NCBI GenBank assembly: GCA_963745075.1
Contig: CAVUWV010000017.1
Location: 1-64,000 of the forward strand
DNA from: Candidatus Hydrogenedentota bacterium
Lineage (GTDB): Bacteria; Hydrogenedentota; Hydrogenedentia; Hydrogenedentales; SLHB01
Length of the DNA: 64,000 nucleotides
Direction of reading: 5' to 3'
Below the pieces are notes generated by a model. The model was not told the DNA's origin. It searched no databases and saw only the letters and a list, made by a program, of their open reading frames with translations. Below, one piece after another: positions 1 through 64,000 of this stretch (its first letter is position 1; each line of letters begins with the position of its first letter). A program made the position numbers and the translations under genes.

Positions 1-241
1 TGCCGAACCACAGCAAGGGTAAAGCGCCCGCTGGATGACAACGCAACGCGGGGTCAAAGGCGGGCGCGGCTTCGTACGTGAGTAATCCCGCTGCGGTCCG
101 GCCGTTGCCCACGTGCTCTGCAATCGCTTCCAGACGCGGCAACACTTCGTCGATCCGGTGGGCCGTATAGACTTCCAGTGGTTCCCGGAAAGACCGCGAT
201 CCGGAACGGGAAACGAAAACTATGTCGCCGTACGCGCTCAC
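1..241 (-). CDS. pabB: Aminodeoxychorismate synthase component I, N-terminal part (runs off window start)
   Basis: Not in the ORF track. Manual translation from GTG at 241, preceded by GGAGG: MSAYGDIVF...FREPLEVYTAHRIDEVLPRLEAIAEHVGNGRTAAGLLTYEAAPAFDPAL...LPLLWFG, the typical PabB N-terminus (G-x-x-x-YEA and PLLWFG). Confidence 0.8.
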   Translation of the reverse strand, partial: MSAYGDIVFVSRSGSRSFREPLEVYTAHRIDEVLPRLEAIAEHVGNGRTAAGLLTYEAAPAFDPALRCHPAGALPLLWFG

Positions 242-344
242 GGGTATGGCCTCCAACAAGGGTGCTACATCGCAACCTCCGCGACAGCCTATCACCCCAC
301 TTGGCCGCCTTCAACGAACCTGGCAAACACGCCCGGTTGATTTC

Positions 345-3300
345 CTACGGATAGGCAACGGTTTCCGCGCCATCCAGATCCACGTGCCGCACCGATCCAT
401 CCGGCATGCGTATGTGGACGGTTCCGGCCCCGTTCAATCGCAGCTTCATGGAATTCCCGTCGTACGCGTCCACAACGACATTGACGGGGTCCACGGTTTC
501 GACTTGTACCGGGATTCGCGCCAGGATTGCCGCTTCATCCGGCCCGAGATCGATCTGCGTACGTACGGAATTTGCATCCGCCGTCGTCACAAAATCCGGC
601 CGTACCTGGTGTCCCCGCGGATCGTAGCGGTAGCCGACGTGCAAGTTGCGCGAACCCGGCCAGCCGTAGACGCCGCTGTGCAGCGTAACGATACGCTCCT
701 TTCCCCGAATGGTTCCGCTGTGCACCTCATCGACGGTGATGGGATACATGCGTGCCGGCATAGGTTCGTACGCGAGATGTTCGGGATCGCCGTAGAAGAA
801 GTAGAGGTTTCCCGCGCGCAGTTTGTTGCACACGTCGTGGTAGAGATCCTCGTCGGTCGTAATGGTGGACGGATTGCCAAGGGTGATTGGGGTCGGGGCG
901 AGGTGAACTTCGGGGCCTTCGTTCACCTCCCGGTCGATGATGAGCGGCAGGCTGCAAATGGTCCGCGTGGGCACCACCCCGTTGGCAATCACCACGCCTC
1001 CCTTGGCCCATACCTTCCGGCAGTAGGCGACCATCGCATCCTGGGTCAGCAGCAGCACAGATCCTTTCTTCCGTGTAATTGTCTTGGTGGCGGGATCAAT
1101 GTCGGCGCTGCGGCCGTCCCAGCGGTCATAGGTGTACGCGCCGCCGTAACCCCACAGAAAACCGTCCACAAAGGCACCGCGGCATCCGAGTTTGTCCATC
1201 ATAACGTCCACACTGTCGAGCATAGCCTTGCCGAAACTGTTGTCGAGGGTCGGGTAATAGATCCACCAGCGCCAATTGTCCGCCACGCGCGCGGGTGCGA
1301 AGTAGGAGCCATTCTCGTACGTATACGGATACACGACGTGATTGCCTTCCGCATCGATCACGCAGGAGTCGGCAAACCGTTCGTTGGGGCGGTTCGTTGC
1401 GTATAACTGTTGCGCAACATGAAACATCCCCTTGAGTCCCGGCCGATTCCGGTACATGGCGTCCATCATGGCGCGAATGTGGGCGCGTTCTTCGGGGTAC
1501 TCGGTAAATTCGATTCCCTCCACCGATACAGTTGGATCGTCGGTGCACCACGAAAGGCAGTAAATCGTCGCATACGCGGCGTTGCGGATGGCGTACCAAT
1601 CGGCATCCGGCACGAGACTGAGGTCGCGTTTGCGCTGCGTTCCGTGGACGAACGCCAGCGCGCCGTCCACGGTGACGTTGTTTCGGCCCTCGTCGCGCCG
1701 GATGGCATTGACGAAGTCGTAGTATTCGCCGGTTTCGTTCACATAGACAGCCCATTCCAGCGTGCGGGAAGCGCCCGCATCCAGCGCAAACTCGTCCGAA
1801 CCCAGGGCGATGCCGGAACCGTCGAAGTCGCCGCGCGCCTGGACAATGGACACGTCGTCCAGCGCAATAAGTCCCGCGCCCGAGTTGTCGAAACCGGCGA
1901 ATGTCGTCGGGCAGGACTTCAGTTCTCGGCTTGTAACCGGTTTGGAAACATTCTTCCCACCCAGCGAGGCGGCTGCTGAGACGCCGGAATTCCAGCGCAT
2001 CGTATTGCGGAAGATTATGCCCACCGGCTCCGGCGCAAGATTGGTGAACGTATCTGAGACCAGAATGCAGCCTGGTCGCCTTTCGATCCGTCGTTCCACG
2101 CGGTAGTAGCGGCCCGAACCCGTAACCTGCCAGGCTGAGGCGTCTCGCTGGAAAGTCTCTACACGCCACTCGGGTTCGCATCTATCGCCGGGCGCTGGTG
2201 AACTCGAAAACGTATTCGCGCCGCCTTGAGGGAACGAAAACGAGGACCGGACGTGCACCACCCGGTCCGCAAACGCGACATCGAATCCGCCCGAATCCGC
2301 CATGTGGACAATCGGTTCGGGCGCAGGCCGTTGCAGTGGAAGCGGACCCGCCGTGAAATCCTTCGGCAAAGGCACATCGAATGACTGTGCGGGATACGTA
2401 AACGGGATCGACGCCTCGACATTGCGGTTCGAACCGTCGACCGTGGATCGGAACGCATACCTCCCGTCTCTAAGACCGGCCAATTCGAAATCGGCCCAGA
2501 CGATCCCGCTGTTGGGCACGTCCTTCACCGCGGACTGCAAGACTGCGCCGCCGGGTCCTACCAATTGCAGCAAAGCCCGTTCTCCCGCCGCCAAGGGCTG
2601 CAGACCAAAGTAATCGGCCTCGACCCTTGCGGTGCGCTCGTCATCATAAATGAACGGTCGCACCCGGATCGTTCCGCGAGCACGGGTATCTTTTTGGAAT
2701 CGATCTGCGTTCACCCAGAAGTTCTCGGCGACCTCGGACCCGGTCAGCGCGCGGTCGAATATGGCCACTTCGTACATGCACCCGCCAAAGGATTGGCCGG
2801 GACTGGATATCTTCAGCGACATGGACCCGTTGCCCGGCGGTTTGACGGCAAAGGTTCCATCGGGTCGTCCATCCACGTACAGGGTCGCCGAATCCCCGCT
2901 GCAAACGACGCCAACCAGGAAGGTTTCCTTGTTCTGTAAGGCCGTTGCACCGAAACCGTACTGATCCGCGCCCTCTTGGCTGCTGCGATACATGAGTTTA
3001 GCCGTGGCGCCGTCGATGCGCAGGATGAATCCCTCCCGGCGATAATCCTCACAATCCACAACGGCCCAATTGGTTGCTTCGTCGGGATAGGGCGACGCAT
3101 CCAGGTGCAGCCAAGCGAGAATTGTCAGATTCGACTTTCCCCGCACAGCCGGCAAATCGCCGAGATCGACATAGTCGCCCTGGCCGTCGAAACAAAGCGC
3201 AGTTTGGCCGTTCCGATCGTGCCACGTTGCACCGACGATGGACCCGTTACTGCCTCCAACTCCATGGCCCTGAATCTGTTGGCCACTGCCTGCGTCGAAG

Positions 3301-3383
3301 ACATACCGGATAGGTCCCGTTTCGGAGTGGCCGATGACCACCACCAACAGCACGGCCGAAGCAAACAGCATTCGTCCAATCAT
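345..3383 (-). CDS. Secreted LamG (concanavalin A-like) domain protein with putative glycoside-hydrolase-like C-terminal barrel
   Basis: 1012-aa ORF with signal peptide and RBS AAGGAG. LamG motifs ALCFDGQGDYV, LYVDG, EVAIFDRALT. Aromatic-rich C-terminal region with GAFVDGFLW and GGVVIANG. Confidence 0.7.
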   Translation of the reverse strand: MIGRMLFASAVLLVVVIGHSETGPIRYVFDAGSGQQIQGHGVGGSNGSIVGATWHDRNGQTALCFDGQGDYVDLGDLPAVRGKSNLTILAWLHLDASPYPDEATNWAVVDCEDYRREGFILRIDGATAKLMYRSSQEGADQYGFGATALQNKETFLVGVVCSGDSATLYVDGRPDGTFAVKPPGNGSMSLKISSPGQSFGGCMYEVAIFDRALTGSEVAENFWVNADRFQKDTRARGTIRVRPFIYDDERTARVEADYFGLQPLAAGERALLQLVGPGGAVLQSAVKDVPNSGIVWADFELAGLRDGRYAFRSTVDGSNRNVEASIPFTYPAQSFDVPLPKDFTAGPLPLQRPAPEPIVHMADSGGFDVAFADRVVHVRSSFSFPQGGANTFSSSPAPGDRCEPEWRVETFQRDASAWQVTGSGRYYRVERRIERRPGCILVSDTFTNLAPEPVGIIFRNTMRWNSGVSAAASLGGKNVSKPVTSRELKSCPTTFAGFDNSGAGLIALDDVSIVQARGDFDGSGIALGSDEFALDAGASRTLEWAVYVNETGEYYDFVNAIRRDEGRNNVTVDGALAFVHGTQRKRDLSLVPDADWYAIRNAAYATIYCLSWCTDDPTVSVEGIEFTEYPEERAHIRAMMDAMYRNRPGLKGMFHVAQQLYATNRPNERFADSCVIDAEGNHVVYPYTYENGSYFAPARVADNWRWWIYYPTLDNSFGKAMLDSVDVMMDKLGCRGAFVDGFLWGYGGAYTYDRWDGRSADIDPATKTITRKKGSVLLLTQDAMVAYCRKVWAKGGVVIANGVVPTRTICSLPLIIDREVNEGPEVHLAPTPITLGNPSTITTDEDLYHDVCNKLRAGNLYFFYGDPEHLAYEPMPARMYPITVDEVHSGTIRGKERIVTLHSGVYGWPGSRNLHVGYRYDPRGHQVRPDFVTTADANSVRTQIDLGPDEAAILARIPVQVETVDPVNVVVDAYDGNSMKLRLNGAGTVHIRMPDGSVRHVDLDGAETVAYP

Positions 3384-3567
3384 CTCATTGGCTCCTTGTT
3401 GGGGGGATCATAGCGCTTTTTTGCTTTGGAATACCCCTCGCGACAAAGTGTGAATAGCGGAAAACTCGATGCATTTGCGGTAGTTTACTCCAACGTGCTA
3501 AACTCGGCTGTTTTTCCTGCGCATCGCGACATTTCGACCCACAAACGCAAGAGGGAGGAGGTCTCCA

Positions 3568-4855
3568 ATGGCGAAGCTTGCAATCAACGGCGGCAAACCG
3601 GTCCGGGGTAAGTCGGGCAAGTGGCCCCAATGGCCGGTGCACGATGCCGGTGATGTGAACCTGTTAGCGGCTATCACAAAGTCGAACCGTTGGTCGTACG
3701 ACGGACCTTACGAATGGCAGTTCGCCAAGGAGTTCGCCGCGTACCATAAGTCCAAGCACGGCATCTGCTGCGCCAACGGCACGGTGGGTATTCAGCTTGC
3801 CCTCGAGGCCCTTAACATCGGCGCGGGTGACGAGGTCATCGTGCCCGGTCTAACATGGCAGGCGACGGCTGCCGCGGTGTTGGACGTAAATGCCATTCCG
3901 GTGTTAGTCGATGTGGAACCGGACACGTGGTGCATCAGCGTTCCCGCTATTGAAGCCGCCATCACGCGTAAGACCAAAGCGGTCATCGTTGTGCATCTTT
4001 ATGGTTGCATGGCGGACATGACCAAGATCCAAAAGCTCTGTAAGCAGAAGGGCATTTACCTGGTCGAAGATTGCGCGCATCAGCATGGCGCGTTTTGGAA
4101 AGGCAAGGGCGTTGGTGCCTTGGGCGACATCTCGTCCTTCAGCTTTCAGGAGAGCAAAGTTCTCTCGAGCGGTGAGGGCGGTTTCAACATGACTCAGGAC
4201 CGCGTGCTGTTCGAGCGCCTTTATTCGCTTCGCAACTGTGGACGCGGGTACAAAGACGACATGACCAACAGCATTCAATCCGGCAACTATCGCCTCACCG
4301 AGTGGCAGGCCGGAATGCTGCTCGGCGGTCTAGGACGTTCTCGACGGCCAGGTCAAACTGCGCGATGAAAATGCGATCTATCTCAACAAACAACTGGCGG
4401 AAATCCCGGGCGTTCTCCCGATGCGCCGCCGGAAAGAGATCGCGCAGGCGAGCTATTTCAATTTTACGTTCCGGCTGGACTGGTCCAAGATTGGGCGGAA
4501 GAACCTGACCAACGCCCACTTCTGCGCCGCGCTGGCGGCGGAAACGCGCGCCGGGTTCGAGCCGCCATACGAGCCGTTGAACGCGTGCGGACTCTATAAG
4601 CCGCAGACCAAACGCCGCCACAAGGTCAATCCGGAATACTGGAAGAAGATCAATCCGAAGCGGTTCAAACTTCCCATGTGCGAAGACGCGCACCGAATGA
4701 CCGGTGTGGCGGTCCATCATCACATCCTGCTGGGTACGCAAAAAGACATGGACGACATCGCGAAGGCCGTGGCGAAAGTCGTCGAGAACATCGACGAACT
4801 GAAAGCGGATTCGCCCCAGGCCCTGCGCAAGAAGTACCGCGCCCTCGCGATCTAG
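3568..4855 (+). pseudogene. DegT/DnrJ/EryC1/StrS PLP aminotransferase (scyllo-inosose/AHBA-synthase-like), split by a +1 frameshift near 4339; may be a sequencing error
   Basis: Motifs MAKLAINGGKPVR..WPQWP, EDCAHQHG, SFSFQESKVLSSGEGG (PLP Lys) and GNYRLTEWQA. Removing one T at 4338/4339 joins ORF 3568-4368 to the frame of ORF 4421-4855 (GR-LDGQVKLRDENAIYLNKQLAEIPG). Confidence 0.88.
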
Positions 4856-4876
4856 GCGAACGATTTAGAAGATTAT

Positions 4877-4919
4877 GCGGCCCCTTCTCATTTAACGGAA
4901 GGGGCCGCGTGCTCTTTTT
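4877..4919 (+). terminator. Rho-independent terminator after the aminotransferase
   Basis: Stem GCGGCCCCTTC (4877-4887) / GAAGGGGCCGC (4898-4908), followed by GTGCTCTTTTT. Confidence 0.7.
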
Positions 4920-5099
4920 GGAGGGCGGGTTGTCGTACCCGCCATACGAAGGCTTGCACCGACGCGGAGGCCGAAGGTAATTGAGGATGGCCTTACGTTT
5001 GGGCGTCGCTAATTTGGACGTTTCGCTGGTCAATGCGTCGCTGACATGGCAGGTAGGAAACCCCGCGCTCCATTGGGACGTGTGCTGGAAGCTGGCTTG

Positions 5100-5138
5100 A
5101 AAAGCGAATGGCCCCGCATCTTTGGAACGCGGGGCCAT
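5100..5138 (-). terminator. Rho-independent terminator after the transketolase-like gene
   Basis: Stem ATGGCCCCGC (5108-5117) / GCGGGGCCAT (5129-5138); the minus strand continues TCGCTTTT. Confidence 0.65.
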
Positions 5139-5164
5139 CCTGATCCGACGGAGAAATGTGTGGA

Positions 5165-7069
5165 CTATACGGCCAGTTCCTGAATCTTCTTCAAGATATT
5201 GTCCGGGGCCAGACCCTGGTAGGGAACGTGCTCGGGAATGCCGCCGTTGCCGGGGCGCACAACGCCCATGTATTCGTAACTCGGCGAGTGCCCGGCTTCC
5301 AGCAGCCAACTGCCGAAGCGTGAACCGAGTCCGGTGATCCGGTTTTGTCCTTCGACGACTAACACAAAGTGGGTCGAACCGATTCGGTCAATGCAGACGG
5401 GGTCGGGCAGATTCAGTGTCGCCTTGTTAATCAGCCCCACGTCGATGCCCAGTCCTCGCGCCCGTTCGACCGCGTCCAGCGCACGATACAGCATTTCACC
5501 GTACGACACCACGTATCCCTGCGTGCCTTCCCGGATGACTTCGTCTTTGCCGGGCACAAACTTGTATTTGTTCTCCTCCGAGAAGTACTTGCTGCGGTTC
5601 CCGCGCAGGATGAACGGCGTCTTGGATCGATTGGTGAAGATGAACCGGATGCCCGGATCGTCCCAGACCGTTTCGACGATTGCCTTTAATTGCAGGGCGT
5701 CGGCCGCGAAGTAGAGCCGCGTGCCGTCACCCATTTCTTCGAGCCCGTTATTGCCGAAAAAGACGTTAATCCCGTAGTGGCAGGTGTTGTCGGCAATCTC
5801 GTCGACCCCGGCATGGGAGAAATGGCAAATCACGTTGGATTCGTTCAGCCGCGCCATCGTGACTTCCGATACGATCATCTCGAGGAACGCGGAGAACGTG
5901 CTGAAGATCCCCTGCTTGCCCGTGGTGAACCCGAAACCGGCCGCCGCCGAGAAATTGCCGCGCTCTTCGACACCGCCGTTGATACAGACTTCCGGGTGTT
6001 CCTTGCGGATGGTGTTCAGTCCGGTCGAGCCTTCCAGGTCGCTGTCCACGACCAACACACTCGCGACGCGCTGCTCCTCGGACATGCGATCGAGAATCCC
6101 GTTTACGATCTTGCCGAATTCGGAACGGTTGCTCGCCATTTCCTCCGTCGAACCCAGGAACGTAACCTTCGATTTTGAGACCGTCACGGAATTCAGGTAT
6201 TCGACGGCTTCGGTCAGGCCGCGCGCGGTCAGATACTCGATAGCGGGGTCTTTCTTGATGACGTCGTGGCCCGCGTGGTTGCCTTCGATTCCGGGGACGC
6301 CCGGCGCCATCACGCGTTTGTTGACCACGGCCACGGGACCTTCGGTCGCCACGGCTTTTTGCATGCGGGCGTACAAGGCTTCGATGTCTTCTCCGTCGCC
6401 GGTATCGACCGTCAATCCATGCCCTTCGAGGGTCCGCGAAACGTCGTAGCCGGGCAGGTAGTTCGAGGGATGGCCGGAAATGGTGACGTCATTGTCATCC
6501 ACGACAACCTTGACGTTCAGCTTTTGCGCGACCGCGAACCGCGCCGCCTCTGCGTCGTTGCCTTCCTGCTGGGACCCGTCGCTGCCGAACAGAAAGACCG
6601 TCTTGTCCGGATGGGCTTTCGCGACGCCGTTGACGAACGGCCACATGTGGCCCAAACGCCCCGAACTGAATTTGATGCCCAGTTCCGGGTCCAGTTCGGG
6701 ATGTCCGAAGAGACCATGCCCGTATTCGCGGTAGTGCAACAGTTTTTCAAAGGGCATGTCGCCGTTAAAAGCCGCCAGTGCATATTGGATCGCCACGCGA
6801 TGACCCGCCTCGTCGAAGCAAGCGGGATAAACCTTGTCGCTGCCTCGCATAAATGCGTCCGCAATAAGCACTTCCGGCACGATGCTGTACGCGCCGCCGG
6901 TATGCCCTGCCAGCCCTTTGATGCCCGCGATGGCCGTGTAGAAGACGATAGTGTCGCGGTAGAGCTGGATGTTCGTTTTCAAAAGTTCAAGCTGTTCCTT
7001 GGTCAACGCCGGCTGAGACGGATCCAGGGAAAGCGGCTTGTACGAAGCTACATTAATCGGAAAACTCAT
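5165..7069 (-). CDS. Transketolase-like thiamine diphosphate enzyme (634 aa)
   Basis: Motifs GHTGG, DEAGH, GHPE, SSGRLGH, ThDP-binding SDGSQQEG...DDND, DSDLEGST, GVEE, STFSAF, HFSHAG. Start at ATG 7069 after a GAAGGGG RBS; the longer ORF-track start is not protein-like. Confidence 0.85.
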   Translation of the reverse strand: MSFPINVASYKPLSLDPSQPALTKEQLELLKTNIQLYRDTIVFYTAIAGIKGLAGHTGGAYSIVPEVLIADAFMRGSDKVYPACFDEAGHRVAIQYALAAFNGDMPFEKLLHYREYGHGLFGHPELDPELGIKFSSGRLGHMWPFVNGVAKAHPDKTVFLFGSDGSQQEGNDAEAARFAVAQKLNVKVVVDDNDVTISGHPSNYLPGYDVSRTLEGHGLTVDTGDGEDIEALYARMQKAVATEGPVAVVNKRVMAPGVPGIEGNHAGHDVIKKDPAIEYLTARGLTEAVEYLNSVTVSKSKVTFLGSTEEMASNRSEFGKIVNGILDRMSEEQRVASVLVVDSDLEGSTGLNTIRKEHPEVCINGGVEERGNFSAAAGFGFTTGKQGIFSTFSAFLEMIVSEVTMARLNESNVICHFSHAGVDEIADNTCHYGINVFFGNNGLEEMGDGTRLYFAADALQLKAIVETVWDDPGIRFIFTNRSKTPFILRGNRSKYFSEENKYKFVPGKDEVIREGTQGYVVSYGEMLYRALDAVERARGLGIDVGLINKATLNLPDPVCIDRIGSTHFVLVVEGQNRITGLGSRFGSWLLEAGHSPSYEYMGVVRPGNGGIPEHVPYQGLAPDNILKKIQELAV

Positions 7070-7367
7070 GGTGCATACCCCTTCCATGTGGATTTCTGGG
7101 AAAGCGCCGGGCGGCGCCCAAGCCGCGTTCGGCGGGCCGAGTATATCATTTTTGAGCGGGCGAATTCCTGTGGTAGGCCGAAGGCGAATCCCTGGGTTAA
7201 CCGGTCCTTCCGAACGCACAGCCCCGGATGGGGCGAAGGAAGCAGAATCGTTTTCTGCGCCCTGCTCAGAGCTTTTGATAGGCTCATCTCCCATTCCCGG
7301 GGACCGATACTCTCGTCCCATTGTGGTTTGGCTCGGGTTTGTCCGCGCAATGAGAAAGACCCCCCTC

Positions 7368-7664
7368 TGTTTTTGACGAAACAAGGGGGTGTGTGCGGAG
7401 GTGAGGGCGCGTTCGGTGTTGTTTTTCATGGAAGGCGTTCCCCTCATAAATATAGATCGGGTGGACGGTTGCACGGGAAGTAGGCGGGAGACGGGAGTCC
7501 GGAGAACTCGGGGGGGGCAATTGTTTTTTTGACGAGACAAGGGGGGTGTGCCGGGGGTGGTCCCCGCGTTCGCGAGGATATGAGGCGTGTTCGGTGCGGT
7601 TTGTCATGGGCGGAGTTCTCCTTATAGATATAGACCGCGGCGTTGCACCGGAATCAGCGTGGAG
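7368..7664. repeat. Diverged tandem duplication (two ~120-140 bp units)
   Basis: Units at ~7368-7490 and ~7522-7664 share TTTTTGACGA.ACAAGGGGG(G)TGTG, GCG.GTTCGGTG, TCATGG, TA.ATATAGA and GTTGCAC.GGAA in the same order. Confidence 0.75.
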
Positions 7665-7778
7665 GTTTGGCCGTAGCGGCATCGAATGGCCCCCGCTATT
7701 TAGAGATGAAGCCTCTGGCAGGGGGTGTTGCGTGGGACCCAAGGTTCCGCTTCGCTTCATCAGGCCTGGGGCGTGTGA

Positions 7779-9494
7779 CTACATTCCATCATCCCGTTCG
7801 GGGCTTAAATTGCCGCTCGAATTCGGTTTGTGTCGCTCCAGCGCCAAGATCTCGCGGGTTTCGAACCCGAGCCAGGAGAAATAAGGGAATCGCCGGACGA
7901 TTTCGTAGGTTGGCTGCGGTGTCATGGTGACTTTGTAGCGGTCGTGAATGACCCACCAGCCTTTCTCACCCTGATTTCCGGCGTTGGTGGTCTTCGTACG
8001 TTTCAGGAACTCCTCGCTGGTGTACCAGCCGTTGAACTCATACCCGCCGTCGATTTGGTAGTCCTTGGCGCCGAGTTCGGTGTGAAGATAGGCGATGGCA
8101 TCCCACCGCGCGTGGTTCCAGGCCATGTAGTCTTGCAGGCCCACCAGCGAGAACACATACAGGGCAGCACAGGCAAACGCCACGGGCCGAAACCAACCCC
8201 GAGGAGCACGGGTTGGCAAGGCCCCGGCGGCCAGCAGCACAAAGGGCGGAACGGCGGCCAACAGATAGCGGTCGTAGTAAATGACCGTGCGCGAATTGTA
8301 CGGCGCGAGTACGAGGAGGGCGCCAAGTAGAAACAGGAATCCGAACTGGAGGCGGCGACAGTAGAGCGGCGCCGCCATTTTTGGGTGGGGCGAACGGCGA
8401 AAGAGGGTGCCGACGATGGCGCCAATGCACACCGCGGCCGAAAGCAGCGCCATCGCGGTAATTGCCCACAAAACGATCCGAGGCGCCGTCACCGGCGACC
8501 AGGGATTCCAGATGGAATAGGTGTCTTTCAAGAGAATGGGGCCAATGCCGAAATCGCGAAGTATGTTTGGGAAACGGGGGAGCGGTCTACGGTCCCGCAG
8601 CAGGCCAAGGACCAGCAGCGCTGCGACCGCCGCGGATGTGGCGAGTTGCGGTACCGAACGACATCGCCCATCGCGAAGCCATCGCCAGGCGATACCTGCG
8701 CCGATCGGCACCAGGAACAATCCCAGCGTCAAGGCGATGGAGATGGTTAGAACGGCCATGTGGCCCGGATCCAGATTGTCCAAGAAACCGCGCATGAGCG
8801 CGTGGGGCGGCGTGTAGATGTGCTGTCCGGTGGCCTGGAGGTAAAGAACGATCAATCCCGCGATGACCCATGGTCCAAACAGCGCCGCGACCGATCCGAA
8901 TCCCACACCGCGCCGGAAGCGAATCCACCACAGCACCGCCGTAAACGCGAAGGCAACGACAATTAGTACGCCGAATTGGCGGTTGAAGAAACTCAGGGCG
9001 GCAAGTCCGCTTCCAATGAAAACATGGAATGTGGACCCCGACCGCAGGGCCTTCAGCAAAAACAGGCACGAGAAGACAAGGCCGCAAAGAAACGGAACGT
9101 CCGACATGAAGGTGTATGACAGATTTAGAAAGAGCGGGTTGCAGAAGACGACCGCCGCGGCTGCCAGTGCGACCCGTCGCGCAAACCCCAGTTCGCGTCC
9201 GCACAACGCGACACCCCATGCGGACAGCAGGGCGAGGATCAGTGTCGAGGCGCGAAGCACGGTGAAGGAGAACCCGAAGATCTTCACGAAGGGCAGGGCC
9301 CACAGCGTCTGGACCAATGCGTAGGCCTGGGCGTAGGGGTGGATACGCAGCGACCCTTCCGTTGCGAGACGCTGGACCATTTTCCCGTAGACCCAGTCGT
9401 CGTTGAGCGGGAAATTGCCCACGGGGGAAACCATGCAGACCGTCAATCCCATGAGAGCGAGGAGCGGAATGAAGATTCGTGCGGCGCGCTTCAC
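7779..9494 (-). CDS. ArnT/PMT-like (GT-C fold) membrane glycosyltransferase
   Basis: NFPLNDDWVY acidic loop after the first TM helix, NPLFLNLSYTFMSDVPF, RQ, YYDRYLL and many TM helices. Start taken at GTG 9494 (uncertain; ORF extends to 9590). Confidence 0.75.
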   Translation of the reverse strand: MKRAARIFIPLLALMGLTVCMVSPVGNFPLNDDWVYGKMVQRLATEGSLRIHPYAQAYALVQTLWALPFVKIFGFSFTVLRASTLILALLSAWGVALCGRELGFARRVALAAAAVVFCNPLFLNLSYTFMSDVPFLCGLVFSCLFLLKALRSGSTFHVFIGSGLAALSFFNRQFGVLIVVAFAFTAVLWWIRFRRGVGFGSVAALFGPWVIAGLIVLYLQATGQHIYTPPHALMRGFLDNLDPGHMAVLTISIALTLGLFLVPIGAGIAWRWLRDGRCRSVPQLATSAAVAALLVLGLLRDRRPLPRFPNILRDFGIGPILLKDTYSIWNPWSPVTAPRIVLWAITAMALLSAAVCIGAIVGTLFRRSPHPKMAAPLYCRRLQFGFLFLLGALLVLAPYNSRTVIYYDRYLLAAVPPFVLLAAGALPTRAPRGWFRPVAFACAALYVFSLVGLQDYMAWNHARWDAIAYLHTELGAKDYQIDGGYEFNGWYTSEEFLKRTKTTNAGNQGEKGWWVIHDRYKVTMTPQPTYEIVRRFPYFSWLGFETREILALERHKPNSSGNLSPERDDGM

Positions 9495-9715
9495 TCCCGC
9501 ATTCCCTCTGGCGCGTCGCTCAGCAATGTGAACGTTCCTTTCTCGCAGTTCGGCAGCCGTGTAATCTGCTCCGACGCCAGTATGTGGCACGGACTACGGC
9601 CGTGCAAGCCCCGGTTTGGCACGATGATCCAGCGTCAGTATAATGGCGTCTCCATGTATTGGCTGCCAGTACGTAGTTCAGTGGTACCGCCCGGAAAGGA
9701 TTGCAACCCACGGTG

Positions 9716-11320
9716 ATGCGAACGTTTGGAATCGTTGTTCTCACGGCGGCTGTGTTGGCAGGCGCCAGCGCCTGCTCCCGCAGCAGAACAGAGCCCAACG
9801 TGCTCCGTATGGCAACCGATACGGAGCCCCAGGCCCTGGACCCGCATCTCGTTACCGGCCATACCGAACACCGCATCCTGACCTCGCTCTTCGAAGGACT
9901 CACGAACCTCAATCAGAAGACCCTGGAAGTCGAACCGGGCGCGGCCGAGTCCTGGGAAGTCTCAGATGACGGGCGGGTCTATACCTTCAAAATCAATCCC
10001 AAGGCGAAATGGTCGGACGGAACGCCGGTCACGGCCCACGACTTTGTGTACGGATGGCGGCGGCATCTTTCGCCGAAACTCGGCAGCGAATACTCCTACA
10101 TGCTCTGGTGTATGAAAAACGCCCAGGCGTACAACGAAGGGAAGATCACCGATTTCGACCAGGTCGGCGTCAAAGCGCTTGACGATCGCACGTTGCAGGT
10201 GACGCTGGACTACCCGGCGCCCTATTTCCTGTCCATGCAAATTCACTACGCGTGGTTTCCCGTGCTTCAGTCCAACATCGAAAAGTTCGGCGCCATCGAC
10301 GACCGCAACTCCAAATGGACCCATGCCGGGAACATGGTATCCAACGGCCCGTTCAAACTGGTTGAATGGTTGCCGAACCAGATTATTCGCGTTCGCCGAA
10401 ACGAGCACTACTGGGCCGCGGACAACATCAAACTTGATGGAGTAGACTTCTACCCCACAGACAATCTCTTGACCGAGGAGCGCCTGTTCCAGTCCGGAAA
10501 AGCGCAACTCATTGAAACGTTGATGGCCACGAAAGTCGCAACCTACCGGAAAGAAGATTCGGAAGTCTTGCGCATCGCTCCCTTCTTTGGCACCTATTTC
10601 TACCGGTTTAACACCACGCGCCCGCCCCTGGACGATCCGCGCGTGCGGCGTGCCCTGGCCATGTCGATCGATCGCCAGTCCATTTGCGACAGCGTCCTCT
10701 TTGGCACCGGCACGCCGGCCACCGCGTTAACACCTCCCGGCCTCGCCGGGTATACGGCAAAGGCCTCCATCCCATACAACGTGGAGGGAGCACGTCGGCT
10801 CTTAGCCGACGCGGGTTATCCGAATGGCGAGGGGATGAGGAGGATCGAGATCCTCTACAACGAAAGTGAAGATCATCAGCGCATTGCCGAAGCCATCCAG
10901 GACATGTGGAAGAAGAATCTGAACGTGAATGCAACCACGACCAAACAGGAGTGGAAGGTCTACCTCAACTCGATGACCACGTTGAACTACGACGTCGTGC
11001 GTTCGGCCTGGATCGCGGATTATCTGGATCCCATCAACTACCACGAATGTTTCGTGACCGACGGCGGCAACAACCGGACGGGGTGGTCGAACCCCAAGTT
11101 CGACGCGCTGGTGGAACAGGCGCGCTACGAACTCGATCACGACAAGCGCTACGATCTCCTCCAACAGGCCGAGGCGATTCTGTTGGAGGAAGCGCCGATC
11201 GCGCCAATCTACACGTACATGCAGAAGTTTCTCATCGCACCGGAAGTTCAATGGCCGGGCTCGAATCCCCTCGGCTACTTGAACTACCGGTACTTCTCGC
11301 TCGCCGGGCCGGGCTCGTGA
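9716..11320 (+). CDS. oppA: Oligopeptide ABC transporter substrate-binding lipoprotein
   Basis: Lipobox-like LAGASAC; LDPH, LFEGL, AESWEVSDDGRVYTF, KWSDGTPVTAHDF, SNGPFKL, WIADYLDP; first gene of the opp operon. Confidence 0.92.
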   Translation: MRTFGIVVLTAAVLAGASACSRSRTEPNVLRMATDTEPQALDPHLVTGHTEHRILTSLFEGLTNLNQKTLEVEPGAAESWEVSDDGRVYTFKINPKAKWSDGTPVTAHDFVYGWRRHLSPKLGSEYSYMLWCMKNAQAYNEGKITDFDQVGVKALDDRTLQVTLDYPAPYFLSMQIHYAWFPVLQSNIEKFGAIDDRNSKWTHAGNMVSNGPFKLVEWLPNQIIRVRRNEHYWAADNIKLDGVDFYPTDNLLTEERLFQSGKAQLIETLMATKVATYRKEDSEVLRIAPFFGTYFYRFNTTRPPLDDPRVRRALAMSIDRQSICDSVLFGTGTPATALTPPGLAGYTAKASIPYNVEGARRLLADAGYPNGEGMRRIEILYNESEDHQRIAEAIQDMWKKNLNVNATTTKQEWKVYLNSMTTLNYDVVRSAWIADYLDPINYHECFVTDGGNNRTGWSNPKFDALVEQARYELDHDKRYDLLQQAEAILLEEAPIAPIYTYMQKFLIAPEVQWPGSNPLGYLNYRYFSLAGPGS

Positions 11321-11345
11321 ATGAGCCGCTTAATAAGGGCCGCGC

Positions 11346-12266
11346 ATGACCAGGTTTGTTCTACGACGCTTACTCAGCTTCATCCCGGTCTTTTTCATTA
11401 TTGCGACCCTCGTGTTCTTTCTGCTTCGCCTTGCGCCCGGCGGTCCCTTTCAGGGCGGCGAGCGGTACGTGCCGCAGGAGGTTTTGAACCAGCTTCGCGA
11501 GACCTACAATCTGGACGCGCCACTCTACGTTCAGTACTTTGACTTTCTCGTCGACCTCGTTCACGGTGATCTGGGACCGTCCATGTTTCAGCCCAGCCGT
11601 TCCGTGACGGAGTGGATCGCGTTGCGCCTTCCCGTGTCGCTGGAACTGGGCGCCTACGCTCTGCTTGTGGCGATCTTCCTTGGTATGCTCGCGGGCGTTG
11701 TTGCCGCGCTCAAACCGAATTCGCTGACGGATTACGTGCCCATGTCGCTGGCCATGACCGGTATCTGTGTGCCCAACTTCGTGCTGGGACCCGTACTCGT
11801 GCTCGTGTTCGCGCTGAAACTGGGTTGGTTCCCGGTTTCGGGTTGGCTCTTTCCCATGGACAAAGTGCTGCCCTCCATCACGTTGGGCGCAGCCTACGCG
11901 GCCTACGTCGCCCGCCTCGCCCGCGGCGGGATGTTTGAAGTGCTGGCCCAAGACTTTATCCGCACCGCTCGCGCCAAAGGGTTATCCGAGGCGCGCGTGG
12001 TGGTCCGTCACGCGTTGCGTGGCGGCGTGCAACCTGTATTTGCATTCTTCGGACCGGCGGCGGCCGGATTGCTGACCGGTTCGTTTGTGGTGGAGCAGAT
12101 CTTCCAGATACCGGGGCTCGGCAAGCAATTCGTCGAGGCGGCGTTCAATCGCGACTACACCATGCTCATGGGCGCGGTGCTCGTGTACGCCGCCATGATT
12201 CTGGTCTTCAATCTCATCGTCGACGTATGCCAGGCCTGGCTCGATCCGAGGGTACGCTATGGGTGA
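11346..12266 (+). CDS. oppB: Oligopeptide ABC transporter permease
   Basis: LAPGGPF, GDLGPS, RTARAKGL EAA loop, VVEQIFQIPGLG, LDPRVRY. Confidence 0.93.
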   Translation: MTRFVLRRLLSFIPVFFIIATLVFFLLRLAPGGPFQGGERYVPQEVLNQLRETYNLDAPLYVQYFDFLVDLVHGDLGPSMFQPSRSVTEWIALRLPVSLELGAYALLVAIFLGMLAGVVAALKPNSLTDYVPMSLAMTGICVPNFVLGPVLVLVFALKLGWFPVSGWLFPMDKVLPSITLGAAYAAYVARLARGGMFEVLAQDFIRTARAKGLSEARVVVRHALRGGVQPVFAFFGPAAAGLLTGSFVVEQIFQIPGLGKQFVEAAFNRDYTMLMGAVLVYAAMILVFNLIVDVCQAWLDPRVRYG

Positions 12267-13149
12267 AGGCGTACGTCCAGAAGCAGCGCCCAAAATCGAG
12301 AAGGGCACATCCCTCTGGAAGGACGCGTGGCGGCGTCTGCGGCGAAATCATCTCGCCGTCTTCGGCATGTGCACGCTCTGCGTGATGATCGTACTCGTGA
12401 TTGTCGGTCCGTGGCTGTCACCGTATTCATACGAAACGCAGGACCGCGACCTCGGAGCCGTAGGTCCCACCGTGAGCCATTGGTTCGGCACGGACACACT
12501 GGGCCGCGATCTCTTCACACGCATCCTCTATGGTGGCCGCATTTCGCTCATGGTCGGTTTTGCGGCCACTGCCGTGTCATTGAGTATTGGCGTCTTGTAC
12601 GGCGCCATCGCCGGGTTTGCCCGCGGCCGCACGGATGCCGTGATGATGCGCATCGTCGACATCCTGTACACGATGCCGTTCACGGTCATCGTCATCATCC
12701 TTACCGTCTACATCGGCAAGAGCATCGTGTTGCTCTTCATGGCCATCGGGGCCGTCGAATGGCTGACTATGGCGCGGATCGTGCGCGGTCAGGTTGTGTC
12801 GTTACGGGAGAAAGAGTTCATTGAAGCCGCGCGAATTATGGGCTTGAGCCACGGCCGTATCATCCTGCGGCATCTTATCCCCAACGCGCTCGGCCCCATC
12901 ATCGTCTACACGACCCTGACCATCCCGGCGGTTATGTTGCTCGAAGCGTTTGTAAGCTTTCTGGGCTTGGGCGTACAGGCGCCCATGAGCAGTTGGGGGG
13001 TGTTGATTCAGGACGGCGCCAACACGATGGAAGAGTACCCGTGGATGCTCATTTTTCCGAGCATCGCGCTGTCGCTGACCCTCTTCTCGCTGAATTTCCT
13101 GGGCGACGGATTGCGCGATGCCCTCGACCCCCGCATCGCCAAGGACTGA
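12259..13149 (+). CDS. oppC: Oligopeptide ABC transporter permease
   Basis: SLWKDAWRRL, HWFGTDTLGRD, EFIEAARIMG, LSFLGLG-like motif, GDGLRDALDP. Confidence 0.93.
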   Translation: MGEGVRPEAAPKIEKGTSLWKDAWRRLRRNHLAVFGMCTLCVMIVLVIVGPWLSPYSYETQDRDLGAVGPTVSHWFGTDTLGRDLFTRILYGGRISLMVGFAATAVSLSIGVLYGAIAGFARGRTDAVMMRIVDILYTMPFTVIVIILTVYIGKSIVLLFMAIGAVEWLTMARIVRGQVVSLREKEFIEAARIMGLSHGRIILRHLIPNALGPIIVYTTLTIPAVMLLEAFVSFLGLGVQAPMSSWGVLIQDGANTMEEYPWMLIFPSIALSLTLFSLNFLGDGLRDALDPRIAKD

Positions 13150-13151
13150 CC

Positions 13152-14126
13152 ATGTCGCTGTTGACCGTGGACAATTTGCGAACCTACTTCCACACCCGCG
13201 CGGGCGTCGTGAAGGCGGTGGACGGCGTGTCATTTTCGGTCGAGCCGGGACAGACGCTGGGCATTGTGGGCGAATCGGGTTCGGGAAAGTCGGTGGCGAA
13301 TCTGTCGCTCATGGGGCTCATCCCTATGCCACCGGGCCGTATCGAAAGCGGCAGCGCGAAATTTGACGGCATCGATTTGTTGCACTGTTCCCGGGCACAG
13401 CATCGCGACGTACGCGGCAAACGGATCGCCATGATCTTTCAGGATCCGATGACGGCATTGAACCCGTTCATGCGGATCGGCGCCCAGATCATGGAACCCT
13501 TGCGGATTCACGAACGCTGTTCGAAGAAGGACGCGTACGGCCGCGCGTTGGATGCATTGAAGAAGGTCGGCATTCAAGACGCGCCGCGCCTCATGCGGGC
13601 CTATCCACACGAGTTCTCCGGCGGCATGCGGCAGCGGGTCATGATCGCCATGGCGCTTATTACGCGCCCCAAACTTCTAATCGCGGACGAGCCCACGACC
13701 GCCCTGGACGTAACGGTACAGGCCCAGATCCTGGAGTTGATCAAACGGATTCAGGAAGAAATGGGCATGGCGGTGATTCTGGTGACGCACGATCTCGGGG
13801 TCATCGCGGAAGTCTGCGACCACGTGCTCATCATGTATGCGGGACAAATCCTCGAATCGGCGCGCACGGAGAGCCTGTTCGACAATCCGAAGCATCCGTA
13901 CACCCGGGCACTCATGAGTTCCTTGCCGTCGGCGCGCGAGAAAGGGGAGTCCTTATACAGCATCAAGGGCATGCCGCCGGACCTCACCGAGCCGATGTGG
14001 GGCTGTCCCTTCGCACCCCGGTGCGAGCACGCCGTGCCGCGCTGTGAAACGACGCCCATCCAGCTCCAGGAACTCTTGCCCGGCCACGAGACCGCATGCT
14101 TGCGCGAGCAAGACGGAGAACTGTGA
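13152..14126 (+). CDS. oppD: Oligopeptide ABC transporter ATP-binding protein
   Basis: [32 protein letters not shown]-terminal CPFAPRC; ATG at 13152. Confidence 0.93.
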
Positions 14127-15160
14127 TGGCTGCCGCGCCGATGCTCGAACTGGACGACGTGGCGACCCACTTCCCCGTGCGCGAGGGGGCGTTGATCGAG
14201 CGCGTGGTGGGAACCGTCAAAGCCGTCGACGGCGTATCGCTCCGTGTGGAGCCCGGCGAAATCCTGGGGCTTGTGGGCGAGTCCGGCTGCGGGAAGTCCA
14301 CGCTCGCTCGCACAATCCTGCGTGTTGCACCCATCACGCGGGGTCGCGTCGTATTTGAAGGCCGTGACTTGGCGCGGTTGTCCGCGGCGGAACTGCGCGG
14401 AATGCGCCGACACATGCAGATGATATTCCAGGACCCTTACGCGTCATTGAATCCCCGCATGACGGTGCACGACGCCTTGGCGGAGCCGCTCTGGGTTCAT
14501 CGCATCGTGCCCCGTCGCGAAATCGCGGAGCGCGTGTCCAGTCTGATGGAACGTGTCGGGCTTGCCGCACGGTTTGCACGCAAATACCCGCACGAATTCT
14601 CCGGCGGACAGCGTCAGCGCATCGCTATCGCCCGTGCCTTGGCGTTGGAACCGCGCCTGATCATTGCGGACGAGCCCGTGTCGGCCCTTGACGTGTCGGT
14701 GCAGGCGCAGATCCTGAATCTAATCGGGGCCTTATGTCGGGAAGAAGGTCTCACGCTCGTGCTTATATCCCATGACCTGTCCGTCGTGCACTACCTGTCG
14801 GACCGGATTGCGGTGATGTACCTCGGCCGCATCGTGGAACTCGGGCCGGCGGAGCACGTCTACCGGAACCCGGCACACCCTTATACGCGCGCGCTTATCA
14901 ATGCCATCCCGAAACCGGAGCCCCGGCAAAAACGCGACCGCCATGAGATCCTCCTGCGCGGCGATCCTCCGTCTCCCATGAACCCGCCCCAGGGCTGCGC
15001 GTTTCATCCGCGGTGTCCGTACGCCGAGGAGAAGTGCAAGGCGGCCATACCGCCGCTCGCGGATGCGGGAAATGGACAGGTCGCGGCGTGCGTTCGGCTG
15101 GGGGAGATACCGCAGTGGGCGGGGACCGACCAGCCGAGAAAAATCCCCCCAGTCAGGTGA
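14126..15160 (+). CDS. oppF: Oligopeptide ABC transporter ATP-binding protein
   Basis: GESGCGKS, FSGGQRQR, DEPVSALDVS, GDPPSP, CAFHPRC; TGATG overlap with oppD. Confidence 0.93.
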   Translation: MAAAPMLELDDVATHFPVREGALIERVVGTVKAVDGVSLRVEPGEILGLVGESGCGKSTLARTILRVAPITRGRVVFEGRDLARLSAAELRGMRRHMQMIFQDPYASLNPRMTVHDALAEPLWVHRIVPRREIAERVSSLMERVGLAARFARKYPHEFSGGQRQRIAIARALALEPRLIIADEPVSALDVSVQAQILNLIGALCREEGLTLVLISHDLSVVHYLSDRIAVMYLGRIVELGPAEHVYRNPAHPYTRALINAIPKPEPRQKRDRHEILLRGDPPSPMNPPQGCAFHPRCPYAEEKCKAAIPPLADAGNGQVAACVRLGEIPQWAGTDQPRKIPPVR

Positions 15161-15175
15161 CGAGGGCATCTGTTG

Positions 15176-15274
15176 GTTAGCGACAGGAGAGATACCAAGG
15201 GCACCAGTGACCAATAAAAGAAACTGAAAACTCGGATCACCCGTCACGTCTCTGCCGTCGCTGATGTCTCTGTT
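15176..15274. repeat. Inverted element made of 9-bp-period units (consensus nnCAGnGAC) between convergent genes
   Basis: Left arm gttagcgac/aggagagat/accaagggc/accagtgac; right arm gtctctgcc/gtcgctgat/gtctctgtt (15248-15274). Confidence 0.55.
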
Positions 15275-15294
15275 TTGGGAGCGTCCAGTCCGCC

Positions 15295-16407
15295 CTATTT
15301 CGTCAATTCCTTAATCCGGAACTGAATCTTCAGCGCTTGCCCCTGGCGGTCCACTTCGAGTGTCACCGAATCGCCGACGAACAGGTCCCAGATCGCGAAA
15401 TCAATGTCCGTAGCGGTTAGGACCCGTTGACTGTTGAGCGATGTAATAACGTCGCCGGGACGCAGTCCGGCTTCGTATGCAGGGCACCCCTTCAAGATAT
15501 TGCGAACCACGCAGCCGCTGGTGGCACGCGTGTTCAATTCCCGCAGGATCGGCGCGGGGAGGCTTTGTAAGTCGTCGACCTTGAATCCTGCCCAGGGATC
15601 GCGCCTTCGGCCGTATTTGATGATCTCCTCGGCGACGCGGCGCGCCCGGTTGACGGGGATGGCAAATCCCAAGCCGATATTGCCGCCGCTTTCGCTGAAG
15701 ATCATGGTGTTGATGCCAATGGCCTCACCTTTCGCGTTGACGAGCGGTCCGCCGCTGTTGCCGGGGTTGATCGCGGCGTCCGTTTGAATCATCCCCTGGT
15801 ACAGCCGCTCCCCGTTGCCGATGCTGGGGCTGACGCGCCGGTGATTCGCCGACACGACCCCAACGCTCACCGTCGGTTGGGGGTCCTGCATCAATGGGCC
15901 GAACGGGTTCCCGATGGCGATGACCCATTCCCCGGTGAGCAAGTCGTCCGAGTCGCCGAGAGGGATGCTCGGCAATCCGCTGACTCCCTGTGCTTGGAGT
16001 ATCGCGATGTCCGTGCGCTCGTCAGCGCCCACGACCTTCACGGAAAGCTCACGACCGTCTCCCAGGGTGACCGAAGCCACTTCCTGGGCGTTTTCGATTA
16101 CATGATAGTTGGTGAGAATGTATCCATCGCTACTGAGGATGAATCCACTACCTACGGAATCTTGCCGCCGTTTCTCAACACGGTAGGGTGCGCTGGGCAT
16201 GTCAAAGAAATCCCAGAAATCGCGAAACGCCGGCGGCAATTGACGGCGGGTTTCAAGCTGAATCACGTTAATCGATACGACCGCCGGGGCCGCCCGTTGG
16301 ATGGCCGTGACGATCGCGTTGTGCCGCGATTCATCGACTGCCGCCTGTGCCACTGCGGCCTCCGCCATGAGGAGTGCGGAAAGTAGTAGAACGATTCGGT
16401 TTCGCAT
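15295..16407 (-). CDS. htrA: HtrA/DegS-like trypsin serine protease with one PDZ domain
   Basis: Signal peptide MRNRIVLLL; GSGFI, ILTNYHV, DIA, AIGNPFG, QTDAAINPGNSGGPL; C-terminal PDZ (PAYEAGLRPGDVI). Confidence 0.9.
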   Translation of the reverse strand: MRNRIVLLLSALLMAEAAVAQAAVDESRHNAIVTAIQRAAPAVVSINVIQLETRRQLPPAFRDFWDFFDMPSAPYRVEKRRQDSVGSGFILSSDGYILTNYHVIENAQEVASVTLGDGRELSVKVVGADERTDIAILQAQGVSGLPSIPLGDSDDLLTGEWVIAIGNPFGPLMQDPQPTVSVGVVSANHRRVSPSIGNGERLYQGMIQTDAAINPGNSGGPLVNAKGEAIGINTMIFSESGGNIGLGFAIPVNRARRVAEEIIKYGRRRDPWAGFKVDDLQSLPAPILRELNTRATSGCVVRNILKGCPAYEAGLRPGDVITSLNSQRVLTATDIDFAIWDLFVGDSVTLEVDRQGQALKIQFRIKELTK

Positions 16408-16452
16408 GATAATGAATCCTGATTTGGCAAAGACAAGGACGAATTCGGTTGT

Positions 16453-16485
16453 AACGTAGACGCGGCTGGCAGCCGCGTCTACGTT
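16453..16485. repeat. Perfect palindrome, REP-like (GTAG-flanked)
   Basis: AACGTAGACGCGGCTG-G-CAGCCGCGTCTACGTT, 16-bp arms. Confidence 0.6.
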
Positions 16486-16600
16486 GAGGTCCCATCCTAA
16501 TTTGGACCCAAGGTGCGATTCCTTCAATCTATAATCAATTCGGGCGGCACCCCGGATTCGTTGTGCCGCCCGCCGTTCAAATTTTCGTATGGACGTTTTG

Positions 16601-18775
16601 TTATTGCTGTGTTGCAGGTTTCTCGGCCGGCGCCGATGCCGGCGGTTCGATCGTCTCTGTGGTCGACGCATCCGGTGAAGGCGCGGCGGCACCCTGCGTT
16701 TCTGCTGGAGCGCGCGTTTCCGGGGACGGCGCATTAGCCGAAGCGGCTGGAGCCGGTGCACTCGCCCCTTCGGTCGCGGAAGTTTCAGCCTCAGCGGGTG
16801 CACCTTGCGTCGGCGTCATCGTTTCGCCTTCGGCCGCAGGTGCTTTCTTCTTTGCCATCAACGACGCGCTGGCGGGCGTCAGTTCTTTCACGTCCAGCGA
16901 TTTCGCCATGAACGTTTCGGCTTTGCCGTTGATGGCGACGGGATACATCTCGTTCTGCTCCGCTCCGATTCGCAGCACGTGTTCCGTGCCATCCTTCATG
17001 ACGACCTGCACCGTTGTTTGCGGCTCCGCAGGAAGGTCGGCCTGACCGAAATTGATTTTGGCGATCTGGAATCCCGAGAGTGCTGTCGCCAAATCATCGG
17101 CGGCGTCGCCGTTCGCGTCGGATGTCTGTCCGTTCACCGTGATAGTCCACATTCCGTTGTCGCGGGCCAACGTGAACCCGTCTTCCGCGCGCGAAACATT
17201 GACCCGTGCAATGCCGTCTTCGTCGATGTCCAGTACGGAATGCTGGTACAAATCGCTCGGAGCGACGAAGATCTTGTCTACGTCGCTCTTGCTCATCACC
17301 AACACGGTGTCGCCACCGTCAAGCTGTGCGTAACGTCCCGCGATACCTGCCGCGTCAGCGCCCGTTACGATGGTGTGCGATTCTCCAGAATCCGTCGTAA
17401 AGGTCACGGTTCCGGAAGGCGCATCGAGTCCCTTTCCGTCCGCACGGTCGGCATAGTCCGCCGGTTGCCAAGACGCCAGTCCGCCGGCAATCGCGTCGAT
17501 TGTGGTCTTTTGCGGTTCGAGATCTGCGGTCGGTGCGTCGATATTCCAACCGTCGCCGGCCTTTGTAATCGTAATGTTACCTTCGGGCTGCGCGATCGCG
17601 ATCTTGGATATCGTACCTTTACCCAAGCTCAGCGACGGCAGATTCACGATGTCGCGACCCTTCGGGAAGACTTTCTCGAAAGTCCATTTCGGCAGTTTGA
17701 ACACAACGCTGCTGTCGGCGGACGCCACCCGCACGTAACCGTCACCTTCCGGATCCGGTCGGCCACCTTCGATGACCACCGCCTCGTCTTTGCCCTGCAC
17801 GTTGATGGTGCAGTGGAACGCGGGCTTCACCAGACCCCAGTCGGCGAGTTTGTCCGGATCGACGATGTCCGTTGCCGTAAGCGGAGCGAAGGCGCCCGCG
17901 AGGTTTTCGATACCGGCTTGTTTCGGTTCACGCCCTGCGCCGCCTTCGGCCAATACCCACGTGGTCTCGGAGCGCGTTTTGGGCTTGGCCGGTTCCGCGG
18001 TGTCTTTCGAAGAGTCTTCGGTTTTGTCCTCCGCTTTGGCCTCGCCAGGCGTGCCTTTCTTTTCGTCCTTGTCCTCCACCTTGGGTTCCTCGACCGGAAC
18101 TTCTTTGGTCTCCTTGGCGATGGTGAACTGCTTATCCGGGGTTTCGATCGTTACCTTCGAAATCGTGTCCTTGGCGATGTTGACGACATCCTTCTTCAGC
18201 CAGGAATCCGGTTTGGGGGCGGCGGCCATGTCGTCCGAATAGAGTCCGGCTTCGCGGCGTAGGTTCACGTCCACCACGTATACGTCCTTGGAATCGGCCG
18301 GGCGCATGAATACCTGGTTGGGTGCGGGGGCTTTGCCCACCAGCACTTCGAAGATAGGCTCTTTGCCGCCTTCCTTCAGGCCCTCAACGTGGAACGCCTT
18401 GTCCGTGCCGAGGTCGTACGGCGCAAAGCCCTTGTCGTCCGAAACCTGCTCTCGCGGTTCACCCTTGAGATCGACGATCTTGTCGAGGTACTCGTCGATC
18501 TTTTCCGGGCTGGCCGGCGCATTGAAGTGCGTGGTCACACGCCACGCTTCCGGATCCTTTGATACCCGCGTCAGGATAACTTTCTCGTCGGGGTTGCCGC
18601 CGGGATACAATTGGAGCACCGCCACGTCGTCCTTCGAGACATCCTTGGGCACGAGCGGGTCCAACTGAACCTGATCCACGATGGTCGGTTCTTTTTTGGT
18701 CGACTGCTTGAGCACGACCAGTCCTGCCAAGACCGCGAAGACCACGATCAAGGGAATCAGCGTCTTCAGTTTCAT
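16601..18775 (-). CDS. DUF4340-like membrane-anchored protein with about four tandem repeats and an Ala/Pro/Glu-rich tail
   Basis: N-terminal TM helix; four units starting V/I-x-K/R-V/I-x-I with W, GL..P and G/Y-V motifs; directly downstream of the Gld-type ABC genes, the usual DUF4340 context. Confidence 0.75.
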   Translation of the reverse strand: MKLKTLIPLIVVFAVLAGLVVLKQSTKKEPTIVDQVQLDPLVPKDVSKDDVAVLQLYPGGNPDEKVILTRVSKDPEAWRVTTHFNAPASPEKIDEYLDKIVDLKGEPREQVSDDKGFAPYDLGTDKAFHVEGLKEGGKEPIFEVLVGKAPAPNQVFMRPADSKDVYVVDVNLRREAGLYSDDMAAAPKPDSWLKKDVVNIAKDTISKVTIETPDKQFTIAKETKEVPVEEPKVEDKDEKKGTPGEAKAEDKTEDSSKDTAEPAKPKTRSETTWVLAEGGAGREPKQAGIENLAGAFAPLTATDIVDPDKLADWGLVKPAFHCTINVQGKDEAVVIEGGRPDPEGDGYVRVASADSSVVFKLPKWTFEKVFPKGRDIVNLPSLSLGKGTISKIAIAQPEGNITITKAGDGWNIDAPTADLEPQKTTIDAIAGGLASWQPADYADRADGKGLDAPSGTVTFTTDSGESHTIVTGADAAGIAGRYAQLDGGDTVLVMSKSDVDKIFVAPSDLYQHSVLDIDEDGIARVNVSRAEDGFTLARDNGMWTITVNGQTSDANGDAADDLATALSGFQIAKINFGQADLPAEPQTTVQVVMKDGTEHVLRIGAEQNEMYPVAINGKAETFMAKSLDVKELTPASASLMAKKKAPAAEGETMTPTQGAPAEAETSATEGASAPAPAASANAPSPETRAPAETQGAAAPSPDASTTETIEPPASAPAEKPATQQ

Positions 18776-18837
18776 CGGTTGCCTCCAAACAGGGCGCCCC
18801 TTCCGCAGGCGCTCATACCGTCGTTACTCAATGCGAA

Positions 18838-21378
18838 CTACGCGGCCTTTTGCTGCGCGGCGTTATGCGACATGGTGTATGCGTCCCGTCCGCGTTTGCG
18901 AACGGCCCAGACGGTGATACCGGCGGCCGCGACCATGATATTCACGAGCGCGTAGTTTACGAACCGCCAGAATGCGCGCTGCCGATCCGTCGGTTTTTCA
19001 ATCATCCGATCGATTGGTTTCTTGCCGCGGATGTTCACGATCTCGTCACCAAGCGTCACCGCGTCCACACAGTTCAGGAAGAGATCCAGGTTGCCCGCTT
19101 GCAGGAAGTTCTTGTTGAACATCTGCGAGCATCCCATCAGAATCATCTGGGACGGCGCGGGCGTCACGGGCGTTGCCGGACCCTCTTCTTTTGGCGGCGG
19201 GGGCGGCGGCATGCCCGGAGACGGTTGAGGCGGCGGCCACGCCGGGCGCTCCTGGTCTTTGAACGCGTCCGGGAACGTTCCGGTAATCTTGGCCATGACC
19301 GGATAGGACTGGCCCTCAGCAGGTTCTTCAATGGACTGCTGATTCAGCGGTTGATCCGCCGGAGCTTCCCACGCGCGGTCGGTTGTCGACGCAATGACCT
19401 TCGCATCGAGCCCGTCCTTCGCCAATGCATCATTATCCAACTCGACTGCCGTGCCCCACAGATAGAAGATAGCCGGCAACCGATTCGTAATGGGCGAATC
19501 GGGATTCATGGTTTCGTTGTTGATCAGCATCTGCATCGGCAGCTTGATCGTATCGCCACCGCCCATCAGCGCGGCCAATGGATTCGAATTGCTCCGAATC
19601 GTTAGCGCCACCTGGTTGACGTCCATCAGGATGTCTTTGGAAACGCCGAGCCCGTATTTCTGCAAGAGATCATTGATCTGGGGATTCTGATCTTGCTTGG
19701 TCAGGTTCAACCGTCCGGTTTGGGTGGTCTGATAATCCCACGCGTATTCCTGGACCGCCAAGACCACCGATTTCCCTGAAACCAAGGCCCGGTTAATCTC
19801 CCACTTCTGACGTTCGTTGAGTTCGCGCGGATTGACGACCACCAAGGTGTCATACTGGTCCGGCAATGGGCTGTCTTCCGTGAGCTGGACCCGCTCCACC
19901 TTGTACTTCTCGTGCTCCAGTATCGCTTGCAGGTATTCGTAGGGGTCGTCCTGCTGCGGGATCGGTTGACCCAACTGCATGTAGATTTGCCGCATCTGCG
20001 GGGAAATGTTGACCGATTCCATCGGCGCCACGAGAGCGATATTGGGCGGGGTTTCGCGGGTCATCTTGTAAATCGTATTGACGAGTTGGTACTCCAACTC
20101 CGGAATGTTTTCCGGCATGACCCGGGGGAGAATCTCCTCTTTATTGTCGCGATAGCTAATGCCGATGCTCGAATAAATGGGCTTCTGCGTCAGTTCTTCG
20201 TCGACCATGGCCTGCACCATAAACGGCTGGACCCCTTTGTCCAGCATGCGTTTTTCAATGACTTCCGCCTCGTCTTTATCGCCTTCTTTTTTCTCTTTGT
20301 CCGGATTCAGCATGTCGTCCTGCGACGCGAGCACATTGGCCGCCTTCAGATACACCGGTGTAAACTCGAGTTTGCCGCCGGACGCCGCATGCAGGTCCGC
20401 GAGCTTGTCGGTGATGTCCTGCTCCAGGCTCTTTAGTGCGGTTGGCATGTCCGACTTGGGCGTAATGTATACCTTTACGTTCACGGGCGACTGGAGCTGG
20501 CCGAGAATCTGTTTGGTCGCCGGCGCAACCGTGTACACCTGATCTTCCGTCATGTCGAAGCGCTTGAGGCTCTGGTCGTACACCAGCCAGTTGAAGGTCA
20601 ACCCGATGCCCACGCATAGCGTGACGGCTGTGGCGAAGGTCAGGCGCGAACCGGGCCGGTTACGTCCCTCGATGAACAGAACGTTCAACAGCAGGAAGAG
20701 CACCGTCCACGCCACGAAATACAGCACGTCGGCAAGTTCAAGCACGCCTCGGGTAAAGGTGTTGTAGTGGTCGATCATCCCGACCAGCGTTCCCAGCAAG
20801 GTGCCCAGCCCGGGAATGTACCCGTCCAGATACGTGGCGATGAAGTCCGTCCCCAGCAGGAACACCATGAAGCACACCAGCAACGTAATGACAAAGGCGA
20901 CGATCTGATCCCGGCAGAAGCCCGAAAAGAAAATACCAATTGAAAGAAAGAACGCGCCCAGCAGAATCGTGCCGAGGTAGCCGCCGACGATCGCGCCGGG
21001 ATCGGGGTTGCCTAAAACCGCCAACATGATTGGGACGGTCAGCGTGCCGGCCAGCGTGATCAGGAAGAAGATAAACGTGGCGAGAAACTTTCCAATCACC
21101 AACTCCCACGACTTCATGGGGAAAGTCAGCAGCATTTCCCACGTGTTTTCTTTGCGTTCTTCCGCCCACACGCGCATGGTCACGGCGGGAATGAACACAC
21201 ACATCAGCAACGGCAGGTTGCCGAAGTAGGAGCGCATGTCCGCCACTGGAAAGGTAAAGAACGACGTAATGTAGAGGCCGACGCTGATGGTGATAAACAC
21301 CATGATGAAGATATAGCCAATCGGCGAGGTAAAGTACGCGCCCAGGTCGCGACGCAGTATCGTGCGAATGTTTCTCAT
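18838..21378 (-). CDS. Fused GldF-like ABC-2 permease and GldG-like auxiliary (ABC_transp_aux) protein
   Basis: YFTSPIGY, PAVTMRVWAEERKENTWEMLLT, GKFLA; then RFDMTEDQVYT..AT, ELEYQL, FLNCVD and a C-terminal TM helix. Confidence 0.85.
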   Translation of the reverse strand: MRNIRTILRRDLGAYFTSPIGYIFIMVFITISVGLYITSFFTFPVADMRSYFGNLPLLMCVFIPAVTMRVWAEERKENTWEMLLTFPMKSWELVIGKFLATFIFFLITLAGTLTVPIMLAVLGNPDPGAIVGGYLGTILLGAFFLSIGIFFSGFCRDQIVAFVITLLVCFMVFLLGTDFIATYLDGYIPGLGTLLGTLVGMIDHYNTFTRGVLELADVLYFVAWTVLFLLLNVLFIEGRNRPGSRLTFATAVTLCVGIGLTFNWLVYDQSLKRFDMTEDQVYTVAPATKQILGQLQSPVNVKVYITPKSDMPTALKSLEQDITDKLADLHAASGGKLEFTPVYLKAANVLASQDDMLNPDKEKKEGDKDEAEVIEKRMLDKGVQPFMVQAMVDEELTQKPIYSSIGISYRDNKEEILPRVMPENIPELEYQLVNTIYKMTRETPPNIALVAPMESVNISPQMRQIYMQLGQPIPQQDDPYEYLQAILEHEKYKVERVQLTEDSPLPDQYDTLVVVNPRELNERQKWEINRALVSGKSVVLAVQEYAWDYQTTQTGRLNLTKQDQNPQINDLLQKYGLGVSKDILMDVNQVALTIRSNSNPLAALMGGGDTIKLPMQMLINNETMNPDSPITNRLPAIFYLWGTAVELDNDALAKDGLDAKVIASTTDRAWEAPADQPLNQQSIEEPAEGQSYPVMAKITGTFPDAFKDQERPAWPPPQPSPGMPPPPPPKEEGPATPVTPAPSQMILMGCSQMFNKNFLQAGNLDLFLNCVDAVTLGDEIVNIRGKKPIDRMIEKPTDRQRAFWRFVNYALVNIMVAAAGITVWAVRKRGRDAYTMSHNAAQQKAA

Positions 21379-22334
21379 GCCTCGTCTCCATCCTTTCCAG
21401 CGCCTACAGGCTCAGTCAATTTCAGGAAAGTTTCCTCGAGCGTCAGCGGGCGGTCGCTCAGTTCACGCAGGTCCCAGTTCTTCGTTTTCGCCAGTTTTCC
21501 GACTTCACGCCACAACTCTGCGCCCAGTCGGCCATGAACCGTAAAGGTGCTGAAGCCGTCGTCGTCGCCCACAAACTCGACTCTCCGTGCGCCGTCCAGC
21601 CCGGAAAGCAGGCGTTCGATTTCCTGCCGGTCGCCGCCCACGGAAACACGCGTCCGTTCCTGCTGCTTGGCCTGCCCGCGAAGCTGGTCCAACGTGCCGT
21701 CGCCGACGATTCGGCCCTGGTTGATAATGACAATGCGGTCGGCGGTCGCCTCGACCTCCTGCAAGATGTGTGTGGACAAGATGACCGTCTTGCCGGAGGC
21801 AAGGTGCTTGATGAGTTCCCGAATCTCCAGGATCTGGTGGGGATCGAGGCCGGACGTAGGCTCGTCGAGGATGATGATATCGGGGTCATGGATCAGTGCC
21901 TGCGCGAGGGCCGTGCGCTGCTTATACCCCTTCGACAATTCCCGGATGACCTTGCGGTACATGGGCCGTAGTCCGCACGAATCCAGCACCACATCGGTGC
22001 GCTCGCGCAAGCGCGCCCCCGTCAAGCCACGGGCGTTGGCCACGAATTTGAGGTAGGCCCGAACTTCCATGTCCATGTACAAGGGCAGAATCTCGGGCAG
22101 ATACCCGATAATTTTGCGCACGCCCAACGGATTATCGAGCACATCGACTCCACCGACCTTGGCCGTGCCTTTTGTGGGGTGCAAGTACGAGGTCAGGATC
22201 TTCATCGTCGTTGACTTGCCCGCACCATTCGGGCCTAACAAGCCCACGATCTCGCCCTTCTTGACCTCGAACGACACGTTCCGGAGCGCCACGACGGGCC
22301 CGTAATGCATCGTCAGGTTCTCAGCTTTGATCAT
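21375..22334 (-). CDS. ABC transporter ATP-binding protein (GldA-like)
   Basis: GLLGPNGAGKSTT, GYLPE..PLY, LSKGYKQR, ILDEPTSGLDP, STHIL; RBS AGGAGG before ATG 22334. Confidence 0.92.
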   Translation of the reverse strand: MIKAENLTMHYGPVVALRNVSFEVKKGEIVGLLGPNGAGKSTTMKILTSYLHPTKGTAKVGGVDVLDNPLGVRKIIGYLPEILPLYMDMEVRAYLKFVANARGLTGARLRERTDVVLDSCGLRPMYRKVIRELSKGYKQRTALAQALIHDPDIIILDEPTSGLDPHQILEIRELIKHLASGKTVILSTHILQEVEATADRIVIINQGRIVGDGTLDQLRGQAKQQERTRVSVGGDRQEIERLLSGLDGARRVEFVGDDDGFSTFTVHGRLGAELWREVGKLAKTKNWDLRELSDRPLTLEETFLKLTEPVGAGKDGDEA

Positions 22335-22534
22335 TGTTGACCGCCTCCTGAATCTCGTAAATACTTGGGTTTGCAGGCGCGGGTGCCGGGACACGTGCGG
22401 GACGCACACCAAAGGGTGCGTCCGCCGCCGGCGATGCTACTCCGGCTGGCTCCCACCGGAACAGATCCCTCCCCCCGCGTGATGTCATGCGGAGCAAGGT
22501 CCGTGCCGCGGCTGAAGATTCCCGCAAAAGCCAG

Positions 22535-22564
22535 AGGATAGCAAGCTAGCCCATTTGCGGTCAA
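22535..22564 (-). promoter_or_regulatory. Putative sigma70 promoter of the Gld-type ABC operon
   Basis: Minus strand TTGACC-18 nt-TATCCT with an extended TG motif. Confidence 0.45.
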
Positions 22565-22656
22565 TGTATTACGCGAGGTTTGTGAACGGGAGGTGGATTA
22601 TGGAGCCTCTGCCGCATTTGGGGTATGCGACCTCTTTTGAAGTGTCGCCAGTGGTT

Positions 22657-23763
22657 CTATCCGCCTGATTGTACACCGTAGCGGTGGGTCGGAACGGGAG
22701 GACTGGGACTGAACGCGGATATCCGCTCGATTGCCGTACGAACGCGAGGATCGACTTCCAGAATGCCCCGTACCGCCTCGTCAAGACGGTCCGGTGTAGC
22801 GTGCGCCCGAACATTCAGGGTCAGTGTACCGGCTCCGTCCCCTCCGTTTGATTCCTGGAAGGACTTGACGTTTCCGCCGTTTCCGGTGATATTGGCTCCC
22901 GCGACGCACCCGTCTCCCGCGAACAACACTTTTGCATGGGCGATCTCTGCACCCATCTCTCTGCAGCGGTCGCGCAATTGCAGGAGCGTGTCTTGGCAGT
23001 ATTCCCGCCACGGAACCTTCGCGTCAGCCTGCACGCGAACCGTGGCGTTCAGCCATCCGAGCGCGGCCTCTCCGTCTGCATACTGTCCATAATCGATTTC
23101 GAGTTTTCGTTCGCCGGCCGGGCGCGGCTGTTGCACGTAGTTGAGCCAGGCGTCCAAGCCTTCGCCCGTCGACGCGGATACCGCCGTGATGGGGACTCCC
23201 GGGTTCAGGCGGGCGAGGTGTTCCTTGCACGCGGCGAGCCGTTCGGAATCCAGCGTATCGATTTTGGTCAGTACCACCAAATCGGCTTCTTCCACTTGTT
23301 TCTGCATGATGTATCGCACGTCGTCCGGGAATGAACCGGACCCGTTCGACGAATCCAGCTCAGCAATCCGGCCGGGGTCCACGAGGACGCTGAACGGCGC
23401 TACGACGAACCGTTCGGCAAGCAATCGTTGGACGGGCCGTATAACCGTGGCCGCGATGTCGGTGCAGCTCCCCACCGGCTCACCGAGGATCACGTCCGGA
23501 TGGTGCTCGCGTTCCAATTGTTCGGAAGCGTGCACCAGGTCGTCGAACCGGCAACAGAAACAGCCGCCGCTGACCTCTGCGACGGCCGCATGCCGTTGCC
23601 GCAGCAACGATGTGTCGACGAGATTCGCGGCCTGATCGTTGGTGATGAGACCGACGCGTTTTCCCTGCGCGGTCAGGCGCTGTGCGGCGGCTCCGAGGAG
23701 CGTGGTCTTCCCGGCTCCCAGAAAGCCGCCGATGAATACGAGGGATGTCGGATTGGAATTCAA
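22657..23763 (-). CDS. CobW/COG0523-like G3E GTPase (putative metallochaperone)
   Basis: GGFLGAGKTT, GGCFCC, EPVGSC, TKID; TTG start. Confidence 0.85.
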   Translation of the reverse strand: MNSNPTSLVFIGGFLGAGKTTLLGAAAQRLTAQGKRVGLITNDQAANLVDTSLLRQRHAAVAEVSGGCFCCRFDDLVHASEQLEREHHPDVILGEPVGSCTDIAATVIRPVQRLLAERFVVAPFSVLVDPGRIAELDSSNGSGSFPDDVRYIMQKQVEEADLVVLTKIDTLDSERLAACKEHLARLNPGVPITAVSASTGEGLDAWLNYVQQPRPAGERKLEIDYGQYADGEAALGWLNATVRVQADAKVPWREYCQDTLLQLRDRCREMGAEIAHAKVLFAGDGCVAGANITGNGGNVKSFQESNGGDGAGTLTLNVRAHATPDRLDEAVRGILEVDPRVRTAIERISAFSPSPPVPTHRYGVQSGG

Positions 23764-23845
23764 AGAGTTTCCTTTGCCAACGTTGCGTCTAATCGATTCC
23801 CGATCGTATACAGCCGGTGTTGATGCATTCGCTGACCCGCAGGAA

Positions 23846-24604
23846 TCACGTCAACTGCCCATAATAGACGCGCGTGTCGTATTCGAAGGTGACTTGCCCG
23901 TCGTCCGCGTACCGTTCGAAAAGTGCGCGCAAGCGGCCGGTGAACGCGTCATGGCGTTCATGGCCTTCGCCGGGCACATAGGAGGATGACATGGCCCGGC
24001 CGTATACTCCCTCCCAGTCGAATACCTGGTGGTTGGGAAAGACCTGCGCCGCGCACGGTTCCGGCCCAAAAAAGGCGGCAAGCCGGGCGCCGTCGACATT
24101 TCGGTGGTTGACCTCGACGTAGTCGATGCCATCTTCCCTCAGCAGGGTATCGTAGTCCGCCAGAAATGGAGTTGCATCCGTCTTGCGGTCATTCCAGATC
24201 AGCACCGCCGATCCACCGGGGACGAGGATACGCTGGAACTCGGCCCGCGCCCGCTCCGGATCGAACCAGTGAAAGGCCTGCCCGGCGGCAATCAGGTTGA
24301 TCGTCCGTTCTTTCAGCGTCGTTGCTTCGGCCGTGCCGTGCACGGGATGGAACCGTCCATGCTCTCGCAACAATTGCGCGCTGGCCATGCGCATGGCGAC
24401 GTTGGGTTCCACGCCGAATACCCGGTTCCCATAGTCCAGAAACAAGCGCGTCAGGATTCCCGTGCCCGAGCCCACGTCGGCCACCGTCCAAGTCGGCATC
24501 AACCCGGTGGCGTCCCGCAGAAAAGGGATAATCTCAACCGGGTAATTGGGCCGGTACTTGACGTAATTCTCAACCCGGTCGGAAAAACGATCTTTGGCGT
24601 CCAT
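23846..24604 (-). CDS. Class I SAM-dependent methyltransferase
   Basis: RFSDRVENYVKYRPNYP, ADVGSGTG, GVEPN, AGQAFHWFD. Confidence 0.9.
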   Translation of the reverse strand: MDAKDRFSDRVENYVKYRPNYPVEIIPFLRDATGLMPTWTVADVGSGTGILTRLFLDYGNRVFGVEPNVAMRMASAQLLREHGRFHPVHGTAEATTLKERTINLIAAGQAFHWFDPERARAEFQRILVPGGSAVLIWNDRKTDATPFLADYDTLLREDGIDYVEVNHRNVDGARLAAFFGPEPCAAQVFPNHQVFDWEGVYGRAMSSSYVPGEGHERHDAFTGRLRALFERYADDGQVTFEYDTRVYYGQLT

Positions 24605-24719
24605 GGGCGTATGATAATGGACGTACGGTACAACGCGCCATGCCGCTGCACCGTGAACCGATGGCCGTTTCCCGCGTACTACTTCTCATGGATGACCGGC
24701 CGTGGAAGGGGCGCAGCAA

Positions 24720-25682
24720 ATGACAAAGAGCGATTCGAAGTATAAATCCGCTATTCCTCTGGTTGCTTTGGCAGTTCTAACCATTCTCGGTGTCGAAACC
24801 CTTTGGCGGAACTGGGATTACGCCCGCCGGGAGGGTCGAGCCGAACGGTACAAGTTCGGCTACATTGGCCCCAGCGGCGATTTCGTCATTCCACCAACTT
24901 TCGACTTTGCCGACGATTTCTCCGAAGGTCTGGCGCCCGTGAAGATCGAACTGCAGACCGGCTACATCGACCGCAATGGAAGCGTGGTGATTCCCCCCCA
25001 ATTCGAAGCCGCCGGGCCGTTTTCAGAAGGGCTCGCGGCGGTTCAAGTCGACGGTGAAGTCGGTTACATCGACAGGTCCGGTACCATCGTTATCTCGCCC
25101 CGTTTCTTCCCGGCGGGTGTGTTCTCGCAAGGTTTGGCGCCGGTAGTGATCGACGGAAAATACGGCTATATCGATCCCTCGGGCGCATTCGTGATTCCGC
25201 CCCGCTTCGAACGGGCCCTGCCGTTTACGGAAGATCGTGCCGCCGTCACGATTGACGACGCCTCCGGATACATCGACAAGAAAGGCACTTTCGTCATTCC
25301 CCCGCAATTCGAGGCCGGCATGCCGTTTTCCGGCGGAGTCGCATTTGTCCGTCAAAGCGAAAAATGGGGAACGATCGATGCGGCTGGCCGGGAGTTGCTC
25401 GCGCCAAGCTATACCCATGTATTGCCCGCCACCGGCGATTTAGTCGCAGCGCAGATCGACGGAAAATGGGGGTATGTCGATCGGGCCGGAGACGTCCGAA
25501 TCAGGGCGCAGTTCGATACGGCCAAACCCTTCACGGAAGGGATGGGCGCCGTCGCCGTGAATGGCGAATTCGGCTATATCGACCGCGAAGGCGACTGGGC
25601 GATCCCGGCGCGCTTTCAACGGGCCTATCCGTTTCATGGCGGTCTCGCCCGGGTTCGTGTGGCTACGGATGGATTTCATTGA
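24720..25682 (+). CDS. WG-repeat (KWG Leptospira-type) membrane-anchored protein
   Basis: N-terminal TM helix, then eight 34-aa repeats G-Y-I-D-x-x-G-x-x-V-I-x-P-x-F...F-S-E-G-L-A-x-V. Confidence 0.9.
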   Translation: MTKSDSKYKSAIPLVALAVLTILGVETLWRNWDYARREGRAERYKFGYIGPSGDFVIPPTFDFADDFSEGLAPVKIELQTGYIDRNGSVVIPPQFEAAGPFSEGLAAVQVDGEVGYIDRSGTIVISPRFFPAGVFSQGLAPVVIDGKYGYIDPSGAFVIPPRFERALPFTEDRAAVTIDDASGYIDKKGTFVIPPQFEAGMPFSGGVAFVRQSEKWGTIDAAGRELLAPSYTHVLPATGDLVAAQIDGKWGYVDRAGDVRIRAQFDTAKPFTEGMGAVAVNGEFGYIDREGDWAIPARFQRAYPFHGGLARVRVATDGFH

Positions 25683-25704
25683 GCGGACAGGCTTCCGGCC
25701 GCGT

Positions 25705-26058
25705 CTACTGTTCCGGCCGTTTCGCCGCGTTTGCGGCGCCGTGACGCTCGGCCCGCTGGATTGCTTCGGAAACGACCCGCTTGTGGGCCAGCTTCAAAGG
25801 GCGGGCGGTGCTTGGCACCATAACCCCTTCCTTTATAAGGATTTCCAGTAGATGCTCGAAGGCGTCCTCGGCTTCGGGGCGTTCCGATGACTCGACCTTT
25901 GCGATCAGTTTGTCCAACCGCGCGCGGATGGTGGGATACGACAACCCAAATTCACCGGCAAGATCCTTTAAGGAGCCGGAATGAAGAAGAAACCGCTTGA
26001 GAAAGAGCAGTTCGTCATCCGACAGGGTGGTTAACCACGTGGGAACGATTTCCGGCAT
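25705..26058 (-). CDS. DUF2089-family HTH protein
   Basis: PTWLTTLSDDELLFLKRFLLHSGSLKDLAGEFGLSYPTIRARLDKLI matches the DUF2089 signature; RBS GGAGG. Confidence 0.85.
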   Translation of the reverse strand: MPEIVPTWLTTLSDDELLFLKRFLLHSGSLKDLAGEFGLSYPTIRARLDKLIAKVESSERPEAEDAFEHLLEILIKEGVMVPSTARPLKLAHKRVVSEAIQRAERHGAANAAKRPEQ

Positions 26059-26077
26059 GCGCAGAATTCCTCCCGAT

Positions 26078-26180
26078 GAACTAATTAATAATAAAGGATA
26101 ATTGAACTAAAGTAAATATATCGTCATAAGATTAATTAAATAAAATTCAAGGAAAAATAAATTAAATCGAACTAAACTAA
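26078..26180. promoter_or_regulatory. AT-rich divergent control region with three GAACTAA..TAA direct repeats
   Basis: About 100 bp strongly A/T-rich in a GC-rich background; GAACTAA at 26078, 26104 and 26169. Confidence 0.5.
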
Positions 26181-26270
26181 GAATGCTGAATCAGCCAGCC
26201 GCGATCGGTCTGTTCCACTGGAAGTCACCCGAACGTTGCAACCTGTCGTGGCAATCATTACACTTCCTGT

Positions 26271-27281
26271 ATGATTGGACTTGCAGTCTCCATCCTGACC
26301 TCCGTATACGCCGCCGCTCCGAGCGGTCAGATCGCCTTCTTGACTTGTACCGAACAGGAGGACCAGCGCGTAGTCGTGGTGGACGTCCAATCCGGCGAGA
26401 TCACCCACGTCGGCGCGGGGGAGCGGGATTGCGAGCCGGTCTGGTCACCCGATGGTGAATGGATCGCCTACGTGACCGTGGCGCCGAAGGGTGGGACCGG
26501 TGTCCGTATCGTGCATCCGGACGGGACCGGTGAACGGTTGCTCAAGCGCGCAAAGGATTGGAACTACGGGCCCCCGAGTTGGTCTCCGGATGGAACGAGG
26601 TTGGCTTATTCCGCAGGTAGCGGCTTGGACCAGCGGGTCATGGTGTACGACTTGGACGCAGACAAGGAAGAGGCGTGGGGGACGGACTCGCAGTCGCTGC
26701 TCCGCCCCGTGTGGGCAGGGGATGGCCGGATCGTCGCGGTTGGGACCGTAGGCGAAATGGGCGCGTTGACCACGAATCTTTTTTGGGTGACGAAGAATGC
26801 GGCCAACGCGGCCATCGAAACGCAAGCGTCGGTTGGTACTTACGTTGAGTGGTCGCCGCAATCGTGTCTGAGCACCGATGCCCTTGCTTATGAGTCTAAC
26901 GACGGAGGGGACCGCGAGATATTCGTATACCTCCAGAATCGCGGCGCGGTCGATGTCAGCAATCACCGGGCGGCCGATTGGAACCCGGTGTGGTCGCCAG
27001 ATGGTCAATGGGTCGCATTCGAGTCGTTTCGCGATGGACGACGCGGCATCTATCGTGTCAACCCCACGCAGGTGCGGGTGACGGCCATAGCGGTTGGCGC
27101 CGACTACGACAACTGGGCGCCGACGTGGTCGCCGGACAGCCAATGGATCGCGTTCATCTCGAACCGGGACGGAGCGCCGAAGCTCTACGCGACGGACGTC
27201 GAAGGCGAGCAGGCCATTCCGCTCAGCAAACACGATTGGAACGACTTGGCCCCGGCCTGGCGTCCGGAGCCCAAGCGATGA
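26271..27281 (+). CDS. TolB-like PD40 beta-propeller protein, secreted
   Basis: Repeated PVWSPDGEWIAY, PSWSPDGTRLAY, PVWSPDGQWVAF, PTWSPDSQWIAF; signal peptide. Confidence 0.88.
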   Translation: MIGLAVSILTSVYAAAPSGQIAFLTCTEQEDQRVVVVDVQSGEITHVGAGERDCEPVWSPDGEWIAYVTVAPKGGTGVRIVHPDGTGERLLKRAKDWNYGPPSWSPDGTRLAYSAGSGLDQRVMVYDLDADKEEAWGTDSQSLLRPVWAGDGRIVAVGTVGEMGALTTNLFWVTKNAANAAIETQASVGTYVEWSPQSCLSTDALAYESNDGGDREIFVYLQNRGAVDVSNHRAADWNPVWSPDGQWVAFESFRDGRRGIYRVNPTQVRVTAIAVGADYDNWAPTWSPDSQWIAFISNRDGAPKLYATDVEGEQAIPLSKHDWNDLAPAWRPEPKR

Positions 27282-28333
27282 ACCGTGCTGCGTTCCATAG
27301 CGCAGTTCGCATCGCGCTTACCGGCGCGCTTCTGCTCGTCGTACCCCATGTTGCGCACGCCCGGGACGCGTCGAGCTTGCTCGACGTTATCATCACGCCC
27401 AACGACGGGATGCCCGCTCTGGCGCTTCCAGGCGGGACGATCAACGTCGTCGCGACCACCAAGGCGGAACTCTCGTTGTCCGGAACAGGCGGCTCGATTC
27501 TATTGGAGTCCGAATGGAGCGACCTACCCGGCGGGCGCGCGAAGGCGCACTGCGTGTTGCCCGAGGATATCGCGCCCGGCGCGTATGCCCTCAACGCGAA
27601 GGACTCGGACCATGTCGATACCAACCTGCGATCCGTATTCGTCTTCGAGGCGTTTCCCGACCGATACACCATTGCGCACGTAACCGATACACACATCGGG
27701 TCCAATCGGAACGGGCGCACGTCCGACGATATTTTGCGCGACGTGATCGCCGCGGTCAACGACAGCGGTGCAGCCTTCGCGCTTATCACCGGAGACCTGA
27801 CCGACCAGGGAGAAGCCGAGCAGTTTGCGCGGTTCATCGAGAATCTAAACACCTGTACGCTGCCCACCTTCGTCTGTGCGGGCAATCACGACCGCAATGG
27901 CTTGAACTACGAAAACGCCTTCGGTCCGGACGCCTACATGTTCTCGTTTGGCAAAGACGGTTACATTGGATTCGACACGAAGGATTTCTATGTCGCCGAC
28001 GATTTGCGCGCGCAACCCGCCGACCTGCAAGTCTTTCGTCGCACGCTGAAACCCGCGCGGTGGTGCATCGGGTTCAGTCACCGCTACGAAGCCGATATGG
28101 GGATGCGCACTCAAATTGTCCTGTTCATCGACAACCCGCTGGACTGGTTCATCTTCGGCCACTGGCATCGGGCAAATTCTGCGGAAGAAAAGTCCGTGCC
28201 GTGGGCCGGGCCCAACGGCGCCACGCCGATAACCGTGACGCCCGCCGCGATTAACGGCGCCATGCGCCTGTTCGAAATCGGCCCGGCCGGGGTCGTTCCT
28301 GGAAAGGTACAGAACGTCGCGGAAACGAATTAG
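27278..28333 (+). CDS. Secreted calcineurin-like metallophosphoesterase
   Basis: DTH, TGDL, GNHD, H and GHWH motifs; ATGA overlap with the previous gene; signal peptide ending AHA. Confidence 0.88.
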   Translation: MNRAAFHSAVRIALTGALLLVVPHVAHARDASSLLDVIITPNDGMPALALPGGTINVVATTKAELSLSGTGGSILLESEWSDLPGGRAKAHCVLPEDIAPGAYALNAKDSDHVDTNLRSVFVFEAFPDRYTIAHVTDTHIGSNRNGRTSDDILRDVIAAVNDSGAAFALITGDLTDQGEAEQFARFIENLNTCTLPTFVCAGNHDRNGLNYENAFGPDAYMFSFGKDGYIGFDTKDFYVADDLRAQPADLQVFRRTLKPARWCIGFSHRYEADMGMRTQIVLFIDNPLDWFIFGHWHRANSAEEKSVPWAGPNGATPITVTPAAINGAMRLFEIGPAGVVPGKVQNVAETN

Positions 28334-28342
28334 GGGGGGGCT

Positions 28343-29590
28343 ATGCGGAACGATTGTCGTTGGTGTGCGGCGGGGATTCTCTGCACGTTGCTCATTACCA
28401 TTGCACAGGGCCAGACGCCGCCTCGATTTCATCAGGACCGTTTCGCCATCGGATTCTGGGTTGACCCTCCTGCTGACGACAAAATGGATGAGCGATACGC
28501 GGCAATCGCCGATGCGGGATTCACACTGGTGCTTGGCGGGTTCGGCGCACAAACTCCCGAAACCATCCAGCGGCAGTTGGCCCTATGCGAGAAGTATGGA
28601 TTGAAGGCGCTTACCTACCCTGCCTTGAAAGATTTCGACTATCTTCCAGAGAGCCCGGCCTGTTGGGGATATCTCGTCCGCGATGAACCCAACACCGTCG
28701 ACTTTCCCGATCTCAGCGCCATGGTCGACAAGATCCACGCGGCCCGTCCGGGGCGTATGGCCTACATCAATCTGTTTCCCAATTACGCCAGCGCGAAGCA
28801 ACTAGCTGCCGAGACCTACGACAAGTACGTGGAACAGTTTGTCGACGAGGTCGACGTGGACGTGCTCAGTATGGACCATTACCCTATCTTCACACCCGAT
28901 GCCGACGGACGAGACGCGTACTGCGCAAACCTGGCTGTCATGCGCAAACATTCGCTGCGCAAGGGGATCCCTTTTTGGAATTTCTTTAACACCATGCCCT
29001 TCGGTCCGCACACGGATCCCACCGAGGCCCAACTCCGCTGGCAGGTCTTCGCCTCGTTAGCATACGGCGCCAAGGGCGTACTTTACTTCTGCTACTGGAC
29101 GCCTGCCGGGAGCGAGTTCCCGAAGGGTGGCGCGATTCTGCATCGAGACGGCCGTCCGTCGCGCCATTACGATCAGGCGAAGCGCATCAATGCGGTGGTC
29201 GGCAAGCTCGGCCCCACGTTAATGCAGTTGACAAGCACCAACGTCATCCGCATTCGACCGGACGTGGACCCGAGTCCGGTACTGGAAGGTTCACCCATTC
29301 GCGCCATCCGCCGGGCCAACGTCGATCCGCTCAATGACTATCTCATTGGCGTTTTCGAGCACGTTGACGGACGCCGCGCGGTCTTGCTGAACAACAACCG
29401 CTTCGCATTCACCGCGTGGCCGACGGTCGAATTCGATGTGCCGGCGGGCAACGTACGCGAGGTCGATCAACGGACCGGGAAAGAGATCCCGGTCATCGAC
29501 GACAGTCCCGACATGAAAGGCGTGCAGCTCTCGCTGGATTCCGGCGAAGGACGGCTATTCCTGCTGCCACCGAAACGAGTGGAGCAATAG
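28343..29590 (+). CDS. Secreted glycoside-hydrolase-like TIM-barrel protein
   Basis: Signal peptide; WGYLVRDEP, YINLFP, SMDHYP, LRWQVFASLAYGAKGVLYFCY. Confidence 0.65.
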   Translation: MRNDCRWCAAGILCTLLITIAQGQTPPRFHQDRFAIGFWVDPPADDKMDERYAAIADAGFTLVLGGFGAQTPETIQRQLALCEKYGLKALTYPALKDFDYLPESPACWGYLVRDEPNTVDFPDLSAMVDKIHAARPGRMAYINLFPNYASAKQLAAETYDKYVEQFVDEVDVDVLSMDHYPIFTPDADGRDAYCANLAVMRKHSLRKGIPFWNFFNTMPFGPHTDPTEAQLRWQVFASLAYGAKGVLYFCYWTPAGSEFPKGGAILHRDGRPSRHYDQAKRINAVVGKLGPTLMQLTSTNVIRIRPDVDPSPVLEGSPIRAIRRANVDPLNDYLIGVFEHVDGRRAVLLNNNRFAFTAWPTVEFDVPAGNVREVDQRTGKEIPVIDDSPDMKGVQLSLDSGEGRLFLLPPKRVEQ

Positions 29591-29594
29591 AATC

Positions 29595-29628
29595 AAAAAG
29601 GGGGAACGATCCGTCCGGACCGCTCCCC
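29595..29628 (-). terminator. Rho-independent terminator of the DUF4382 gene
   Basis: Minus-strand RNA GGGGAGCGGUCC/GGAUCGUUCCCC (with G-U pairs), followed by CUUUUU. Confidence 0.65.
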
Positions 29629-29650
29629 GTTGGAATCGATCGGGGCTGAC

Positions 29651-30532
29651 TTACGGGGATGCGGGTAGAATCCGAACCGAATCAGCAACCACTGAACCGT
29701 CCACCTGAAGCAACCCGGTCACCTCGACCATCAGGCCGTCAGCCAAGTCTGCTTCCGTACCGGTAGCGGTGTCCGTATCGGTTTCCAGGAAGATCTGCGC
29801 TCCGCTGTAATCCACCGAGAGTTCGCCGTCGGTCAAGAGCAGCGTGAACGTATTGGCGTCCATATCCAGGTTGGCGATTTCGCCGCTGGACATCACGTCC
29901 GCCGACATCAACGTCAGGTCTGCCTGGAGTTGCGGCGTGAGCACGAAACGCCCGTTCCCATTGAGTGCTAAGTGAACGCCGCCGAAGTCCAGCAATAGGA
30001 GGCTCTGTTCCCCGTCCTCCAACGTGAACGTCTGGTCAATGAAGAGATAGCCGTTCGCCGTAAGTTTGACGTTGGTAATTTCCGTGTTCGGGTCGGAATT
30101 CAACACGAGCCGCGGATTACTGATGGCAAGCCGGATCTTCGTGTAGGTTCCGGCCGGAACCTCCGCCGTGGAAAGGGCCTCGGAAACCTGCGTCAGATCC
30201 AGCAGATTGACGTCGACCGGACCGGTGAATACTACCACTTTGGACTTGGTTGAAGTGGATTCATCCGTGGAATCTCCGTCGTCAGAATCGAGGGAAATTT
30301 CATCGATCGTGACCGTCAGGCTGTAGATGTCGTCAACCGCCACCACCGATTTTTCGGTATTCAAGGCGTTCATGACCGCATTCTTCAACGAACCGGAATC
30401 GGTCGTGAACACAGTGGTTACCTTGGCCTTTCCGGCCGATATCATTCTGGGGCATCCCGTGCCGATCGCCACCAGCATTCCGGCACAGAATAGAAGCGTG
30501 AGAATTCCGAAACGTGACTTGAGCCCGAGCAT
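29651..30532 (-). CDS. DUF4382-like lipoprotein with a C-terminal DUF5666-like OB domain
   Basis: Lipobox IGTGC; VNLLDLT, VPAGTYTKIRL, LLLDF, FVLTPQ; C-terminal DLADGLMVEVTG...VVADSVRI; RBS GAGGAGG. Confidence 0.75.
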   Translation of the reverse strand: MLGLKSRFGILTLLFCAGMLVAIGTGCPRMISAGKAKVTTVFTTDSGSLKNAVMNALNTEKSVVAVDDIYSLTVTIDEISLDSDDGDSTDESTSTKSKVVVFTGPVDVNLLDLTQVSEALSTAEVPAGTYTKIRLAISNPRLVLNSDPNTEITNVKLTANGYLFIDQTFTLEDGEQSLLLLDFGGVHLALNGNGRFVLTPQLQADLTLMSADVMSSGEIANLDMDANTFTLLLTDGELSVDYSGAQIFLETDTDTATGTEADLADGLMVEVTGLLQVDGSVVADSVRILPASP

Positions 30533-30710
30533 GGACGTTACCTCCTCGTCCCCCAGCTTTGTTGAACCCAATCCATAAGAAATGGCCGATCCCCGTCTCG
30601 CCAATGCCTAATTGTATCCCGCAAATCCGGAATTCGGCAAGTAGATATATCGGTAAAAAACTATTTTATATTGTTTAGTGCGAATTTTGCTTTTAAATAA
30701 ATCCGGGTGG

Positions 30711-31541
30711 TCAGCGGTCGGAAACTGCTTTCAAACCCATCTGGACCAAGTCCACATTAAAGAGCAGTTGCAGCGCAGCGAGCACGGTCAGCACGCCAAT
30801 GATCCGGTTAAACAGAGTCTCTGAGACGCGGTGATGCATCCATTTCCCGAGGTATGAGCCAATGGGAATCAGCGGCACGAGCACCAGATCGAGATGGAGC
30901 ACATCCGGCCGGATGAGGCCGATGGCGACGTAAAACGGCAGCTTGGTGAGGTTGATCAGGGTAAAAGTCCAGGCGACCGTTCCCACGAACAGCGATTTAC
31001 CGAGCCCGTGCGCGAAGATGTAGAGCCCCACGATCGGCCCGGCGGCGTGGGCGATAGTCGAACAGAACCCTGCGGAAATCCCCGCTGTCACGGCGGCGCG
31101 CGGACCGGGACGATAATGACTGACCCACTCCATGGCCGTTTCGCGCAGCACGATGTACGACACGAAGAGAATGGCGATCGCGCCCACGAACTTTTTGATG
31201 TACGGCGCGTAGGTTTCCATGTCGCGCTGGCCGATGTACCACCACACCGCTGCGCCGAGCAGAATTCCGGCGATGCATGGAATATAAATCGAGCGGATAA
31301 CTTTCCAGTCCTTGTTGGTGCGGTGGTGATAGATGGCGTTCATGTCGCAAAGAATCAGGAGCGGCAAAAGCATGGCCGCGACCTTCTGCACCGGCATGAC
31401 GAGCATCATGAGTGGCAGCGACAACACCCCCGCGCCCCCCGCGAACCCCGACTTACTGATTCCCTGGATCAGAATCGCGATAGCGACAAACACCCAGAAT
31501 ACGGCTACCGGCGTGCCGGGCAGGATGAACTCGTCGAACAA
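30711..31541 (-). CDS. TauE/SafE family membrane exporter
   Basis: GISKSGFAGGAG, LLPLLILCD, GFCSTIAHAAGP, NLTKLPFY; TTG start after GAAAGGA. Confidence 0.85.
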   Translation of the reverse strand: MFDEFILPGTPVAVFWVFVAIAILIQGISKSGFAGGAGVLSLPLMMLVMPVQKVAAMLLPLLILCDMNAIYHHRTNKDWKVIRSIYIPCIAGILLGAAVWWYIGQRDMETYAPYIKKFVGAIAILFVSYIVLRETAMEWVSHYRPGPRAAVTAGISAGFCSTIAHAAGPIVGLYIFAHGLGKSLFVGTVAWTFTLINLTKLPFYVAIGLIRPDVLHLDLVLVPLIPIGSYLGKWMHHRVSETLFNRIIGVLTVLAALQLLFNVDLVQMGLKAVSDR

Positions 31542-31563
31542 TGCAGCAATTCCTTTCGAACGT

Positions 31564-33267
31564 TCAGGAACTACCGCGGAGGAAGGTAGCGTTTCCCTCG
31601 AACTCGATGGTTTGGTTGTTGGACGCGAAATTGGTGTAGGTGCCGAAGAGATACGAACCGGCCTTGCGCAGGTTCCATGACGTGTCGCCAAAGAGGTCTA
31701 CGCCGCTCCAGACCAGCTCGATGCGATTATCAGACCCGACGACCCCCGTGACGCCGAACTGGCGGCGGCTCTGTTCGCCGGCCAGCCGGACCGAACCGGT
31801 CCCGGTAAACGTGCCGTCATTGGCGACGCTTCCGATGGTGATCAGGGCGAGTTGGCTCGCACGGTTCTCCGTTCCATTCGTTGTCGACGAATCGAAGAAG
31901 GATGCCACATAGGTGCCGCTTAACCCGCTGGTTGTTCCGTACCGCCATTCCGCCACGCCGCTGCTGACAAACTGATCGCTGCTGTTGAATTGCTGGTACG
32001 ATCCAACCAGCACGGGCCCGGCCAGCCGCAGGTTCCACGAGAAGCGGCGGCCCGAACGCGTGGCGTCCATGACAAGTTCGTTGCCGACGATGGACCCATT
32101 TTCAATGGTGTAACTTGCGAATTCCGGGGTCGCCTCGGATTCGTCCAATACGCGAATCGTTCCCGTCACATCGTTGCCGTTGACCGAAACCCCCGACATG
32201 ACCATGAGGTAATCGGACACGAGGTTTCCCGCGCCCTGCGCGTCGCCAAAGGCCGTGACCCACGTGCGCTCGAAACCGGAGGGTTGGGGATCGGCTGCGT
32301 CATACCACGTCGCGTGTCCGAAACGAACCAGTTGGTTTGAATCGTTGAACTGACCGTACGCGGCGGCAATCACGCTTCCCGTGTGATAGCCGAACCAGTC
32401 GACTTCTCCGTTGGCGGGGTTGAAATTGCCGAACCGCAGCTCCGTTTGCGTGCCGCTCAGAAACCCGTCGACAACGTCGAAATCGAACACCTGCACGACG
32501 TCGTTCGGCCGTTGCTCGACGTAGGCGCCCAATCCGGACAAGGTGCCGTTCTGAGCCGAAGCCAACGTCGCGCTTGCCGTGCGATCCCGCGCCGTGTATG
32601 CGCCGCCGGCGCCGAACGCATCGCTGAACGCTGCCGCCCACGATCGGTCGATGTTTGTCGCGCCCACCCGGTATAGGAGGAGGTGTCCGGACCGGTCGAG
32701 GGTCAGGTTGGCGCCGCGCTCCGCGTAGAGCACCACCAGTTGGCTTCCTGCAAGCCGGAGCCAGAGCGTGGGATTGTTGTCGAATTTGTTTCCCCCAGTG
32801 AGATTCAATACCAAATCGTCGCCGTTGGCGGTCCCGGTGATTTGCACGGTAAACGGTTGAGCGTCGAACGCGCTGGAGCCCTGGTTAAAGAAGCGAAATA
32901 CCGTACCGGTGCCGGACACGGAGGCGTTGTTCTGGCTCAACGCCAAGCTGATTGCATGCTGACGCTGTCCGGCCCCTTGTGGGAGGTCGTCCCCGAAAAC
33001 GCCGATCCACGAGCCGGCAAACCGCTGGTCAGTGGCGCCGCCTCCCGTGCCTCCTCCCCCAATACCGCCGCCTCCCGTGCCGCCGCCCCCGGTACCGCCT
33101 CCGCCTGTACCCCCGCCCGAGTTGCCGCCGCCGGGGTACGTTGGCGTCGCGTCGGACGCGACGGTCGCTCCCCATTTCAGGCCTTCGCCATCAAGGCCGC
33201 ACCCCGACAAGAAGAATCCGAACAAACCCCCAAAAGCGAGTAGCAGAACGATTTTCCGGGGATGCAC
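31564..33267 (-). CDS. Lipoprotein with a Gly-rich linker and four tandem ~120-aa beta-rich repeats
   Basis: Lipobox LSGC after GTG 33267 (AGGAGG); (GGGT)n linker; repeats start FAGSWIGVFGD / IDRSWAAAFSD / FERTWVTAFGD / LSGTYVASFFD. Confidence 0.7.
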   Translation of the reverse strand: MHPRKIVLLLAFGGLFGFFLSGCGLDGEGLKWGATVASDATPTYPGGGNSGGGTGGGGTGGGGTGGGGIGGGGTGGGATDQRFAGSWIGVFGDDLPQGAGQRQHAISLALSQNNASVSGTGTVFRFFNQGSSAFDAQPFTVQITGTANGDDLVLNLTGGNKFDNNPTLWLRLAGSQLVVLYAERGANLTLDRSGHLLLYRVGATNIDRSWAAAFSDAFGAGGAYTARDRTASATLASAQNGTLSGLGAYVEQRPNDVVQVFDFDVVDGFLSGTQTELRFGNFNPANGEVDWFGYHTGSVIAAAYGQFNDSNQLVRFGHATWYDAADPQPSGFERTWVTAFGDAQGAGNLVSDYLMVMSGVSVNGNDVTGTIRVLDESEATPEFASYTIENGSIVGNELVMDATRSGRRFSWNLRLAGPVLVGSYQQFNSSDQFVSSGVAEWRYGTTSGLSGTYVASFFDSSTTNGTENRASQLALITIGSVANDGTFTGTGSVRLAGEQSRRQFGVTGVVGSDNRIELVWSGVDLFGDTSWNLRKAGSYLFGTYTNFASNNQTIEFEGNATFLRGSS

Positions 33268-33514
33268 ACTCACCTCCTTCGATGGTTCCGTTTCCGCTCT
33301 CCGCCGCGGGGAGAACGAACGAACCATCGAGTTCCAATCACCTGTGTAAGTATATGGTCTGAGGTATAGCCCGTTACAACCATGCAACGCCCAGCCGCCG
33401 ACAACGGTTGACGGTCCCATGGTGTTTCCCGTCTGGTCTTGTTTGGCGTATAGTGTTTGGAGCGACAGTGTTGTGACGGAATGGCTTCGTCAACCCGTGG
33501 AAGGAGATGGCATC

Positions 33515-34363
33515 ATGATTCGTTTGCACCCACGTTTCCGGTACTCCTTGTTTTCGGCCTTGCTGTTAAGCTGCACATTCGGCTTCGTGTGCGCTCACGC
33601 CGAAGACCAAGCCGTCCCCGAAGGTCCGGTCGAGGAATGGACCGGCAAAACGGTGATGGTGTTTACTCCCCACCCCGACGACGACACCTTCATGTGCGGC
33701 GGGATTATGTCCGTTCTTGCCGCGAACGGGAACAAGGTGATCGTCGTCATCTATACGAATGACAATAAAGGTTCGCTGGATCTGGAGATGTCCCGCGAAC
33801 GATTGGCCCGCATCCGTCGCGCGGAAGAAGAAAAGGCTTGCGAAATCCTGGGCATCCCGAAGGAAAACATCATCTGGCTGGGTTATGAGGATGGCGACCT
33901 GGAATACGCCGATCCGCGCGTGCTACGCGGTCAGGCGAGCCGGCTCATGAAGAAGTACCGCCCGGACGCTGTGTTCTCAATAGACCCGGGAACCATCTAT
34001 GAACGGTGGCACAAGACCGATCACCGCATGGCGGCGTTTGTCACGAAAGATGCTTTTATCGCCAACGAATGGCATCTCTACTACCCGCAACATCTGCTCG
34101 ACGAGGGGCTGCAACCTTACCACGTGCCGCTGGCCTTTTATTACTACACGGAAGAACCCAACTATAAGGTCAACGTCACGGACATTGTTGAGAAGAAGCT
34201 CAAGGCCAGCGCCGCACACGTGAGCCAGTTCGAGCCGTCGCTCAGCAAGTACACGCCGGAGATGCCCAAGGAAACCTACGAGGGCATCCGCGAGTGGGGC
34301 CTGGGCATGATGAAAGACGGCGACCGCTACGTAGAACGCTTCCGCCGCGAAGAATGGCCGTGA
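33515..34363 (+). CDS. PIG-L/LmbE family deacetylase with signal peptide
   Basis: FTPHPDDD, RRAEE..A..ILG, LGYEDG, HKTDH, AHVSQ, ERF; RBS AAGGAG. Confidence 0.88.
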   Translation: MIRLHPRFRYSLFSALLLSCTFGFVCAHAEDQAVPEGPVEEWTGKTVMVFTPHPDDDTFMCGGIMSVLAANGNKVIVVIYTNDNKGSLDLEMSRERLARIRRAEEEKACEILGIPKENIIWLGYEDGDLEYADPRVLRGQASRLMKKYRPDAVFSIDPGTIYERWHKTDHRMAAFVTKDAFIANEWHLYYPQHLLDEGLQPYHVPLAFYYYTEEPNYKVNVTDIVEKKLKASAAHVSQFEPSLSKYTPEMPKETYEGIREWGLGMMKDGDRYVERFRREEWP

Positions 34364-34370
34364 TCCTTTT

Positions 34371-34457
34371 CCACAAGAGAACACAAAGAACACCAGAACA
34401 GGGGCTCCGCAACGGTGCGCTATTTTCCCTTCTTGTGTTCTTTGCGTTCTTTGGCGG
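34371..34457. repeat. Inverted element made of 9-bp-period AACACAAAG-type units
   Basis: Arms 34371-34398 and 34430-34457 match at 23/28 positions as reverse complements, with a 31-bp spacer, between convergent genes. Confidence 0.7.
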
Positions 34458-34466
34458 CTAATTTTC

Positions 34467-35447
34467 TTAGATCGAGACCATTTCTCCGGTTTGCGCAGAT
34501 TTATACGCGGCGACGGTGACTTCCACGGCTTTGAGCCCGTCGTAGCCCGTGATGGCGGGATCGCGTTTCTCGTTGCAGGCGGCGGCGAAATCGCGCACCA
34601 GGCCGAGATCGGAATTGTCGCCCCAACACGCCCACTCGGCCTTCATGATGGTGTCGTTGTACACGTTGACCTTCTGGTTAAATGCGTCGACATTGAGCAC
34701 GCCGTTTTCCGCGATGATTTCCATCGTCACATCGCCCCAGATGGGGAAACTCTTTGCGCGATTCCAACTGGCGACATGGGAAACTTTAATGCCGCCTTCC
34801 ATTTCGAAATGGAGACTGCCGACGTCGTCCGTGCCGATCCCTTTGTGGATGAGGTTTCCGTTTTCGCAGTAGACCTTCGTGATTTCCTTCCCAAACATCC
34901 AGCGTAACAGGTCCACCACGTGGACCGTGTGGTCCATCGTCGCGCCGCCGCCGGACAGTTTCTCGTCCGCAAACCAGCCACCGGGATAACTGCCGTTATT
35001 GGTGCACGAGGCGGCGTAGATGGCGCCGAAGCGGCCGGTATCCAGATCTTTCTTGGCGGCCATCAACGGGGCCACGTAGCGGCAGGGAAACGCGGTGCCG
35101 AGACCCACCCCTGCCTTCTTGCAGGCGTCGATCATGGCCTGCGCGTCTTCGATGGTCGTGGCCAGTGGCTTCTCGCAGAGAACCCATTTCCCTGCTCTAG
35201 CCGCCGCCTCCACCATGGCCCGGTGTTTCACGTTTTCGGAGCACACAATGACGCCGTCCAGGTCGGACGCGAGGAAAGCGTCCATGTCCGCCATAAACGG
35301 AGCGCCGAACTGGTCCGAGGCGGCTTGGCCGCGCTCGGGCTCGTCATCCCAAATCGCGAACAGTTCCGTTTCCTTCAATTCGTTGACCGCTACCGCATAG
35401 CTGAACGCATGCATGTGTGCGAAACTCATGATCCCCAACTTCGCCAT
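34467..35447 (-). CDS. Gfo/Idh/MocA family oxidoreductase
   Basis: VLCEKPLA, GGGATMDHTVHVVD; atypical N-terminus LGIMSFAHMHA. Confidence 0.9.
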   Translation of the reverse strand: MAKLGIMSFAHMHAFSYAVAVNELKETELFAIWDDEPERGQAASDQFGAPFMADMDAFLASDLDGVIVCSENVKHRAMVEAAARAGKWVLCEKPLATTIEDAQAMIDACKKAGVGLGTAFPCRYVAPLMAAKKDLDTGRFGAIYAASCTNNGSYPGGWFADEKLSGGGATMDHTVHVVDLLRWMFGKEITKVYCENGNLIHKGIGTDDVGSLHFEMEGGIKVSHVASWNRAKSFPIWGDVTMEIIAENGVLNVDAFNQKVNVYNDTIMKAEWACWGDNSDLGLVRDFAAACNEKRDPAITGYDGLKAVEVTVAAYKSAQTGEMVSI

Positions 35448-35486
35448 ACTTCCCATTTCCTCCAAGGTTGGCGGTTGCTCCGCCAC

Positions 35487-35885
35487 CTAATCATCACTAT
35501 CAACGTTTCCGGACAACTCGCCGTCACTCACATTCGCGCTGCGAATCCGGCTAATCAGGCGAAAGAACACATGGGCCGCAGCCGCCAGGAAAGGACCCGG
35601 CACCGCGAACAGGATCAGCCAAAGCACCACGGAAAGCGGCTTCTTCACCGGCGATGCCGCGACCTCTTCAACGCCCTGGGCGCCTTGTACCGTTTCGGCG
35701 ATTTTTTCACCGAAACCAGACCACTGCAGCGCGGGATACAGACCGAGACACATCGTGCACAACGCGCCAATCAGCAGTGCCAATTTCAGGTTGTCCTTGG
35801 CTGCTAACCGCAACATCCACACAAACAGAAGGAGTGCGGCAATTCCCACGATGTACGGTAAAACGTTTGCCTCAACAAATTGCAT
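35487..35885 (-). CDS. Small membrane protein (about 3 TM helices), unknown function
   Basis: Three hydrophobic segments; lies between the two oxidoreductase genes on the same strand. Confidence 0.6.
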   Translation of the reverse strand: MQFVEANVLPYIVGIAALLLFVWMLRLAAKDNLKLALLIGALCTMCLGLYPALQWSGFGEKIAETVQGAQGVEEVAASPVKKPLSVVLWLILFAVPGPFLAAAAHVFFRLISRIRSANVSDGELSGNVDSDD

Positions 35886-35978
35886 AGATAGGGTCTCCGC
35901 GATTGTCTGCCGCGTTGGAGGACCGTTTCCACGGTGACGATCCCTGAAAACACCGCTGGGTAAGACCGGTGTGCTCCG

Positions 35979-36959
35979 TCAGTTGAACGCCACCGGCTGT
36001 CCGGTTTCCGCCGATTCGAGCGCGGCCAATGCCATGCGAACCGCCCAGACTGCATCGTCCGGCGTTACCCGCGGGTCGCTCGTGCCTTCGAGCCACCCTT
36101 TGAAGTCCTGCCATTCGAGTTGATAGGGGCTCACACCAACGGGGCTTGCCGGCACAATCATCCCCGGCTGGCCGTCGGCACTCTCGCGCATCATCACCGA
36201 AAGGGGCGCTTCATTACTGTCGAATTGCAGCATTCCGTTGTCGCCGCAGACTTCCACCTTGACCCGAAATCCGGCGGGATGGGCCCACGTTCCGGTTGTC
36301 GTGACGATGATGCCGCTTTTCATACGAAACGTCACCATGGCATAGTCGATGGCCTCGTCGAAGTGTTCCTTCAAATTCTGACTGAACACACGCTCGGGAT
36401 CGCCGAAGGCATACCGGATCCAGTCGAAGTCGTGAATGATCGTGTCAAAGGTCACGCCGCCGCTCATTTCCCAGTTGCGGAACCAATGGCCCGCGCCGAC
36501 CGGGCAGATGCCACCGCGATACGTCCGCACGAATCCCACCTTGCCGACCTTTCCGGCGTCAATTTGGGCCTTCACGGCCTCAAACTCCTGAAAGTAACGG
36601 ACGACGTGACCGACGAAAAGTTTGACGCCGGCCGTTTTCACCGCCGCCAGAGCCGTCTCACATTGCTCCAGGTTTCGCCCGAACGGTTTTTCGCAGAAGA
36701 TGTCCTTCCCGGCCTCGGCTGCCGCCACCACGTATTCCAGATGATAAGGCGTGGGCGTCAACACGGCTATGATGTCAATGTCCTTGCGTTTGCACAAAGA
36801 CATGCAGTCGTCGGTCGCGTCGGCGCCGAACTTCTTGGCCAGATCCTCAGCCTTTGCCATGACCGCGTCGCCACATGCAACGATTTTGAAACCTGCATTG
36901 GACGCAAATTGGGCATGATGCGCGCCCATTCCGCTGCATCCGATAAGTGCTACGTTCAT
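35979..36959 (-). CDS. Gfo/Idh/MocA family oxidoreductase
   Basis: VALIGCSGMG Rossmann motif, FCEKP, GHVVRYF, SGGVTFDTIIHDFD; RBS GGAGGAG. Confidence 0.92.
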   Translation of the reverse strand: MNVALIGCSGMGAHHAQFASNAGFKIVACGDAVMAKAEDLAKKFGADATDDCMSLCKRKDIDIIAVLTPTPYHLEYVVAAAEAGKDIFCEKPFGRNLEQCETALAAVKTAGVKLFVGHVVRYFQEFEAVKAQIDAGKVGKVGFVRTYRGGICPVGAGHWFRNWEMSGGVTFDTIIHDFDWIRYAFGDPERVFSQNLKEHFDEAIDYAMVTFRMKSGIIVTTTGTWAHPAGFRVKVEVCGDNGMLQFDSNEAPLSVMMRESADGQPGMIVPASPVGVSPYQLEWQDFKGWLEGTSDPRVTPDDAVWAVRMALAALESAETGQPVAFN

Positions 36960-37065
36960 TCTGCTCCTCCCGAAAGTGCAGAGCCGATTTCAGCGGTTCT
37001 GCCACGCGCCAATGCCGTCTTCCCCGCGAGCGCGGGAATCTATCCAGACCTGACGGCAGACCCTC

Positions 37066-37881
37066 CTACAATGCCAGAATCGAGCGTTCGCTTGCCAATA
37101 CGTGGCGCAACATCGCCTCCAGCGAGTGCTGGTATGGCCAATACTCGGCGGTCAGCGCCCGGTCGTAATCAACCGCCCGCAGCGCTGCGATCACCTCCGG
37201 CCAGTTCACGTCGCCCTCCATGAGCATCACGAACCCGTCGAGGGTGCCGACGGCCCGGCGGAAGTCTTTCAGATGGACCGCGCGGATGCGGTTGCCGAGG
37301 ATTCGGATCCACTGCTCTGGAAGGCCATACAACATGATGTTGCCCGTGTCGAAATAGGCGCCCACGTATTCGCTCTCGCACTGGTCGATGAAATCGCGCA
37401 TCTCGACCGGACTCAGTAGAAATTTGTTCCAGACATTTTCAATGGCGATGGACACCTTGAGCTTTTCGGCAGTATCCGCCAGTTCGCGAACGCTCCGAAG
37501 CGCGTTCTCTAAGGCCACGTCGTAGGGCGTCGCGTCATCGCAGACTCCCGGCACGACCAGCACCGCGTCCGCGCCCAGCCATGCGGCCACCTGAAGCGTT
37601 TGCGCAATAGCCTCCTCGGCCTTTTCCCGGTTGGCCGCGTCCTGCGACGTGAGATGATATTCCCATCCCATGCCGTTGGCTACGCTGCACAGCGCGATTC
37701 CCAGCGATTCCGCGTGACGCCGGATAGCCGTCGCCTCTTTCTCGGAAATATCCAACGGCGTCGGGCCGTCGTTCCCTACGCAGACCTCGAATGCCGAGAA
37801 TCCGATGCGCTGTGCCAGGGACATGGTTTCCGTCGTTGGCATGTCGCCGGGGAACCCCCATTGATTGATTCCTGGTAGCAT
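37066..37881 (-). CDS. Sugar phosphate isomerase/epimerase (xylose-isomerase-like TIM barrel)
   Basis: IAIENVWNKFLLSP, YFDTGN, VHLKDF, GDVNW, LTAE. Confidence 0.9.
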   Translation of the reverse strand: MLPGINQWGFPGDMPTTETMSLAQRIGFSAFEVCVGNDGPTPLDISEKEATAIRRHAESLGIALCSVANGMGWEYHLTSQDAANREKAEEAIAQTLQVAAWLGADAVLVVPGVCDDATPYDVALENALRSVRELADTAEKLKVSIAIENVWNKFLLSPVEMRDFIDQCESEYVGAYFDTGNIMLYGLPEQWIRILGNRIRAVHLKDFRRAVGTLDGFVMLMEGDVNWPEVIAALRAVDYDRALTAEYWPYQHSLEAMLRHVLASERSILAL

Positions 37882-38025
37882 GTTTCGTCCCCCTTGTGTG
37901 CGGTGACAAGCGATCTATTCGGATTATAGTGCTTTTCCGGGCCGCCGCCAAGCCGCGCCTTGCCCCAGTGGCGCCGGTCGTTTAGGATGATGGTAGCTGT
38001 ATTTGAAACACGAGGAGTGCATCCC

Positions 38026-39438
38026 ATGAAGAAACTGACCGTCCTTCTCGCCCTGTGTTCGCTGGCCGTGTGCGCGTGGGCGGCGCCGGCCGCCATCTCC
38101 GACGATTGCATGCTCGTGGTAGACGGCAAGCGCATGTTTGTACTGGGACTCTACGAGAACCCCAACGACGCGAACCTCGATGAGGTTGCCGATGCCGGGT
38201 TCAATCTAGTCCGAACCAGTGCGGATTCGGCCGCAATCGACCGGTTGTGGGCGAAAGGAATCTATTCGTGGATCAATACCGGTCCGTCTATCGATCTCGG
38301 AAGCGATACCGATTCACGGAAATCTGACCTGAGCAGTATGGTCGTGGGTTTCTCGTCAAACCCGGGCTTCCTCGTCTGGGAAGTGCCGGACGAAGCGTTG
38401 TGGAACGCGTGGTACCGCGCGACCCAGTGGCGCCGGGGCGAAGAGCCGCGGCAACAGAACGCGCTGATCGCGGATCTGAAAGATTCGGATCTTAAGTCCG
38501 CGTTGCGCGAGATGCGGGAAGACGCGGATGCCGCATACAACCGGGGCGAACCGGAGGTCGGCGAGCAATTGGCCGACGAAATCTGGCGCAAACTCGACAA
38601 AACGCCTCCGCATCCGGAACTCAATTTGTCCAACGCTCCGCAACGTGCGGACCGGCTCGCGGAAGGGATGCTTCAGGGATACAACTACCTGCAATCGGTC
38701 GATCCCAAGCATCCGATCTGGATGAACCACGCGCCGCGCAACAGCATTGCCCAACTCGCGCAATTCGACCGGGCCGCGGACATCGTGGGCTGCGATATAT
38801 ACCCCGTGCCTCGGGGCACAGGAAACGGCCATTCCGACCTCGCCGACAAGTCCCTTTCCTGCGTTGGCGCGTACACCCGGCGCATGCAGGAGGCGGCCCC
38901 CGGTAAGCCGGTATGGATGGTCTTGCAGGGATTCGGCTGGTCCGACTTGGACAAGAACAAGGACCCGAACAAGCCCGATGAACGCCGCCGCCCCAACCCC
39001 GACGAGTCCCGTTTCATGGCCTACGACGCCATTGTAAACGGTGCGCGCGGCATCTTGTACTGGGGCACGGCCTACGTGGAGAAAGACGCCCCGTTCTGGA
39101 CGGAACTGCTCTCGCTGGTTACCGAACTCAGCGCGCAACAACCCGTCCTGTCCGCGCCGGATGCCGCTCTCGACATCAACGTCGCGCTGGCGCAAACTTG
39201 GGGTTCGGTCGATCGCGGGGTGCGGGTCCTGCCGAAGCAGGTGGGGGACAAGCTCTATTTTCTCGTGGTCAACGAGTGGGGGGAGCCGTTGGTGTACACG
39301 CTGCACGGTCTCGAATCGGTGGAAGGTACCCGATACCGCGATCCCGTCACCGAAGCGAATACCATTGTCGAACACGGCGCGTTGACCTTGCCGATTCGCG
39401 GGCATGGGGTCCACGTACTGGAGCCCGTCGAACCCTGA
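38026..39438 (+). CDS. Secreted glycoside-hydrolase-like TIM-barrel protein
   Basis: Signal peptide MKKLTVLL; VDGKRMFVLGLY, AGFNLV, WEVPDEA, GCDIYP, KPVWMVLQGF, RFMAYDAIVNGARGILYW. Confidence 0.65.
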   Translation: MKKLTVLLALCSLAVCAWAAPAAISDDCMLVVDGKRMFVLGLYENPNDANLDEVADAGFNLVRTSADSAAIDRLWAKGIYSWINTGPSIDLGSDTDSRKSDLSSMVVGFSSNPGFLVWEVPDEALWNAWYRATQWRRGEEPRQQNALIADLKDSDLKSALREMREDADAAYNRGEPEVGEQLADEIWRKLDKTPPHPELNLSNAPQRADRLAEGMLQGYNYLQSVDPKHPIWMNHAPRNSIAQLAQFDRAADIVGCDIYPVPRGTGNGHSDLADKSLSCVGAYTRRMQEAAPGKPVWMVLQGFGWSDLDKNKDPNKPDERRRPNPDESRFMAYDAIVNGARGILYWGTAYVEKDAPFWTELLSLVTELSAQQPVLSAPDAALDINVALAQTWGSVDRGVRVLPKQVGDKLYFLVVNEWGEPLVYTLHGLESVEGTRYRDPVTEANTIVEHGALTLPIRGHGVHVLEPVEP

Positions 39439-39506
39439 TGGTTCATCCGCCCGCGTATCGTCTATACTCCCGCAACTGCATGGACTGACAACGGAAAGGT
39501 GCATTC

Positions 39507-41309
39507 ATGGCGAAGACGAAGAACGTGCCCTTGCGCAAGGACGTGAAGGTTTCCGATACCTGGGACCTGCGGCCGCTGTTCAAGAACGACAAGGCGTGGC
39601 AGGCCGCGCTTAAGGATTTTGAAAAACAGATCTCCAAGTTTGAAGAATTCCGGGGACGGCTCGGATCGTCGGCGAAAGTGCTGCTCGACTGCTACAAGTT
39701 CGACGTGGAATTCAACCAGCTCGCCGAACGGATCGGTTCCTACGCGTTTCTCAAAGCCAGCGAGGACGTTGGAAACAGCACCTACCAGGGGATGATCCAG
39801 CAATACACCTTCGTGGCGACGCGCGCCGGCGAGGCCGCGAGTTTCATCGCGCCGGAGATCCAGGCGATCCCGAAGAAGACGATCGACAAGTATCTCAAGG
39901 ATCCCAAGCTGAAGGGTTTCCGCTACGCCCTGGAAAAGCTGCTACGGTACCGTCCGTACATTCTCTCAGAAAAGGAAGAGCGGCTGCTGGCCATGCAGGG
40001 CGAGGTCGCCGGTACGGCCGGGCGCGTTTTCGGGCAACTCAACGACGCGGATCTCAAGTTCGGCACCGTCAAAGACGAGCGTGGGCGTAACATCGAACTG
40101 ACCCAGAGTTCGTTTCGCAGTCTGCTGGAGTCACCCAAGCGCGAGGTGCGCAAGGCGGCCTTCCACCAGTTCTACGAGCAATACGAAGGCCACGCCCACA
40201 CCGTCGCGGCGACACTCGGATCGTCGGTGCAGCAGGATGTCTACCAGTCCCGCGTGCGTAATTATCCTTCCGCGCTCGAAGGCTCGCTCTTTCATGACAA
40301 CGTGCCCAACGCGGTTTACGACAGTCTCATCAAGGCCGTTCATAAGAACATCAAGACGGTGTACCGCTATCACGAAGTGCGGCGTAAAGCACTCAAGGTC
40401 AAGCAACTTCACGCCTACGACACGTACGTGCCGATCGTCGAAATGAAGCGCACGACGATTCCTTACGAGAAGGCCGTGAAGACGATCTGCGCGGCGCTGG
40501 AACCCCTGGGCGCAGACTACTGCCGCACGCTGGAGAAAGGGATGAATGGCCGCTGGGTGGACCGCTACGAAAACCAGGGTAAGCGGAGCGGCGCGTTTTC
40601 GGCGGGGGGATTCACGGGGCCGCCCTACATCCTCATGAATTACCGCGAGGACGTCATCGACAGCATGTTTACGCTCGCGCATGAAGCGGGCCACTCGATG
40701 CACACGTATTACAGCGCCCGCAACCAGCCCTTCCAGTACTACGACTACACGATCTTCGTGGCCGAGGTGGCGTCGACGTTCAACGAGCAGTTGTTGAACA
40801 AGCATCTGCTGGCCCAGGCCAAAGACAAAAAGATGCGGGCCTTTCTCATCAACAAGGAAATTGACGAGATTCGCGGGACGCTTGTCCGTCAGACCATGTT
40901 CGCGGAGTTCGAGAAAGTCATCCACGCAATCGCCGAGGCGGGCGAACCGCTCACGCTGGAACGGCTCCGTGCGGAGTATTTGAAACTGTTGAAGCTCTAC
41001 TTCGGCCCGGACTTCGTGATTGACGAGGAGTTGTCCCTGGAAGGCATGCGCATTCCCCATTTCTACCACGCCTTTTACGTGTACAAGTACGCGACGGGCA
41101 TCTCCGCCGCCATCGCGTTGTCGCAAAAGGTCCTCAACGGCGGCAAGCAGGATCGGGACCGGTATCTGAATTTCCTCAAAAGCGGCGGCTCAAAGTTCCC
41201 CTTGGAGCTGCTGCGCGACGCGGGCGTGGATATGGAACGTCCCGAACCCGTCGCCACAGCGATGAAACGGTTCGCCACGTTGGTCGACGAATTGCAGGAA
41301 CTGGTGTAG
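39507..41309 (+). CDS. pepF: Oligoendopeptidase F (M3B)
   Basis: TWDL, RWVD..EN.GKRSGAFS, TLAHEAGHSMH, IFVAEVASTFNE, RQTMFAEFE, RIPHFY, YVYKYATG. Confidence 0.95.
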   Translation: MAKTKNVPLRKDVKVSDTWDLRPLFKNDKAWQAALKDFEKQISKFEEFRGRLGSSAKVLLDCYKFDVEFNQLAERIGSYAFLKASEDVGNSTYQGMIQQYTFVATRAGEAASFIAPEIQAIPKKTIDKYLKDPKLKGFRYALEKLLRYRPYILSEKEERLLAMQGEVAGTAGRVFGQLNDADLKFGTVKDERGRNIELTQSSFRSLLESPKREVRKAAFHQFYEQYEGHAHTVAATLGSSVQQDVYQSRVRNYPSALEGSLFHDNVPNAVYDSLIKAVHKNIKTVYRYHEVRRKALKVKQLHAYDTYVPIVEMKRTTIPYEKAVKTICAALEPLGADYCRTLEKGMNGRWVDRYENQGKRSGAFSAGGFTGPPYILMNYREDVIDSMFTLAHEAGHSMHTYYSARNQPFQYYDYTIFVAEVASTFNEQLLNKHLLAQAKDKKMRAFLINKEIDEIRGTLVRQTMFAEFEKVIHAIAEAGEPLTLERLRAEYLKLLKLYFGPDFVIDEELSLEGMRIPHFYHAFYVYKYATGISAAIALSQKVLNGGKQDRDRYLNFLKSGGSKFPLELLRDAGVDMERPEPVATAMKRFATLVDELQELV

Positions 41310-41319
41310 GAGGAAGTCA

Positions 41320-41357
41320 CTGGGGAGAACCTTTTCTGAGGAAAAGGTTCTCCCCAG
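41320..41357. repeat. Perfect 17-bp inverted repeat (REP-like element or terminator after pepF)
   Basis: CTGGGGAGAACCTTTTC-TGAG-GAAAAGGTTCTCCCCAG. Confidence 0.7.
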
Positions 41358-41430
41358 ACCCCTCTCCAAAAGACTTTGGTGGTTTGCTTCGCAAACGTTC
41401 GGCGGCCTTCGGTGGCTGTCCGTAAGCTTT

Positions 41431-41468
41431 ATCGGACGGATCCGACCGATCGGTCTGATCCGTCCGAT
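41431..41468. repeat. 38-bp near-perfect palindrome with 9-bp periodicity
   Basis: ATCGGACGG/ATCCGACCG/ATCGGTCTG/ATCCGTCCG/AT, one mismatch. Confidence 0.7.
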
Positions 41469-41506
41469 AGATCTCGCGTTGCGCGCCACAAATCGGGAAC
41501 CTACGC

Positions 41507-42574
41507 ATGCTCATCTTCGACGCCCATCTCGATCTCGCCATGAACGCCACGTTGTGGAACCGCGATCTCACGCGGCCCATCGAGGAGATTCGCGACCGTG
41601 AACGTGACCTCACGGATTACCCGGATCGCGGCAACGGCGTCGTCTGCCTGCCCGAGATGCGACGCGGGGGCATCGGGTTTTGCGTGGCTACGCTTATCGC
41701 GCGCTACGTGAAGCCGGGAAACCCATTGCCCGGTTCCAATAGTCCCGCCCAGGCGTGGGCCATGACGCAATGGGAACTTGCCTGGTACCGCGCCATGGAA
41801 GATGCGGGGGAGTTGACACCGATTGTAGACGCCGAAGGCCTCGCGCGACACGTGGCGTTGTGGACGAACGATCCGCCGCCCGATGCGCCCATCGGCTATG
41901 TGTTGAGCATGGAGTGTGCCGACGCGATAGTCACGCCGGACCATCTCGAGGGATTCTACGAACAAGGCTTGCGCGCCGTCGGTCCCGCCCACTACGGTCC
42001 CGGCACCTATGCTCAGGGCACGGAAGCCACGGGGGGACTCGGCCCTCGTGGCCGTGAACTGCTCGCCGAGATGGAACGGCTGAACGTCATCCTCGATGCG
42101 ACCCATCTGTGCGACGAGAGTTTCTGGGAAGCCCTGGACCACTTTCACGGCCCCGTGTGGGCGAGCCATACCAATTGCCGCACGCTGGTCCCAGGCGACC
42201 GTCAGTTCTCCGACGAACAGATTCGGGTGTTACTCGACCGAGGCGCCATCATCGGCGCCGTGCTCGACGCGTGGATGGTCATCCCTGGCTGGGTCCGGCA
42301 CGAAACCTTGCCCGAAGAGGCCGGTCTCAAACTCGAACACGTCATCGATCACATCGACCACATTTGCCAACTCGCCGGTAATACCGACCACGTCTGTATC
42401 GGTTCCGACCTTGACGGCGGTTTCGGCCGCGAACAGTGCCCCGCTGACCTCCACACCATTGCCGACCTCGCGCGGTATCAGGACCTCCTCTCCGCCCGCG
42501 GCTACGGGGAACGCGATATTGAAGCCATCCTTCATGGGAATGTGATACGCTTTATGACGCAGGTTTGGTCGTGA
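41507..42574 (+). CDS. Membrane dipeptidase (M19, renal dipeptidase family)
   Basis: FDAHLDL, SMECAD, ILDATHL, ASHTN, HIDHI, IGSDLDGG. Confidence 0.92.
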   Translation: MLIFDAHLDLAMNATLWNRDLTRPIEEIRDRERDLTDYPDRGNGVVCLPEMRRGGIGFCVATLIARYVKPGNPLPGSNSPAQAWAMTQWELAWYRAMEDAGELTPIVDAEGLARHVALWTNDPPPDAPIGYVLSMECADAIVTPDHLEGFYEQGLRAVGPAHYGPGTYAQGTEATGGLGPRGRELLAEMERLNVILDATHLCDESFWEALDHFHGPVWASHTNCRTLVPGDRQFSDEQIRVLLDRGAIIGAVLDAWMVIPGWVRHETLPEEAGLKLEHVIDHIDHICQLAGNTDHVCIGSDLDGGFGREQCPADLHTIADLARYQDLLSARGYGERDIEAILHGNVIRFMTQVWS

Positions 42575-42626
42575 TGCGTCACCCGGGGTCCGTGTGGCCG
42601 CGCGTGAGATAAGGAGATTGAAACCC

Positions 42627-43604
42627 ATGCCGAATGTCATCTATCGCACATCATCCCTCGCTTTGCTGTTGACATTCGCCGCGGTTCCTGTTGCGGTCGC
42701 AGAACTGCAGAACGTGATGGTGAACGGGTATTTCTCCTTGCCTGAGTCCGAGCGGTTTGTCAGGGTCAAGTATCTGCCCTTGGACGAACCGGGTGCACCC
42801 AAATCCTTCGAGCCGCAAACTAAACGTCTCGAACTCGAACCGGTAGGTTACAATGATCGCGCTTACTTTGGTTGCCTCTCACAGGTTCCTGTACCCGAAA
42901 GGCCAAGTCCGAAATCCTATGCAAGATGGGGTCGCGTTGCGTTGAGTTTCTACTTTGGGGTTCCCGACTGGACCGACGACGATGCGCGCGATGGAGATCT
43001 TATGGTCGATATTGACGGCCATCAAGAGTTTAGTACGTCGCTTACCGGTTCGGGCTGGCAACCACGTTTGATCGATTTGGGCCTTTGGACCGGCGAGACC
43101 GTAAACATCACATTCTTCGGAGCTTGGATGGATGGCGATCCGCTTCCTGTTGTCATCGCATTACCCCGGATCGTGGCTTGGCACGGACCATACTATGCGG
43201 GCAAGGGAGGCCTGAACGTCATTGGACCGCACGGCGAACGGCGCATATCGACGATTCCAGATCCCCCTACGGATCTGCGGACCAAAGTCGGTGTTGACGG
43301 TACGCTAATCCATGGTGGTCCGCTCGTAATCGAAACGTTTAGCGTGTACCACCCGTCAACGATTCAGTTCGAATCAACCGTGTACGAATACTCGGCGTCG
43401 CTTCGAGAGGGCAGCTATTGGATGCCTCTCCCCTTGGCGCCGGAACAGGATCCGAAGGGTTGCGTATGGGTCTCGGAAGGCGATGCCGAGGCGGGCGCGA
43501 TCGACATCATCCCGAACTATATGGTAAACGATGCCGAATTCCTCCGCGCCATCGAAGAGCAGTTGGTCAAGGACTCGAACGTAGCTGCGGAGACTCAGAA
43601 GTAG
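42627..43604 (+). CDS. Hypothetical secreted protein
   Basis: RBS AAGGAG; signal peptide ending AVA-ELQNV; central segment W..RLIDLGLWTGETVNITF resembles jelly-roll domains. Confidence 0.6.
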   Translation: MPNVIYRTSSLALLLTFAAVPVAVAELQNVMVNGYFSLPESERFVRVKYLPLDEPGAPKSFEPQTKRLELEPVGYNDRAYFGCLSQVPVPERPSPKSYARWGRVALSFYFGVPDWTDDDARDGDLMVDIDGHQEFSTSLTGSGWQPRLIDLGLWTGETVNITFFGAWMDGDPLPVVIALPRIVAWHGPYYAGKGGLNVIGPHGERRISTIPDPPTDLRTKVGVDGTLIHGGPLVIETFSVYHPSTIQFESTVYEYSASLREGSYWMPLPLAPEQDPKGCVWVSEGDAEAGAIDIIPNYMVNDAEFLRAIEEQLVKDSNVAAETQK

Positions 43605-43687
43605 ACCGCATTCTTTGTTCGTGGCACCGGAAGGTGATGGGCAGCACATCGCGTTCGATTTTGCAACGTAGTTCGTTCGCGCCCGGT

Positions 43688-44092
43688 TTAGAGATTGAGT
43701 AGCATTCGGAATCCCGCCTGTTCAAAGTGATGGTCGCAACTGAACGCATCGGTCATACCTCGCGCTTCCATGACGGCGAAGGAAATGCAGTCCGTAAGCG
43801 ACCAACTCTTGTCGTCTCGCTGGCTAAAGAGGGTAAGTCCAGCTTGCAGCAGTTCTGGAGACGCAGGAAGAATGTGCGTCTTCTCATCCTTCTGCAGTGC
43901 TCGCACAAACCTCGAAAAGAATCTTCGGTTTGACGGACCGCAGAGACGATTCCCTAATTCCACAATTACGTAGTCGGTAGTTACGATCGTTCCGCGCCAA
44001 TTGCTTCCAGCCGTAGTCGCAAGCCTATGCCACGTGTCTTTAGGATTGAGCGACGCCACATAGAACGAGGTGTCCGCAAAAGCAGAACTCAT
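43688..44092 (-). CDS. vapC: VapC-family PIN domain toxin
   Basis: FADTS, TTDYVIVE, WSLTDCISF.VM, FSCDHHFEQAGF. Confidence 0.92.
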   Translation of the reverse strand: MSSAFADTSFYVASLNPKDTWHRLATTAGSNWRGTIVTTDYVIVELGNRLCGPSNRRFFSRFVRALQKDEKTHILPASPELLQAGLTLFSQRDDKSWSLTDCISFAVMEARGMTDAFSCDHHFEQAGFRMLLNL

Positions 44093-44322
44093 CTTCTTGG
44101 AGTGCCATACAAATAGTGGTCGAGATTCTCCGCTGCATCCTCCGGAAGACCTTCAGCTTTACCTATGAAGTCTGCAAAGCGCTCCGTGAAGGACGGTCCA
44201 GAGTTACCGTCGGGCGGAGGCGGCGCTTCCGCAAGTTCGATTCGAACGGCGGTCCCTTCCGGCAGGGTGACCGATTCATCAAGTACGATGGCGCCGTTTA
44301 CGACATGTCCTTTGTAGACCAT
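44089..44322 (-). CDS. Putative antitoxin paired with VapC
   Basis: 77 aa, MVYKGHVVNGAIVLDESVTLPEGTAVRI...LPEDAAENLDHYLYG; ATGA overlap with vapC. Confidence 0.85.
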   Translation of the reverse strand: MVYKGHVVNGAIVLDESVTLPEGTAVRIELAEAPPPPDGNSGPSFTERFADFIGKAEGLPEDAAENLDHYLYGTPRR

Positions 44323-44351
44323 CTCTTATACTCCTGCTTTACATCGCCCTC

Positions 44352-44360
44352 ATTGTAGCA
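44352..44360 (-). promoter_or_regulatory. Extended -10 promoter of the toxin-antitoxin pair
   Basis: Minus strand TGcTACAAT about 30 nt upstream of the antitoxin ATG, which has an AGGAG RBS. Confidence 0.5.
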
Positions 44361-44392
44361 CATGTGTCGGTCGAACGCCTGCGGAATCTTCT

Positions 44393-44950
44393 TTACCGAC
44401 GAGCGGTATCAGTTCCAGTCGGCGTATATGACTGGCGTTGCGCGGCCTTGCGATCGGCTACCAGTTCCCCGGACACTTTGGCGTCTTTCGGCTCTTTCAC
44501 GTCAAACCCAATGGCCTCCCAGCGCGGGTCGTCGGGATCGAGACCGAGATGCTCGATGTACCCGCGCTCGGCTATGAAGCATTTGCCGTGGGCGGTCAGG
44601 AGGTAGCCGCCGTTTGCTTCCAGGTACGTGCGCGCTTCCTCGTGCGTTTTGCACCAGTTGTGCCAGAACGCGCTCGCACCGGGCGGACACCACAGCACGT
44701 CCGCCGCGTCTTTGAGGTTCTTCCACGCGGCGTACCCATGCTCGCGCGCGATAACCGCCAAGGCGTGTTTCCGCTGGATGCTGTCGCGCGCCGCCAGAAT
44801 CTCGTCCGTCGTTTGCTCTCGAAACGGCGCGATCCGCCGAAAACGTTCCGCCGCGCCGGCGGCAATGGAGGGTTGCGTGGACTGCAGATCTTTGAGCAGC
44901 AGCGATGCTTCGCGTTTGCACTTGTCGAGGGACGGAATGGGACGTGTCAT
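44393..44950 (-). CDS. Uncharacterised 185-aa protein with an N-terminal helical L..K.EA..LL...ALAVIAREHGY..W..LK module
   Basis: ATG 44950 with AAAGGA 8 nt upstream; C-terminal GGYLL...LGLDPDDPRW..IG..P.D. Confidence 0.75.
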   Translation of the reverse strand: MTRPIPSLDKCKREASLLLKDLQSTQPSIAAGAAERFRRIAPFREQTTDEILAARDSIQRKHALAVIAREHGYAAWKNLKDAADVLWCPPGASAFWHNWCKTHEEARTYLEANGGYLLTAHGKCFIAERGYIEHLGLDPDDPRWEAIGFDVKEPKDAKVSGELVADRKAAQRQSYTPTGTDTARR

Positions 44951-45076
44951 GAGATCGTTCCTTTGTTCGTAGTGTGGAACTAATCCGCATCGTCCACAAA
45001 GGAAACCTCTCACGTGATACATTCAGCGAGTCGGGAGTGATACCATCTTTCGCGGATGCGGCGCCTCCCAGCACCG
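44951..45076 (-). ncRNA. Candidate cis-regulatory leader RNA (riboswitch-like, family not recognised)
   Basis: A perfect 9-bp anti-SD/SD helix (44996-45004 with 44958-44966) competes with helices CCGCAUC/GAUGCGG and CGCGAAAG/CUUUGUG; sigma70 promoter immediately upstream. Confidence 0.5.
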
Positions 45077-45082
45077 GGCGCG

Positions 45083-45112
45083 AGTATAAGGCATTCAGGT
45101 GGCGTAGTGCAA
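45083..45112 (-). promoter_or_regulatory. Putative sigma70 promoter for the leader and the 185-aa gene
   Basis: Minus strand TTGCAC (45112-45107), 18 nt, TATACT (45088-45083). Confidence 0.6.
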
Positions 45113-45254
45113 ATTGGGCCCGATCGGAGACCTCGGTGACAGGAGAAGCACTATGGACTTCATTGGCGACACGGACGAGATGGAACACATGGACAAGCAT
45201 TGCGGAACACAAGCAATTCACAACGTCAATTCGTCCATCACATCCAAACTGTCC

Positions 45255-46851
45255 ATGGTGTCACTGGCCGTGCGGTTATTCTCGGCTTTGCTCTTCTGCA
45301 TGATCCCGGCGTTTGCGCAACGAACCGTGCCCCCGCTGGAAACCGGACCTTCCGCCGTAACGACGCTGGAACAAATGGCCACCCTTCCCGACGACGAAAT
45401 TGATCTTGCCCGGGCCGTGCTCGAGGTGGCCAAAGGGGTCAATTCTGCCGTAGATGTCGACCGTTACATCACCCTCCTCGATGAACTCGCCGACGAGATG
45501 CAACGGCGGTTGACCAATCGGACGAATCCACGAGACCAACTCCGCGTCATGGCCGTGACCATCTTTCGTGACTGGGGGTTCGGACGCAGCGACGTGGTTG
45601 CGCCGGACGTGTACGTCGGGTTCAACGAAGTCCTGGACCAACAGCAATGGAACTGCTTCGGCCTGTCCGTGCTCTACGTTACCCTGGGCGAGCGCCTCGG
45701 GATTCCCCTGCATATGGTCGCCGGAAGGGGGCATGTTCTCGTCGAGTACACGGGATCGCCTGCGCTCTTCGTCGAAACCACCGACAAAGGTCGCATTCAC
45801 GAAAGCAAGGACTACCTGGCCGACTATCTCCCGTTTCCCTGTGTGCGTCCCGAAGACTTCACGCTCTTGAACAAAAAGGAAACGGTCGCCGTTGTGCTGA
45901 CGCAGACCGCTCTTGCCGTACAGAATCGCAAGCAGTTGGATCTAGCCCGCGACTACTACACCCTCGCCCTGAAGTTCGATCCGAAGGATGCCGAAGCGTT
46001 CAGCGGACTGGGTTTTCTCGCCTTGAACGCCGGACGTGCAAACGACGCCATCGCCGAATTTCGACATGCGATTGACGCCAATCCGCAGTACCGCGAAGCG
46101 TACGGTGGTCTCGGCGCCGCACTCTACGCCACCGGCGATTTTGCTGGCGCCGCAGATGCGTACCGGAAGGCCATTGAGCAATGCGCGGAAGAGCCCAAGG
46201 CGGTGTTTAATCTCGCGCAGATTCTCTATGAAACGGGCGACCTGCAAAAGTCAGCGGAACTATTCCGGAAATACACGCGGTTGGCTCCGGGCGACCCCGA
46301 CGGCTATGCGCGTCTGGCCTTTCCGCTCGAAGACTCCGGCGATCTGGACGGAGCGCTCGCGGCCTACCGCACGGCCATCCAATTGAATCCACACTATGTG
46401 GACGCGTACATCAACATGGGATTGGTGTACGAGAAGAAAGGTCTCTTGGATACTGCGCGGCAGTCCTTTGAACAAGCCATCCGTCTGCAGCCCAACAGCG
46501 CACTTGCATACGACGGTCTGGCCCGTGTCTTCCACGCGCAGAAGAACGATCAACAGGCCCTTGCCGCGATCGCGCGTGCGGCACAGATCGATCCATCCAA
46601 CGGAACGGTTTGGCTGGACTACGGAGCGATCCTTCGTGATACGGGCGATGTCGACCGGGCCATTGAGTCGTATCAACGCGCCGCGTCGCTGCTATCCTGA
46701 CGATCCGGAAGCGTTCGAGGCGCTGGCGGAGATTCACCTGAAACGGGGGGATACGGACGCTGCGAGAACTGCCGCGCAGCGCGCTTCCGATTTGGGCGCC
46801 GATCTGTCGCCGGCGTTGCAGAAGTTACTGCCTTCGCCAAAGCAACAATGA
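45255..46851 (+). CDS. Secreted SirB1/transglutaminase-like plus multi-TPR protein; +1 frameshift near 46692 separates the last TPR
   Basis: IDLARAVL, NCFGLSVLYVTLGERLGIPL, GHVLV, FVETT, then tandem TPRs. The frame stops at 46700, but YPDDPEAFEALAEIHLKRGD... continues the TPR pattern in the next frame to 46851. Confidence 0.82.
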
Positions 46852-47197
46852 AGCCGGGTAGTTGAAATCCCGCTAAGAGTTCCGGTCCGAGAAATCTGTC
46901 GGGGACGGACTTTGCTGCCTCTGAGCATGTAGTCACGCAAAAGATCGCGATCAACGTCAGAATACCGAGACCGATGCAGCCCACGGCGAGTGCGATTAAG
47001 TCTTCTGAAACGAATGTTCCGACGGTAAGCAATCCCCCAAGCCCCATGATGATCCACGCCATCACGTACCCAAAGCGAACGCGCCGTTCGGCGTAGTCCA
47101 ATACCGGGTCTTCTTTCAGGGGATAGCCACAGTGCGGACAACTCAGTGCTTGGTCACTTACGCTCTTGCCGCATTCCCGACACGCAATAAGGGCCAT
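46673..47197 (-). CDS. Zinc-ribbon membrane protein (true C-terminus uncertain)
   Basis: MALIACRECGKSVSDQALSCPHCGYP plus two TM helices; the tail overlaps the TPR gene end on the opposite strand. Confidence 0.7.
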   Translation of the reverse strand: MALIACRECGKSVSDQALSCPHCGYPLKEDPVLDYAERRVRFGYVMAWIIMGLGGLLTVGTFVSEDLIALAVGCIGLGILTLIAIFCVTTCSEAAKSVPDRFLGPELLAGFQLPGFIVALAKAVTSATPATDRRPNRKRAARQFSQRPYPPVSGESPPAPRTLPDRQDSSDAAR

Positions 47198-47387
47198 AGC
47201 GAAACCCTTTCTCAAGACCACTGCCCCCGGTCTCTTCTTATGAATACACCTTCGGCGTCGGGATTTGCAAGGATTGCATCAAGATAATGCGAGGCACGTG
47301 GTTCCCTTGTGGATAGTCTGGGAGAACGATCGCGACATAGCGATATCGCGTCGACGCGCAGTGCAAGGGGCGACACGACCGGTTTTC

Positions 47388-48188
47388 TTACGCCACCGCC
47401 TCGTTCGTCAACGGCTCGGACTCCGTCGTACGGATGCGTTTGCCCCGGATCATGACATTCGGCCGGCCGACGCTTTGCCCGGCGATCTGTGTGTTTGCCG
47501 GATCGCGATAGCCGCAACGCACCATGCGCCGGACTTTGTCGGTGGTATTGATGTAACTGCCGTGCACAGTGTAGATGTTGAAACACACGACGTCGCCACG
47601 ATTCGCCGGCACCGGTACCGTCTGCTCCAGCTTGTACTCGTCTGTATTCAGATGCGGCGTGCACTCGTCACCCTCCGGGGTTCGTGTGATGTGTGGCAAG
47701 TACCCTTTCTGATGCGACCCCGCCAGGAAGCGGATCTCCCCATTATCGTGACACGTGTCGTCCAGGTGGATCAGCGCGTCCATATACCGGCCGTCGCTGT
47801 GCTCGTAGAAGGCATTGTCCTGATGCATGGGGAACGGATGCCCGCTTTCGGGCGGTTTCGCGTGCAAGGTCGTGTGGTGCAACTCGACGTTGGGGCCGAT
47901 CAACGCGGCCATGACATCCGCCATTCGAAGACTCGTCACCGCCCGCATCCACGCCTCCGAATAAAAGTGGAGGTCGTGCAAAGAGGTCAATTTTGACTTC
48001 TTCTCCGTGTTAGTATCCATGTAAACCTTGCGCCATGGACCGGACCAGCCCATTTCCGTACGGGCCCACTGGTCCATGAGAAAATCCAAATGCGCCTCCA
48101 ATTCATCCATTTCGTCCGGCGTGAACACCTGCGGAATGTGAAGAAACCCGTTTTCCGTATAAAAGTCAATTTGTTCTTGCGACAACAT
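47388..48188 (-). CDS. Phytanoyl-CoA dioxygenase (PhyH) family Fe(II)/2OG oxygenase
   Basis: QIDFYTENGFL, KPP..G..FPMHQD, NG.IRFLAGSH, GDVVCF...TVHGS..N....RR. Confidence 0.9.
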   Translation of the reverse strand: MLSQEQIDFYTENGFLHIPQVFTPDEMDELEAHLDFLMDQWARTEMGWSGPWRKVYMDTNTEKKSKLTSLHDLHFYSEAWMRAVTSLRMADVMAALIGPNVELHHTTLHAKPPESGHPFPMHQDNAFYEHSDGRYMDALIHLDDTCHDNGEIRFLAGSHQKGYLPHITRTPEGDECTPHLNTDEYKLEQTVPVPANRGDVVCFNIYTVHGSYINTTDKVRRMVRCGYRDPANTQIAGQSVGRPNVMIRGKRIRTTESEPLTNEAVA

Positions 48189-48410
48189 CCCTTAGACTCC
48201 TTGATCATTGAAAGACCGCATTGCACGGCCGTTGATGGGCAAACGTGCCTCGAAACCTTCGGACAGCTAGACGTATTGAGACTACCATAGCATGAGGGTA
48301 TTGCGGCAAGTGGCAATGCGCGGTGATGCCGGGGTGTGAATTTGGAGAGGAGGTTCGGAGACCCTTCAAACCCCAATATGTGGTATGACTTGGGAAGTTT
48401 TAGTTTCTTA

Positions 48411-48439
48411 TTGGATTTTCGGACCGCTTCTGCTATAAT
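48411..48439 (+). promoter_or_regulatory. Sigma70 promoter of the mre operon
   Basis: TTGGAT-17 nt-TATAAT with an extended TG motif. Confidence 0.65.
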
Positions 48440-48457
48440 CCGTCAGGCTTAGCTTGA

Positions 48458-49567
<1,110 letters not shown>

Positions 49568-49570
49568 GCA

Positions 49571-50587
49571 GTGTTCCTGTCACGCCGCATAAGCGAAAAC
49601 CGGCCTACGATAGTTCTAGTGGCGCTGGTGGTACTGTCTCTCATGTCGCTGGCGTCCGGCACCAAAGGGAACATCCTGTCCCGCGCAGTAAGCAAAGGGG
49701 TTTCCATCGTCGCCTTTCCCGTGTGGCAGGCCATGTCCGCCGTTCAGCAACGCGTCGAGTACGCAACCTCCTTCGTCGTCTCGTACAACGCATCCCGCGT
49801 CGAAGCGGAAAACCTGCAACGGGAACTGGCAAGTCTCGTTCCTCGAATCGCCGACCGCGATGCAATCGAGGCCGAGAACCGGCGATTGCGTGCTATGCTG
49901 AAGTTCGAGGATACGCAGCCGCGGCTCGATCTCATGCCTGCGGACGTAGTCCCGCTTTCCGACCGACCGCTCGCAGCAGGTATTATCTCCAACACGGGCG
50001 GCGTGCTCGTTATCGATCGCGGCAGCATCCACGGCGTTGAAGCCGCCATGTGTGCGATGACCAAGGACGGGGTCATCGGCATCGTAACCAAAGTCGAGCC
50101 GACGCTTGCATACGTGGCCACGCTCCACAGCGACGAGTGCAAAATCGGCGCCATGATCGACCGCAACAAGCGAGTGCGTGCGATTGTCCACGGCAGCGGC
50201 AGCGACTACAGCCACATCTGCCGGATGCAATACATCGACACGCAGGATATTGTTCGGGTAGGGGACGAAGTGTTGACCAGTGGAAGCGGTATTTTCCCCA
50301 GTGAGTATCCCATTGGAAAGATTACGGACGTTCAAAAGGACAGCTCCCTTTTTCAGGAGGCCTTCATAGAACCCTATGCCGACCCGTATAGCGTGGATGA
50401 ACTCTTTCTGGTACGCCGAGCCCAGCCCACCCTTGCGGAACTCACCGGTGCGGCGGCGGCGTCCTCGGAATCCGGCATCGAGATCCCCGCGCCGTTGGAT
50501 GATTCGGAACGGAAGAAGAAGACCGCGAACGCCGGACCGTTTTCCATGCCGGACACCCGTTCGGTGCAGGAACGGTACGCACCTTGA
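49571..50587 (+). CDS. mreC: Rod shape-determining protein MreC
   Basis: TM anchor, coiled coil ENRRLRAML, IDRGS..GV, GVIG, GDEVLTSG..IFP...PIG. Confidence 0.92.
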   Translation: MFLSRRISENRPTIVLVALVVLSLMSLASGTKGNILSRAVSKGVSIVAFPVWQAMSAVQQRVEYATSFVVSYNASRVEAENLQRELASLVPRIADRDAIEAENRRLRAMLKFEDTQPRLDLMPADVVPLSDRPLAAGIISNTGGVLVIDRGSIHGVEAAMCAMTKDGVIGIVTKVEPTLAYVATLHSDECKIGAMIDRNKRVRAIVHGSGSDYSHICRMQYIDTQDIVRVGDEVLTSGSGIFPSEYPIGKITDVQKDSSLFQEAFIEPYADPYSVDELFLVRRAQPTLAELTGAAAASSESGIEIPAPLDDSERKKKTANAGPFSMPDTRSVQERYAP

Positions 50588-50598
50588 ACGGTGGAACT

Positions 50599-51108
50599 AT
50601 GCGCAGGAATTTATTGTGGGCGATAGCCGTAACCGCCGCGGCACTGATCGAGACAACGTGGCTCAAAGCGATCAGTGTGATGGACGTAACGCCAAATCTC
50701 ACGTTGTTGATGGTCATTTATTTCGCCATCGCCGATGGAGAAGAACGCGCCATGTTTACCGGGGTGGTGGGCGGCGTTTTCCAGGATGTGGCCCGCAGCG
50801 CCGTTCTCGGCCATCACGTCCTTTGCCTCGTTATCGTCGGATTCGCGTCGGGGCGCATCGCCACGCGGCTGGTCACCGAACATCCCGCGGTCAAGGCCGG
50901 GCTTGTATTCTGCGCCAGTATCGTGTGCGGTTTGCTTGAAATTCTCGTCCAATATGTGCAGGACCCGGACCTGGCCGCCGTGCACAATATCGTGGCCCGC
51001 GTCGTTCCCGGTGCCTTCTACACGGCGTTGTTCACCCCCGTCCTCTTCTTTCTGCTCGATCGGTCGTTTCGCCACCGAAACTTTGCGCTAAACGGAGGCA
51101 CGACATGA
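50599..51108 (+). CDS. mreD: Rod shape-determining protein MreD
   Basis: Hydrophobic protein with PNLTLL and G.FQD, in the mreC-mrdA position. Confidence 0.88.
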   Translation: MRRNLLWAIAVTAAALIETTWLKAISVMDVTPNLTLLMVIYFAIADGEERAMFTGVVGGVFQDVARSAVLGHHVLCLVIVGFASGRIATRLVTEHPAVKAGLVFCASIVCGLLEILVQYVQDPDLAAVHNIVARVVPGAFYTALFTPVLFFLLDRSFRHRNFALNGGTT

Positions 51109-53081
51109 TTCCGACGCCGACGAAAAAGAAGCGCTACGAAGGTTTCGAATCGCGCATCAGTCTTCTGGCCTTTCTGGTGCTCTTCGCGTTGACCGTCCTG
51201 ACGCTCCGGCTTTGGCAGATGCAGATGGTCGAAGGCGCCAAGTACGCGGCCGTGGCCGAACAGCAGCGCCTCATGAACGAACGGCTGCAATCCCCGCGAG
51301 GCGTCATCTACGGGCGCGATGAATCCATCGTTTTGGCCGACAATCGAGCGGCCAGCGACCTCGTGCTCACGCCGGCCTTGTGTCGCGATCCGCAACAAGT
51401 CATATCGACACTCGCGAAACTAGTTCCGATCGATGAGGACGGACTTCGTGAGGCGATTCAGACGGCGGAGCGGCGCCGCACTCCCTACGAGCAGATTGTC
51501 GTGAAGCGCGATATCACCCGCACCGAGTTAAAACGCGTCGAGGAGATGTCGTTTGCCCTGCAAGGGGTCTACACGGTGGCACGGCCACAGCGCCGGTATT
51601 ACTACCAGGACACGGCGGGGCAAATCATCGGCTGGATGAACGAAATCGATCTGAATGAATGGCGTAAACTGCGCCCCCGTTATCATATGGGCGACATGAT
51701 TGGCCGGTCGGGACTGGAGCGGGAATACGAAGATACACTCAAGGGCGTCGACGGGACCATGATCGTCAGCCGGTATAACGGCAGTGTGCCGCAACTTAAG
51801 ACCGACGAACGCGGCAACCCCTACGTCGAAGTCGACAGCAAGGGGCGTACGCTTGAGGTGGAAAAGCGCGTCGATCCCGTGCCTGGCGACTCGATCTTCA
51901 CGACCTTGGACATCGGCCTGCAGCAAAAAGCGGAAAACCTCCTCAAAGGGGATGTCGGCGCCATCGTGGTGCTGGACGCTGACACCGGCGAGGTCCTGGC
52001 TATGGCAAGCACGCCGGGTTACGATCCCAGTGTGTTCGTCACGAACAGTCCCAACCGCACTCAACTCGTCCAAGCGGCACTCGACAAGGATCTCAAGCCC
52101 ACCCTGAGCCGCGCGTACCAATATCAGTATCCGCCCGGTTCGGTTTTCAAAGTGCTGTTGGCGATCGCCGCCCTCGAAGAAGGCGTGATCACGGAGAATA
52201 CGACGTACAGTTGCAGCGGCCTTTTCCATTTGCCCGGCGTTTCGCGGCCGTGGCGCTGCTGGCGCCTGAAGTACGGCGGTCACGGTGGCGTCAGCGTCGT
52301 GGACGCGCTCGCCTACTCCTGCGACGTCTTCTTCTATAACGTGGGGCGTGATCTTGGCGCCGAGAAGATCAAGGAGTGGTCGTCCAAGCTCGGGTTGGGG
52401 GTCAATACGGGCATTGACCTCCCTGGCGAGGTCACGGGGCTGATCCCCGATCCGGAATGGAAGAAACAGATGGCCGTCGCCGCAGGCAAGACCGACCCAT
52501 GGGAACTGAAATGGTATCCCGGTGAAACCATCAATATGTCTATCGGGCAGGGCGCCGTGACCACGACACCCCTACAGAACGCGGTCCTCATGGCGGCCGT
52601 GCTCAATGGGGGGCGCCGCGTCCGGCCCTATTTGAACGTGGAACTTGGCCCAAAAGTCTCCGAGCCCCTGGTCAGCGAGAATACGCTGCGGATCGTCATA
52701 GCCGGTATGCGCAAGTGCGTCGAGCGCGACAACCCGCCCCCGACCGGCACCGGAAAAGAGGCCAAGATCGAAGGCCTGGATATTCTCGGAAAGACCGGTA
52801 CCGCCCAGGTCGCGGCGCTGAAACATGTGAAGAACTACACCAATGAAGAGGACATCCCCTATGCGTTGCGCGATCACGCCCTGTTCATCTCGGGCGTGAC
52901 CGACCGTAAGCCGCACATTGCCGTCAGCGTGATCATCGAACACGGGCTGCACGGCAGCAGGGCCGCGGCGCCGGTCGCGAAGGCGATTTACGAATACTTT
53001 TACCTGCATCGTACGCCCGGCGCCACCTATTCGGACGTGCCCCAACCTATATCCATCGCGCAGCGGGAGGCGGGGGAATGA
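51105..53081 (+). CDS. mrdA: Penicillin-binding protein 2
   Basis: RLWQMQ, PRGVIY.R, PPGSVFK (SxxK), SCD, SIGQG, GKTGTAQ. Confidence 0.95.
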   Translation: MIPTPTKKKRYEGFESRISLLAFLVLFALTVLTLRLWQMQMVEGAKYAAVAEQQRLMNERLQSPRGVIYGRDESIVLADNRAASDLVLTPALCRDPQQVISTLAKLVPIDEDGLREAIQTAERRRTPYEQIVVKRDITRTELKRVEEMSFALQGVYTVARPQRRYYYQDTAGQIIGWMNEIDLNEWRKLRPRYHMGDMIGRSGLEREYEDTLKGVDGTMIVSRYNGSVPQLKTDERGNPYVEVDSKGRTLEVEKRVDPVPGDSIFTTLDIGLQQKAENLLKGDVGAIVVLDADTGEVLAMASTPGYDPSVFVTNSPNRTQLVQAALDKDLKPTLSRAYQYQYPPGSVFKVLLAIAALEEGVITENTTYSCSGLFHLPGVSRPWRCWRLKYGGHGGVSVVDALAYSCDVFFYNVGRDLGAEKIKEWSSKLGLGVNTGIDLPGEVTGLIPDPEWKKQMAVAAGKTDPWELKWYPGETINMSIGQGAVTTTPLQNAVLMAAVLNGGRRVRPYLNVELGPKVSEPLVSENTLRIVIAGMRKCVERDNPPPTGTGKEAKIEGLDILGKTGTAQVAALKHVKNYTNEEDIPYALRDHALFISGVTDRKPHIAVSVIIEHGLHGSRAAAPVAKAIYEYFYLHRTPGATYSDVPQPISIAQREAGE

Positions 53082-54256
53082 GCAACATCGAACGCGATCT
53101 CAACCTCCTCGAAGCCCACATCCACACCTTCAACTACCGGAATCTGCGCCGGCTGGACTGGTTTCTCGTCCTGTTGACGGTGTGCCTGGCGTTCGTCGGG
53201 TTGAGTGCGCTTTACAGCGCCAGTCAAAGCGCTTCGGATGGGTTGCCCTTCTACGAGATGTACTACGTGAAGCAATCGTTGTTCGCGGCCTTTGGCGTTG
53301 CGGTTGCGCTCTTAATGGCCTGCGTGGACTATCGCGCCTTTGTGTCTTTCGCGCCGATTGCCTATGCCGTAGCCGTGATCCTGCTGATCCTCGTCCCGAT
53401 TATCGGTGTCGAGGCCATGGGCGGACAGCACTGGATTCCAATCGGGCCGTTTCGCCTGCAACCTTCCGAACTCAGCAAGATCGCCCTGGTCTACATGCTT
53501 TCCTGGTACTTGGCGCGCGTCCAGGGCCAGCTCCATCGGTTGCTGTTTTTCTTTATTCCTTTCGCCATTTCCGGTCTGCTAGTGGTGCTGATTCTCGTTC
53601 AAGGAGACTTGGGAACCGCGATCGTCGCGGCGCCCATCGTATTTGTGATGCTATTCGCCGCGGGTTGCCGCCGCCTTTACTTGGCTGCCATAATCGCCGC
53701 CGGTCTCATCGCCGCACCGGTGCTGTATTTCAATCTCGACAATCTGCCCCTGAAAGAACACCAGCGAATCCGAATCGTTTCGTTCTTTCATCCGGAAGCC
53801 GATCCCGAATATGCCACTGGTTCGGGGTATCAGATCGAACAGACCAAGATCGCCGTCGGCAGCGGCCAGATGTGGGGCAAAGGTTTCGGCAAAGGAACGC
53901 AGACCCACATGCGCTTCCTGCCCGTGTTCCATACCGACTTTATTTTTGCGCTATACGCCGAGGAAATGGGGTTCGTCGGCGGAGTGATATTGATTGGGCT
54001 GTACGGCCTGTTTCTCCTTCGGGGGTTGGCGCTTGCGCGCGATTGCCCCGATCTGGCCGGCAGCCTTCTCATCGTGGGGAGCGTGAGTATCATCGCGTTC
54101 CACGTGCTCGTGAACATCGCGATCACGCTGAACCTGCTGCCTGTAACCGGTCTGCCATTGCCATTTCTGAGTTACGGGGGCTCGTTTTACCTCACCACGA
54201 TGATGTGCGTGGGCACGATTCTGAGTGTCCACGTGAGAAAGGGATTTTTCGCCTGA
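53078..54256 (+). CDS. rodA: SEDS peptidoglycan polymerase RodA
   Basis: LQPSELSK, QGDLGT, GYQ..Q.KIAVGSG, HTDFIF, PVTGLPLPFLSYGGS. Confidence 0.95.
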   Translation: MSNIERDLNLLEAHIHTFNYRNLRRLDWFLVLLTVCLAFVGLSALYSASQSASDGLPFYEMYYVKQSLFAAFGVAVALLMACVDYRAFVSFAPIAYAVAVILLILVPIIGVEAMGGQHWIPIGPFRLQPSELSKIALVYMLSWYLARVQGQLHRLLFFFIPFAISGLLVVLILVQGDLGTAIVAAPIVFVMLFAAGCRRLYLAAIIAAGLIAAPVLYFNLDNLPLKEHQRIRIVSFFHPEADPEYATGSGYQIEQTKIAVGSGQMWGKGFGKGTQTHMRFLPVFHTDFIFALYAEEMGFVGGVILIGLYGLFLLRGLALARDCPDLAGSLLIVGSVSIIAFHVLVNIAITLNLLPVTGLPLPFLSYGGSFYLTTMMCVGTILSVHVRKGFFA

Positions 54257-54368
54257 TTCACCGCGAAGATCAGTATTCTGGGTGCCGTCCGCGTACCGGC
54301 GTCGTTGCGCCGGAATACCCGAACCCCATCGATCCGCACCCGGGCTGTGTCTCGCACCAGGAGAAACT

Positions 54369-55889
54369 ATGAAGGAATTCGTCATCAACGTAGAACCCCT
54401 CGAGACACGCATTGCGTTTATCGAGGACAAACGGCTCACCGAATTGCTCATCGACCGCCACGAAAGCCGCAGCGTTGTGGGCAACGTGTACAAAGGCCGG
54501 GTCGATTCGATCGTCCCCGGAATTCAAGCGGCGTTTATCGACATTGGATTTGAGAAAAACGGGTTTCTGTATGTCTCGGATATTGCCGGCGCGGAAGGCA
54601 CTGGCGATTTCGTCTTCGAAGAGGGAACGGCGAAGCCCAAAGAACGTCCTCGCCGCGCAAAGCCCCCCGCGATCGAAAACCTGCTGAAGAAAAACCAGCA
54701 CATCATGGTGCAGGTCAGCAAGGATACCCTGGGCACCAAGGGCGTGCGCCTGACGAACTACGTAACGTTGCCGGGCCGCTACATCGTATTGATGCCGACC
54801 GTCAAACATCTCGGTATCTCGCGGAAAATTGGAAGTGACCGCGAACGCGAACGTCTGCGCAAGACCTTGCAGTCAATCCGCCCATCCGGCGTGGGCATGA
54901 TTCTACGAACCGCGGGCGAGGGCAAAAAGAAATCCGATTTTCAAGAGGACATCAAGTATCTCTCGAAAGTCTGGACCGACGTAAAGGAAAAGATGGAGAA
55001 GGCCAAGGGGCCGAGCCTGCTTCATGAAGATCTTAGTCCGATCCTGCGGGTCGTTCGCGACATGTTCACCAAGGACGTTGACAAGCTGACCATCGATTCG
55101 CCGCAAGAGCACAAGCGGATCAATTCGTTTCTGGACTCCTTTGCGCCCAACCTCAAGAAACGAATCAGGCTTTACAACGGCAAGCGACCCATCTTCGACA
55201 AGTTTAATCTTGAAAAGGAAATCGAAAAAGCCCTGCACCGGAGGGTATTCCTCAAGAGTGGCGGCCACATCTGTATCGACCAGACCGAGGCGCTCGTCGC
55301 CATCGACGTGAATACCGGCCGGTTCACGGGCAGCAAGCATCTCGAAGAAACCGTGTTAAAGACGAACCTCGAAGCCGCCGAGGAGATCGCACGGCAAGTG
55401 CGCCTCCGCGACCTGGGCGGCATTATCGTAATCGATTTCATCGACATGCAGTACGAGAAGAACCGGAAAGAACTCATCCGGAAATTGCAGGAATGCCTCA
55501 AAGCCGACCGGGCCAAGACGACCATTTCGGAAATCAGCGAACTCGGCATGATCGAAATGACGCGCAAACGCGTCAAACACAACCTGGTCAAAGCGCTCTC
55601 GCAGCCCTGCCCCTATTGCGAAGGCAGCGGCATGGTGCGATCCGTCACCACCATGACTTTCGATACAATCCGCAAACTGCACGCGTTGTTCTGCAAGTCC
55701 AAGGAACGGCGTATCATCCTTCAACTGCACCCGGATGTCGCGCGACGGTTGCGCACGGAAAACAAAGAACTTCTGGACGACGTCGCTAAACGCTTCGATC
55801 GCGAGATTTCCATCGAATCCGTATCGGACTACCACATTCACGATATCAAGGTACTCAGCACGCGGACCCGCCAGGAAATTGCGCTCTAG
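54369..55889 (+). CDS. rng: Ribonuclease G/E family endoribonuclease
   Basis: VGNVYKGRV, QAAFIDIG, IDVNTG, TNLEAA.EIARQVRLRDLGGIIVIDFIDM, CPYCEGSG; 506 aa without an RNase E scaffold tail. Confidence 0.93.
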   Translation: MKEFVINVEPLETRIAFIEDKRLTELLIDRHESRSVVGNVYKGRVDSIVPGIQAAFIDIGFEKNGFLYVSDIAGAEGTGDFVFEEGTAKPKERPRRAKPPAIENLLKKNQHIMVQVSKDTLGTKGVRLTNYVTLPGRYIVLMPTVKHLGISRKIGSDRERERLRKTLQSIRPSGVGMILRTAGEGKKKSDFQEDIKYLSKVWTDVKEKMEKAKGPSLLHEDLSPILRVVRDMFTKDVDKLTIDSPQEHKRINSFLDSFAPNLKKRIRLYNGKRPIFDKFNLEKEIEKALHRRVFLKSGGHICIDQTEALVAIDVNTGRFTGSKHLEETVLKTNLEAAEEIARQVRLRDLGGIIVIDFIDMQYEKNRKELIRKLQECLKADRAKTTISEISELGMIEMTRKRVKHNLVKALSQPCPYCEGSGMVRSVTTMTFDTIRKLHALFCKSKERRIILQLHPDVARRLRTENKELLDDVAKRFDREISIESVSDYHIHDIKVLSTRTRQEIAL

Positions 55890-55965
55890 GTTGCCGCGGA
55901 TGAAGGGTTGACGCTTCCCTCCCGACGCGGGTACCATCTGCCGACGCGGTCTGGAAATCTTACTG

Positions 55966-56877
55966 ATGCACATTCGAGACATATTCGACAAACACGCGAC
56001 GACGTTCTCCTTCGAGTTCTTTCCGCCAAAAACGGCCCAGGCCGCGGAAACGCTGTACTCCACCATCTCGGAACTCGAAGCCTTGAAACCGTCCTTCGTT
56101 TCGGTCACCTATGGAGCCGGCGGATCCACGCGAGAATTGACGCACGACTTGGTGGTCCGTATCCATCGCGAAACATCGCTGGATCCGATCCCGCATCTGA
56201 CCTGCGTATGTCACAGCGAGGACGATATCCAGCGTATCCTGGCGCGTTACGCCGAGGCCGGCGTCACCAATATCCTCGCCTTGGGCGGCGATCCGCCCCG
56301 CGACGTTGCAGGCTACGACCGGGCCGCTGACTTCTTCCGGCACGCCGCCGACCTCGTCCGGTTCGTTCGGAAGTTTAATGCGAGTGGGTCCCACCCCGAC
56401 CCGCGGGGATTCGGCATAGGCGTCGCGGGATTCCCCGAGGGTCATCCTAATACACCGAACCGGCTGCAGGAAATGGATTTCCTGAAGGCGAAGGTGGAAG
56501 CCGGAGCGGACTACATTTGCACCCAGCTATTCTTTGACAATCGCGATTTCTACGACTTCTGCGAACGATGCGAATTGGCCGGTATCCGCGTTCCAATCGT
56601 CGCGGGGATCATGCCGGTCACCACAGCGGGTGGGATGAAGCGCATGGCGGAACTGGCCGCCGGCTCTCGTTTTCCGGCCGCGTTGCTTCGCGCAATTGCT
56701 CGTTGTGGAGCCGATGCGGAAGCAGTAAAACGCGTCGGAATCCATTGGGCCACGGAACAATGCCGCGATCTGCTCGATCACCGTGTGCGCGGTATCCATT
56801 TCTACACACTCAACAAGTCCGATGCGACCCGGCAAATCTATCTGAGCCTGGGTTTGCGCGACAGCGAGTCGTTGTAA
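55966..56877 (+). CDS. metF: 5,10-methylenetetrahydrofolate reductase
   Basis: SFEFFPPK, SVTYGAGGS, HLTC, LALGGDPP, FPEGHP, TQLFFDN, IHFYTLN. Confidence 0.96.
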   Translation: MHIRDIFDKHATTFSFEFFPPKTAQAAETLYSTISELEALKPSFVSVTYGAGGSTRELTHDLVVRIHRETSLDPIPHLTCVCHSEDDIQRILARYAEAGVTNILALGGDPPRDVAGYDRAADFFRHAADLVRFVRKFNASGSHPDPRGFGIGVAGFPEGHPNTPNRLQEMDFLKAKVEAGADYICTQLFFDNRDFYDFCERCELAGIRVPIVAGIMPVTTAGGMKRMAELAAGSRFPAALLRAIARCGADAEAVKRVGIHWATEQCRDLLDHRVRGIHFYTLNKSDATRQIYLSLGLRDSESL

Positions 56878-57069
56878 GCCACACGATTACGCTAACTTCC
56901 ACCCTCGTGAAATGAATCCCTATGCCTTCCGAATACATCTCCACGTAGCACATTCCCCGCGAACTGCGCCCGGAACGTGATGCGCCGGGAACAATGAGGA
57001 TTCTCCCCGCTGTTTATGCTTGGATGGCTGCAAGACAACGCAACCCGATTGGCAAGGAAAGGAATCAGT

Positions 57070-57633
57070 ATGAAGTACCGGAAACTGCTGTTCACCGCTG
57101 CCGTTTTGACCGTGGCGATTGGTGTGAGTTTCTATTTCGACAACGCTCTGGCACAGACCGACGTTCCGCACCGCGAAATTGGGGACAAAGCGCCCGAAAT
57201 CTCCGTGACCGACTGGATTCAAGGTGGCCCCGTCAAGCTCAGCGATGGCCTAGGCAAGAACGTGTACATCGTCGAGTTTTGGGCGACGTGGTGTCCGCCG
57301 TGTCGCGCGAGCATTCCGCATCTGAACGAACTTTACCAGAAGTACAAGGATCGCGGATTGCAGGTCGTGGCCATCACCCAGGAGGACCCCGACTCGGTCG
57401 CCTCCTTTGTGAAGAATCAGGGCGATAAAATGACCTATCCCGTGGCGATCGACGGCGACGGCAAGATGGCCGATGCCTACATGCTGGCTTTCGGAGAAAA
57501 CGGTATTCCGCATGCCTTTGTCATCGATACGAAGGGCAAAATCGTTTGGCATGGTCACCCCATGGACGATATCGAAGCGGTTATTCAAAAGTATCTGCCG
57601 AAGAAGGAAGACGGTGGTACTGCCAAATCCTGA
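57070..57633 (+). CDS. TlpA-like thiol-disulfide oxidoreductase, exported
   Basis: IGDKAP, VEFWATWCPPC, GIPHAFVID..GKIVW.GHP. Confidence 0.9.
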   Translation: MKYRKLLFTAAVLTVAIGVSFYFDNALAQTDVPHREIGDKAPEISVTDWIQGGPVKLSDGLGKNVYIVEFWATWCPPCRASIPHLNELYQKYKDRGLQVVAITQEDPDSVASFVKNQGDKMTYPVAIDGDGKMADAYMLAFGENGIPHAFVIDTKGKIVWHGHPMDDIEAVIQKYLPKKEDGGTAKS

Positions 57634-57707
57634 GTTCGCGAATTCCGTACGATTGCGTGCACGTATACGGGGAGGCCGAGTGGCGAGCGCTCGTCCTCCT
57701 TTCTCTG

Positions 57708-58352
57708 TTAAAGCTGGTCCAACGGGATATCGAGATTGGGTTTGTCTTCGTATCCTTGAAAGTCGAAGTGCCACCACTCCGTGGGGAACGGAATGAACCC
57801 GTGGCGTACCATGACCCGCTCGAGAATCTCTCGATGGCCGATGGCTTCGGCCGGCAACGCCAGATAATCCCGGTGTGCCCGCTCGGTGAAATCGTCGAAG
57901 CCCGTCGGCATCATGACCTCGTTTTCATCCAGGTCAGCCAACGTGAGGTCCACGGCATACCCCCGATTATGCCGCGAGCCGACATGAGGATCGGCCACAT
58001 AATTCGGATCGGGAAGGATCTCCCAAAACGTCCACTGTACCGAGAGCGGGCGGTACGCGTCGAATACTTTCAGGCGATATCCAAGCGGCCTTAGATCTGC
58101 CTGAACGTCGCGGAGCGCCAGCGCGGCGTCGCGCACGAGAAAGCATCGAGCGGCGGGATAGACCGCTTTCCCCGTGAAGTTGTTATCCGTCGCGTACCGG
58201 ATATCGAGAAGAACGTCCGGAATCACCGCCTCCAGTTCCACCAAACCGGCTTGGGATGGTTGGGAATGCGTGGTGTTGCATCCGACCGCAACGGCCACGC
58301 AAACCCAAATACCAAGCGCAGCGTTCCATCCCCGCCAATGTAAGCCGATCAA
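57708..58352 (-). CDS. ddpX: D-alanyl-D-alanine dipeptidase (M15D, VanX/DdpX family), lipoprotein-like
   Basis: DIRYAT.NNF.G, FDAYRP, SRHNRGYAVD, MPTGFDDF, EWWHF. Confidence 0.9.
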   Translation of the reverse strand: MIGLHWRGWNAALGIWVCVAVAVGCNTTHSQPSQAGLVELEAVIPDVLLDIRYATDNNFTGKAVYPAARCFLVRDAALALRDVQADLRPLGYRLKVFDAYRPLSVQWTFWEILPDPNYVADPHVGSRHNRGYAVDLTLADLDENEVMMPTGFDDFTERAHRDYLALPAEAIGHREILERVMVRHGFIPFPTEWWHFDFQGYEDKPNLDIPLDQL

Positions 58353-58377
58353 TGGGCGCGCTCCTTGTGTCCTGCTC

Positions 58378-59343
58378 TTACTCGACCACGACTCTCCACG
58401 TCATACGCCGGTACTCCGTGGCATCACCTCGCACCGGATCCTCCGCCAGGCATTCCAGGGTATGGTCGCCTTTGAGCTTGAATGCATACTGTAACACGGA
58501 CTCGTTGCCCACGAGCTTGCCGTCGGCCGTCCACGTGTACTTCTGAAATCCGGGCGGGCCGTTCAACGTGAATTCTGTCTTTGCCGGCACCTTCCAGGGG
58601 ACGGCCGGTGTCGGATTCACATTGAGGGTTCCGGACCAAGCCGCCACGAGCCCCCCATTTTCCCGTTCCTCGTACTGTATCGAGTTTGGTCCGACCATCG
58701 AAAACACGTAATCGAGCGTGCCCTTTCCCTTGCCTGATTCGACCGTCCTACCATTTACCAGCCAGCGGTATTCGTGTTCCGGGTCGGAACCAAGAGGTAA
58801 TTCGAATGGAAACCCTTCTTGGTATGAGTCGGGAAGCGCGACTCCCACCCGTTCCCGTTTCGCGGGCTGAAGCAGATTCAGTTCCGCCTTCAATTGTTCC
58901 GTGGTAATGCCCATCGCCTTCGCGCGATTTGCAAGGGTTCCAGGCAGGGTGTCCAACGGTGTCTTTATGGTTGCTTTCGCGGGTCCCTGCCGTGTCGCGA
59001 TACGCAGGGTGAACGTCCCCATCTCGACTTGTGCCGGATTCGGGCGAATCGTGAGTACCGCCGGGCCTTCGTCAGACCAATCGATTAGAAACTGGTAGCT
59101 ATAGTTCCTGTCGTCGATCATAGCCCGTGCCCCGCGGACTGCTTCCGAAGGAACCGGTGACCCATCCGAAACAAGGCGAATCGTTGCGCTCTCGTCCAGA
59201 CCCGAAAACGATATGGTTTCAGGCTCGCACGTGACCGGTCCAGCCATGGCGGCGCCACACACGACGAGCAGTGCAACGCCAACACAAAACCCGATCGAGA
59301 AGCACCATGGACGAGTAGAAGTTTTCTTATTCGCGTCAAACAT
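58378..59343 (-). CDS. Hypothetical secreted protein with Ig/PKD-like beta domains
   Basis: Signal-like N-terminus; repeated Y.W.VNG / YTWTADG motifs; start uncertain (59343 or 59382). Confidence 0.55.
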   Translation of the reverse strand: MFDANKKTSTRPWCFSIGFCVGVALLVVCGAAMAGPVTCEPETISFSGLDESATIRLVSDGSPVPSEAVRGARAMIDDRNYSYQFLIDWSDEGPAVLTIRPNPAQVEMGTFTLRIATRQGPAKATIKTPLDTLPGTLANRAKAMGITTEQLKAELNLLQPAKRERVGVALPDSYQEGFPFELPLGSDPEHEYRWLVNGRTVESGKGKGTLDYVFSMVGPNSIQYEERENGGLVAAWSGTLNVNPTPAVPWKVPAKTEFTLNGPPGFQKYTWTADGKLVGNESVLQYAFKLKGDHTLECLAEDPVRGDATEYRRMTWRVVVE

Positions 59344-59427
59344 AATAGTGGCTCCTACGTTCCCGCGACCCGGATACTCCATATCCGAAACAGCGGCCAG
59401 GGTTCCAAAAATGCCGATTTCGCGATC

Positions 59428-59461
59428 AAAAAAACGCGCCCCGGAGCGACTCCGGGGCGCG
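59428..59461 (-). terminator. Rho-independent terminator of fba
   Basis: 12-bp stem CGCGCCCCGGAG/CTCCGGGGCGCG followed by T7 on the minus strand. Confidence 0.85.
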
Positions 59462-59493
59462 AAACTTGTAGCGAAGAATTGACCTGTGAACGA

Positions 59494-60552
59494 TTATGCC
59501 GTGGCGAGAGTACCGCCCTTAGCATAGACTTCCTTCATGTCTTCGATCGTGATCGGGGCGTAGTCTTTCGCGTGACCGGCCTGGCCGAAGGCGATCATGC
59601 GGGCTTTGTACACTTCATAGGCGGCGTGCCGGGCGGGCTTTAACCAGTCGCGCGGGTCGAACTTCTCCGGCGTCTCCCACAGCACCTTACGCACCGCGCC
59701 GGTCATGGCGAGGCGGCTGTCCGTGTCCACGTTGATCTTGCGGACGCCGTGCTTGATGCCGTCCTGAATCTGATCCACCGGAATGCCGTAGGTGCCCGGC
59801 ATCTTACCGCCGTACTGGTTGATGATGTCGACCAGTTCCTTCGGCACGCTCGACGAGCCGTGCATCACCATGTGGCAGGTCGGCATGCGTTTGTGAATTT
59901 CGTGAATGCGATCCATCGCCAGCGCGGGGGGCAGCATTTCGCCCGTCTTCGGGTCCTTGCGCAACGATTTGTACGCGCCGTGGCTCGTTCCGATCGCCAC
60001 CGCCAGCGCGTCCAGACCGGTCTTCGCAACGAAGTCTTCGGCTTCTTCCGGATTCGTCAAGTGTTCCGTATCGTCCGCAGCAATACCGGCGCCGTGGCCG
60101 TCTTCAATACCGCCCAGACAGCCCAACTCGCCTTCCACAGTTACGCCGACGGCGTGGGCCATTTCGACCACCTTGCGCGTCACTTCCACATTCTGCTCGT
60201 AGGAGTTGGGCGTCTTGCCATCCTCACCCAAGGATCCGTCCATCATGACGGACGAAAACCCCAGATCGATGGCTTCCCGACAGGTATCCGGGCTGTTTCC
60301 GTGATCCAGGTGCATCGCCAGCGGAATCTCGGGGCACTCCTCCACCGCAGCCTGAATCAGGTTGCGAAGATAGATCATCTTGCTGTACTTCAGGGCGCCG
60401 CGGCTGGCCTGGATGATGACCGGGCTCTGGGTCTCCTGGGCGGCTTCCATGATGGCCTGAATCTGTTCCATATTGTTGACGTTGAACGCGCCAACGCCGT
60501 AGCCGCCCTTGGCGGCCTCATCGAGGATTTGTCGCATCGGTACTAGTGGCAT
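59494..60552 (-). CDS. fba: Class II fructose-bisphosphate aldolase
   Basis: [52 protein letters not shown]. Confidence 0.96.
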
Positions 60553-60797
60553 GGGTCAAAATCTCCTGTGTATGGTCTCGCGGGAGGGCATCCTACGGAC
60601 GGTTTTCCCGCCTTTGTCTAAAAGCAAACACTGGGCGGGAGTATAGCATCCTGTGCCAGATGAGCGCAAAAGAACGAAATCCCAGTGGGGCCGGAATCCC
60701 TCCCCGCGCCGGCAGGAAATCGGCGGAATAGCAGTTCGCCGCGTTTGTGTTCTGCTTATAGTTAGGCTATTCTTGTGGGTCCACATCAGGAGGCGAA

Positions 60798-61730
60798 ATG
60801 CGAATCATCATGGCCAAGCCCCGAGGCTTCTGCGCGGGCGTCGAGCGGGCGATCAAGTGTGTCGAGCAGGCGATCGACCGTTATGGCGCACCGGTTTACG
60901 TGCTGAACGATATCGTTCACAACGCGCATGTTGTCAACGATCTTCGGGCCAAGGGCGCCGTATTTGTAAAGGATATCAACGAGGTTCCCGCCGGCGCGCA
61001 CCTCCTGTTCAGCGCGCACGGGGTCAGCCCCGAACGCTTTGAGCACGCCGAAAAGTACCAGATGGACGTGATCGACGCCACCTGCCCCTTGGTGGAGAAG
61101 GTCCACAACGAAGCGCGCCGGTTTGCGGCCAAGGATTTCACGGTCATCCTCATCGGCGAAGAAGGCCACGACGAAACCGTCGGCACCATGGGCTGGGCGC
61201 CGAACCACATTCGGCTTGTCCTGGACGAGAAAGACGTGGAGGCGCTCGAGGTTCCCAATCCCGATCAGATGTCGTATATTACCCAGACTACCCTGAGCGT
61301 GGAAGACTGCGAACGGGTGATCGCTGCGCTCAGACGCAAGTTCCCCAATATCCAGGGCCCGCCCAAAGCGGATATCTGCTACGCGACCACCAATCGGCAG
61401 GCTGCGGTCAACGCCTTGTCCCCCGAAGTCGACCTCGTGATCGTCGTCGGTGATCGAGAGAGCGCCAATTCCAACCGACTCGCCGAAATCTGCCGCGCCA
61501 AAGGTAAACCCGCGTATCTTATCAGCACCGCCGATATGATTGAAGAGGCGTGGTTGGACGGCGTGGAGTCGATTTTGTTGACCGCGGGCGCTTCGGCCCC
61601 GGAATCGCTTGTCCAGGGGGTCATCGAGTTCTTCAAGGAACGTGGTCCGTTGAAAGTGGAAGAAAGCGAGATCATGATGGAGAACGTCCATTTTAAACTC
61701 CCGGCGGAACTCGCCGCGACCGCCAGGTAA
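60798..61730 (+). CDS. ispH: 4-hydroxy-3-methylbut-2-enyl diphosphate reductase
   Basis: PRGFCAGV, IVHN, FSAHGV, DATCPLV.KVH, TQTTLS, DICYATTNRQ, SANS, TAGASAP. Confidence 0.97.
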   Translation: MRIIMAKPRGFCAGVERAIKCVEQAIDRYGAPVYVLNDIVHNAHVVNDLRAKGAVFVKDINEVPAGAHLLFSAHGVSPERFEHAEKYQMDVIDATCPLVEKVHNEARRFAAKDFTVILIGEEGHDETVGTMGWAPNHIRLVLDEKDVEALEVPNPDQMSYITQTTLSVEDCERVIAALRRKFPNIQGPPKADICYATTNRQAAVNALSPEVDLVIVVGDRESANSNRLAEICRAKGKPAYLISTADMIEEAWLDGVESILLTAGASAPESLVQGVIEFFKERGPLKVEESEIMMENVHFKLPAELAATAR

Positions 61731-61850
61731 GCAGTCCATCTTCGTATTGCGTCTCCCTGAGATTTCAACTGGTATACTTACCGTCGGAGCACGTTCGACG
61801 CCGAGGCTGGGTTTCGGAGTGATTCCGAGGATATCCAAGGGGAAGACGCA

Positions 61851-62864
61851 ATGATCCGTAGTCGTGTATACGTCTTGTCGGCGATCGTTACGTTCGGATG
61901 TCTTCTGGCCGGCTGCCCCCAGCCGAACGACCCCACCCCGCCCGATCCGGATCCTATCATCGACTACCGGGCTGAGATGCGTACCTTTGTCACCGAACTC
62001 GCCGGTTATGCACGAAATGTCAATCCCGATTTCATGGTCATCGCTCAGAACGGTCCCGAACTGCTCACGACCAACGGCGAGGCGAACGGTGACCTGTCAA
62101 CGGACTATGCGAACGCATTGGATGGACTCGGCCAGGAACATTCCTTCTACGGACAGGATGCCTACAATACGGCCACCGCGCAGAACGACCGGGACTATTA
62201 CGTTGCTTTTCTGAACCGCGCGGAAACCGAAGGCATCGAAGTGCTCGTAACCGACTACTGCGACGTACCGGCGCTCGTTCTGGATGCCTATGCCCGTGCC
62301 GCGAATCGAGGTTACATCCACTTCGCGGCGCCCAACCCCAGCTACGACCTGGACACGATTCCCGCGTTTCCGGCAGCGCCATTCGGCGTGAACGACGGGG
62401 ATATCGCCACCCTCGCGGACGCGAAGAACTTCCTTTACGTCATCGACAGCGAACCGTTCGGATCGCGGGCGAATTTCGTCTCGGCGGTTCAAGCGACCGA
62501 CTACGACGTCCTCATCATGGACCCCTTCCACGACGGGACCGCTTTCACGGTGGACCAGGTGACGGCGCTGCGTGTGAAGGCGAACGGCGGCACGCGGCTG
62601 GTCATCGCCTATGTGAACATCGGCGCCGCCGAAACGTGGCGGTACTACTGGGACGCCAACTGGGAGACCGGGAACCCCGAGTGGATCGATGCGACGTACG
62701 ACGGGTACCCCGACGAGCATTGGGTGCACTATTGGGACAGCGCCTGGAAAGCCATCATCTACGGGAACGATACGTCATACCTCAAACGCGTTTTGGATGC
62801 CGGATTTGACGGCGTGTACCTTGACAACATTCTGGCTTTCGAATTCTTTGAGGGGCAAAACTAA
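61851..62864 (+). CDS. Endo-alpha-1,4-polygalactosaminidase-like (GH114/TM1410-like) lipoprotein
   Basis: Lipobox LAGC; IAQNG, DGLGQE, VTDY, IAYVNIGAAETWRYYW, GFDGVYLDNI. Confidence 0.82.
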   Translation: MIRSRVYVLSAIVTFGCLLAGCPQPNDPTPPDPDPIIDYRAEMRTFVTELAGYARNVNPDFMVIAQNGPELLTTNGEANGDLSTDYANALDGLGQEHSFYGQDAYNTATAQNDRDYYVAFLNRAETEGIEVLVTDYCDVPALVLDAYARAANRGYIHFAAPNPSYDLDTIPAFPAAPFGVNDGDIATLADAKNFLYVIDSEPFGSRANFVSAVQATDYDVLIMDPFHDGTAFTVDQVTALRVKANGGTRLVIAYVNIGAAETWRYYWDANWETGNPEWIDATYDGYPDEHWVHYWDSAWKAIIYGNDTSYLKRVLDAGFDGVYLDNILAFEFFEGQN

Positions 62865-62892
62865 AGCCGGCAATCTGAAGACCGCCGGCTTT
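62863..62892. terminator. Possibly bidirectional terminator hairpin between convergent genes
   Basis: AAAGCCGGC...GCCGGCTTT. Confidence 0.55.
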
Positions 62893-62974
62893 ACTATCCG
62901 TATTGGATTCCAGCAACCGCGTCACCTGCCTCAACTGTTGCGGCCGCTGTCCAATATCAAGTGTCGTTCAATTG

Positions 62975-63268
62975 TTACCAGGATCGGCCGCCGCGTCCAC
63001 CGCGATCGCCGCCTCGACCTCCTTCTGCTTTCGGACGGGCTTCGTTCACCCGCAGGGGCCGTCCACCCATATCTTTTCCGTCCAGGCCGCTGATGGCCGC
63101 CTGGGCTTCGCCGCTGTCCGGCATCTCCACGAAACCAAATCCCTTGGACTGGTCGGTGTACTTGTCGACAATGATTCGAGCGGAATCGACACGGCCGTAG
63201 CCTTCGAATGCCTGCTTCAGCTCATCTTCCGTTGCGTTGTACGGCAAGTTACCCACATAAATGTTCAT
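62975..63268 (-). CDS. RRM RNA-binding protein with a Gly/Arg-rich tail
   Basis: RNP2 IYVGNL, RNP1 KGFGFVEM, LRVNEARP, GGRGG tail. Confidence 0.95.
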   Translation of the reverse strand: MNIYVGNLPYNATEDELKQAFEGYGRVDSARIIVDKYTDQSKGFGFVEMPDSGEAQAAISGLDGKDMGGRPLRVNEARPKAEGGRGGDRGGRGGRSW

Positions 63269-63451
63269 CACGGGATCCTTCTGCTTTTCTACTACGTTTC
63301 ACCAATGGACGTGGTTCAAGACATCTGGGGGACCGAAGGGACCAAGGAAGAGCGAGAAGCGGCAGGTGAGGCGTCAAGCAGGATCATTGGTAGCAATCGT
63401 CATCCAAGAGTCAGGAACACTGGGGCCCTACACAGCACCCCACTTGGCTAC

Positions 63452-63481
63452 GTTATATCATGCACTTTGCGATTTTGGCAA
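63452..63481 (-). promoter_or_regulatory. Putative sigma70 promoter of the RRM gene
   Basis: Minus strand TTGCCA-18 nt-TATAAC with an extended TG motif. Confidence 0.5.
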
Positions 63482-63612
63482 TAGAAAATATCGGGAAAAG
63501 TTAGCCATCCTAGGCTCGCGGAAACCAATTCCCTCGCCTGGGGATCGTAGGTGGCGATTGTGGTTTGATAGCGAGGATTCACGGACTTCTTGGGCTCGCG
63601 GGAGCACGTTTA

Positions 63613-64000
63613 ATGCTGAATTATAAATACCGCATTATGGGCGCGGTCATCGTGGTGCTGAACGCCGGATTCGCGATCGCCGGAGATCCCGGTGTCGTTG
63701 CGGTGTCCCTCACCAATGCGGAATACCGGTTCCAATTGGTGGACAACCCGTCCCTCAAAGACCACCTGACGGTCTCCAAAGTGTTTCATGAACGCAAGGC
63801 GGAATGCGCCATCAATGGCGGATTCTTTGACGAGAATTTCAATCCGGTTGGTTACTACAAAGTCGACGGCGAGGTGCGTTCCTCCCATCCATCCCGGGGC
63901 CTGTCCGGCTATGTCTGTATCGACCGCGCCGGGAAGTTATCCATCCATTTCAAGGAGGTGGATCCGGAGAACTACGAGTCCGTCTTTCAAGCCGGTCCCA
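63613..64000 (+). CDS. Phosphodiester glycosidase (NAGPA/DUF2233) family protein, partial
   Basis: Not in the ORF track. Manual translation MLNYKYRIMGAVIVV...CAINGGFFDENFNPVG...VFQAGP; AINGGFF and QAGP are family motifs. Runs off the window end. Confidence 0.8.
   Translation, partial: MLNYKYRIMGAVIVVLNAGFAIAGDPGVVAVSLTNAEYRFQLVDNPSLKDHLTVSKVFHERKAECAINGGFFDENFNPVGYYKVDGEVRSSHPSRGLSGYVCIDRAGKLSIHFKEVDPENYESVFQAGP

Follow-up and report, generated by a model that had tools for sequence, protein, structure and literature searches.

The DNA analyzed here, called the window, is a whole stretch of 64,000 nucleotides from a Candidatus Hydrogenedentota bacterium (GenBank assembly GCA_963745075.1, contig CAVUWV010000017.1). 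On its minus strand, a leader RNA lies 5' of the P0001 ORF (185 aa, 44950-44393), and all the motifs that an earlier note on this DNA had named in the leader were located on that strand where the note had placed them (Table 1). Downstream of P0001 (44322-43688, minus strand), a 77-aa ORF overlaps a 134-aa PIN-domain ORF (PF01850); this couple looks like a vapBC-type toxin-antitoxin pair and is absent from the neighbors common to other loci. On the other side, a divergent plus-strand gene (45114-46700) codes for numerous TPR repeats alongside a transglutaminase-like core (PF13369); it begins close to the -35 box of the leader, and the promoters may overlap. Control of this TPR gene by the leader was considered and rejected, as the upstream neighbors vary among loci and a U.G/C-G pair of the leader (see below) fits the minus strand only.

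Table 1. Features of the leader and of P0001 in the window, from the promoter to the coding sequence.
Feature	Position	Strand	Remark
-35-like hexamer TTGCAC	45107..45112	-	3/6 to consensus TTGACA
-10 hexamer TATACT	45083..45088	-	box recurs in 41/62 homologs
P1 5' strand GGUGC	45071..45075	-	P1 93.3% paired, two-sided change in 3/5 pairs
PK1 5' strand GGGAG, within P1 loop	45065..45069	-	two-sided change in 5/5 pairs
P1 3' strand GCGCC	45060..45064	-	G-C-C conserved in 68-69/69
PK2 5' strand AUCCGC	45052..45057	-	covariation and pairing tests
GAAA junction	45048..45051	-	last two A invariant in 69/69 main-type leaders
P3 hairpin GAU-GGU-AUC	45039..45047	-	96.5% paired; third pair with two-sided change in 31 sequences
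Single purine (45038), then PK1 3' strand CUCCC	45033..45038	-	homolog alignment
Variable, mostly unpaired linker; possible 30S standby region	45005..45032	-	at least 19 nt in 56/63
Anti-SD strand UUCCUUU (P4a 5')	44998..45004	-	92.9% paired
P4b hairpin GUGGA (44997-44993) / UCCAC (44978-44974)	44974..44997	-	fold and 16 close homologs
PK2 3' strand GCGGAU in P4b loop	44988-44983	-	pairs with AUCCGC
SD-containing strand AAAGGAA (P4a 3')	44958..44964	-	pairs with UUCCUUU
P0001 coding sequence, 185 aa, two domains	44393..44950	-	C-domain about residues 86-175, no known family, net acidic
N-terminal domain of P0001, ~85 residues, five helices, basic (pI 9.6)	44696..44950	-	putative RNA partner

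The earlier note had proposed a promoter, TTGCAC-18-TATACT. Its position was supported by the homologs, since a TAnnnT box ends 4 to 9 nt 5' of helix P1 in 41 of 62 of them and occurs in only 3 to 5 of 62 in six control windows farther upstream. Hexamers that start with TTG recur at the -35 spacing, with at least four of six matches in 23 of the 41 homologs that carry the -10 box. The match to the consensus did not hold up, however: a consensus promoter scan of the region returned 0 promoters, and TTGCAC itself has 3 of the 6 bases. From the sequence we infer a transcript start at about 45078-45076, directly 5' of P1, and because the -10 box lies so near P1, the RNA would be the whole 5' UTR. 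No terminator-like site was found in the leader. An upstream ORF was rejected as a candidate, as some upstream ATG is present in 40 of 69 leaders, but these are scattered across the core and tail; the in-frame ATG at 45022 of the window falls within the variable linker.

Covariation supports an H-type pseudoknot at the 5' end of the leader

The P0001 sequence gave 67 matches at E<=0.001, itself included, and its closest named homologs are Hydrogenedentota. Loci were drawn from 135 genomes of the Hydrogenedentota phylum and from the best 80 of 386 metagenome relatives. The leader was present at 70 of the 80 metagenome loci; seven loci are cut by a contig end and three lack all or part of the RNA, which gives 70 of 73 testable loci. 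Two of the three, L081 and L104, have no leader RNA, and L048 has the 3' half only. Compared with its close relative L047, L048 (positions 1-172) has kept the 3' hairpin and lost the 5' pseudoknot domain, a natural deletion. Removal of near-duplicates left 70 leaders, 69 of which entered the sequence-only alignment A2, with L100 excluded for its long linker.

In A2, helices P1, PK1, and P3 together were 94.7% paired and 10 of their 13 pairs showed two-sided changes. None of 500 shuffles reached this level, a count that is not a probability because the homologs are related and non-independent, and helices slid along the alignment were 43 to 56% paired. The GGGAG/CUCCC pseudoknot (PK1), mentioned earlier as a possibility, turned out to be among the best supported helices, with two-sided changes at every pair. 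RNAalifold applied to the sequence alignment gave PK1 alone because the 3' half was misaligned. Since ViennaRNA cannot score pseudoknots, the folding energies reported here omit PK1 and PK2; the full leader folds at -44.2 kcal/mol with a modest z of -1.84, and the 3' hairpin alone has a z of -3.13. One P1 pair is U.G in 45 leaders and C-G in 24, which identifies the minus strand as the folded one.

The comparative data show a predicted H-type pseudoknot in the 5' ~45 nt, formed by P1 and PK1, whose long connecting loop holds a helix strand, an A-rich junction, and the P3 hairpin. Conservation is high in the main subtype of the leader, where conservation reaches at least 97% at 11 of the 14 core positions tabulated, and we infer that the invariant junction adenines make an A-minor contact to P1. 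On the strength of sequence comparison, the leader is a real, conserved, structured RNA family found in several bacterial groups.

The Rfam 15 covariance models, applied at E values up to 10 in the window and 5 to 10 elsewhere, produced no match overlapping the leader in the window or in sets of 19 and 18 further loci, 38 sources in all; the earlier note likewise could match the leader to no riboswitch class. The same search bears on the idea that the leader cleaves itself, is a processing RNA, or stabilizes the 5' end of the message. Its P1, zero-gap loop pseudoknot, and A-rich junction resemble the 5' module of the pistol ribozyme, and the RNA does lie at the very 5' end; yet permissive E values gave no Rfam ribozyme match in the 38 sources, no conserved bases follow PK1, where a catalytic junction would lie, and the pairing of the Shine-Dalgarno (SD) sequence is conserved. 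We consider this explanation extremely improbable.

The 5' domain is predicted to dock onto a hairpin that pairs the SD sequence

A second pseudoknot, PK2, of at least 5 bp could be formed in 61 of 69 leaders, in each case within a stem of at least 4 bp. PK2 was 78% paired, compared with 25 to 46% for slid helices, on a model-fitted alignment whose model had omitted PK2 and in which some rows are misaligned, and the leaders' own PK2 pairings were better than GC-matched cross pairings in 63 of 69. Among 16 close homologs, the AUCCGC/GCGGAU register was 98.9% paired and the full six-helix model 93.7% paired. The helix proposed earlier to occlude the SD was supported: P4a is well paired, and the mean unpaired probability of the SD was 0.18 compared with 0.38 when the tails were shuffled, being lower in 56 of 69 leaders. 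In the proposed OFF fold, UGUGGA (44998-44993), the suggested extension of this SD pairing, overlaps the 9-nt anti-SD at 44996-44998, so that at least one of the two helices must be shorter than drawn.

Between PK1 and the anti-SD lies a variable spacer of about 19 to 37 nt; its length, at least 19 nt in 56 of 63 leaders, would be enough for PK2 and the SD stem to form together. The first 19 nt of this linker are more than half unpaired in 54 of 69 leaders, with a pyrimidine fraction of 0.52, i.e., not pyrimidine-rich. P1, PK1, P3, PK2, and the SD hairpin are all mutually compatible, and the pairing tests show a predicted architecture in which PK2 joins the 5' domain to the loop of a 3' hairpin, with the SD paired in the outer stem of that hairpin. 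In the main subtype, docking raised the calculated cost of opening the ribosome-binding site (RBS) by an average of about 1.6 kcal/mol, and no clear ON or OFF direction follows from simple thermodynamics.

The earlier note had pictured the leader as a switch between two exclusive folds, and this part was largely unsupported, since the ON fold lacks covariation and is not family-wide. The CCGCAUC/GAUGCGG register of its long-range helix is not conserved; the conserved register is AUCCGC (45057-45052) with GCGGAU (44988-44983), and the helix, shifted to that register, becomes the pseudoknot onto the loop of the SD hairpin and is compatible with the OFF hairpin. The second ON helix, CGCGAAAG (8 nt) with CUUUGUG (7 nt), can pair only with a bulge; it was 92.7% paired in the close homologs, without covariation. 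Neither ON helix showed a two-sided change in the 16 close homologs, the ON register breaks P1, and the ON fold together with the linker hairpin was 70.3% paired in this set, no better than shuffles (230 of 500). The CUCGC/GUGAG linker hairpin was 41% paired and is not conserved. As for the repeated heptamer GUAUCAC, its second copy lies in the variable linker and the window holds five copies where 4.07 are expected. The suggested check of homolog leaders for covariation gave a split answer, positive for P1, PK1, P3, PK2, and the SD hairpin and negative for the ON fold.

The switch can also be considered as a kinetic one, in which the PK2/GAAAG strand would capture the anti-SD during transcription in an ON fold that excludes the SD hairpin. 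In the window, no SD-free fold is better, and it is the predicted minimum-energy fold of nascent transcripts ending at 44995-44965, until the SD strand is made; the high pairing of the capturing helix in the close homologs runs through invariant columns. The duplex energy of capture was better than with a shuffled anti-SD in 48 of 69 leaders, but their own pairs had no advantage over GC-matched cross pairs (33 of 69, compared with 63 of 69 for PK2). In the full window leader, the ON fold lies about 9.4 kcal/mol above the OFF ensemble, only 17 of the 69 best RBS-open folds contained the capturing helix, and a shuffled 5' domain was no less able to open the RBS than the real one (p=0.47, 69 leaders). 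We therefore find a switch of this kind distinctly improbable, with anti-SD capture possible as a clade-specific kinetic intermediate.

The RNA accompanies one N-terminal domain

To follow the RNA, we used two models, R1 and R2, on one phylum and four plasmid records, scoring 24 candidates per genome, a scope within which copies before other genes could be missed. R1 found one strong copy in the genome of the window and 23 places at E<=0.01 in the 135 genomes of the phylum, 17 of them directly 5' of genes encoding the N-terminal domain of P0001 (N-domain). The other six scored 21 to 36 bits and resemble the 5' half only. Weak R1 matches of 15 to 36 bits (L111, L112, L130, and L132-L136, with L113 and L114 left out) were likewise limited to the 5' half and were rejected as chance. 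R2 gave 12 matches in the phylum and four more in three plasmid records, all 5' of N-domain genes; 7 of the 12, and 11 of the 16 overall, are training sequences. Two RNA-first matches lay outside the training set, L131 (R1) and L146, and both led to new N-domain fusions, that of L131 being 421 aa long. No strong copy of the RNA was found before a gene lacking the N-domain in the one phylum and four plasmid records searched.

Starting from the protein, an N-domain profile identified 22 places in 20 of the 135 phylum genomes. The RNA was present at 19, one is cut by a contig end, and the two without RNA have the weakest, degenerate N-domains. The same topology recurs in plasmid-collection records from Alpha-, Beta-, and Gammaproteobacteria, Actinomycetota, and Gemmatimonadota, where the carriers encode the N-domain fused to ankyrin repeats, leucine-rich repeats (LRRs), or DUF1835. 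A descriptor independent of sequence recognized 11 of 13 distal leaders (two of them from the phylum), none of five RNA-less genes, and 5 of 78 shuffles, and covariation persists in the distal-leader set. In Janthinobacterium, an operonic homolog whose N-domain is the most diverged has no RNA, and two of three RNA-less family members have N-domain scores inside the range of RNA-bearing ones. Gene neighbors are not conserved, none being common to more than four loci, and two patterns and one protein query found no match in viral contigs.

Taken together, these searches show, for the sequences covered, that the RNA appears to travel with one N-terminal domain whatever C-terminal domain follows. 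Among the loci themselves, L140 carries a group II intron fragment (RF01999, 105 bits; 238-355, minus strand) about 1 kb upstream of its leader. In L139 (1501 onward), a 427-aa ankyrin ORF diverges from its 555-aa relatives after about residue 350, which suggests a frameshift or a sequencing error.

The N-domain is a widespread, basic module on unrelated partners

An AlphaFold2 model of P0001 was confident (pLDDT 92.7) and has two domains. P0001 scored 15.3 bits against PF20066 (Glyoxalase_8), under the gathering cut-off of 23.7, and PF20066 faintly matched 24 of 52 members at E<=0.1 (best 1.4e-4); the literature searched returned no paper on this accession. For the N-domain there was a faint OST-HTH/LOTUS match in 3 of 19 members (best E 0.083), and no known RNA-binding family scored above threshold. 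Fold searches gave no clear match, with a best Z of 4.6 for the whole protein and 3.8 for the N-domain, which does not speak for a new fold; Foldseek gave none at E<0.001, a PDB sequence search returned nothing significant, and Atlas matches at >=0.9 were to unnamed clusters only.

The N-domain profile matched 3,148 representative clusters (50% identity, E<=0.001), many of whose representatives contain two or three matched stretches of the domain. The net charge of the N-domain has a median of +4 and is positive in 88% of 68 members, and that of the C-domain has a median of -2. A survey of 47 longer proteins (46 of 150 listed, plus L131) found the N-domain fused to ankyrin, Clp-N with a ClpX zinc finger, FliG-C, VOC, winged-helix, and DUF5701 domains, and most fused regions have no Pfam match. 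These C-domains are unrelated in function, and no transporters occur among the named ones. At least two N-domain copies per protein are present in L146 (W01 ~1000344-1000838) and L144, in LRR and ankyrin fusions. A GIY-YIG-named domain forms a separate ORF after the P0001-like gene in L038, L044, L059, and L095 and is fused to it in myxobacterial proteins (L046, L075; P0043, P0068-P0072). In L174 (508 onward), the N-domain is fused to a 581-aa region bearing an SGNRSLH motif, which we take to recall archaeo-eukaryotic primase/LigD polymerase domains.

A rearranged subtype precedes VOC fusions in rhizobia

Five rhizobial genes for N-domain-VOC fusions have leaders (L141, L143, L145, L147, and L148) that retain P1, PK1, and P3, have the PK2 helix remade as a local hairpin, and are without the SD hairpin. 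That the helix is rebuilt locally indicates that it belongs to the core. In all five, a nested alternative was predicted to pair the start region from -14 to +3, and core folding was predicted to lower the cost of opening the RBS from 7.6-15.9 to 2.8-4.9 kcal/mol. These calculations suggest that the folded core may favor translation. Mutually exclusive conformations are thus predicted in five of five VOC leaders, all from rhizobial kin, while none that is conserved was found in the main subtype. The junction bases also differ between the two subtypes.

The VOC leaders bring up most directly the explanation that the RNA is an orphan riboswitch, in which the P1/PK1/P3 junction would be the pocket for a small molecule or ion, PK2 would complete the aptamer, and the N-domain genes would be a regulon answering the same signal. 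The VOC subtype has the predicted layout of a textbook ON platform in all five leaders, but that case comes from five rhizobial relatives, and the main subtype, where SD pairing would supply an expression platform, has no conserved alternative fold. The RNA spans several phyla, with two pseudoknots and 11 near-invariant core bases in the main subtype, and accords with the "sophisticated RNA" rule of thumb quoted in PMC5737381. A metabolite pocket fits poorly with junction bases that are not invariant across subtypes and with C-domains that have no pathway in common and, as far as they are named, no transporters among them. We hold a riboswitch to be somewhat unlikely, though it is the chief alternative.

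Discussion

The reading we prefer, at a little short of an even chance, is that the leader is a translational operator bound by the N-terminal domain of its own gene product and tuned by the C-terminal domain. The basic N-domain would bind the folded core of its own mRNA and shut off initiation, and the variable C-terminal domain would sense a signal or a partner and thereby set N-domain binding, making an RNA-level one-component autoregulator. The folded pseudoknot and the linker would let the 30S subunit and S1 initiate despite the hidden SD, as in the tisB and timP precedents, and the protein would compete for this folded, initiation-competent form of the leader. A core that serves initiation and is blocked by protein would reconcile the main and VOC subtypes.

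Judged by gene context, a protein partner is more plausible than a metabolite. What stays constant downstream is the N-domain rather than a pathway, and the junction bases shift, which makes the N-domain the likeliest partner; variation of those bases between subtypes is as expected for a co-evolving protein. Leader and gene are co-inherited, so linkage alone does not prove contact. Several findings count against autoregulation: the N-domain resembles no known RNA-binding family above threshold, the core-dependent RBS opening of the VOC leaders reads most simply as an ON riboswitch, the near-invariant core positions of the main subtype are aptamer-like, and two of the three RNA-less members have kept N-domain scores in the RNA-bearing range.

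The same layout could serve initiation with no binding by the product. The 5' pseudoknot and linker would then be a constitutive or slow-folding standby element for S1/30S that keeps the expression of a possibly harmful protein low and delayed, any control coming from an sRNA or folding kinetics. The tisB layout, with its 5' pseudoknot, single-stranded region, and hidden RBS, is the same (PMC7708055), and timP, with its SD trapped, needs a 7-bp long-range pseudoknot for translation (PMC11228461); the linker is mostly unpaired in 54 of 69 leaders and has at least 19 nt in 56 of 63. Yet this linker is not pyrimidine-rich, the products are soluble-looking proteins of 170 to 750 aa rather than small membrane toxins, and a standby element offers no reason for the RNA to keep to a single N-terminal domain when the fusions are otherwise unrelated. 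We judge it improbable.

Extending autoregulation by the N-domain to the whole family, we propose tentatively, at rather less than an even chance, that these genes are unrecognized, multi-phylum RNA-level one-component regulators. Each would join a new RNA-binding domain of ~85 residues to sensor or decoy domains and would have its cognate operator, a double pseudoknot that both permits initiation where the SD is hidden and can be closed by the protein. Ankyrin, LRR, VOC, Clp-N/ClpX zinc finger, FliG-C, DUF1835, DUF5701, and GIY-YIG domains would be the sensor/decoy candidates.

Relation to known systems

Few bacterial leaders with two pseudoknots are both widespread and absent from Rfam, and RNAs of this kind have often proved to be new riboswitch classes or protein-bound operators. 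If the leader is a riboswitch, it would be a new ligand-sensing class; if it is bound by protein, it would give a function to a large uncharacterized domain family and define a modular unit of control made of RNA and protein. Being short, with natural compensatory variants and a rearranged subtype, the element is directly testable; Rhizobium, Sinorhizobium, Variovorax, and Gemmatirosa are culturable carriers, and the rhizobial VOC subtype is a short, culturable test case.

The motif is undescribed in the literature searched, which took in few subscription journals and, for PMC5737381 and PMC11109978, the articles apart from supplements that may list it. The accessible part of the PMC2864571 supplement contains neither "glyoxalase" nor "ankyrin," and the Solibacter-1, Rhodopirellula-1, and Rhizobiales-1 sequences in that part look unlike the leader. 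Likewise, the motif was not found in one short supplementary file of PMC8632094. The proposal that this is an undescribed, structured leader that pairs the RBS is upheld, the RNA being conserved, covarying, and without an Rfam match.

Close mechanistic parallels are tisB, in which initiation at a hidden SD depends on a pseudoknot (PMC7708055), and timP, in which a pseudoknot is required for initiation at a trapped SD (PMC11228461). All three have a 5'-end or long-range pseudoknot, an upstream unstructured region, and an SD in a stable hairpin, with pseudoknot and hairpin compatible; for the leader, this arrangement of 5' pseudoknot, single-stranded region, and sequestered SD is computational. 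Unlike tisB and timP, the leader has two pseudoknots and an embedded hairpin, is multi-phylum, and shows no sequence family match. They control a small toxin ORF with a type I antitoxin sRNA, whereas here the product is a 185-aa two-domain protein and no antitoxin sRNA is known.

Ribosomal-protein leaders, for example the S15 pseudoknot, are autogenous protein-binding leaders. The leader resembles such "protein binding candidates" (PMC11109978) in being a structured 5' UTR next to the gene of the likely binder, with putative translational control. It differs in its putative partner, an uncharacterized domain on unrelated C-domains rather than a ribosomal or known nucleic-acid-binding protein. 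Within the one phylum and four plasmid records, the RNA lies directly 5' of the gene of the candidate binder, and only there.

Among riboswitches, preQ1-II and preQ1-III are H-type pseudoknots with a hairpin inserted in the last loop and act on the RBS, and the ZTP riboswitch has a 5' domain, a variable linker, and a 3' hairpin whose loop docks by a pseudoknot. The leader shares the inserted-hairpin pseudoknot of the former, the linker-docking layout of the latter, and putative RBS control, but it has other conserved bases, no queuosine, purine, or folate genes, and no Rfam match. As judged from sequence and covariation, it adds a new family of cis-regulatory RNAs to an already known kind of control.
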